Source: Pecten maximus
Lineage: Eukaryota
Direction: 5' to 3'
Length of the DNA: 64,000 nucleotides
NCBI RefSeq assembly: GCF_902652985.1
Contig: NW_022983091.1
Coordinates: forward strand, 1-64,000
The position numbers and the translations under genes are program-made. Of the stretch, positions 1 to 64,000 are shown in pieces. The notes under the pieces were generated by a model. It searched no databases. It saw only the letters and a program-made list of their open reading frames with translations, and had not been told where the DNA came from. The first letter of the stretch is position 1, and each line of letters starts with the position of its first letter.

Positions 1-1457
1 AAACATGTATCTCTTCTTTGAAAGTGGAGTACGGGGTGGTGTTAGTATGATCTCGAACAAATACGCTCAGGCTAACAATCCATACATTCCAGAATCATAC
101 GACCTTTCCCAACCGCATTCGTACATTATATATACCGATTGCAATAACTTGTATGGGAAGGCCATGTCGGAATCCTTACCCGTGGGGGGGGTTTCAATGG
201 GTTGAAAACCCACACACATTTGATCTGAACAAGATAACCAAAGATGGAGACTTGGGATACGTATTTGAAGTTGATCTGGAATATCCAGACGAGCTCCACG
301 ACAATCATTCCGATTACCCCCTTGCACCGGAACGCAAAAAAGTCTCAGACAAAGAATTGTCACCTACCAGTAAAGAGATGTGGAAAATATTACATCCAAA
401 CCCTAAACACACCGATGACAATTTACATGGGCGCGTATCGACAGAAAAACTGATACCAACATTAGAAAACAAGACCAAATACATCTGCCATGGTAGAAAT
501 CTACAATTGTACATGGAACTGGGTCTAAAAATCACAAAAATCCACAGAATTTTGGAATTTAAACAAAAACCCTGGTTACGCCCATACATACAATTCAACA
601 CATCCAAAAGAGCGTCCTGTAAGAACGAGTTTGAGAAAGATTTTTTTAAACTCATAAACAATGCCGTATTTGGAAAGACGATGGAGAATGTACGATCGCG
701 AGTCGATATCAAGTTGGCTCACACGGTCAAAAAATTCAAAAAATATGTGGCAAGACCTTCGTTTCAAAGATTCACAATCTTTAACGAAGACTTGGTAGCC
801 GTTCAGAACGATAAAATCAAACTAGTTTTGAACAAACCTGTATATGTAGGACAGACCATTCTAGATCTGTCGAAGTGTATCATGTATGAGTTTTTTTACA
901 AGTACTTAAAACCCAAATATGGGAATGGTATAAAATTACTCATGACAGACACAGACAGTCTATTATACCATGTTCAATGTGCAGACATCTATGATGACAT
1001 GTATCGGGACAGATATCTATTCGATCTGTCCAATTATCCAATCGAGCATCGCTGTCACGATACAAAGAACAAAAAAATACCCGGATATTTCAAGGACGAA
1101 ACGGGAAGCGAACCCATTGCAGAGTTTGTAGGGCTCCGTGCAAAAATGTACTCCTACATCTATGCCATACGTACACAGATAGAGATTGAAAATCGTACCG
1201 TTCTTTGGAACGATATGAAAGAAAAACAGATAGCCAAGGGTGTCGCAAAAACGACCATCAGACGCGATCTAAGGCACAAAATGTACAGAGAGTGTTTATT
1301 CGGAAACGAAATCAAAATGTGTAAAATAAATTCAATTAGAAGTGATAAACATCAACTCTACGTTCACACCGTCAACAAGTCGGGTCTGTGTGCCTTCGAT
1401 GACAATTATATACACATGTATTATTACATTTTTAATTTTAAGCAAAAAGAAGTATAA
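1..1457 (+). pseudogene. Protein-primed family B DNA polymerase (pPolB), C-terminal part, frameshifted and 3'-truncated
   Basis: Motifs RGGVS, YTDCNNLYG, KLINNAVFGK, MTDTDSL, FVGLRAKMYS. Frameshift in the G-run at ~185-191. Homology stops at ...AFDD (~1405), whereas the paralogue at 16110-16185 continues KRFVLPNDCDTLAFGHYKI*. Confidence 0.93.
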
Positions 1458-1479
1458 GAAAGTTTGTATACCTATCAAA

Positions 1480-2075
1480 ACTTAATTAAGAATAAGCTGT
1501 AGAACAAAAGAAAAAGCTTAAGTTGTAGAACAAAATTAGATAAAAAAAATAAAATAAGAATCAAGTTGAAGAACATAAACTCAAGCAAGGATTACGTTTT
1601 AATACAAATCTAGAGAAAATGGTAAGTTGTAGGACGAAATTAGAAAAAAAAATAAAAATTAAGTTGAAAAACAATAACTAAAAAAAAGCATTAAGTTTTA
1701 ATAAAAATCTAAAGTAAAGGTAAAGTTAAAGACCAAAATTAGAAAAAAAAATTAAAAAAATAAAGTTGTAGAATAAAGTTAGAAAAAAGTATTAAGTTGT
1801 AAAAAGAAAATTTGAAGGATGAGAGACATCATTTAAAGGTTACAAAGTTTATATATACATAACACATTAGATGTCTAAAGTATGAGAGACATTTAAAGGT
1901 TACATAGTTGATATATTATGTGTGTGTCTCTAGTATGAGAGAGATCATTATAAGATTCTAAAACATTGTAATTCTGAAAGTAGGAGAGAGATCATTATAA
2001 GATTCCATATAATTCTGAAGTATGGGAGAGAGATTTAAAGGTTACATAACATTGTATATCTGAAGTATGAGAGAT
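1480..2075. repeat. Degenerate A-rich tandem repeats
   Basis: Recurring aagttgtagaacaaaattagaaaaa-like units (1480-1810), then tatgagagac/atttaaaggttaca-like units (1815-2075). Confidence 0.6.
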
Positions 2076-2479
2076 GTATACTACAGTATCATTAAAATAG
2101 TTAAAGATTATTCTTAAATAAGATCCTATACCCCTTATGAATTCGATATTTCATTAATGTATAGTTATGTTTTATAAGTTGTACTTTCCATTCATTTGTC
2201 AATAGAAGTGTTATAAATAAAAATGTAGCAAACAAATAGTTTTTTCTTAATCAATCTACTCTACATTCTGATATAGAATCCAGCACTGTCTCTTCATACG
2301 TTGAAACGTTGACCTCTACTTTACAGTAATATCGATGTCTCCTCAGCCTTTTCATATGGGAACGAACTTTACTTTACGGTAGATGACTGATCGACATATG
2401 TCTACTTCGTGACATCCGAAACATAGATTATTGGGATAATGTGATTTATCTCTAAACAATACATTACCGTTCAAATCCT

Positions 2480-3016
2480 GCCCTGCAGGTAGGGCGTAAG
2501 AATTGTACCTGCTGCCCCCATTGCATGATCGTAAGAGGCGACTAAACTTGGGATCTTATCTTTTCTCCTCTTTCGTAACAACTTTCTTCTTCCTAATGTC
2601 TCCCTTGACAGTGCCTCACTTTTGGCCTTTAGTTGAGTGTTCGCCCCTGTGAGGAAAGCTTTGGGTTCTGTCCCCTAGCCGAGACATACCAGAGTCTTTA
2701 AAAAATGGTAGTTGCTACTCCTGCTTAGCGCTCAGCATATTAGGAGTGGGACGACTGGTTCGCCCGTTGTCAGTATAATGTGACCGGGTGGGGTGTGCTG
2801 CTGGGTGTCTTCGGCAGTATGCTTCAGTGAGGTAGCACTATAAATCGGCAAAAGTTCCGGCCTATCACAAGGAGACTTAACACGAACATACCGCAGCCTC
2901 CCAAAACACACATACGCACTCAACACACGCATGCATGTCGCACACACGGGATGCCGTCCTTAAATGACCTTAGCTGTTAATAGGACGTTAAACAAAATAA
3001 ACAAAACCAAACCAAA
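2480..3016 (+). mobile_element. Composite SINE, full length: pseudoknot head + decayed tRNA-like segment + Meta-like core + I/Nimb-type tail
   Basis: Near-identical to 18764-19299 and partly to 51277-51481 and 51948-52343. Core gccgagacataccagagtctttaaaaatggtagttgct...gctcagcat resembles the Meta-SINE domain. Tail gtccttaaatgacc...aggacgttaaac(aaac)n. Confidence 0.85.
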
Positions 3017-3131
3017 TTGTTGATACATAACTGAAGAGACGTCGATAGTATTGTAAAATAACATAAATGCACCTAAAGAGCGATAACTCGTATAGCTATA
3101 GCTTGAAGATACATTTGATAGAGCAAGTATC

Positions 3132-3729
3132 GTCTATTGAAAGTTTGACAGGTACTGTTCGAACTCAGTCTATTGAAAGTTTGATAGGTACTGTTCAAAC
3201 TCCTCAGTCTATTGAAAGTTTGACAGGTACTGTTCAAACTACTCAGTCTATTGAAAGTTTGACAGGTACTGTTCGAACTCAGTCTATTGAAAGTTTGATA
3301 GGTACTGTTCAAACTCCTCAGTCTATTGAAAGTTTGATAGGTACTGTTCAAACTCCTCAGTCTATTGAAAGTTTGATAGGTACTGTTCAAACTCCTCAGT
3401 CTATTGAAAGTTTGATAGGTACTGTTCAAACTCAGTCTATTGAAAGTTTGACAGGTACTGTTCGAACTCAGTCTATTGAAAGTTTGACAGGTATTGTTCG
3501 AACTCAGTCTATTGAAAGTTTGATAGGTACTGTTCAAACTCCTCAGTCTATTGAAAGTTTGATAGGTACTGTTCAAACTCAGTCTATTGAACGTTTGACA
3601 GGTACTGTTCGAACTCAGTCTATTGAAAGTTTGATAGGTACTGTTCAAACTCCTCAGTCTATTGAAAGCTTGATAGGTACTGTTCGAACTCAGTCTATTG
3701 AAAATGTGATAGGTACTGTTCGAACTCCT
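3132..3729. repeat. Minisatellite, ~16 units of 36/39 bp (cagtctattgaaagtttgayaggtactgttcraact[cct])
   Basis: Directly visible tandem array; it explains the spurious ORFs 3067..3732 and 3073..3780. Confidence 0.97.
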
Positions 3730-4298
3730 TAGCATAACTTGGAGCCGCTCCCGTCTTTCTATACGGGTGCATCCTTTCAACCACCTATGGCAAGAAAAAA
3801 ATGTAAATCAGAACTTCCCTCTTGCAACTAATAAATGATTTATTGGCGCGTGTTCAAAATATGAGTTTACTTACGTGTCTCACATCACTTGTTTGCTCTT
3901 CCTTTTGTTTACCGCCTTGTTCTGTTTTCTCTTTTGTCGTCCCTGGTATTTGGCCCTGTGGGGAAATTAAATGACGCTGTACAGTACACTGTCTAATACT
4001 AGCTATAACTTGATATACATTCTGCTGTTTAATAGAAATGCCACTTACCTGATTTAACAAATGCAGGCTATCATCCAGGCTGCTCCTAAGGTCTGACAAA
4101 TCCTGAAACTCGTCCAGGGTCAATGGGAGATAATATTTCTTCTCCCTCTTTGTTAAGTGCACATAAACCACTCCGTTAAATACATTAACGGAAATACTTG
4201 TCTTCGTATTTAGCCTCGTCGACAAAGATGGCTGTGTAGAGCCATCTTTTTTTTGTGTGACTGGATAATTCGAACTTCCCATAAATGATAGGTTCCAT
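3695..4298 (-). CDS. Spliced PC4/p15-like (ssDNA-binding/coactivator fold) Polinton gene, 3 exons, +1 frameshift in an A-run
   Basis: Exons 4298-4049, 3955-3875 and 3784-3695 with phase-0 GTAAGT...AG introns (93 and 90 bp). Exon 1 (...SISVNVFNGVVYVHL...KKYYLPLTLDEFQDL) has the PC4-like pattern and is homologous to 17065-17330. Confidence 0.65.
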
Positions 4299-4357
4299 TT
4301 TTTCTCTTCTTTTTTTTTGCGCCAAAATCTAAGTGACGGTTAACAACGTTGGCGCGC

Positions 4358-4410
4358 TTTTTATATAGCTGGTTTAGGTGTGGTAGGGTGAAATAGACAT
4401 CAACCAATGA
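4358..4410 (-). promoter_or_regulatory. TATA box (TATATAAAAA) and CCAAT box upstream of the PC4-like gene
   Basis: TATA about 60 nt upstream of the ATG at 4298, CCAAT at ~4403. A similar TATAAA + CCAAT arrangement lies at ~17390-17470 upstream of the paralogue. Confidence 0.5.
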
Positions 4411-4638
4411 AAACTTAGGTTTACGGAATGGTGAACATGTCAATTTTTTGTCAAAAGACAAGTTCCCTCCTGTCAAGACATCACATGTGGGCACTCCTCC
4501 GAAACACTACCGGTCGCCGGACGGAAACATGGCACCCATATCCAGGCGTCCGGGCTACTCACTCAGCCGGAGCCCATACTGTAGACTGGTCATATCAATT
4601 GAACTATATAAAACTAAACAATGACATTTTTCACTACT

Positions 4639-4900
4639 GTGCCGTCCTTAGACATACATCGCAGGATCTACATTATCTCCTAATGTCTGACCGACAACCT
4701 GGCCAGAAGAATTCTGCTAACACCCGGTTAGTAGTCTTTGCAATGCCTAAATGTCCCGCCATGACAGAATTATGGCCTAGATTTAACACTGTTTCACGCA
4801 ATTTTCTCGGCACCACCAACTGTCTTCTAGTACTACCGTTCTCCTCCAATTCCCTATATCTTGATCTGTCCGTTTTCAGTGAAACACGTTGGGTCAATGT
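4639..4900 (-). pseudogene. Ty3/Gypsy integrase H2C2 zinc-binding fragment
   Basis: LVVPRKLRETVLNLGHNSVMAGHLGIAKTTNRVLAEFFWPGCRSDIRR*CRSCDVC. Confidence 0.85.
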
Positions 4901-5234
4901 ACGGTAAGATAAAAATAAACAACAGCCAATGATCTACCTTCACGGGATGGTGGGCAAAGTTCTTTTATTTTTTGCTGATCGATGTGTTTTTAGTTAAAAG
5001 AACATCTACATTTTATGAAAATTAAGATTCTCAGTTCTGTTACGTATCGACCTTACCTAAAAGTATGTCTTTAAATAATCTATCGGGAATATATACAAGG
5101 ATATAGATACAAATCAAACTGTTCATATTACTTATTTTAGGCTAGTACTCTTTCGATCAGTTAAAACTCAGTTCCTCCTATCTTCACCAGAACTTATGTC
5201 GATATTGACCTCAGATTTAAATGTATGTGAAGTT

Positions 5235-7355
5235 TATACTGTCACCACAATTAGAGACGAACACATGATGTCTCGTTGACAGTAAGATTTTATTGTCCTT
5301 CATATCCGACAATCCGACAGTGAAGACTGAAATTATATATATAACACAATATCAGCACTAGTCAAATTAATTTACATGCATCATTACCATAATTGTAGTA
5401 ACTACACATATGCAATCTTTATACACAAAAACCTAAGTTAGCTAAGAGTTATTTCCCTTGATAAGCAAATAACAACAATTAGCCCTCAATCTAGTAGCAA
5501 TTAACATGACCCATAAATATAAATGTCTGAAATACAGCAACACATGTAGAAATGTAGGACCGAGCAAAGGGTCGAGCAAACAAACCAAAAATAAATATGG
5601 AGCATGCATTTATTATACTGGGCGACTGTAGTACACAATAAAATGGTTAAAATGCTGTTTGCTAACATACCCGATAGCATTATAATAAACACCGATGTGC
5701 TATAATAACTATACTGGAAAACTGGCTAGACTTATCGACTAGAAATATAGATATGACTAGTTTATTTTATAAACATTATAATCAATGACTGTGTATCAAC
5801 ACATACAATATTTAGGACTAGAATGTCCAACTGTCACACTAAGTATCACAACGTTAACAATCTGACCCAGTTACGGCGCCAAATTCTAAAAATACACAAA
5901 ATATCAGACCATGCTTTCCGCACGGGACATTATATAGTTTATGAATAGGTTGCTAGACTTATAACCTATATTGTTTATGAACAGGTTGCTAATAACTTAA
6001 ATTACAGTGTTACATATTTATCGTTATTATGCAGTTATTCAATAAACCTACATTTTGGTTTGCCAGGGTACCAGGTATCATTTTCGAAGCTGGCTGAACA
6101 GCACATGTTGCAATGTATGTAAAAAAAACTACCTTACAAATAAAAGAGTTCCAAGTATTGATAGTCAGGAACGATAACTCTTGAGGGAGATCTCTAAAGA
6201 CTAAATATCAAAGTAGTGAGAGATCCAGAATCTGGTCACAGAACACTCCCCTCCTGATATCTTGCCTAGATATCACAAAAAACATAACAAAATTGAGTAC
6301 ATGTCAAAGCCAAAGGTGAAAATTCTAAATACTGATTGTCATTTTGAACTTCAAAGTTCAAATATACCTAATGTGAACCACACATTAAATACCAAGCGTC
6401 ACTCATTATCAGTCTCCAGTAAAAGGACCAGTTCGCTAAAAGGACGAGTGTAGTTGGATGGTGTTCCTTTAGGTGACATCACACGAACCTCTGCTGTACG
6501 AATTTTGCCATCCTCACTGGGAAACACTTCAGTAATAATGCCCATCGGCCAGTAGTTACGGGCGCACATCTTGTCTCTTAACAAGACAACATCTGAAACA
6601 CGAATGTTCCTCTGATCTGTTCCATTTTCGTCGTTCTTGTAAACTTTGTAGGAATTCCATCCTCCATTTTTTCCAGAACATATCAGATAAACACTGAACC
6701 ATCTTCCATTGGGCTCTATACATGTTTCTAATGTCAGCTGTAATAACGATATCAGTGATTGAATCACTCTTGTGAGTTAGGATGAGAGATGGACTGAGAG
6801 GATAGGGATCTTGAGGATCAGAACTCAGTGGAACCAGTGGTCGTGAATTGACAATCGCTGTCACTTCGGCGAGAAAGGTAGTAAGAACTTCATGAGTGAG
6901 AACTCCCCGTCTACTGTCAAGTAGTAAAGCATCCAGAATTCTTCTGGCAACCCCGATCATTCGTTCCCACACACCCATATGGGAGGCATGCGGGGGATTG
7001 AAGATCCATTTACAGCCATCCTCGAGGAGAAATTTCCTGACAGCATCATTTTCCACGTTGATTCCACCTAACTTTTCCATAGATCCCCTGGACTTACGGC
7101 ATGTAACACAAGAGTGAATGATGGATGAGATGAGACGCTTCCCACCTGTAATCCAACAGCCTGCTTCTCGTACAGCACCTTCTGTTAGGTGACGTCCTTG
7201 GTGACATACTTTCTCGTGATAATGGCGAACAAGCAAGGTGGCGAGATGGTGTTTCCCAGGTATCAAAATGGGACTTTTCATTTGAACAGGAATGTCTGCT
7301 CTCTTCAATCTCCCTCCAACACATAACAGATTGTCCTTGTTAAGAACTGGTGATA
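5235..7355 (-). mobile_element. BEL/Pao LTR retrotransposon 3' fragment (internally deleted integrase, DUF5641-like C-terminus, PPT, 3' LTR ~5235-6245)
   Basis: VGGRL...HEKVCHQG...CVTC, PPHASHMGVWERMI, VNSRPL, WRMEFLQSLQERRKW, WPMGIITEVFPSEDGKIR. PPT caggaggggag followed by TGTTCTG at 6245. The LTR far end (AATAAA then acagtata) is inferred. Confidence 0.85.
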
Positions 7356-7381
7356 TATCAGAGACGTCAAAGTGATCCGAG

Positions 7382-7807
7382 ATGTCACACTATATATTGA
7401 TACACAGCGACGGAAGCAAAGACTACTTTACTGAAAATACCCCAAGCAATTTTAGAGCATATTTTCAGACACCTTTAAATTTATCTGAAAAGTGGTTAGT
7501 AGCATTAGTCGATGTTAACTTACAGACATCGGGTACGAAAACCAAACAAAATCTATATATACATAGCAGCATCGTTGGTGATAGCTTTGTGGATGGTGAA
7601 AAGGACGATCTGATACGAATGGTGAGGGCACAAAAGACAGGAAGCTGGTCCCAATCCTTCACAGCGCCGTTCTACATCCCAGTCAAGAAATCAGAAATCA
7701 GAGACTTCGACATAAACATAAAGACTGGAAAGGGGGATCAAGCCTCATTCCTGAAAGACCCCGTGACGATCACACTCCACTTCAAACAGTATCCCTTTCT
7801 GGTATGA
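7382..7807 (+). CDS. Minor capsid (penton/PX-like) protein, short
   Basis: N-terminal YILIHSDGSKDYFTENTPSNF...PLNLSEKWLVALVD and C-terminal YIPV...DINIK...ITLHFK pattern of Polinton PX proteins; lies upstream of the MCP. Confidence 0.75.
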   Translation: MSHYILIHSDGSKDYFTENTPSNFRAYFQTPLNLSEKWLVALVDVNLQTSGTKTKQNLYIHSSIVGDSFVDGEKDDLIRMVRAQKTGSWSQSFTAPFYIPVKKSEIRDFDINIKTGKGDQASFLKDPVTITLHFKQYPFLV

Positions 7808-8270
7808 ATATTCCAAACATGTATGTACCTAACGTTGGGAAATGGATGAAATACTATCAAGACGTCGTAGAAAAAAAAAGAGAGTCCGTATGAAGCAGGC
7901 AGGAACGTTAAACAGCGTGGGAGCGGTCTGTCTAACACTTCTAATGAATTCATGATCCCTATCGATAAGGAAAGAGGACGAAAAGCTCTACCTTCTCAAG
8001 CAGTAGATGTAGATCTGGTGTCTCCAGTGCAACAAATCGTTGATAGAGCTAAATCGGAACTTAAGAGAGAGGGAACCTCACACACTCATCATTCGCCCAC
8101 AAAACGTCGAAAGAGTATCAGGAAGAAAACAAATCAAGTTCAAGGAAAGAAAACAACTCTCAAAAAGAAAGGAATCCTTAAAAAGAAAGCAGTCCTTAAA
8201 AAGAAACAGTCCTTAAGAAGAAAAGAAAGCCATCAAAGAAGGTGAAACGGGACGATATAGTTTCTCAATG
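7804..8270 (+). pseudogene. Basic core/virion DNA-binding protein-like
   Basis: MYVPNVGKWMKYY..., QRGSG (adenain-type cleavage-like motif), VSPVQQIVDRAKSELKRE and a Lys/Arg-rich tail; frameshifted; starts in an ATGA overlap with the penton stop. Confidence 0.55.
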
Positions 8271-9563
8271 GCTGCGATAAACAAAGATTTCTTTAGAGAG
8301 GTACAACCTTCTGAACTAGCCTTCTTCGATCTACCTCCGACTCAGACAGCTGTAGAAAACATATACTATCAAGATGTTTTACCTATCACAAATAACGAAT
8401 GACTCATCTGTGGAGTTCGTGCTTAGCGGTCAAAATGGAATGGAATTATTGGACCTCCAGAACACCTCCTCTATGCCAAAGCGAAGATCGTCAAAGCAGA
8501 CGGAACAAACATCTCATTTACAGAAGACGTTGGACCCGTTAATCTATTTCTATCATCATTGTCCCAACAAGTGGATGTCTCCCTCAATGGAAAAACGGTC
8601 GTTTCTACGACCAATTATTCTCCTTACAAGGCATACATCCAGAGTATCTTAAGATATGGGAGAGAGGCTAAAAACACTCAATTGAGAACGCAGATATGGG
8701 AACGCGATGATTATGAAGACATGGATGAATGTAGTCCAAGAACCGGAACTAATGGAGCCCTCCTCAACAGAGCACAACGGTAGTGGACATAGTTGGTCCA
8801 GTATGTCATGACCTATTTAGAATGGATAGATATTTGATCAATCAAGTCAATGTTGGTATCAAGTTGTATCGATCGAAACCCGCATTCTCTCTTTTATCTG
8901 GAGATGCCGCACCCGATTATCGGATTGCCTTCGACGATATTCGGTTACGTGTATGCAAAGTTAAGATTAATCCAGCCGTGATTTATGCTCAAAGTAAAGC
9001 ATTAGAATCGACTAATGCCAAATATCCATTTACTCAAACAATGATCAAGCAGATGACCATTCCAGTGGGAGCCACCAACTTCACCTATGACAACACGTTT
9101 CAAGGGATGAGACCCAACCAAGTAGTCGTGGGATTCGTTAAATCGACGGGTGCTACCGGTGATTACGAGCAAAATCCATGGTACTTTCAAGGCTATGACG
9201 TTACGAACCTAGGACTTTACATCGATGGTATACCGGTTGGCGGTAATCCGTTAAAGCCGAAATTCGGCACAAACCCCCAGACCGTATCCATCTTAAGAAG
9301 CATGCTACAGTCGACCGGTAAGTGGCTGGATGACTGGTTCTAACATTGAAAGAGATGACATCAGTCAAGGATATGCTCTGTACACATTCGATCTCGAACC
9401 GAAATTCAGAGGAGGGCAATATTTGACACTACTAAAACAAGGTAACGTCAGATTGGAGGTTACCTTCGGCACTGCATTAACGGAGACGGTGTCCTGCATC
9501 ATCTATGGTGAGTACCCAGGTTATTTCGAAGTCACAGAGGCTAGAGACGTCATACTGCCATGA
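8268..9563 (+). pseudogene. Major capsid protein (double jelly-roll, Polinton PY)
   Basis: SELAFFDLPPTQTAVE, SQQVDVSLNG...YSPYKAYIQSILRYG, HDLFRMDRYLIN, KYPF, GMRPNQVVVGFV, GYALYTFDL, GNVRLEVTF; several frameshifts. Confidence 0.9.
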
Positions 9564-10011
9564 ATACTCAGGAGCTGCAATGTATCATCGAATGTGATCT
9601 AGAAATGAGACACAGTATACGTTAGAGATCAAATACCTACATTGAGAACCTTCCCATGCGGTTTCATCGTCAACACCGACACCAGCGATCTACCAGGCAG
9701 ACATTAGGTTGCTTTTTACTACGAGTCGAAAGATAAATCGGAGTTCTTCGATAGTTACGGACATTCTCCAACGTATTTCGGATTCCATGCTCGATCCCAT
9801 AACAGAAAACGTTTACAGAGTTCCAACTCTGTTCTGTCTGTATTACCTTTTGAATAGATGTAGGGGATTATCCATGTCATCCATATTTATAAATTTTAGT
9901 CGTAATTTACATGAAAACGATGTATTTGTGAATAGTTATATATTACAAACATTTCCATATTGTGTCAACAAACAGAATCGTCATCAATCATGCTGTGCCG
10001 AAATTCAATAA
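9560..10011 (+). pseudogene. Adenain-like cysteine maturation protease
   Basis: GFIVNTDTSDLPGRH*VAFY...EFFDSYG and FCLYYLLNRCRGLSM; catalytic-His-adjacent Trp is now a stop and the catalytic Cys region appears deleted. Confidence 0.82.
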
Positions 10012-10070
10012 AAAGAATTGTATATACATGTATGTGTGTTCGTCTTATTCAATTCATTCTCGTTGCAACT

Positions 10071-10760
10071 ATGGCATGGTATACACGTGAAACCCTCGTT
10101 AAGTTTCAATCACCATGCAGGATCATGATAGCAGGACCATCAGGAAGCGGAAAGACTCGATTAACTAAAAGGATTCTAGAAAATGCCAATGGTATGTTCA
10201 GTGAACCGGTTAAGAAAATAATTATGTGCTATGATACGTGGCAACCCATGTTTGAGGATCTGCAAAGGAAACTAGATATCACATTTCATATGGGTTTACC
10301 GAATCAGGAACGATTCGATGATTGGAGTACTACCGAAGGGCACAAGATTCTCGTCATTGATGATTGCATGAGTGAAGGATCCAATAGTTCTGACTTAGAA
10401 AAAATGTTTTGTGTGAAATCCCATCATACGAATTTCTCCGTTATATTTTTAGTACAAAATATCTACCAAAAGGGTAAGGTCATGAGGTCTCTAAGCTTGA
10501 ATACGTCCTATTTTGTTCTCTTCAAAAATTATAGAGATCAATTACAAATAGAAACCTTAGGGAGACAGATGTTTCCAGGTCAATTAAGTTATTTTAGAAG
10601 TTCATTCAAATTAGCGACTTTGGAGCAGTATGGCTATCTAGTAGCTGACGTATCTCCAGTTCGACCCGCGGCTGATATAGAAGGAGTAACCGTAAGTCTA
10701 CCCTCATTATGTACGAAGATTTTAGTAGGAGAGGACACTGTTTTCTACTTTCCGGTATGA
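10071..10760 (+). CDS. A32/FtsK-like genome-packaging ATPase
   Basis: Walker A GPSGSGKT, Walker B ILVIDD, SHH...VQN, RSLSLNTSYFVLFKN; open frame. Confidence 0.93.
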   Translation: MAWYTRETLVKFQSPCRIMIAGPSGSGKTRLTKRILENANGMFSEPVKKIIMCYDTWQPMFEDLQRKLDITFHMGLPNQERFDDWSTTEGHKILVIDDCMSEGSNSSDLEKMFCVKSHHTNFSVIFLVQNIYQKGKVMRSLSLNTSYFVLFKNYRDQLQIETLGRQMFPGQLSYFRSSFKLATLEQYGYLVADVSPVRPAADIEGVTVSLPSLCTKILVGEDTVFYFPV

Positions 10761-11050
10761 AACCTTTCATAGAATTTTGGCTCGCGGCCTCCGACGATCA
10801 AAGGAAAGGCTTGCTATTAACATTAACGAAAGGGCAGCTGCAATTTCTAACCAATATCATATATAACACAGTCATGAATAATATCACATTGTCTGAGGAT
10901 AGTAAAAAGAGACTTTCCAATCATAGACTCGCCATATCAAAAGTCTTAACCAAAGGGGTAAGTCATCGAGAGCGACGTCGGAGAATTCTTGAAGTTAAAA
11001 AAGTTCTACCAATATTATTGGAGCACTATTTGAAATGGCTAGAGAATTAG
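10757..11050 (+). CDS. Polinton PW-like small basic protein
   Basis: QRKGLL...QFLTNIIYNTVMNNITLSEDSKKRL...RRRRIL pattern directly after the ATPase (ATGA overlap). Confidence 0.65.
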   Translation: MKPFIEFWLAASDDQRKGLLLTLTKGQLQFLTNIIYNTVMNNITLSEDSKKRLSNHRLAISKVLTKGVSHRERRRRILEVKKVLPILLEHYLKWLEN

Positions 11051-11466
11051 TGTTAATACCTAAGGTGAAATACCTAGATCTATTATCAGAGGAAAAAAAA
11101 CGGAAGATTGAAAATTCGACGATACCTGAAGAGGATAGCGTTGCTAAGAACTCAGAAAATGTAAAAAAGACGACAGAAAATATCGATAACGAGCCTACTC
11201 CCGTAGAAAATCTAGAAAGCAACGACGATGACGACATTCCTAAAAATGGGACAGAAAAGAACAATAGACCAGAAAAGAACAATACACTCAAAAAGGAAAA
11301 TGGACTGAGCCGTGAGATCATTTCTTAAATTAGTAAGCCAATCAGACGCAGCAATCGACGACAAAGAAAGTCACAAAGCGGGGGGAAATTGTTTGTTAAA
11401 TCCACACCTAACCGATTCATGCGAAACCTGAAGACAAAACGTAAATGGCTCACATTCAAAATCTAG
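11035..11466 (+). pseudogene. PZ-like protein (short, interrupted)
   Basis: N-terminal MARELVLIP and C-terminal KRKWLTF motifs in the position usual for this gene; internal stop at 11326-11328. Confidence 0.4.
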
Positions 11467-12039
11467 AGTCTATCATTCAAAGACGAGGGAGATTTTCTCA
11501 CAATAGTCATCGTCGCCCACCATGGCGGACGGATCTTTATCCTCTCTACTCGCTAGATATGCTGAAGGAGACGAATGTGCTAAAGAAGCTTTAAAAGGTT
11601 TCAAACGTTTATTAGAAGACATTGAATTATCTCCAACTAAGAAATCACGAAGCAATGAAGAAGCGACACTGCAATGCGAATCATGTGAAAAGAGATTTAA
11701 GACAGCGAAACAACTTGGTCGACACGAGCAGTCTCACCATATAAAAAAAGTGCGACATTTGCGAGAAAGAATTCAATCAACAGGTGAATTTATTGAGACA
11801 TGTGATAGATATTCATCAAAAGAGAGACCATCGTTGTAATGTGTGTGATGCGACATTCAGCAATGGGAGTCATTTGAAAAGACATGTGAAAAGTGTACAC
11901 GGGAAACAAAATCCACACGCTTGTGTCCTTTGTCTGAAATCATTTGGAAGAAAGGATAATCTAAAAGCACACATGAAAACCTGCAAGCAAAGGGTTACAG
12001 ATTCTGATGATGGTTAACGGTGAATCCTGCTGCTAATGA

Positions 12040-12390
12040 CTCTTCTCCGATGATGGAACAATCCGGCGGGTCTTCTCCGGTTACGCAGGCTTCCGGTGAC
12101 GCATCTCCAGTTGCGGAGACTTCCGGTGAGACATCTCCGGTTGCGGAGACTTCCGGTGACACATCTCTGGTTACGGAGACTTCCGGTGACACATCTCCGG
12201 TTGCGGAGACCTCCGGTGACACATCTCCGGTTGCGGAGACTTCTGGTGACACATCTCCGGTTGCGGGGACTTCCGGTGACACATCTCCGGTTGCGGAGAC
12301 TTCTGGTGACACATCTCCGGTTGCGGGGACTTCCGGTGACACATCTCCGGTTGCGGAGACTTTCGATGACACATCTCCGACTATGGAGGT
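12040..12390. repeat. 30-bp tandem repeat, ~11 units (acatctccggttgcggagacttccggtgac)
   Basis: Directly visible; encodes (DTSPVAETSG)n in one frame. Confidence 0.97.
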
Positions 12391-14986
12391 ATCTAGTGAT
12401 TCGCTCCTTCCAGCTAACCCAAGAAAAGACCTTTCAGACTCTCGAAATAAAGATAGTGGAAGAAGTGAGGATTCTCTAAAGATTAACAAAGTGACACATA
12501 AAATTTCCTGATCAGAACAGTGAAAACGGAAATGCAAGAATCAGAGATATATATCCAAATATCGAGGACAATCTGGATATATTAACTTTCTTTGCCAACA
12601 CAAAAGACGAAATCTTGAAACATTTAAGTGATGTGTGCGAGCAATTGTATGGAATTAAATGGTATATGAATGTGCGAGTGATGCTAGAGAAAGAAGACAG
12701 AGAAGGTAATGTAAATCAAACCATGCCCCATTTTTTGAGATCATACATGCAGTTACCAAACGATGTCGATTTAGAACATAACCTAAACGATGCATTCCAA
12801 AAAATGTTCGGTTCTTTCGAAGAATTCATTCGGAAAGGGTCTGGCTGGGTCTTAAAAAGGGTCATCAAATTAGAAATTCACGTGGCGAATTACTCGCCGG
12901 TGGGGGGTTCCTCCTTCATCCCGACTTCGACCACGTTCGCTAAACACGAAACCCTCATAAACATAGTCAATGACGATGACAAATGTTTCCTCTGGTCCGT
13001 ACTAGCCTTCCTCCACCCCTCGACTCTTCTACCACAGAGGGTATCAAATTACACCAAGTACGAAAATGACCTCGCCATGACTGGAATATCATACCCCACT
13101 CCTGTGTCTCAAATTTCTAAATTCGAGCGACAAAATCGGATCAGTGTAAACGTATTCGGCTGCGAAGAAAAAGATACATTCCCAATGCATGTTACAAAAA
13201 TGCGTGAATCACAACACCATGTGAATCTTTTATTCTTACGTGAAGAAGAAAAGTCACACTATTGTCTCATTCGTGACCTGAATACTTTTTTATCGAGAAT
13301 AAAGAAAACAAAAAATAAATCGCATTTCTGTCAATTTTGCCTTCAAGGCTTCACGCGATATAACTTGTTGGAGGAACATATAAAGAATTGTTCGCGTCAC
13401 GATCCCCAACGTGTAGAAATGCCTGACGACGACAATTGTCTACTGAAATTTGAAGACTATAGGAAACAAACGAAAGCTCCTTTTGTCATATATGCAGATT
13501 TCGAGGCTTACATGCAACCATTAGACACTTGTGAGCGCGATTCAAACTCATCGAGTACAACGAAAACCGCCAGATTCGAGCCGTGTGGATTCGGATACCA
13601 GGTTGTGTGTATGGACGATAAATACACAAATTCTCCTGTAATCTACAGGGGTACCGATGTTACGAAAACGTTCCTACAGCGACTTTTGGAGGAAGAAAGC
13701 AAAATCAAAGATATTTTAAATCAAGCAAAACCTATGGTTCTAACACCAGAAGAGCAAATCGAATTCGAAAAAAACAATCAGTGCCACATCTGCGGGAAGC
13801 ATTTCACCGAAAAATCTAAACGAGTACGTGATCATTGCAATCTCACCGGGAAATTTCGAGGTGCCGCTCACGATTACTGTAATCTAAAATACAAGTATCC
13901 ACAATACGTGCCAGTCATAGTTCATAATCTGCGTGGAAACGATAGTCATTTGATCTGTCAAAGTATCGGATTGTTTAAAGATCAGGATATTAACTGCATA
14001 CCGAACAATGCAGAAAAATACACCTTCAGTTTGGGAAATTTAAGATTCATCGATTCCTTTCAGTTCATGCCTAACAGTCTAGAAACGTTAACTGGTAATC
14101 TGGCAGAAACAAGTTTCAAACAATTCACCAAAGAGTTTTCTATGGCCGAAAAGAAATTGCTACTCCGCAAGGGTGTGTATCCCTACGAATACATTGATTG
14201 TGAAGCCAAGTTCGCGGAAACAGAGCTTCCACCTCGGGGATGCTTTTACAGCAACCTCAGCAAATGTGACATCACGGAAGAAGATCACGAGTACGCGCAA
14301 AAAGTTTGGCGGGAGATGGGTATTAAAAATATAGGCGAGTATCACGATCTCTACTTGAAGACTGACGTTCTGCTCCTAGCGGATGTATTCGAAAATTTCA
14401 GAACTATGTGCTTGGACTATTATGGTTTAGATGCGGCACATTTTTACACGGCACCCGGACTCGCATTGAGTTCGGCTCTGCGCATGACAGGTATTCATCT
14501 CGAATTGATCAAGGATTCGGATATGTACTTATTTTTTGAATCGGACATTCGCGGTGGTGTTTCTATGATATCGAATAAGTACGCTCAGGCTAATAACTCA
14601 CATATACCAGAAACGTACGATCCCGAAAAACCGACATCATACATCGTATACACTGATTGCAATAACTTGTACGGAAAAGCTATGTCCGAACCTTTACCTG
14701 TGGGAGAATTCGAGTGGGTAGATGACGTTGAACAATTCGACGTCACTAAGATACATGGACGAGCTCAACGTGGTTATTTGCTAGAGGTCGATTTATAATA
14801 CCCTGATTCACTCCACGATTCGCATAGCGATTACCCATTAGCGCCTGATAAGAAAAATGTGTCAGATGATGAATTATCGCCAACTAGTAAGCGGCTCTGG
14901 AGGGAATTACATCCAGACCCTCATGAGGGAGAAAAATTACTTCATCGCGTTCCTACAGAAAAGCTAATACCGACTCTTGAAAACAA

Positions 14987-15214
14987 TTGTTTGTTTGTTT
15001 GTTTGTTTTTGTTTAACGTCCTATTAACAGCCAGGGTCATTTAAGGACGTGCCAGGTTTTGGAGGTGGAGGAAAGCCGGAGTACCCGGAGAAAAACCACC
15101 GGCCTACGGTCAGTACCTGGCAACTGCCCCACGTAGGTTTCGAACTCGCAACCCAGTGGTGGAGGGCTAGTGATAAAGTGTCGGTACACCTTAACCACTC
15201 GTCCACCGCGACCC
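14987..15214 (-). mobile_element. tRNA-derived V-SINE inserted in pPolB, 13-bp TSD
   Basis: A-box TGGACGAGTGG, B-box GTTCGAAAC, V-domain-like ggtttttctccgggtactccggctttcctccac, (CAAA)n tail. TSD ctcttgaaaacaa at 14974-14986 and 15215-15227; excision restores PTLENK-TKYVCH. Confidence 0.92.
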
Positions 15215-16801
15215 CTCTTGAAAACAAAACAAAGTATGTCTGTCACTACCGAAACCTACAGCAATATTTGAAATTTGGGATGAAACTCATAAAGACTCAC
15301 AGAATCTTACAATTCAAGCAGGCACCGTGGCTTGAGGAGTACATTCGGTTCAACAGCGAAAAAAGAAAATGTGCGCAGAATGAGTTTTCAAACTCATGAA
15401 TAATGCCGTCTTCGGGAAGACGATGGAGAATGTGCGAAATCGAGTCGATATCAGGCTAGCCCACACAGACATTAAATTCAAAAAGTATGTCGCTAAGTCT
15501 TCCTTTAAGAGATTCACCATCTTTGATGAACATCTCTCAGCTCTCGAAAATACAAAAGTTAAACTGAAATTAAACAAACCTGTATACGTCGGTCAAGCCA
15601 TCCTAGATCTATCCAAAACGGTCATCTATGAATTCTATTATGACTACTTGAAATCGACCTATGGTGACAACCTGAAACTTCTAATGACTGATACAGACTC
15701 ACTGTTATACCACGTGACCTGTGACGATGTCTACGCGGACATGTATAGAGATAGAAGTTTGTTTGATTTATCCAATTACCCATCCGTAACAAAAAGGTTC
15801 CAGGTTACTTCAAGGATGAGACGGGTGGTCGGTCAAGTGATAACAGAGTTTGTAGGACTTCGAGCTAAAATGTATAGTTACCAATATGCTGCAAAACAGC
15901 AAGTAGAAATGGAAGATTACACAATCGTTTGGAATACTTTTCATGAGAAACAGGTTGCAAAAGGCATAAAAAAGGCCGCAAGAATGAAAGACTTGCGACA
16001 TCAAATGTATAAAGAACGTCTCTTCAAAAACGAGAACAGAATGTGTCAAATGAGTACAATCAGAAGTGATAGACATCAGCTTCACGTATACAACATCAAC
16101 AAAGTTAGACTCTGCCTTTGATGATAAGCGATTCGTGCTCCCAAACGATTGTGATACTCTTGCATTTGGTCATTATAAAATCTAAACGAAAGTGGTATGA
16201 TTTGTATGATTTATTCATTTGATGTTCGCCATTGAAAAAATGTGTTTGATTTAGCATGATGAAGATGGATGAAAGAATAGTCACAATACTTTGTTCTGTA
16301 TACAGTTTATAATGTACAGTATTTTTTTTATAATCTCTAACGTTATAAAATTATCGGTATTTGATTTAGAATTAGAATACTATATGTCCAGATTATAATT
16401 AATCTAATACTTATTTGAATAATATGAGTATACTCATTATGATAAACATTCTCAGCTTATAGGTAGATGTGAGTATAAATAAATGCTTATACAAATGAAA
16501 TAGAATGGAATGTCTTGTTTTTAACGCATTGCAGAATAAACAATTTACACAAATAATTTTTTTGAATGAATCAATGATGTTTCTCTCCTTGGATTTACAT
16601 ACCTCCATATCCAATGGAAGAACATTAATCCAGATTTAAAGAAGAAACAAAAGGAATACACTGACGTCCAAAGAAAAGTATAAAAAAAACCTAACAATTT
16701 CCACTCTCACTTATATCTCATAATCATTTATAACTGATAAAAAACTTAAAGAGTCCAAAACACGACGAAACATATTGAGAAAATCATAAAAAAGTCCTCC
16801 A

Positions 16802-17330
16802 CTTGTTGCTGCTGCTACTGTTGTTGAAGACATCGTGGATGTTGCTGTTGTGGCTGTTGTTGCTGCTGCTGCTGCGGCTGTTGTTGCTGCTGCAGCTGTT
16901 GTTGTTGCTGCTTCTGTAGCTGGTCCTGTCCGGAAGTATGTAAAGAAAAAATATCATATTAAAAAAAAACAAAAAAACAATTGAGTCATTTAGTAGCATC
17001 TTAACCATAACTATTGTTTATATATTTATATATGTATATATATATGTCTACTCAAACAACTTACAGGTTGAATCAAATAAAGAACATCCTCCATTTTTTC
17101 TTTCAATCCAATAAGCTCCTGGTATTCATCCCATGTGAGAAAAAGATAATACTTTTTCCCGTTGCTGAGACGATTCATATGCAGGTATGTTGTGTCGTTC
17201 TTGTCGAAATGTGTAACAGACACATCTAGATTACTCATATGAAGTTTTAGTTGTCTTTCCGTCGTCCCATCACGTTTGGTGTATTCCTCGTATTGAGCCA
17301 CGTTAAGTTGTCCTTGAGCCCCCCTTTTTT
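16802..17330 (-). pseudogene. PC4-like gene of Polinton 2 with a poly-Q second exon
   Basis: Exon 1 (YTKRDG...DVSVTHF...YLHM...KKYYLFLTWDEYQEL) ends at the donor 17064. Exon 2 starts at 16925: DQLQKQQQQQLQQQQQP..., with one TAG. Confidence 0.6.
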
Positions 17331-18763
17331 TACAATCACAATTTGTACTGGAAATCGTGTGTGAGGGAACGAGTGTCTTACCGCCAGATTTATACCCGCC
17401 AAAACTCCATGATGCATACGTACCCCTTCTAAACAAACCAATCGAATGCTACATCATGTCTTTACCCAATCAGAAGACTTCTCGTGTGAGCAGATATTTA
17501 TAAGTTTTACGCATGCGTAATAAGTTTTTTTTTGTTTGTTTTTGTTTTTGTTTTTCTCAACCTTATGGTTAGCTAGTTAGTCGATCCTGCCAACTCATCA
17601 TTGTTATCATCTACATCATTTTCAGAAAATAAACAATTGATTCACGAAATATGATATCTGTGAGAAGTAGATTAAAGATATAGTAATTTGCAAGTTTGTA
17701 AAATACTATAAAAGGTACCTCTGAGTCATGTATAGAGCCTGAAGTCTTAAATGTAACAAAATACTCTAGATGTCACGTGAGGTTGAAGTGTTTGACTGCA
17801 TAATATTCATGTTGGGTTAATCTGCTGTCACACACATGGACAAGCGTAATACACCCATCTTGACGTCGCGACGTTACACGTGGACGTCCGAATCTCTTTC
17901 CGATCTGTTGATATGTATAACCAACTGATTTTAGTCGATTTATCAACTCCTAAGTCAGTAGCGACCTGTTGTTGGGTTTAGCCGCCCATGAGCATTGCGA
18001 GTCAGTCCTCTATTAACTTGGGATAACCATGGCATATTTGTAAAAACAATTTAAAGTTTCAAACCCATTGGCGATCAAGACTGGTAATCGTAAGAAATTG
18101 ACACTAGTTTAATTGTAAAACAACGTATGCATTTGTACAGTTAAAGAATGTTGATAATCATGGCACAGTGGAAGTGGATCAGTTTTTTTCACAGATGACG
18201 GATTTCGAATATTTAATGGGATATCAGGTAAGGTTACACAATTCCCCTTTACTTTTTATGCGGCTATGTATATTCAATGCAAATATTTTACAATTGAAAC
18301 GGTTGCATTTCTTAATAATTTTAATCATCTATATTGAAACTATTGATGCATTCTAATTATAGTTTATTGTGCATTTTCTTACAAAAAACATGAAAGGATT
18401 ATTCATCTTTTTTACTGTCTTAAAAGTATAATTAGATAAAAGATATTTTGTGTTTCTTCTGGCAAATTATTACACGCATATGAAGATATATCACTAAATT
18501 TTGTAACTTACAGCAGTGCCTGCATTTTTTCGCAGCACAGTGGACGTGACACGCCCACTTTGACCAAGGGTTGAAGCGATCTCCTGTCAGGACGGCATTT
18601 ATGTAGCGAGCGTCCACCCGCTGCCCTGTAGCGCTTTGGAAAACAGGACAGGCGTTGTCCCGGTTCTGGCAGAGGTACAACACACCTGGCATTAACTTTG
18701 CTGAAATAGCCATATGTGCTGGCCCCGACGTTGAGTATGTTTTATGGTTGTTCACCTTTAGCG

Positions 18764-19299
18764 GCCCTGCAGGTATGGCGTAAGAATTGTACCTGCTGCC
18801 CCCATTGCATGATCGTAAGAGGCGACTAAATTTGGGATCTTATCTTTTCTCTTCTTTCTGAACAACTTTCTTCTTCCTAATGTCTCCCTTGACAATGCCT
18901 CACTTTTGGCCTTTAGTTGAGCGTTCGCCGCTGTGAGGAAGGCTTTGGGTTCTGTCCCCTGGCCGAGACATACCAGAGTCTCTAAAAATGGTAGTTGCTG
19001 CTCCTGCTTAGCGCTAAGCATACAAGGAGTGGGACGACTGGTTCGCCCGTTGTCAGTATAATGTGAACGGGTGGGGTGTGCTGCTGGGTGTCTTCGGCGG
19101 TGTGCTTCAGTGAGGTAGCACTATAAATCGGCAACAATTCCGGCCTATCACAAGGAGACTTAACACAAACATACCGCAGCCTCCCAATACACACATACGC
19201 ACTCACCCCACTCATGCATGTCGCACGCACGGGAGGCCGTCCTTAAATGACCTTAGATGTTAATAGGACGTTAAACAAAATAAACCAAACCAAACCAAA
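18764..19299 (+). mobile_element. Composite pseudoknot-headed Meta-like SINE, full length
   Basis: Aligns end to end with 2480-3016. Confidence 0.88.
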
Positions 19300-21480
19300 G
19301 TATGTTGGTTGTATTTTCACCAGAAAAACTCTTACTATTACAAATCTTTTGAACTGTTAATTAACTTGTTTGTTTTTTCTTTTTCGTGAACACTCTCTTT
19401 AAACATGTGGTCCCGCAGTACCATACTTGTTTAATTATAGACAATTATCCAAATACCTATGATAATATCACCTAGTTCTAGGGTAGACTGAATCAGAAAT
19501 ATTCAATTACATTTCCTAGTCATAATAAGTACACAGTAACACTGGTCGGTATTCCAGGATTGAATGCACACGTGAAAATATTACACTTTTATACACAACT
19601 TATTTATAACATAATTATGTGCAAAATCTAATCATCTGACTGTTCATCACAGCTACGACGACAACTGACAATGTCACTGTCTACGTAGGGTACGCAGCAA
19701 TAACTTGGTAAATAATGTTCGAGAACTGAACCTGTAGTGTTCAGTGATATATAATGGATACTATCTCCAGTCCTCCTTGTTTAGTTTCTGACTCAGTAAT
19801 TCAGGAAACCTTGACGATGTTACGACTGGACGTACACATATTATACCGTACGTTACCACAAGATACATAGGACGGAACCGACACTCCGCTCCTTAGTTTC
19901 ACAACCAAGCTCAACCACTTGCTGCTGACATCTCGCCGGAAGTAGTTACTCCGGAAGTTTACACCGGAACTTCATAACACAGGTGACGCACGCCTCTGAT
20001 GCATAAAACATGACTTGAGTGCGACTGTACCACTAAGGCTCCTCACATGGCCCCGAACTGGTCTGCTTAACTGCCCTGTTTCAGCTGGCGGTCCTAAGCC
20101 CCAACCATGTCAGCTATAAATTATGGTACAAAACAACAATTTACCACCTAGCCATTAACATACCGCTATTCTTAATTTCTATGCATTTCACAATACAACA
20201 AAATTCACCGCGACAATTCTCGCAACACGATAATATCAGTACAATATGTCATGTGGTTAATACTGGTCTGTGTTCGCTTGTAAAACCCGAAATATGAACA
20301 AATAAATGGTTTGCTACGGGAAATTACTTACCCTTACGGCTCAAGCTTTCCTGCTGTATCAAATTCTCACTCACCCTGAGATGTCATTGCCGCAACACGG
20401 CCCGCAGGACCCAACAACTCGGCCCACTCCCGCAAACGTTACTGCAATGTCGCAGACTTCACACCACCCTCCCAGAATACTCTTGCAACGATTGGTCAGT
20501 CAACCTCACATGACTTACCTTATCCAATCATCGCCTTGTTTACCGCATAGCACACGGGGTGTAAACGTAACGACTAGAGTAGGCAAAATACGACTTGCCA
20601 CGAGGTATACATCTGTCACGGGCTGTAACGGCTACCCCATATTCTGGATATTCTTCAGCATATAACGACTTTTGAACAACATATATACATAATCCCAACA
20701 TGAGGCTTCTTATTTGTCTTTAGCAGACAGTTGTATGTTCAGTCTTCACTAGGACAGGGCTGGAACAATATCTTTTACCTGCAATTGACAAAGCAATGTT
20801 TTAAAATGTTGCCATGTGATGAAGAGTTAAACAAGTCATCAATGTTAAATGCTTGTAAGGGAGATAACTCGTGAAGGCTTACTCATTCAGTATACCTCTT
20901 ACCTGTTCATACTTGTATGAAGTAGGTTTCACAAAATGCTGGTCCCTCCGTGGAAATCCTTCTTGATTTCGATTCTCTTGGTTCATCTGCATCATTTCCT
21001 TTGGCAACATTTAACGACGTATTTATCACAATATCGTCATCATCTTCTGCACTCTGTACGATTGTTTCATATGAGAATTGATAATTTTGCTCCTCTATGC
21101 GAATGGAATGCACAAATCGTCCTTGCTGTTTGAAGTATATTGTCTACCCACCATCATAGTATTGGTGATCGTGAGTTCCCGTTTTAAAACAAACCACATA
21201 GGTGTCGCGAAAAATGTGGCATCCCATTCTCCAATTAGTGGGGTTACCTGAAATTTTACCTGAACCTCTAAGGTGTTGTTGTCATGACGTTGAACAGTTA
21301 ATATATATAACACGTGCACTTTATTTTCCTCTTTTATACATTCATGTATAAACTTGCTAGGGTTTTTCAAGCTGAATTGGTTTGCCATTTCTCAACTTAC
21401 GGATTGGTATTCAGCAAAAAAAAAACCCACCATAACTGGATATGGATGCTAAAATTCCACTTGTATTTATACTTTGAGAA

Positions 21481-22005
21481 AACAAGAGGCCCAGAGGGCC
21501 TGTATCGCTCACCTGGTTTCATGAGATATGAAACAAGAGTGATGCTGAAGTATATTTGTCGCTGGTATTGGTATGTCAATATATATCATAAGCATTTTAT
21601 ATGGGTACATGTACATTGGTTTTATTTTAATACTGAAAATTCCAAAAGTGCATCAATCCGCGACCTCAGAGGGACGCTACCACACAAATGTGAGTGATAT
21701 CCATTGCTTAGTTTCAGAGAACTTGTTTAGACCAATTGACCCCTTTTGACCCTGACCTCTGCCCCCTTGGGGGTCAGCTTGTTCCTTTATGCAATTTTGA
21801 ATCCCTACCCCAATAGGAAGCTACCAGTCAAACCATTGCTTAGTTTCAGAGAATAAGTTGTTTAAATCAATTTAGCCAAATTGACCCCTTTTGGCCCCAC
21901 CCCTCGGCCCCACCATTTGTACAATTTTGAATCCCCATCCCATAGGGTTGCTACCCGGGAAATATGAGCGAAATCCATTGCTTAGTTTCAGAGCAGAAGT
22001 CGTTT
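21481..22005 (+). mobile_element. Helentron-associated (HINE/pearl-like) element, 3'-truncated
   Basis: Starts aacaagaggccc..gggcc..cgctcacctg like 29160 and 60065; internal degenerate repeats (ccattgcttagtttcagag x3). Confidence 0.7.
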
Positions 22006-22349
22006 ATTTCACATGTGTGATAGAGAAGACTGGATTGTGGGTTAACCCTAAATACCCCCAGCTTGGAGCAAGCCCTGATGGGATTATTAAGCAATTTGTT
22101 TGCTTGTTTGTTTGTGTTTTACGGCCCATCGACAACTAGGGTTATTTAGGGCCAAACAATATTCTAACATGTTTTATTTTTAAAGTTAAAATCAGATAAA
22201 ATTTGTCAATTTTAAAAGCATCCGTATTGTATATTTAGATCATTATGATAAAAAAGTTGGTTAAAAATGGTAAAATATGTATATGTAGGAATAGATAATG
22301 TGAATTTTGTTATATAAATAGAACGTCAAAGACAGTAGCGTAAAAGACA

Positions 22350-36700: not shown

Positions 36701-37771
36701 AGTTACTTAAACCAGAAGTGTTAACCGATGTGCGCGAATGTTTCACAGATCGTCAAAGAAAGCAGAAATTCTACTATGATCGTGGTACAAAACTGGAAGA
36801 AACTCTTAGTAAATGACAAAGGGTTAGAGTAAAGAGTGATGACAAAAAGGAATGGCACTCTGCTAAGGTTGTCGAAAAGGACCCAGGATCCTCAAGATCC
36901 TATAGAGTTAAACGGAAAGATGGAAGCATCATCCGGAGGAATCGAAGTCATATAATTCCAGTTCGCGAAAAAGTCGTCCAGGAAAATCTTGATAACTTGG
37001 AATCTTGTGTGTCCCCTGACAGTGACACAATTGATCTTAAATGTGAGGAAGGTGAAACCAAAGAAAATGTCCTAACCTCTCCTGCAGCTGTTGGTTCAAC
37101 AAATTCAAACGCGTATGTAACTAGGAGTGGTAGACAGTCCAAAACCCCTTCCAGACTGGATGACTATGAAGTGTATTGGTGTTAAGTGACAGTGTTATTC
37201 ATTATAGTTCATTTGTTTAGTTATTTCCAAAGACTGGGCTAAAGTCAGATAACTTTAACCACATGGTTATTATTTCAAATAATTATTATAGTATAAACCA
37301 TTAAGAACTGATTTAAAAACTTTAAAAGGGAGATGTCACATAATGTTGATAAAGACATTCCGGAATTATCATACCGGAAACGGATCCTATTGCATAATGT
37401 ATTATGTAAGCTTTGGCATGATCCTGATTAAATCAGTGTTACAAATGGAGCTTGACCTTACTTGACCTTATTATTACAGTTGCAGGGATCGGGTCTGGAT
37501 GTTCATCAGTTGGGCCCTTTCCACCTACGAAATGCAAACTGCAAATATAGGTATCTTTGGTGACGTTCCTCTCAGAGAAATTTTCACGAAAGCAAGCTTT
37601 CCTCCATCGGATGCACGTCTCGGGGTTCTTTTTCATCTGAGGGAATCTGATGAAAAACACTGCTTGCATTTCTTCTCTGCTTGCATATCTTGAGTCACTG
37701 TTACATTTCCCATATGCACAGTGATTTGTCGCTCCTTTCTTTATCGAGCCTATCGTTGAAACCGACGCCAT
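30748..37771 (-). pseudogene. THAP + HTH + DDE_Tnp_4 (Harbinger-like) transposase, multi-exon
   Basis: THAP exon 37771-~37478 (CAYGKC...RFP...W...ICSLHF...PIP); small exons near 32850-32690 and 32215-32090; catalytic exon with ILDATE, MVGRGF (D to G) and RIHVERVI; frameshifts. Confidence 0.88.
33431..37443 (+). mobile_element. Ty3/Gypsy (Mag-like) LTR retrotransposon, 5'-truncated, in a transposase intron
   Basis: Gag with two Cys/His knuckles, protease LDTGA, RT IIDDIL, RNase H VDAS...TDH, integrase GFD/TDNG/NGMVE. PPT aaaagggaga then a 3' LTR TGTCACA...TGTTACA at 37334-37443 (110 bp). Few lesions. Confidence 0.93.
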
Positions 37772-38374
37772 GCCGTAGCCTACCTAGCTAGTTCGCGGCT
37801 AGTTTGTCCGAAAAAGATGGCGCCCGGCGCAAAGCATACTGGGATAGAATCTATTTATAGATCTAGGTTATCCATCGGTGCTATTAGCATAACTAGAATG
37901 CATAGCTTTTATAATCTGTCAATTTGTTTCAAGTCATATCGTCCCAAAATATATATAGCTATATACAGTGCCGAAATGGTTTCTTTCAGATGCATGCTGT
38001 GACGAAATGTTTTGCTTCGATGACATCAACAAAATGCCAATTCGCCCTGAAAGTGAAAAACACAAATCTCATTTAATAGCAAAATAATGGATGCAGGCTT
38101 AAAGCCTCTATATCCATACCATAATAACAAATACATTCAATATTAATGTAGTAATTTGGTGCGGTATACAGCTTAAGCGTTAAGGAATTGGTATTATTAT
38201 TATAATTGGTAGCTGAAACAATTATTTTTGCAATGTTCATCTAGAGCAATCTCAAAATTTAAAGTGCTGCCCGCCTCTACAACAGATTGTGGCAAGCTGT
38301 TGAATATATCTACTATTCTTGGACTGAAAAAGTTTTTCCTTATATGCAGACGACATCTTTTCTGATATATTTCT

Positions 38375-38407
38375 GCCCTGCAGGTAGGGCGAAGAAATGT
38401 ACCTGCT
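38375..38407 (+). repeat. Pseudoknot head stub
   Basis: gccctgcaggtagggcgaagaaatgtacctgct, matching 2480 onward. Confidence 0.85.
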
Positions 38408-39009
38408 TGTAGATTGTAGCTTCCGGAGTTAGCATCTTTCTCAAACAGAAACTTTGTTTACCGTTACTTGGTAGATACAGATTCATTTTAAATAATAATG
38501 TCTTAACTGTTCCTGAGATTTTTTTTTCTAATACCTAAACTTCTAACGAGATTTGGATACATCAATTTGGTTGAGGAAAGAAAACAAAAAGACAATTTGT
38601 TGTTGGTGCGCTGATTCTCAGTAACTATAGTACCCTATATCTTGACTGGTGTGTTTGGTGGAGATACTCCTTTGTTGTAGGTTCACTGATTCTCAGTAAC
38701 TATAACATCCATTTCTAGACTGGTCTTTTTATTGATGGCGGACATTTCTATTTAAAAACATTGGTATATAGTCTTAACTGGACACCGATAATGATACTGT
38801 TCAATTTCGGTTAATATGATAGTCATTGAAACAATGATACTGTTCTATTTCAGATAGCCGTAAATCTATTTTTAACTGGTGAACTACTTCACTCTGATTA
38901 TCCTTAAGGAGTTAGGAGTGATCCTGATCGTCCTTTATTCCGATCCTTTGATCTTGTAGGATTCAGGAGCAGGACGATGTGGTCCAACCCTATTATACAA
39001 CTACTCACA

Positions 39010-40537
39010 GATTACCTTCCTTAAACAACACCAAACCCAGCAAAGGCTCAGATGACCCTATCAACGGTCATAACAGGTATGACGCTCTTGCGGACGACAG
39101 TGAGTTTGGTGACAGTAATGCTGCTGTTTCCAGACAGCCTACACCTAGTAGTCTTGTCAGTCCAAAGAGCGTCCATCACGAACGTGGATAGTGGTCAGCA
39201 ATACGAACAATTTTATTATACAATGGAACATACGTGGACTAAGGGCAAATTTAGAAGAGTTTCAAAATTTAGCAAAATAATTTAGACCTGCCTTATTTTG
39301 TCTGCAGGAGGTCATGCTTAAAAACCCAATTACTTTCAGAAATTTCTCGCTCTACAATAGCATCGCAACGGTAGGAAACAGAGGTGGCGCAGCTGTAGGT
39401 GTCCATAAAAATGTTCCTCACAGAATTATCACGTTAAACACAAATTTACAGGCTGTTGCTGTCTGTGCAACTTTACACAGACAAGTAACTATCTGTTCAA
39501 TTGATCTTCCTCCGAGTATTGCTTTCACATACATTATTCTCGGAGATTTTAATTGGCATAACAGTCTTTGGGGCTCTCCGAACACAGATGAGAGAGGAAG
39601 ACGCATTGAGGAATTTATAGATAAAACAACTTGTGTCTTTTTAACAATAATACCCCAACATATATACACCATGCTACAGGCTCTCTTACCCACATAGACC
39701 TATCATTATGCCATCCATCCATATTACTCGATTATAACTGGAGGGTAAATGATGATCTATGTGGGAGTGACTACTTCCCTATTTTTCTTAAGAATATTGG
39801 GACTCCTCTTGATAAACCACTTCCTCGATGGAATGTGCACAAAGCAGATTGGGTCCAATTCCAACACCTGTGCAACGAGGAGCTTACTGTAGTAAAATTC
39901 ACTAACCTCGATGACCCAATTAAAACATTCACTGAAACTCTTACTTCTATTGCCACAAAAACGATACCAAAGTCCGTCCCAAAACCTACAAAGTTCCTTT
40001 TATCTGAAGAATCTTTTATCAATAGATCCGGCCGAAAGGCAGCTCTAAGACGATCCTTGACTTCCCCTACAACTGAAAATTAGAATAATTTTAAAATTTG
40101 GAGGGCGAAGGCTCGGCGATCTATTAAGTCCGACAAAAAGAATAGCCGGAAGGAATACATTTCTTAAATATCTTCAAATACATCATCTAAACAGACGGGA
40201 TCAGGTATGAAAAATAAGTGGAAAACGAAAAACAGCACCATCATCCCATCTTATCAACAATAACCAAATCTTCTCTTCTTCATCTGAAATTGCAAATGCA
40301 TTTGCTAAAAATATAGCCCAGAACTCATCCGCCAAAAATCACTCCAAAAATCACTCCAAAAAATTCCAAACTTTCACAAAAGACAAAGAAAAGAAACGTC
40401 TTAATTTCAAATCATCCAACACAGAAAGTTACCACAAGCCTTTCGATCTCCCCGAGTTGCTTGAATCGCTAAAAAGATCAAACGATTCAGCAGCTGGGCC
40501 AGATGAAATTCCGTACCAATTCCTGAAACATTTACCA
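39010..40537 (+). mobile_element. Internal fragment of the same I/Nimb LINE family (ORF1 end + APE domain)
   Basis: Collinear with the reverse complement of ~24610-26175. Confidence 0.92.
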
Positions 40538-40541
40538 GTTT

Positions 40542-40567
40542 CAATTCTTACGCGCTACCTGCAGGGC
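40542..40567 (-). repeat. Pseudoknot head stub
   Basis: Minus strand gccctgcaggtagcgcgtaagaattg. Confidence 0.85.
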
Positions 40568-40569
40568 AG

Positions 40570-40919
40570 GAATGTAAATATATGCAGATGAGCTCAACGA
40601 AATGTGTTCCTCCTCGCCAATGGAAGCGGTGAAAGACTGATTAAGTGACAAGAAACCTTCCAGAAACCTTGAAAAATATGAGGAAAAAGGCCTTTGGAGC
40701 AGAATAGTAGAATTATGTTCTGCATACTTGGAGCAGAATAGTAGAATTATGTTCTGCATACTATATGCAGAACATAATTCTACTATTCTGCTCCAAAGGC
40801 CTTTTTCTTAATATTTTCAAGGTTTCTGGAAGGTTTCTTGTCTCTTAACCAGTCTTTCACCGCTTCCATTGGCGAGGAGGAACACATTTCGTTGTGCTCA
40901 TCTGCATATATTTACATTC
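40570..40919. repeat. Foldback inverted repeat (~160-bp arms) with a 34-bp direct duplication at the apex
   Basis: gaatgtaaatatatgcagatgag... is the reverse complement of ...ctcatctgcatatatttacattc; centre ~40761-40763. Confidence 0.95.
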
Positions 40920-42009
40920 TGTGTTGCATTTGCCTATATGTCGTTAGTAAACCAAATTGTATTCATGAGACTGTATACTACAATTTACAGTGATTCGGTC
41001 AGTGTAGGAATACAGCTTCAGGTGTTGTAGGTTAAAACAATGGTCCCCAGTTACATTCGGTCTAGAGAGCATTCGAATGCTAGCATTTATCTACATAAAC
41101 CAACACAAAAAAGCAACGCAAGTTATGAGAGTAAAATATTATAATAAAAAAAAATTGATAGGCTCTATTCCTGATCTACAGGAAGTAATCAAATTGTCAC
41201 TGTCGTCACACAGGGGTTCGTTGTCGAATTGTCAGAAATGCTAGACACGCCAACATTAAAATTCCAGCATTTATAAAAAAGAATCTTACGAAAAATCGGC
41301 AGTATCGACGTGGTTTATGTTATTCACTGATGTCAAAGGCCTACTATACTCCAAAATCGAGCCCCTGTGAAGTTGAACATCGTCTGCTAAGTTAGCGACA
41401 CTGATGTGACCGGTTAGACTGGATTATGTTTCTAATGAAATATCCTTGGAATCGTTTTCATCTACTCTCAAGACGACGTTCATTTAGAATTTAAGAGATA
41501 ATATTCCTCTGAAAATAACGTATATCCAGTCGATAGAAACATAAGTGTTTCCGAGGAATCGAGTCTGTCCAGTACAATACCCGTTCAACGCCGCATCACT
41601 TCTAAATGTTAACCGTATATCATTGCGCCGGAAAACGGCTTTATTTTTAAACAATCAGAAATTATGCATTTGTGAACAATTTGAAGATATCTAGAAACGT
41701 TTATAAAATATACTATAAAGCCAAATTGTGCAAAAAACATTTCATGTGATTGCTATTGATAACGACATGAGGGACTTTATTATTCTTTCTGGAAATTTCG
41801 GCTGTTCCGGTATTTGAACTTAATGATGTCAGTGATGGGAGAAGCGGCAAATTTAAACGCGTCTTAAGCTACAGTAAATAAAATAAAATTAGAAATGTAA
41901 ATATAAGCATTGAACTGTTACCAAATGGTAGTATACAGTCGATATGAATACAATTTGGGTGACAGATAAATATTTCATTAGGGTGACATGAAATATCAGT
42001 TCAATGCTT

Positions 42010-42659
42010 AAAAGGATATTTCGCATCTGGATTAAGCAGATGGAACGTAACCATACCCAATGACCAAATGTCCATTCGTTTTAGCGTTCCAATGTCAGCA
42101 TGTGTAGTGCGTCTAAGAATGGCTTCAGGGGCCATATAAACAGGTGAACCTCTTTATCAAATTTAAAGTGCTTGTTTTATATAAGGTTCGAGTTTGCATC
42201 AGCAATTATCTGGATTCCCCAGATGTCAGTAAGTTTGGCTACAACTGGTTTATTGAGCCACCAATACTTCAGATCTTCCTCCCTGCATTCCAAATAATGT
42301 TGGTTTGACACAAGGATGTTATCGGGTTTTAAATCACGATGAACTATTCCTTTCTCGTGCAGATAGTCCAGGCCTGTACATATATCTAACGCTAAATGAT
42401 AGGGCATGTGTTCAAAACCTTCGAAGCCATTAATTCGATCGCACGTTTTCAAAAGATCCTTTACATTTGAAACAGAATCATTGTTCAGATTGAGTGTTTC
42501 AAAAGAGAATGACATAAATTCTAGAAGGGAGTTATCAGTCATTGGATATCCGTGAATTTGCAAAACATTTGGATGCCCTTTCAATGATGCCATCAATTTT
42601 GCCTCCTTAAGAAATAAATCATTCTCATTGTCTGTATTTTGTAACTCGCAACTCCGCAT
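42010..42659 (-). pseudogene. Ser/Thr protein kinase fragment, intronless
   Basis: FLKEAKLM...HPNV, HRDLKPDNILV, frameshift at the DFG position, GSPVYMAPE, DIWSLG; the Gly-rich loop is missing. Confidence 0.88.
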
Positions 42660-42692
42660 TTTGCAACTCGCAACTCGAAGAAAGAAACTCTC

Positions 42693-42715
42693 TTCTTACG
42701 CCCTACCTGCAGGGC
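42693..42715 (-). repeat. Pseudoknot head stub
   Basis: Minus strand gccctgcaggtagggcgtaagaa, 23/23 identical to 2480-2502. Confidence 0.85.
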
Positions 42716-43883
42716 CAACTCTAATAGAATAAACTAGATTTACATGATTTGGTGTTGTGCATTAGGTACTTTTATTCACTTTTAATTGGAATACTATTTT
42801 GGAATAATATATTCCTGGATAAAATGCAGTATATATAATGAGGTAAGTGAGACTTCTGTATCCATGTGTATAAATTGACCATGTGCTGTAGCACGTGCTT
42901 ATGTTGTTTTGTGTTTATATTCTAGGTGATGGAAGTTCACCTAAGGTCAGATTTATTCATATTCGGAATGGGAGCAATTTCAGATTGTCCAGAATTAATC
43001 TCACTTCAGATTTTTGTGCTGTAGATTCTAATTATATATTAATTTATCAAAAAATTGAAGAAAACAAAATTGTTCTTTAAATCTTGAGCTTTATCCACAA
43101 TATTTTGATGAATTATTGTATTTGATTTTTCGGCATAGCCGTATAATTTTCTTTTGACAGGTGGCGTTACTGGTCAAGATGAAGTATGTGATTGGTCAAT
43201 GTAGCCGTAAATGCAAAATGCAGATATGCAGTTAAAAACGAAACAAAGATAAGATTGAATGCAAGCTGAATAAGTAGATTATCTTTTTAAATGACACATT
43301 AATAAAATCATATTCCTGATTCAAATGCAGTTTTATTATTACTAAAAATGATTCAAACTAAGATAATTTTGTTCTTCGTGCTAAAACGCATTAGTTCGGT
43401 AATTTATTTCACCATTATAACCATCAGCATTAAAACTATGCCTTTTATCTTTTTTAAAGATATTTCCTGTTTCTGGTACTTTAGAAATTACCGAAAAAAT
43501 TGTCTGAGCTGTTATCTCAGCTGCTAAAAACTAGACTTTTTCAAAAGGCTCCGCCTCTTACCTTTTATAATCTACCCTCCCCCCACCCCCCGGTTAATCT
43601 CTAACAACATCCCATAAGAGGTCACGTCGGGGTGACCTTTTGGATTAGCCAATCAAATGACTGCTTCCATAATAGTGAATTGTATGTGTCCGAATTAACA
43701 TGACCAGAGTGCATAGCTGTCAATTTGTTTCAAGTCATTTCGTCACAGAAAACATATAGCTATGAATTTATACATGGTGTACCGAGATGGTTTATTTCAG
43801 TTTCGACAAATTGACAATTCACCCTGAAAGTGAAATACCCTGATGCGATGTTAGACGTTCATGTAACGTAGTGAGAATGGCCA

Positions 43884-46800
43884 TCTAAATTTTAATTAGA
43901 TTGGGTTTCTTCGATGGGGTGTATTCTCCAGTCGACCACCTCTTGTAAGAAATGAATGTAAACAAGAACACCAACGCTAGTAAGTAATGTTTCAACACAT
44001 AAGGGGCTGCTCGGGTGGGCTGTTCTGAGCTGTTCCGAACTGTTCCGCACAACACGATGACCCGAGTGCAAATGGACAGGAAGTGATATCCCGAGTGCAA
44101 ATGGACAGGAAGTGATGTCCCGAGTGCAAATGGAAAGGAAGTTGATACTATACAATATGGCGGACATGGCGCTGATGACTGTTGTTGCCGATTTCATGGG
44201 TGTATTTGACGCATGGAGGAAGACGGATATAGAACAGGACTGTCTACCCGTATTTCTGAACGGACTGATAGAACTTTTGTAAGCTATTTGGTGTTTTTTA
44301 AACGAACATTAATGTTCGGTTATTGCCATCAAGAACTGGACTGAGAAATATGACCATATTTGGTAGCCACATTCACCAATACGCCATCTACTGTCTGTTT
44401 CAATGAAATATGGCTGCCCCCATTGCCTTACGCTTCAAATAATTTACTTGCAAAAACATCTTCGTTTTATGTAGTAGTTTTACCGAAAATGTTGAAATGT
44501 ATTCAGTAGATGTTTTCAAGATGCATACGATTTGAGAAATGCATAACGCTAGCGAAATGTGAAGACTAAATGAACCTGAACTTTGCGAATAACTCCAGGT
44601 CAATATATTTATGTAAACAAATATTGCGCAGGCGCATTCGTCTCCGGATGTTTAGAAAGTTTTGCTCTTCCGTGTTCATTCCAAAACGGCTGACATTATA
44701 GCATAGGTCTGCAAATATGTCCGCGATTTACTTAAATTTGTAATATATATATTCTAGAATGTTACATCATTATCAACTAGATGAGTATTTCTATAATTTA
44801 GAGAAAGAAATATATCAATAACGGCATACGAGACGATACATTGTATCATACTATAGGTACGAGACGATACATTGTATCATACTATAGGTTACTGAACATG
44901 TTTGCGAGAAAGATAGATACTAGGTGGCATTTGTGGTCAGGGTGACTGGTCATAGCGTTAACATTGTCATCGATTTCCATATTCCATTTTCCTTTGACGA
45001 AAACGACCAATAAATCAAATGCAAATGATAATATCTTGTTGCCATGTGCACGGGATTGGTTGTTGTAGGCGATACTTGGAACGTATTTACTGTTGTAAGG
45101 GAGGTAACTGCAAGATTACGGAAATCAAACGTTAAACCAATTTGATTGGTCGTTTCTTCCATGACTTTGGCAATGGGTTTACAATCGAGGTGACAGATAA
45201 CTACGGCAATATTCAGATGATATCCACAATAACATTTTTAGATACGTGTGGTCGGCAGTTGTCATGTTTAAAATGAACAATTATATAGCTTGTTTTTATT
45301 TCGGCAAAGTCGAGAATATTTACTGAAACGGACCACAGGTGAAGCAGACTTGGAAATACCGAAACGAAGAAAAACGGGGCTTAATTATAATATAGGCCTA
45401 AATTGGCATTATTTTCAGAGAATTGACCCACATATATGTTTTTCAATGCCTATTTGTATCGTATGTAAAATATTAGAGGTTTACAAATTTTAAATTAATT
45501 TTTCATTTGCGAATCGCGGCCCGATTGTCGTTAGAGTTGAATTACCGAAATGGCCGATAGTGGACCCAAATCGACATTTTTACGAGAGAATGGACCCAAT
45601 ATAGGATCTATTAATCTTTGGTGTGTGTATAGAGACCTGGAAGTATTTTGAAAGAATTTGCAAAATACCGAATTCACGATCAAATTTTCGATTGTGACGA
45701 ACTACTGAGACGGTGTTAGTTCATGTCAAGTCAATCTGATTAAAATCAACTGTTACATGATATGGCTATACGTTTAGTATGCACTACTCCTACGTATTTT
45801 TTTTATAGCCGGAAAACGGAAATCCGGATTATCTAAAAACAAATGCAAAAAGACTTGTGATATTCACTTAATTTGATATTCAGCCATTAATTGTTATTTG
45901 TAGTTTTATAACTTCTGAAATAGTGTGATTGATTCTCTATATAATATTGCTGTGGAACTTGTGTTATTTTTCAAACAAATTCATTTTGATAATTTGTTAA
46001 TTTAGAACGTTCATCAAGTCATGATCAAGACTTGAAATTCTCGCTACACCATACTTCAAACACAGTAATCAATGAATTGATCAATTGAAAATTGAAGTCA
46101 AGCAAATGAGTTAATATTTACCTAAATAATTTTTCAATATACAACACATGTTCAGATGACTATTTGTGCCATGCTGTTACAAGATTTCAGTTGCAATTCT
46201 AAAAGTCAAGCAAATGAATTAATATTTACCTAAATAATTTTTCAATATACAACATATGTTCAGATGACTATTTGTCCCATGCTGTTACAAGATTTCAGTT
46301 ACAATTCTAAAAGTCAAGCAAATGAGTTAATATTTACCTAAATAATTTTTCAATATACAACACATGTTCAGATGACTATTTGTGCCATGCTGTTACAAGA
46401 TTTCAGTTATAATTCTAAAATTGAATTAGTATGTAAATATATGTTATACTGTCAATATCCACAAAGCGAGTGTAGTCTACTGTACTCAAAGTCCTGCCAG
46501 TAGATAGCGGTACATATACTTACTGCTTACATCTAGTGCTTACTTGTGTGAACTATAAATCAATAACAAAATGGTTCATATATTCCTATATATGACTTCA
46601 CAAATTATGCGGTGTCTGAAGATCTGAATGAAGTGAATAAACGATGTATTAAATTATTTTTATGAAATATCCAAGTCATAGATCATTCTTTTTTTTAAAT
46701 ACTGATTTCAGGTCCATTTTGGTAATTCAACTATAACGGCAATTAAAATACTTCTCATTTTTTTTAAAGCCGGAAAACGGAAATCCGGATTATCTAAAAA

Positions 46801-48689
46801 CAAATGCAAAAATACTTGTGGTATTCACTTAATTTGATATTTCAGCCGTTAATTGTTTTTTGTAGTTTTATAACTTTTGATATATTGATTCTCTATATAA
46901 TATTGCTGTGGAACTTGTGTTATTTTTCAAACAAATTCATTTTAATAATTTGTTAATTTAAAATTTTCATCAAGTCATGATCAGGACTTGAAATTCTCAC
47001 TACACCATACTTCAAACACGGAGTAATCAATGAATTGATAAACTGAAAATTTACCTTAAATATTTTTTCAATATACAACAAATGTTCAGATGACTATTTG
47101 TGCCATGCTTTTACAAGATTTCAGTTACAATTCTAAAATTGAATTAGTATGTAAATATATGTTATCCTGTCAATATCCACAAAGCGAGTGTAGTTTACTG
47201 TACTCAAAGTCATGCCAGTAGATAGCGTGCGGTACATATACTTACTGCTTACATCTAGTGCTTACTTGTGTGAACTATAAATCAATAACAAAATGGTTAA
47301 TATATTTCTATATATGACTTCACAAATTATGCGGTGTTGAAGATCTGAATGAAGTGAATAAACGATGTATTACATTATTTTTATGAAATATTCAAGTCAT
47401 AGATCATTCTCTTAAAAATATTGATTTCAAGTCCATTTTGGTAATTTTACTATGACGGCAATCAGGCCTAGAATGGCGAATAAACCCCTAATATTTTACA
47501 TATGATTAATTTTGACATTGGAGAACATATAATTGTGTCCATTCTCTAAGCACTGGTAGAATGTACAGAATAGAGGTTCATAAATATATTCTCAAAATTA
47601 CTAATTACCCCGGTAAATATAACATTTTACATAAACCTCCCATGACTGATGGTGAACTTAAACTTGCAAATCTCCTGTGTCATTCCAATTTTGATATGTG
47701 TAAATATATACACGTACTGTATATATATAGTTATAGATATGGAATGCTTCACAATTTGCATACAGTTATGGAATCTTATAACACCCCCAAAAATGTTCTC
47801 TCCACATAAAGGATGTGATTTGTGCAATTACATTGCTGAATTGTGTGGTTCAGTATGATTGGATGATCAACATTGGAAAAGGACAATAAATAGGGAATGT
47901 GTCGTCCCATCGAATGGATTGTAATCTTTGTGATCAGGTTTGAAGTTGAAAATGAAGCTTGAAGTCTTCTTTTCCTGTTTGCTGAATTATTCGATGAAGA
48001 TAGTCTTTATCTGGTTGTTATTCTTTATCACATTGTTTACAATACTGTAATTATACCAGAAGTTTATCTTCTCATATACAGATTTATTAACATCAAATGA
48101 TTCCTGAACAAAAGGAGTCAGGTGTTTTTGTTTTGAAGTACCATAAATGCTTGACTGAGTACAGTTTCAATAGGATACATTCTTAATTCGGGCCTTGATT
48201 AGCAGCTCTGGTTTTGGTTTTCAGTAATTCTTTATGTGTGTTTCATCATATTAAGTTGAAATGCAACTATGTATGCTAAACTAACGATGGAACTAGCCTA
48301 AATTTAGTGCATATTAGAAGTTGGCATCAATAAGGTCACAGAGTCCTGGCTGTATTATAACTGATGATGCCTTCCCGAAAGAAAGAAGACATATTTTATT
48401 TTCATCGATCCAAGATAGATCAACAAACTTCCAATTTCAATTAGGACCTTACAGAAACATGCATGTGTACAATCAAATCAGAACAGCTGCAAACATTTCA
48501 AATTATTTGCAATTAATTCCTAAACCGATATCAGTAAATTTATCAACTTAAAACTTAGAAGATTACTGATTTTGCATTAAACAATAATGTTCGTTTACAG
48601 TACTTCCAGTACTTTGATTTCATAAAAAAAACAAACGAAATACTATAAAAACAGATCTGCATATTGTACGGTACCGTGCCAAAAGCTAG
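43884..48689 (+). mobile_element. Non-autonomous Helitron (~4.8 kb)
   Basis: Candidate 5' A|TC at 43883/43884; 3' hairpin gtacggtaccgtgc (48666-48679) then CTAG|T (48686-48690); internal part recurs at 57215-58505; no coding capacity. Confidence 0.65.
45800..47460. repeat. Tandem duplication (~960 + ~700 bp) with nested ~119-bp triplication
   Basis: agccggaaaacggaaatccggattatc at ~45808 and ~46768; aagtcaagcaaatga unit x3 at ~46095-46420. Confidence 0.9.
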
Positions 48690-51276
48690 TAGTACTGGAG
48701 TAGGCAGTCTATATGTGCTTGACAAGCTAACATTAAAGCGACTATTCGGGGAAGAAATAGGTCAAAGTTGAAAAAACAGCAAATTAATAAAGAAAATACT
48801 CTCTTATGAAAAATTCTGATTTAAGTTTTGGCGATATGTAACCCCTAGAATTAAAAAAAAAAAATTCAGGGAAATCCTCTCGCTGTCGAATGACGAGATA
48901 AAATGCAAATTTCCCGCAAATTTGGGCGCATGCGCAAGAATCTAGGTTTGTAGAATGTAAACATAACCGACAGAAACATGGCTTTCGAAGCCAAGAGATA
49001 TCGGCCTAAAACTGTTACGAGTTCGGCAACAGTGACGTAAACAGAAATGGTCACAGGACAACCCGGTCGTACGACTTGGGAAGCAACACACTAGGTGGGA
49101 GTCATTTAAAGAAGAAAATGGTTGCTCTACAAACGAGAATGCAGCACGGATTCTTCTGGATAAGTGGTAAGCCCGTAGCCTGCGTAGGGTCAGTTCTATT
49201 GTCGCATGTAACTCGTAAATTCCATAATTTTGTTGGCAAACAATACATAAAGTATGTTGCTTGAGCAAATAATATTGGTGTATGGCTTTAAATACAAGTT
49301 CCGTTTTGTTCCATTCTTTGAAATGTGGTGAAAATTACGATTTGTGGGGAAAAGATTGTCATTATAACTGTATAATTCTTAGCAGTACATTATTATTTTT
49401 ACATTTTTCAGGTACACTTCAGTGACACAAGAAGTTCATGCAGGTGAAGACATCTCAACACCAGTTGGAACTTCTATGGGACCGCCATCACATCTGTGCA
49501 CCCCGACACCAGTTACATCTACGACTGCACATGCCCATAAAGAACCTATAGATAGACCTGTACAAATGTCCGATGTCTCAGATATAGAGTAAGTTCTTGG
49601 ATCTAACTATGTTTGATTTATAACCTCTCAAAATATACATTGATGTATCTTAATTTTTTTATTCAGTGTTTATCATTCTGTGTTGAGGTAAACTGTAGCA
49701 GGTCACACATAAATGACATTGTAATTCCATAAATGTTTTTACAACTTATTTTAACTGTTAGACCCAGCACAATATTGTAGGTAGGGTGAGCAGTCAAACA
49801 TACTCAATTTATATTCTGTAATTATAAACATGCTTTGCTGCTGCATGTCATGAATTATACATCATTTCGGGAATATATATTTGCTTTTAAAAGAATTGTG
49901 TAATTTTTCATCATTTTAATATTTCAGAGCTCAGTCATCACACTCGTCTGATTTATCTGGTGTGGACGCATTACAATCAGACTCCGAGAGTAACATTAAT
50001 GCCAGTTTGCTTTCCCGTTACCAACAGAAGGCTAAAGAGGCTGATACCTCATTTATTGAGTAAGTTTGTTGTGTTATTTTTTATGGTGTGTTCTTGTTGC
50101 TATAATAATACATTTACTTGTATATAGTAAAGAGGTATTGGTACGCCCCATATCCCTGCAGGACATTATGTTCTGTCAACTGTCATCCTGCACACAATCT
50201 GGTTTGGTCTGTCTCCAGCACTTGTCATTGGAACTATAAACTTGGGAAACGTTACTTTTACCCAGATGAGAAGTATGTACCAAAACTAGTTAACTGTGAC
50301 CTTTATTTTGACATTAAACATATATAAAGGATTTGGCTTATGCTGACTATTACATTAATTGTCTCAAGAATTTAACTTACTTATTTGGTCTCGGCTCTAC
50401 CAAGGAGAGTATGTCTTATTGGACCTTCACTAACAAAGTCCAACATTAAGAGAAAACAAAACTTTCAAAAGCAGAATATGTTATACACACTGTTGTTTTT
50501 TACTTGTTAATTATTAAATGAGGATTTCTCTGTCAGAATCATAGTTTTGTGGGTTTGAACTCCTGCTATGGTAAAGTTTGAAATATTTATTGTATTTCCA
50601 AGAAAAATTGTTCTTTATCCAGGTGTGTTCGTGGTTATTATCTCACCTGGTAAAAAGGATCAAGGTGAACTCATGTCATACTGTCGAGTCTGTCTTTATA
50701 ACCGCTGGTACCCATTGTACAAATGGTAGGACTGAGTGACCCAACAGGGGGCTGGGGGACAGGGCCAAAAGTGGTTAATACAGGTCCTATGGCCCTCTTG
50801 CTATAAGACACTTTGCTTCCATTTGACTTTCAAAATAATGAAATCATCTGTCAAAAAGACTATTTTCATAGCTTATATTTTACTATGGATTATGACTTAT
50901 GTTTAGATGCCAATGGGTTCTGTTCACTTTTGCTTTGGATTTATTGTAGAGTTACTTTAATTGGAGAAAGTGAAGATGATGAAAATGAGGAAGAGTTGTA
51001 CAAAGAGGACCCAACATATAATCCAAGTTATAGTGAGATTGAGGAAGAGGAGGAATACAACCTAGATCTTGACATGGATTTGGAAATGTCATTATGGTAA
51101 TTTACTAAAAACTAAAACTTTTCTGTGATAAAAATCATATCTCCCCAAGTCCACTACCAGTCATCCACATTGCCTCAGTGCTTTCTAGATAAATGTTGCT
51201 GTCATATTGATTTCATTTACTGAATGAGCAACTCAGCAGCTGGTCTCTTTACTTCTAGTTCTACTTGTAATTTGTC

Positions 51277-51481
51277 CCCCTGCAGGTAGGGCGTAAGAAT
51301 TGTACCTGCTGCCCCCATTGCATGATCGTAAGAGGCGACTAAATTTGGGATCTTATCTTTTCTCTTCTTTCTGAACAACTTTCTTCTTCCTAATGTCTCC
51401 CTTGACAATGCGTCACTTTTGGCCTTTAGTTGAGCGTTCGCCCCTGTGAGGAAGGCGTTGGGCCCTGTCCCCTAGCCGAGA
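51277..51481 (+). mobile_element. Pseudoknot-headed SINE, 3'-truncated (first ~205 bp)
   Basis: Matches 2480-2685, then stops abruptly. Confidence 0.88.
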
Positions 51482-51947
51482 TGTATGAATAATGAAATAA
51501 TTGTATACTGCTAGGCAAGATATCTGTCTTGATATGAATAATAATAAAAAAATCTACTTTCAGTCAAGATGGAGAGGAATTCTACACCATGTAATAAACA
51601 GACATGAGTGGCTAGTTGGAGATGGCATGCCCCTTTGCCTGAACCAGGACCTGATGAGGAGACAAAGTGGCTTGATGCAGAAAGTGATGCCCACCAGGCA
51701 TTGGAGAAACTTGTGTATGACACACGCTTTCTTCATACACTGAAGTACTGTGTGAACTTCAGGTACTAAGCAATTTGTTGAATACTAATTGGGATTTTCT
51801 GGTTAGACATAACCGTCTTTATGTAACTTTGAAAAAAAAATAATAACAGGAAAATAGAAAGGTATAACACAATATTTCATATTAACATTGTATTTATTGA
51901 TGCACAGTTTACCAGTACAATCTGAATCAACTTAATTGTCCTTTGTA

Positions 51948-52343
51948 CTTTTGGCCTTTAGTTGAGCGTTCGCCGCTGTGAGGAAGGTTTTTGGTTCTGT
52001 CCCCTAGCCGAGACATACCAGAGTCTTTAAAAATGGTAGTTGCTACTCCTGCTTAGCGCTCAGCATATTTGGAGTGGGACGACTGGTTGGCCTGTTGTCA
52101 GTATAATGTGACCGGGTGGGGTGTGCTGCTGGGTGTCTTCGGCAGTATGCTTCAGTGAGATAGCACTTTAAATCGGCAAAAGTTCCGGCCTATCACAAGG
52201 AGACTTGACACGAACATACCGCAGCCTCCCAAAACACACATACGCACTCACCACACGCATACATGTCGCACGCACGGGAGGCCGTCCTTAAATGACCTTA
52301 GATGTTAATAGGACGTTAAACAAAATAAACCAAACCAAACCAA
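51948..52343 (+). mobile_element. Same SINE family, 5'-truncated (headless), 9-bp TSD
   Basis: TSD tcctttgta at 51939-51947 and 52344-52352; (CAAAC)n tail. Confidence 0.9.
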
Positions 52344-53647
52344 TCCTTTGTAGCAAGTGTTGCATTTATATTTTATATAGGTATTTGTGACATAACACTT
52401 TCAGTTACTTGTAATAAAACAACATGCAGCATACCATTATAGGAAATCACCACAGATGGAAGACTATTTCTAAATAGCACAAAGAAATGATTCGCTCATC
52501 ATTATATACCGGTACCCATATCTTTTCAAAGCAATTGATATTGACAAAAAAGGTACAAAAGTGTTAGTGTTTCTTAGTTTAGATGCAGTTTCAATGACTA
52601 AATAGATCAATAAGCTATGTGATTTTTCTTGTAGGCATACTGGCGAGCTCGATAATTTTCATGAAAACAATTTGATGTATGCTGCAAAGAGATTTGCTTA
52701 CAGGTACTTTTTAGCAATCATACTTTACATACATTTTATTCATTACTGATATTCTGATAATGCATTAGGTTATATAACATCAAAAGAAATAGAGTCAAAA
52801 CAGTGGAATTTTTTTCATTTCTTTCCAAGATGCATATTTTAATTTATATAACCTATATAAGAGGTCTAATGGGCCTGAATCACTCATCTGCTCCTAAAAC
52901 AACTTTTATGGTAATCTAGGTCATTTATAGACAGTCCTCTAATTAATGCTGATTACCGCTTCCTTACTATCAGAGGAAGCTAGTTAGCTTTATTCATGTA
53001 AGATCCATGGCCATGTGACCTTTATTAAAGGTCAAGGTCATACATTTGAAAAAGAAAAAAAAAACTTGGAAGCACTTCACACCAGCATGCTACAGGCCTA
53101 TTAACAAGTCCCAGGGCCTCTTGGTTATTGAGAAGAGCATATTTAAGGTAAAAAATGACGCCATCTGAATTAGAAATGTAATGGAAATATACTTTAATTG
53201 TCAATTTATTTTTCTTGTACAGCTATCCAATGTATGAGGCACGCAACCAGTTGGCAGTCATTGACTATAAAATGCACAAAGACCGTAAACATGCCAAGGA
53301 CAAATCGGGAAAGCCTATGTAAGTGATTGTTTGCAATTTCGCTATTTGATAAGAGATGTTACTAAGCCGGATATGAGATCCCCCCTCCCCCCTTTTTTCA
53401 TTTTTCTTATATGGAGTAGATCCTAGAGGCTGAGTTGGTTCAACATAACACAAATAATCTCATTATTTTTCATTGTAATTCGTGTCTTTCCATTGGCTGA
53501 AAACGTAACACGTGACGCACTATAAATAAGCTGTGTAAACTTTTACAATAATATTGTAAACCTCGCATTACCATAAATAGATGTGACGCAGCGTTCATCT
53601 TTCGGGTGCTCTCGGACTTTCTCTATTGCCGTAACGAACACCCGTGA

Positions 53648-55636
53648 ATGACCGAACGTACGTTTGTTGACACAATGGCGACTGCACGGTTTGCATCGGT
53701 TGACGGAGATGAACTAAAAGGAATTATAGACAACATAGACTCTGCGAACACGAAAAGGACGACTATGACATCTGTAAAACTGTTCAGGGAATATCTATCA
53801 GCCAAAAATTACGCCACGGACTTTGAAAATTTCACACAGGATGATTTGGACTCGAAGCTGTCAAGTTTCTATGTGGAAATGAGAAACAAGAATGGTGACA
53901 TGTATAAGAAGTCAACGCTCATTTCTTACAGGCACGGGTTGCAACGACACCTTGAAAAGTGTAGATCTGACAATATAGATATCACAAATCACAACATCTT
54001 TCGAAAATCCTCGCAGGCATTCAAAGGGATGTCTAAGGAGCTAAAACGCCAGGGACTAGCCGCTGTCAACCACCACCCACCTGTAAGCGATGGAGATTTA
54101 AAAAATCTCTATCATTACCTTCTCCGGGGCAATTTGGAAGATGCCCAACTATTGCAATATAAGGTACATGTATACAAATTTCTATAGATATGCAAAATAA
54201 AACAATGTTAAATTAAAAAGGCCATTTACATATTAGGTAACTACATTGAAAGGGGGGGGGGGGGGGGGGGTGATCAATGACAATGACCTATATGTCATAT
54301 ATCTCACTGGTTTGATCTAGGTCAAGGTAAGATACAAGTAATTAAAATATTCTACATTCAACACTGAATTTCTTAGTAAAATATAGATGGTTGATTGTGT
54401 AATATGAACTGACATGAAAAATTAAATACTCTTTTCTTCAAAAAGGTGTTTATCGACCTGATGTTGCATTTTGGGAGGCGAGGGAGAGAGAATCTTGCTA
54501 CCCTGACACGACAAGATTTTGCTGTAGGCCGAGACGATGAGGGCGCTTTGTATGTATACAAGACCACAGACGAACTGACAAAAAATCACCAGGATGATTC
54601 ACAAAAATCTTCAGATGGAAGAATGTATGAAGTTAAAGGTAAACAAATTTCCTACAACAAACAATATGTGTATGTCATGGGTGTACAAACTAATGTTTTT
54701 TTTTTTAAATATCAGATTAAGTTGTTTTTGCAATACATGTCTGTTGGAAATAAGGTAAGATTTCAATGGGACACAGACTTATAAACAAATTACGACATAA
54801 TATTTTAAAACATTTGAATTTAAATAAAGAAACAAAGTTATGAAAATTGACAGAAGAACAGGTTATGATTCAATCATGATAAAGTTTAAAGAAATATGTA
54901 CATTTTTTGTTGTTCTTTTTCAGAATCTATGGAATGTCCTGTGAGATCTTTTGTCAAGTATATAAGAAGACTCAACCCCAACTGCTCCCGTCTGTTCCAG
55001 AAGGCCAGAAAGGACCCTAAGGATCGCATTTTTTATGACAATATTCCTCTTGGACATAACAGGATTGGGTCATTTATGACAGAAATAAGTAAGGCTGCAT
55101 CACTCTCCGTGGTTTACACTAACCACTCCCTACGTGCTACCACAGTGCATGTCTTGGATAGTGCGCATATTCCTAGTAGGCACATAATGACAGTTACGGG
55201 ACATAAGTCCGAGTCATCACTAAAAACCTACTCTGGTAAGACAGATAATGCTACAAAGCGATTGATGTCTGAAACCATCAGCAAAAAATGTGAATCATCA
55301 AGATCTAAAGGTGTCCTGGTCCAAAAAACAACCAATGTAACCCATCAACAAGTAAGTGATGATCAAGAAGGATTACAGCTCACACAACTGACTAATAGTC
55401 AAACTGAAACATTCTTCAGTGATATTGGTGGTGGATTTGATGAGAATACTTTCTTGGATTTTATGGATCCCCCTCCAGCTTCATCTACCATTAGTGCACC
55501 AAATCCTCAGTCGGTTGAATCACAAAATCCTCAGACTGTGACTGCTCCTAGTGCTCTGGAAGGCATGCCTATGCCCTCATTTGCGAATTGCAGCAACTTT
55601 ACTATCAACTTTAATTTTGTTTTGCCTAAACAGTAA
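53648..55636 (+). CDS. Tyrosine recombinase (DUF3504-like), 3 exons, apparently intact
   Basis: Exons ~53648-54163, 54446-54638 and 54924-55636 with GT-AG introns; catalytic GRRGREN, TKNHQ, NHSLRAT, TGHKSESSLKTY. Confidence 0.9.
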
Positions 55637-55815
55637 TTTACAAATGTGTATCAAAATTGTTGATTTTGTTTGTGTTAAAATATTCTTGATGAAATTTATT
55701 ACTTATTAAATTTAAATTTGAAGAACTTGTTGTTATTTTTAAAAAATTATCCAAGACCACAGTTGAGGAAGTTTACAATACCATTTTATAATTTTTTTTA
55801 GAAAAATAATAAAGT

Positions 55816-55960
55816 AATTGTAGCATGTTGATTTCGGTCAACACCTGGTTTTATCGACCTGAGAAAAAAAATATCGACCGAGACCTACCTTCGGTCTCGG
55901 TCGATATTTTTTTCTCAGGTCGATAAAACCAGGTGTTGACCTCATCAACATGCTATAATT
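55816..55960. repeat. 145-bp near-perfect palindrome at the Crypton 3' end
   Basis: Arms ...gtcaacacctggttttatcgacctgagaaaa...accgagacc / ggtctcggt...; 7-nt loop at 55886-55892. Confidence 0.95.
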
Positions 55961-56754
55961 GTATATTATCTTAGATCTTATCTATATACCTTAGAGCTGT
56001 GTGGGAAATTATTTATATTTTTGTTGCGAGACAAAATATAGAAAAACGGCACAATAATGTATTTTTTTCTCCTCAGGTATGTAAGGAAGTATTCCAAAAG
56101 AAACAAAAATTGGAGTGCTGTTCCAGTAACAGAACGGAAAACATACCAACACATTCCTGACCTCCTGAGAAAGGTACTATTTGCCTAAGAACACCATGTG
56201 GGACCAATCCCATAAAGGTTTCCCTTGGAGGAAGGTGATCCAAGACTTATAAAAAGGACCTTGGCTGAGATACCCCCCCTTCCAACAAAGGAACTGGTCC
56301 TCAAGAAGAAATCCAGGTTCCAGGACTGAACTTATATCATCATATCAGAATACATTGTATACCTGGAAGTGTGAATAATGAAATTTCAAACATTTACATT
56401 ACAAAGTTATGAAACTAAATGAACAGTAGAATAATTTCCTCTACAAAGATGTTAGTACAAGAGGTCATGATCAATAGACTGCATGTTCACTGATTTACGA
56501 AATACATATTAAATCCCGAATTTGATTGATGCCTATTCATATAAGTATGTTACTGGTCAAGTGACATCACCTTGGGTCTCGTGGTTGTTGGGAAGATATC
56601 AATTATTTCGTAGTAACGATACCAGATGACAGACGAAATGCAACAGCATATACCATAAACCAGAGCAAGCTCTGTTTCTAGATTATTACTGTCGTCGAAA
56701 TGCAATAGCATATACCATAAACCAGAGCAAGCTCTTTTTCTAGATTATTACAGT

Positions 56755-57024
56755 CTATGCCAGTCGATGTGGGAGGAATCCAACGTAGGTCCCTGTCCTT
56801 GAAGGGAAAACTGTCCTTATTTTCCAAATTACACAACTTGGTATAACCCGCCTCACACCTTGTCCCAAGCGTCCATGTCGCCAAAGGGTGAAATTTCTGT
56901 AGGCACTGTGCCTCATGGCCTTGTTATTGTCCTCACCCTGTACGCCCCGTCGCCCTAGCATATCCCTGTGGTAGGCATTGCCAAGGGCTTATACCTGTGG
57001 GTCCAGGACCAGTGTCTCCATTTG
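56755..57024 (-). pseudogene. KolX His-Me-finger / P2RX7 cytoplasmic-ballast-like domain, last exon
   Basis: RHSAYRNFTLWRHGRLGQGVRRVIPSCVIWKIRTVFP...GTYVGF; acceptor at 57025; one in-frame stop. Confidence 0.82.
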
Positions 57025-57214
57025 CTGTAGGGAACAACCAACCAAATGAAAAAATATATTTTTGAAACAGCCCCTGTGTATAGAAAGTTGAGCCAAGGAT
57101 AAAATGTCTGGCAGCCACTGATTGGCCAGTATGCTATGAAGTGAGAAAATAGATATGTAGCCTGATAGGTAACTATCAATAAGAAATGTTGATATACATT
57201 TCGTAAGTCCGATT

Positions 57215-58505
57215 TGTTTTTAAACGAACATTAATGTTCGGTTATTGCCATCAAGAACTGGACTGAGAAATATGACCATATTTGGTAGCCACATTCACCA
57301 ATACGCCATCTACTGTCTGTTTCAATGAAATATGGCTGCCCCCATTGCCTTACGCTTCAAATAATTTACTGGCAAAAACATCTTCGTTTTATGTAGTAGT
57401 TTTACCGAAAATGTTGAAATGTATTCAGTAGATGTTTTCAAGATGCATACGATTTGAAAAATACATAACGCTAGCGAAAAGTGAAGACTAAATGAACCTG
57501 AACTTTGCGAATAACTCCAGGTCAAACCAATATATTTATGTATACAAATGTTTACAAATATTGCGCAGGCGCATTCGTCTCCGGATGTTTAGAAAGTTTT
57601 CCTCTTCCGTGTTCATTCCAAAACGGCTGACATTATAGCATAGGTCTGCAAATATGTCCGCGATTTACTTAAATGTGTAATATATATATTCTTGAATGTT
57701 ACATCATTATCAACTAGATGAGTATTTCTATAATTTAGAGAAAAAAATATATCAATAACGGCATACGAGACGATACATTGTATCATACTATAGGTACGAG
57801 ACGATACATTGTATCATACTATAGGTTACTGTACATGTTTGCGAGAAAGGTAGATACTAGGTGGCATTTGTGGTCAGGGTGACTGGTCGTAGCGTTAACA
57901 TTGTCATCGATTTCCATATTCCATTTTCTTTTGACGAAAACGACCAATAAATCAAATGATAATATCTTGTTGCCATGTGCACGGGATTGGTTGTTGTAGG
58001 CGATACTTGGAACGTATTTACTGTTGTAAGGGAGGTAACTGCAAGATTACGGAAATCAAACGTTAAACCAATTTGATTGGTCGATTCTTCCATGACTTTG
58101 GCAATGGGTTTACAATCGAAGTGACAGATAACTACGGCAATATTCAGATGATATCTGTGGTCGGCTGTTGTCATGTTTAAAATGAACAATTATATAGCTT
58201 GTTTTTATTTCGGCAAAGTCGAGAATATTTACTGAAACGGACCACAGGTGAAGCAGACTTGGAAATACCGAAACGAAGAAAAATGGGGCTTAATTATAAT
58301 ATAAATTGGCATTATTTACAGAGAATTGACCCACATATATGTTTTTCAATGCCTAATTGTATCATTTGAAAATTATTAGAGGTTTACGAATTTGAAATTA
58401 ATTTTTCATTTGCGAATCGCGGCCCGATTGTCGTTAGAGTTGAATTACCGAAATGGTCGATAGTGGACCCAAATCGACATTTTTACGAGAGAATGGACCC
58501 AATAT
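57215..58505 (+). repeat. Second copy of the Helitron internal segment (44292-45602)
   Basis: High identity by eye, including the acgagacgatacattgtatcatactatagg duplication. Confidence 0.93.
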
Positions 58506-58636
58506 AGGGCGAATCGCGGTGACGTCACAAAGTCACGTGATTTTGAGTGGTAGGCAACACTGGAGTACTCCAAGCTATCCGCCATTACTTGTTTACATTA
58601 TATGGGTCGATAGATGCTGAACCTATTAATGCGATT

Positions 58637-61600
58637 ATGCCGACATCTTGCTGTGTCATCGGTTGCAATAGCAGAGGGGATGCAAGGACAAAGTTGTCAT
58701 TTTACAGATTCCCAAAGAAACCCGAGAGAAAACGACTTTGGTTGGCGGCATTGAAAAGAAAAGACTGGACTCCAAACGACAGCCATCGTGTCTGCGGTCG
58801 CCATTTTATCAACGGTGTGTAATCGTTCTTCGGTAGATCAAAAATAACCATAGTTTAAGATAACTGACAATACAATATACACTCCTGTTGTTTTTGTTCT
58901 GTATGTGAAGAATGTTAATTTAAAGTTACATCATTATACGGAACATTTTGATATTTAATTTACACAGTATTTTGAGCGCCCCTATATAGGCTACTGTAAA
59001 CGATTCCCCATCATAGATCTAACACTTACCAAATAGTTCTTGGCTTGAGTCTAGTCGGTAAGCAGACGAGCTTACTTACACTAGTCTTATATTAAAATGA
59101 TTCATATGAAGGGATCAATAACGCAGATTGTTTGTTGTAACATATTGTTTTGATTTTCAATCTTTATTGTGAATTAAGTTTTTAAGAGGCCTTTTTTACA
59201 GTCATTATAGACACCTATTTCATTGAACACACACATTTCAATAAAGTCATAACTTTTTTGAAACTGTTTAGAATTTAGATACTGTAAATGTAGTTATCTC
59301 CTGTTATAAATTAGATAATAGTTGCACCTGCTTGAATATTATATGTTCATATAATTATATTGAGTATATTTTTTTCTTTGCAACTTCTATAACAAATGTT
59401 TCTTATTTCAGGTAAGAGCAATGACCCCCTTGATCCAGACTATGTCCCTTCTGTTTCTATGGGATATGAACCTTTACGGCAAGTAACACCAGGATCCAAG
59501 AGACATGTCAGACTCCACAAGAGAGAGGAAGAGATTGCCAAGAAGGAGAATACTTCCCTAGCTGCCAACATATTGCTAGAACTCTCCGCATCGGAGCCAA
59601 AGAACCAGTGTGATCCTGTTGCAGATCTAGACCCTCATGCACATTGCATCAACACAATAACTCGACTTCAGAGGCAGAATAGTCAGATGCAGCAGGAGCT
59701 TCAACGATTACAAGCTGAGAATGAGGATTTACGGGCATCAGTGGATAAGGTATCATTTGGACCAAATCTTAAAGATAATAACAGCAGGACAACTTCCTAT
59801 ACTGGGCTACCATCATATGCTTGTTTCCTGTGGTTACTGAACTATGTTGTGTCTGTTTTACCAAAGAAGCAATGTTTAGATTCTGCCAGTGTTCTGATGA
59901 TAATTTTGATGAAGTTGAGGATGAATGCATTGAACTTTGACTTGGCAGTCCGCTTTAGATGCTCAGAATCAGTCATTTCAGATGTTGTGAATAATACAAT
60001 ACCAGTTCTGGCATCGAAACTGGCATTTCTCATTCACTGGCCAGAAAAAGATGACATTATAAGAACAAGAGGCCCATGGGCCTTAACGGTCATCTGACAA
60101 ACACTTACACTTACAGCAGGGACACACACCCCAATCCAGCATTATTACCATAAATTATTTATCGCAGCCAGTTATGTTTTAGATCAAATTTGGTTTTTAT
60201 CCATTTAGCTTGTCCAGGAAGAGCAGCATCATAAAGCAAAATTTTAGCCAAGTTCCCATTTTTGGGGCATGCCCCTCTGTCCCAATGGGTCAGACAAGAC
60301 TCATTTATATCAATAAGGATTGCCTTTCCCCAAAAATTCACCAAAGTTCCCCTTTTGGGGCCCCGCCCCTCTGGCCCTAGGGGTCAAACCAGCCTCATTT
60401 ATATAAAATATGATTGTCCTCCTCCAATGATGTTTCACACCAAATTTGGTAATAATTCACTATGGGTGTTAGGAGGAATAGGATTTTATAGCAAAATTTC
60501 ATCAAAGTTCCCCTTTTGGGGCCCCGCCCCTCTGGCCCCAGGGCTCACACCAGCCTCATTTATATAAAATATGACCACCCTCCCCCAATGATGTTTCACA
60601 ACATATCTGGTTGAAATCTACTAAAGGGTTAAGGAGGAGTAGGATTTTATAGCAAAATTTCATCAAAGTTCCCCATTTGGGGCCCCATCCCTCAGGCCCC
60701 AGGGGTCACACTAGCCTCATTTATATAAAATATGACCGCCTTCCCCAAATGATGTTGCACAACATATCTGGTTGAAATCCACTAAAGGGTTAAGGAGGAG
60801 TAGGATTTTATAGCAAAATTTCATCAAAGTTCCCCTTTTGGGGCCCCGCCCCTCAGGCCCCAGGGGTCACACCAACTTCATTTATATAAAATATGACCGC
60901 CCTCCCCAAATGATGTTTCACAACATATCTGGTTGAAATCCACTAAAGGGTTAAGGAGGAGTAGGATTTTATAGCAAAATTTCATCAAAGTTCCCCTTTT
61001 GGGGCCCCGCCCCTCAGGCCCTAGTGGTCACACCAGCCTCATTTATATAAAATATGACCGCCCTCCCCAAATGATGTTTCACAACATATCTGATTGAAAT
61101 CCACTAAAGGGTTAAGGAGGAGTAGGATTTTATAGCAAAATTTCATCAAAGTTCCCCTTTTGGGGCCCCGCCCCTCAGGCCCCAGGGGTCACACCAACTT
61201 CATTTATATAAAATATGACCGCCCTCCCCCAATGATGTTTCACACCAAATTTAGTTGTAATCCACCCAAGGGTAAAGGAGGAGTAGGATTTTATAGCAAT
61301 ATTCACCTAAGTTCCCTGTTTGGGGCCCCGCCCTTCTGGCCCCAGGGGTCAGACCAGCCTCATTTATATAAAATATGATTGCCCTCCCCCAATGATGCTT
61401 CAAACCAAATTTGGAAGTAATCCACCCAAGGGTTAAGGAGGAGTAGCGTTTTGAAAGAACAAGTTTACGGACGGCGCACGGCGGACGACGACGGACGAAG
61501 CACGATGACTATAGGTCATCCTGACCCTTTGGGTCAGATGACCTTACAATGCCTGACATAGTAAGACAACATTTCAAAGGATGTTGATGCATCATAGACT

Positions 61601-62097
61601 GTACAGAGATTTTCATTGACCGCCCTGGAAATTTGACAGCGAGAGCATCTACTTGGTCAAATTATAAACACAATAACACTTTGAAGCTTTTAGTTGCTAT
61701 AACCCCATGTGGTGCCATATCGTACTTGTCCAGAGTATTCGGTGGTAGAACTTCAGACAAGATAATCACTCAGCGTTCTGGATTTCTTGATTTGATTTCT
61801 TATAATGATGTTGTTTTAGCAGACCGTGTTTTTTTGATTTCTGAAGAACTTGTTTCAAGAGGTGCAACACTTGTCATCCCCGCCTTTACCCGTGGACTGG
61901 TCCAACTGAGCCAGAAAGACATTGAAAGAACGCGCACCATTGCTAGAGTTAGGATACATGTCGAACGTGCCATTGGACGCTTAAAAACCTTTAAGGTCAT
62001 TAGTGGCCCTATGCCTATGAGTTTAGTTCCACATGTAGACTCTGTCGTAACAATCTGTGCAGCTTTGTGTAACTTGCAACCAAGTTTAGTAACATAA
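58637..62097 (+). pseudogene. THAP + DDE_Tnp_4 transposase, 2 exons, split by a HINE
   Basis: MPTSCCVIGC...RFP...W...VCGRHF; intron 58815-59411; IIDCTE, VLADRVF, RIHVERAIG; one stop near 61585. Confidence 0.92.
60065..61545 (+). mobile_element. HINE/pearl-like element with ~7 internal ~162-bp tandem repeats
   Basis: Inserted between A|A with no TSD (restores DDIIR-TMP); 3' palindrome aggtcatcctgaccc-ttt-gggtcagatgacct; (gacg) microsatellite. Confidence 0.88.
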
Positions 62098-62469
62098 AAA
62101 AATATGTGCATAATTTTCATATTGTATATCCTGTGAGAAAGTGAAAAAGTTTTTCACTTTAATTTATTGACACTTATAATTTATTTACACATGGATAATT
62201 GTTTGAATTCCTACACCCAGTTGTGTGTACTGTTGATGCTTGTATCAGTGAATTTACTGCAATTATCTGATAAGTTGTGTGCAATATAACTGAGGAAAAA
62301 ATACCGAAGAGATTGGACTGTTCAAGTTATTTAATCATATTGCAATTGTAGTGATATCATTCATGTTTCAATTTATAAATGTATAATCACACATTAAAAA
62401 TCACTTGCTTATAATCACTGAATTTGTGTTCTAATTTCAAGGGAATCCAAATGACAAAGACATGGTTAT

Positions 62470-62655
62470 TGTAAACCTGTCAAGTCTGGAGTAAATAAAG
62501 TTCACAACTTAAATGTTCACATGACAAGTTCACACCTGTCGAGGCTGGAGTAGAGTTCACCACAACTTAAATGTTCACACAACAAGTTCACACCTGTCGA
62601 GTCTGGAGTAAATAGTTCACAACTTAACGATCACATAATTAAGTTCACAACTTGC
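62470..62655. repeat. ~59-bp tandem repeat x3
   Basis: acctgtc..gtctggagta...gttcacaacttaa units. Confidence 0.85.
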
Positions 62656-63830
62656 AAGTTGGACAGAACCAAGCCCCTCTTGGTTTCCTCCTAATGTTCA
62701 TGCATCCATAGTGAAACCATTCATTTGGACAATCTGCATTTGAACATTGTACCATCTTGCCGTATGCTGGTTCTTGGCATATACAGTAGAGGTTCTCTTC
62801 CTCCAGTTTGTCTGCTGCGGATGACTCAGAATTATAGAGACGTCTTGTCAGGATCTCTGGTAGTATATGGTCCATGAAAAATGTGTTGCACTTTGTTAGC
62901 ACTTTCTGACAGTAATCGGTGTCATATGGAATGATGTTCACTATCATGTCCTTCTCTGTATATATTATGAAATCACAAAACTGAACCCGGTGAACAGACA
63001 TCTGCAGTTGTACCTGAGTATAATATTTATGTCCACGCTTGAGCTTCAGGTCCTTATCAAGGCAAAAGGTGCCGTCAGATTTCACTGCATGGTCAATTTG
63101 TGATTTCCTGTGTTTGTAAGGGCACTTTATTTCCACAGTTCCTTTGCCACAGCACGCACATTCACGGATACCATCTGATGAGGCTCCAAGATACGGCCTA
63201 TTGGAATCGATCAGGAGACCAGACTTTCTGACAACAAAGTTCGAATGGACAGATGTCATGGCTTTCCTGTACTGCTCCCTAGCTGTGTCCTCATTGTCCA
63301 ATCCCCACGAAACAGATTTTGTCTTCGAAAGATCGTAGGACTGATATCCAACAATTCTCCGTACTAAATTGTCTGGCTTTAGTGCTGTCTCTCCTCACAA
63401 ACACATCATGGGCTTTACTGGCTGTAATCCTGCCCTTCCTATGTTCAAACCACCGGCTACACACATTCTGGTTCCTTGTTGATTGTTCAATAAAGGAAGC
63501 TTGGTCATGTGTTACAATATAACTTGTCCATACCTCTTGGCACTTGCCCTTCAGTTCATCTGTATCACTGGGGATGTTGTCTGTACAGAACAGAGATGTG
63601 ATTGTAGCTGGAGCCTTTTCTGTTTTTTTCGGCTTCTCGACTGTCTCTTGGGGACCAACAGGTGGAATTGTGGTGAAAAATACGGCACCTGGACACACAT
63701 CTTTTAGGGCTTTGATGATGTCATCTGAGGGTAAAGGGTCCCTGCTTGTTGCATGAACAGTTGCTACAGGATGTGTTCCATTTCCATCCTTTAGTATACC
63801 CTGCATTTCGGACACTGTCTTGGGCTCAAT
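62645..63830 (-). pseudogene. YqaJ exonuclease + C-terminal ING-type PHD finger, last exon
   Basis: WFEHRKGRITAS, GASSDG, VEIKCP, YYTQVQLQM; LYCICQ...MVQCSNADC...WFHYGC...WFCPTC; one frameshift near 63375. Confidence 0.9.
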
Positions 63831-64000
63831 CTGCAGGAATAATAGTGAAAAATGAACACATTGCAATATTTTCAATGCACATTTTTAATCAAGTCTCATG
63901 GGTCAACAGAAACTTTATACCAGTAAATAGTGTTACTACAGATTTCACACTACACAGCATTCATATATTGTTCTTGATCATTAACTGTCACTTAATAAAG

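What the first reader, a model, noticed from the sequence alone, without database searches (positions are those of the whole stretch)
38375..51481. Reverse truncation: 5'-anchored stubs of the pseudoknot head mark rearrangement junctions
Seen: four copies start at the same position ((G)CCCTGCAGG) but end after 33 nt (38375+), 26 nt (40567-), 23 nt (42715-) and ~205 nt (51277+), with no tail or TSD. Three sit at demonstrable breakpoints: between a foldback and a truncated LINE, at the truncated 5' end of a kinase, and in the interval where the KolobokP catalytic core is missing. Known: target-primed reverse transcription gives fixed 3' ends and variable 5' ends (as at 51948-52343), the opposite pattern. 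Inference: the RT may finish by jumping onto its bound 5' RNA module and so cap unrelated cDNA, or it may use the module to patch double-strand breaks. Either would be a cargo-capture or genome-restructuring mechanism.
Basis: partly seen in the sequence, partly recalled or inferred. Interest (0 to 1): 0.85.

Follow-up and report, generated by a model that had tools for sequence, protein, structure and literature searches.

The report
Short SINE head fragments, ordinary origin
The four head-only pieces of a scallop-type SINE are real, but genome-wide such pieces are rare and no commoner than breaks elsewhere in the element. They fit known causes (other mobile DNA inserting into the SINE, deletions, occasional template switching by the reverse transcriptase), not a new capping or repair mechanism.

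Summary
Observation confirmed. The window holds two full copies of a ~539-nt SINE-like retroposon that starts CTGCCCTGCAGG and ends in an (AAACC)n tail. It also holds four fragments that keep the true 5' end but lack the 3' part: 38373-38407 (+), 40542-40569 (-), 42693-42715 (-) and 51278-51481 (+). None has a tail or a TSD.

A head-specific mechanism is not supported.
- Exact 35-mers occur 2,017 times at the head, 2,005 times at positions 115-149 and 4,362 times near the tail. Heads are therefore not in excess.
- A breakpoint test of identical design gave 13 hits just after the head and 12 at an internal control site.
- Short stubs amount to about 1% of heads.

Right edges in the window:
- 42693 abuts the outer end of a foldback-type DNA-transposon inverted repeat.
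- 38407 and 51481 abut edges of low-copy units.
- 40542 abuts a LINE interior.

A 97-99% identical second copy on contig C17 has two of the stubs but lacks 2.28 kb starting exactly at the end of the 38373 stub.

Elsewhere in the genome, 4-5 of 11 resolved stubs lie inside composites bounded by one TSD. These are template-switch chimeras or twin priming, both known LINE side reactions.

The parts
2478..3016 (+). Full-length SINE copy (positions 1-538), used as reference for the family
   Evidence: 97.8% identical to the consensus of 25 full copies
18764..19299 (+). Full-length SINE copy (positions 3-538)
14990..15049 (-). 3'-terminal SINE fragment (positions 477-537), an ordinary 5'-truncated copy
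38373..38407 (+). Head stub S+ (SINE 1-36, one 1-nt deletion). Also present on contig C17.
   Evidence: Contig of another individual across the junction:
38408..38995 (.). Unit U, low-copy sequence. Its only paralog (C6:4293451, 84%) starts its similarity exactly at 38408. Absent from the C17 copy.
38996..40538 (+). 5' part (about 1,543 nt) of a LINE, with an endonuclease-RT domain and the start of the RT. Its 5' end is intact and it is cut at 40538, whereas 19 other copies continue.
   Evidence: PF14529
40539..40541 (.). TTT filler between the LINE interior and stub S-
   Evidence: read directly
40542..40569 (-). Head stub S- (SINE 1-28, one mismatch). Absent from the C17 copy.
40570..40922 (.). 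Local foldback: arms 40570-40694 and 40795-40919, 91% complementary. The outer ~14 nt of the arms (about 40906-40919 in the right arm) are the start of the abundant repeat RepY, which begins about 40906. C17 lacks most of the left arm.
42177..42659 (-). Protein-kinase fragment (Pkinase profile positions 37-136). Near-identical paralogs on C16 and C9 match only up to 42636.
42636..42692 (-). RepZ: outer end plus 2.5 units of a 21-22-nt tandem repeat. Elsewhere it forms inverted pairs of arrays 1.4-2.4 kb apart, so it is read as the terminal inverted repeat of a foldback-type DNA transposon. More than 10 other loci start at the same nucleotide.
42693..42715 (-). Head stub (SINE 3-25, no mismatch). 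Also present, 100% identical over 111 nt, on C17.
42717..43130 (+). RepX: truncated copy of a repeat of at least 1.45 kb and about 10 copies. In the other copies about 900 nt more lie to the left of this point; these are absent from the window.
51278..51481 (+). 5'-anchored SINE fragment (positions 4-207). Copies of the sequence to its right, on C11 and C17 (92%), begin exactly at 51480/51481.
51947..52343 (+). Classical 5'-truncated SINE insertion (positions 141-537) with its own TSD TCCTTTGT (51939-51946 and 52344-52351)
   Evidence: TSD read directly

Best explanation
The four copies are genuine 5'-intact, 3'-truncated fragments of a young, abundant SINE of ~539 nt (at least 4,000 heads) that spreads by target-primed reverse transcription. 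It makes 10-15-bp TSDs and carries an (AAACC)n tail.

Their shared start is the normal left boundary of an insertion, where the cDNA ran off the 5' end of the RNA. Their right ends were made by several ordinary events, not by a head-directed mechanism:
(i) Other mobile DNA landed inside the SINE. This is shown for 42693, whose end is the terminus of a foldback-type DNA-transposon inverted repeat. It is inferred for 38407 (edge of unit U) and 51481 (edge of a unit also found on C11 and C17).
(ii) Deletion or rearrangement in a repeat-dense, inverted-repeat-rich interval. This is inferred for 40542, which joins a LINE interior.

Stubs S+ and S- are probably copies of one junction, because both follow a similar flank.

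Rare errors of the reverse transcriptase (template switching, twin priming) also make such pieces in this genome. They do so at any position of the element, and none of the four window copies shows their hallmark, one TSD around the whole composite.
For: Family and mechanism:
- 10-15-bp TSDs end right before CTG in about 20 full copies.
- 25 of 28 randomly listed heads are full length.

No head excess: exact 35-mer counts are 2,017 (head), 2,005 (positions 115-149) and 4,362 (positions 474-508).

No head-specific break. A 19-mer anchor, then 10 free positions, then 6 forced non-canonical positions gave 13 hits after the head and 12 at the control site. The mix was similar: unrelated continuation, jumps within the SINE and small indels.

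Rarity: about 6 true stubs at 18% sensitivity implies about 30-40 among roughly 3,300 exact heads, or about 1%.

Edges in the window:
- RepZ begins at 42692 in more than 10 loci and forms inverted array pairs elsewhere.
- The only paralog of U starts exactly at 38408.
- Copies on C11 and C17 start at 51480/51481.
- RepX is cut at 42717 and its left part is absent from the window.

Second copy: C17 shares S+ and the 42693 stub but lacks 38408-40688. The foldback arms differ by 8-9%, whereas C17 and the window differ by about 3%. The left arm is therefore older than the split, and C17 is the deleted form.
Against: - Three stubs of 36 nt or less within 4.3 kb is far more than the genome-wide rate predicts, about 0.01 per 64 kb. 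This needs shared history, a very rearrangement-prone interval, or the look-elsewhere effect of scanning about 14,000 windows.
- The 2.28-kb difference from C17 begins within 2 nt of the end of S+. Under a simple deletion this is a coincidence.
- The remainder of each interrupted SINE was not found in the window, so every 'nested insertion' also needs a later loss.
- The flank similarity that links S+ and S- is weak (z about 3).
- The S- junction (LINE sense strand, TTT, antisense head running to nucleotide 1) also has exactly the geometry of reverse transcription primed at a break.
Confidence: 0.62

Rival explanations
1. The window stubs, above all S- at 40542, were made directly by reverse transcription in known L1-type side reactions. 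In this reading a free DNA 3' end at a break, or a second nick, anneals inside the SINE RNA and is extended to the RNA's 5' end. This is endonuclease-independent 'patching' or twin priming. Alternatively, the enzyme switches from another template onto a SINE RNA. In all these cases the piece was short from the start.
For: Genome-wide, 4-5 of 11 resolved stubs are single-event composites:
- L076: TSD TATATCATCTAG around head 4-27, a 685-nt repeat and a full SINE.
- L073: TSD CTCTCTTAACA around 1-34|295-539.
- L080: TSD CAATATTAA around a mosaic with inversions.
- L081: antisense 539-67 followed by sense 1-25, the twin-priming geometry.
- L056: TSD GTCAGTTCTG around head 1-28, an inverted full copy and 160-539.
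- L012/L013: head repeated in tandem before a full copy.

In the window, the + strand reads LINE ...CCAG, TTT, then antisense head 28 to 1. It then joins the foldback with a shared CAG. There is no tail and no TSD, and the LINE 3' part is lost. These are the hallmarks reported for endonuclease-independent L1/Alu insertions (from memory: Morrish 2002; Sen 2007; Srikanta 2009).
Against: - None of the four window copies sits in a TSD-bounded composite.
- The 42693 stub ends at the terminus of a DNA transposon, which a nested insertion explains directly.
- A single deletion in a pre-existing SINE gives the same S- sequence.
- The breakpoint rate after the head equals the control, so nothing demands priming in the head.
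Confidence: 0.25
2. One reading: a structured 5' RNA module (the 'pseudoknot head') is held by the reverse transcriptase, which ends synthesis by jumping onto it. This would be a dedicated mechanism that caps foreign cDNA or patches breaks and restructures the genome.
For: - All four fragments share the true 5' end.
- Three of them are 36 nt or shorter and lie at junctions.
- Several genome-wide breakpoints fall at positions 28-29 and 34-35, the edges of a 7-bp stem (GCAGGTA/TACCTGC).
- A tripartite chimera is capped by head 4-27.
Against: - There is no enrichment of breaks after the head against an internal control (13 vs 12 hits) and no excess of heads (2,017 vs 2,005).
- Breakpoints within 25-35 are spread out (25, 26, 27, 27, 29, 29, 34, 34, 35).
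- There is no Rfam match, and the predicted fold is no better than shuffles.
- Stubs are about 1% of heads.
Confidence: 0.05
3. The junctions are assembly artefacts of a small unplaced, repeat-rich contig.
For: - The window is an unplaced contig (C3962) that duplicates part of C17.
- The 40542 junction is unique in the assembly, and the contigs shown did not confirm it.
Against: - S+ and the 42693 stub are identical on C17.
- A 546-nt contig from a different individual spans 38272-38817 with one difference.
- Similar stubs occur on placed chromosomes.
Confidence: 0.04

Closest known systems
Template-switch chimeric retrocopies made by LINE reverse transcriptase (U6/L1, Alu/L1, tRNA-half/L1; PMC13174262, PMC4476161; Buzdin et al. 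2002-2003 from memory)
   Same: Genome-wide examples here (L076, L073) are bipartite or tripartite insertions inside one TSD. Their 5' piece keeps the RNA's true 5' end, and it is joined in sense to 5'-truncated or full copies that carry the tail.
   Different: Here the capping RNA is a mollusc SINE and the piece is only 24-34 nt. None of the four window copies shows the single enclosing TSD and tail that define such chimeras.
Twin priming / 5' inversion of L1 insertions (Ostertag & Kazazian 2001 from memory; PMC2912911)
   Same: L081 (antisense 539-67 next to sense 1-25) and L080 have the inverted-5'-segment geometry with short TSDs.
   Different: In the window, the S+/S- inverted pair flanks 2.1 kb of non-SINE DNA and has no SINE body or tail beside it.
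Endonuclease-independent (non-classical) L1/Alu insertion at DNA breaks (Morrish 2002; Sen 2007; Srikanta 2009; all from memory)
   Same: S- has no tail and no TSD. It is 3'-truncated but runs to nucleotide 1, has a 3-nt filler, and adjacent DNA (the LINE 3' part) is lost.
   Different: This is not distinguishable here from a deletion within a pre-existing SINE, and no empty allele for that junction is available.
Nested transposon insertion followed by deletion
   Same: The 42693 stub ends exactly where a DNA-transposon inverted repeat begins. 38407 and 51481 coincide with edges of other repeated units.
   Different: The rest of the interrupted SINE and the far ends of the inserted elements are missing from the window, so extra deletions must be assumed.
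tRNA-derived SINEs with conserved central domains in bivalves (PMC11481361, PMC4758252)
   Same: Tailed, TSD-making, LINE-dependent short retroposon with thousands of copies in a bivalve-sized genome. The 19-mer at positions 291-309 also occurs in other repeat families.
   Different: The first ~157 nt are not tRNA-like (ARAGORN and Rfam negative). Family membership was not tested against published consensus sequences.

Membership tests
SINE / non-autonomous non-LTR retroposon mobilised by TPRT | Target-site duplications flanking full copies | tested here: met
   10-15-bp TSDs in about 20 of 25 full copies
SINE / non-autonomous non-LTR retroposon mobilised by TPRT | Fixed 3' end with a simple-repeat tail; 3' parts more frequent than 5' parts | tested here: met
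   (AAACC)n tails; 4,362 3' 35-mers against 2,017 5' 35-mers
SINE / non-autonomous non-LTR retroposon mobilised by TPRT | Pol III-type (tRNA/5S/7SL) head and a 3' end shared with a partner LINE | tested here: inconclusive
   No tRNA or Rfam match. Weak A/B-box-like motifs near positions 165-230 were seen by eye only. No LINE 3' end was available to compare.
Template-switch chimeric retrocopy | One TSD and one tail enclose both parts, joined in the same orientation | tested here: not met
   Not met by any of the four window copies. 51947-52343 has its own TSD that excludes 51278-51481. Met elsewhere by L076 and L073.
Twin-primed (5'-inverted) insertion | An antisense 5' segment that runs to nucleotide 1 lies directly next to the sense 3' segment with its tail, inside one TSD | tested here: not met
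   No SINE body or tail lies next to S+, S- or the 42693 stub. Met elsewhere by L081 and L080.
Endonuclease-independent (non-classical) insertion | No TSD, no tail, 3' truncation, microhomology or filler, loss of flanking DNA | tested here: met
   S-: all of these features are present. They are not specific, because a deletion within a SINE gives the same picture.
Endonuclease-independent (non-classical) insertion | The pre-insertion (empty) site shows a break or deletion healed by the short insert | not testable with these tools
   The only second copy (C17) lacks the whole 38408-40688 block, so it is not an empty site for S- alone.
Self-cleaving or other known structured RNA at the 5' end (e.g. 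HDV-like ribozyme) | Match to a curated covariance model, or a fold more stable than chance | tested here: not met
   No Rfam match at the gathering threshold or at E<=1. MFE z = -0.2. Pseudoknots are not modelled by that tool.

The most novel reading that the evidence does not exclude
Free DNA ends in this genome, at chromosomal breaks and perhaps at the ends of excising DNA transposons, are now and then healed by reverse transcription primed on the 5'-terminal region of the SINE RNA. This would leave head-only 'scars' of 25-36 nt. The 38-43 kb interval would then record several such repairs, including a polymorphic 2.28-kb block bounded by inverted head scars.
Probability: 0.12. Interest if true: 0.5.

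Novelty: new member of a known kind. Interest (0 to 1): 0.2.

Why it matters
The high-interest claim was a new RNA-module-guided way of capping cDNA or patching breaks. It does not survive a genome-wide control, so it need not be pursued as a new mechanism.

Three modest points remain:
- A young, very uniform SINE family in a bivalve shows the same side reactions known from mammalian L1/Alu: TSD-bounded template-switch chimeras, twin-priming inversions and internal jumps. This suggests that these are general properties of LINE reverse transcriptases.
- The pair C3962/C17 offers a sequence-resolved 2.28-kb structural difference at a stub boundary. Long reads could settle which form is derived.
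- The anchor-plus-forced-mismatch pattern test is a cheap way to compare breakpoint rates along a repeat when the genome cannot be downloaded.

Tried and rejected
- TIRs of a DNA transposon (my first idea for the inverted pair 38373/40569). Rejected because the motif is the 5' end of a TSD-flanked, tailed retroposon.
- The stub at 40545-40567 as natural LINE coding sequence (it reads ILTRYLQG in frame). Rejected because 19 other LINE copies diverge at 40538.
- A specific endonuclease target in the head at position 28/29. Rejected because the TSDs of full copies show no target consensus beyond A/C-rich starts.
- 51278-51481 plus 51947-52343 as one split or chimeric insertion. Rejected because the 3' piece has its own TSD.
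- My early estimate of a tenfold enrichment of breaks after the head, based on 3 of 28 sampled heads. Withdrawn after the same-design control.
- A second control anchor at positions 291-309. Unusable, because it lies next to a G-run with frequent 1-nt indels and in a core shared with other repeat families and satellites.
- Homology of the flanks of S+ and S-. Only weakly supported (z about 3) and kept as 'probable', not shown.
- Bulk retrieval of 200 kb for an unbiased census. Later searches returned no loci, so RepZ, U and the unit at 51481 were judged from match coordinates only.
- Reads. Only short contigs were available. They confirm the S+/U junction but say nothing clear about 40538-40570 or about the C17-type joint.
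- The search of earlier findings.
Full report
**What is there**

The motif CCCTGCAGGTAGGGCGTAAGAA occurs six times in the window, against none in 100 shuffles.

Two occurrences head full-length copies of a ~539-nt element, at 2478-3016 and 18764-19299.

Against a consensus built from 25 full copies, BLAST gives these extents:
- 38373-38407 (+): positions 1-36.
- 40542-40569 (-): positions 1-28, followed by a 3-nt filler.
- 42693-42715 (-): positions 3-25.
- 51278-51481 (+): positions 4-207.

There is also a tail piece at 14990-15049 (-) and a 5'-truncated copy at 51947-52343.

All four fragments keep the element's 5' end and lack the 3' part, the tail and a TSD.

**What the element is**

The genome, G000, has 918 Mb in 3,983 contigs. 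From memory these figures fit the scallop Pecten maximus, but I did not test that.

- The genome holds 4,147 matches to the 22-mer with at most one mismatch.
- Of 28 independent exact heads listed by position, 25 are full length. Three are cut at positions 103, 128 and 324.
- About 20 full copies have 10-15-bp TSDs that end right before CTG. The element therefore begins CTGCCCTGCAGG and ends in (AAACC)n.
- This is a bona fide TPRT-mobilised SINE-like retroposon.
- Rfam finds no family on it and ARAGORN finds no tRNA.
- The first 83 nt fold no better than shuffled sequence, z = -0.2. That tool does not model pseudoknots. The 'pseudoknot head' remains unverified.

I could not download the genome, so I used pattern counts.

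| Position in the SINE | Exact canonical 35-mers |
|---|---|
| 7-41 (head) | 2,017 |
| 115-149 (internal) | 2,005 |
| 474-508 (near the tail) | 4,362 |

Heads are not in excess over the region just downstream. The 3' end is about twice as common as the 5' end, as expected for TPRT.

I then searched for an exact 19-mer anchor, followed by 10 free positions, followed by six positions all forced to differ from the consensus.

- After the head this gave 13 hits.
- With an anchor at positions 115-133 it gave 12 hits.
- The composition was similar in both: unrelated continuation, jumps to other parts of the SINE in sense or antisense, and small indels.
- An earlier pattern for breakpoints at or before position 29 gave 12 hits, only 3 of them true stubs.

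With 18% sensitivity, short stubs number a few tens per genome, about 1% of heads.

**What genome-wide stubs are**

I resolved 11 stubs.

At least four lie in composites enclosed by a single TSD:
- L076: TATATCATCTAG | head 4-27 | ~685 nt of an abundant tandem-repeat element, starting at that family's own edge | full SINE with tail | TATATCATCTAG. This is a clear single-event template-switch chimera.
- L073: a copy reading 1-34|295-539 with TSD CTCTCTTAACA, nested in another SINE.
- L080: a mosaic with inversions inside TSD CAATATTAA.
- L081: antisense 539-67 next to sense 1-25, the twin-priming geometry.

The others are less clear-cut:
- L056: TSD GTCAGTTCTG around head 1-28, an inverted full copy and 160-539. 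This is either a complex single event or a nested antisense insertion with target deletion.
- L054 and L074: stubs lying 0-77 nt from an independent SINE insertion that has its own TSD.
- L072 and L077: the stub continues into low-copy DNA.

But this is the known template-switch and twin-priming repertoire of LINE enzymes (PMC13174262, PMC4476161, PMC2912911), and the control shows that it is not aimed at the head.

**The window's stubs one by one**

(a) 42693-42715 (-).
- On the minus strand the stub is followed at once by RepZ (42692 down to 42636). More than 10 other loci begin their similarity at the same nucleotide.
- The 21-22-nt arrays of RepZ occur elsewhere as inverted pairs 1.4-2.4 kb apart, for example C9:12569430(+)/12571814(-).
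- I read RepZ as the outer end of a foldback-type DNA transposon that inserted into the SINE at position 25.
- After 57 nt comes a protein-kinase fragment (Pkinase profile positions 37-136). Its near-identical paralogs stop matching at 42636.
- On the stub's 5' side lies RepX, cut at 42717. Its left ~900 nt are absent from the window.
- The ordinary sequence of events is: SINE into RepX, transposon into SINE, then deletion.

(b) 38373-38407 (+), called S+.
- It is followed by unit U. The only paralog of U (C6, 84%) begins exactly at 38408.

(c) 40542-40569 (-), called S-.
- The + strand reads the LINE sense strand up to its position ~1,543 (40538; 19 other copies continue).
- Then comes TTT, then the antisense head 28 to 1, then a local foldback.
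- This fits a deletion with one end in a SINE. It fits equally a break-primed reverse transcription of the SINE RNA's 5' end.

(d) 51278-51481 (+).
- Paralogs of the sequence to its right (C11 and C17, 92%) start at 51480/51481.
- The neighbouring 51947-52343 piece has its own TSD, so the two are separate events.

**The second copy**

C17:14.446-14.451 Mb matches window 37560-43420 at 97-99% identity. It carries S+ and the 42693 stub unchanged.

After S+ position 34, however, it runs straight into the inner part of the foldback. It lacks 38408-40688, that is U, the LINE 5' part, S- and most of the left foldback arm.

The two foldback arms differ by 8-9%, whereas the two copies differ by about 3%. 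The left arm therefore predates the split, and C17 is most simply the deleted form.

The deletion starts within 2 nt of the end of S+. I cannot explain that other than by the instability of a region full of inverted repeats.

The flanks upstream of S+ and S- are weakly similar (z about 3). This hints that the two stubs are copies of one junction.

**Artefact check**

- A 546-nt contig from another individual spans 38272-38817 with a single difference.
- C17 independently holds two of the stubs.
- The 40538-40570 junction is unique in the assembly, and the short contigs shown could not confirm it.

**Is the local cluster more than chance?**

At roughly 30-100 short stubs per 918 Mb, three within 4.3 kb is unexpected for independent events. 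Three things weaken this:
- The interval is about 10 times richer in this SINE than average.
- Two of the stubs may be one event.
- The finding was picked from some 14,000 windows of this genome.

I do not regard the cluster as evidence for a mechanism.

**Verdict**

It is not supported as a new or head-directed mechanism, nor for the four copies in the window.

The best reading is a mixture of nested insertions, deletions and rare known TPRT side reactions. The rival that I cannot exclude for S- is an endonuclease-independent patch of a break, which is itself a known process.

Noticed in passing
L076 (G000:C13:3481597-3484631), locus positions 1485-2735: Tripartite single-event chimera: a 12-bp TSD TATATCATCTAG encloses SINE head 4-27, ~685 nt (about 4.7 units of ~145 nt) of a very abundant repeat (3,834 first-look candidates), and a full SINE with tail.
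   Followed up: partly
L012/L013 (G000:C1:17205694-17208761), around locus position 1500: The first ~43 nt of the SINE head are repeated twice in tandem (46-nt period) in front of a full copy. This could be re-landing of the reverse transcriptase or replication slippage.
   Followed up: no
window 37560-43420 versus G000:C17:14446270-14451478: The unplaced contig that holds the window duplicates a stretch of C17 at 97-99% identity, with a 2.28-kb indel (38408-40688). At 51481-51800 the identity drops to 92%. It is unresolved whether this is a haplotig or a recent segmental duplication.
   Followed up: partly
window 42636-42692 and many loci (e.g. G000:C9:12569430-12571814): A 21-22-nt minisatellite (unit about GAGTTGCGAGTTGCAAAATGCG) forms inverted array pairs 1.4-2.4 kb apart. 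It looks like the terminal repeats of a foldback-type DNA transposon family. One array lies 6 kb from a kinase paralog on C9.
   Followed up: partly
window 40906-41100 and beyond: RepY, an abundant repeat (about 1,200 first-look candidates, 95-97% identical copies) that starts at about 40906. Its first ~14 nt form the outer tips of the local foldback arms.
   Followed up: no
window 36376-36813 (+) and 37442-37771 (-): ORF fragments with an integrase core domain (rve, just below the Pfam cut-off) and a THAP domain (above the cut-off). The interval is a patchwork of mobile-element remains.
   Followed up: no
G000:C13:2116572-2146714 and G000:C11:8807274-8817505: The SINE core 19-mer GTCAGTATAATGTGACCGG recurs at regular ~3.0-kb and ~2.4-kb spacing. 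This suggests tandemly amplified blocks that contain a SINE or a related element.
   Followed up: no
one search hits, e.g. G000:C1:35979175, C13:14961354, C15:8722409: At the internal control site, three of twelve breakpoints join sense SINE directly to antisense SINE. These are hairpin-like or inverted junctions, one of them with a 5-nt microhomology (GCCTC). Strand-switching junctions therefore occur along the whole element.
   Followed up: no
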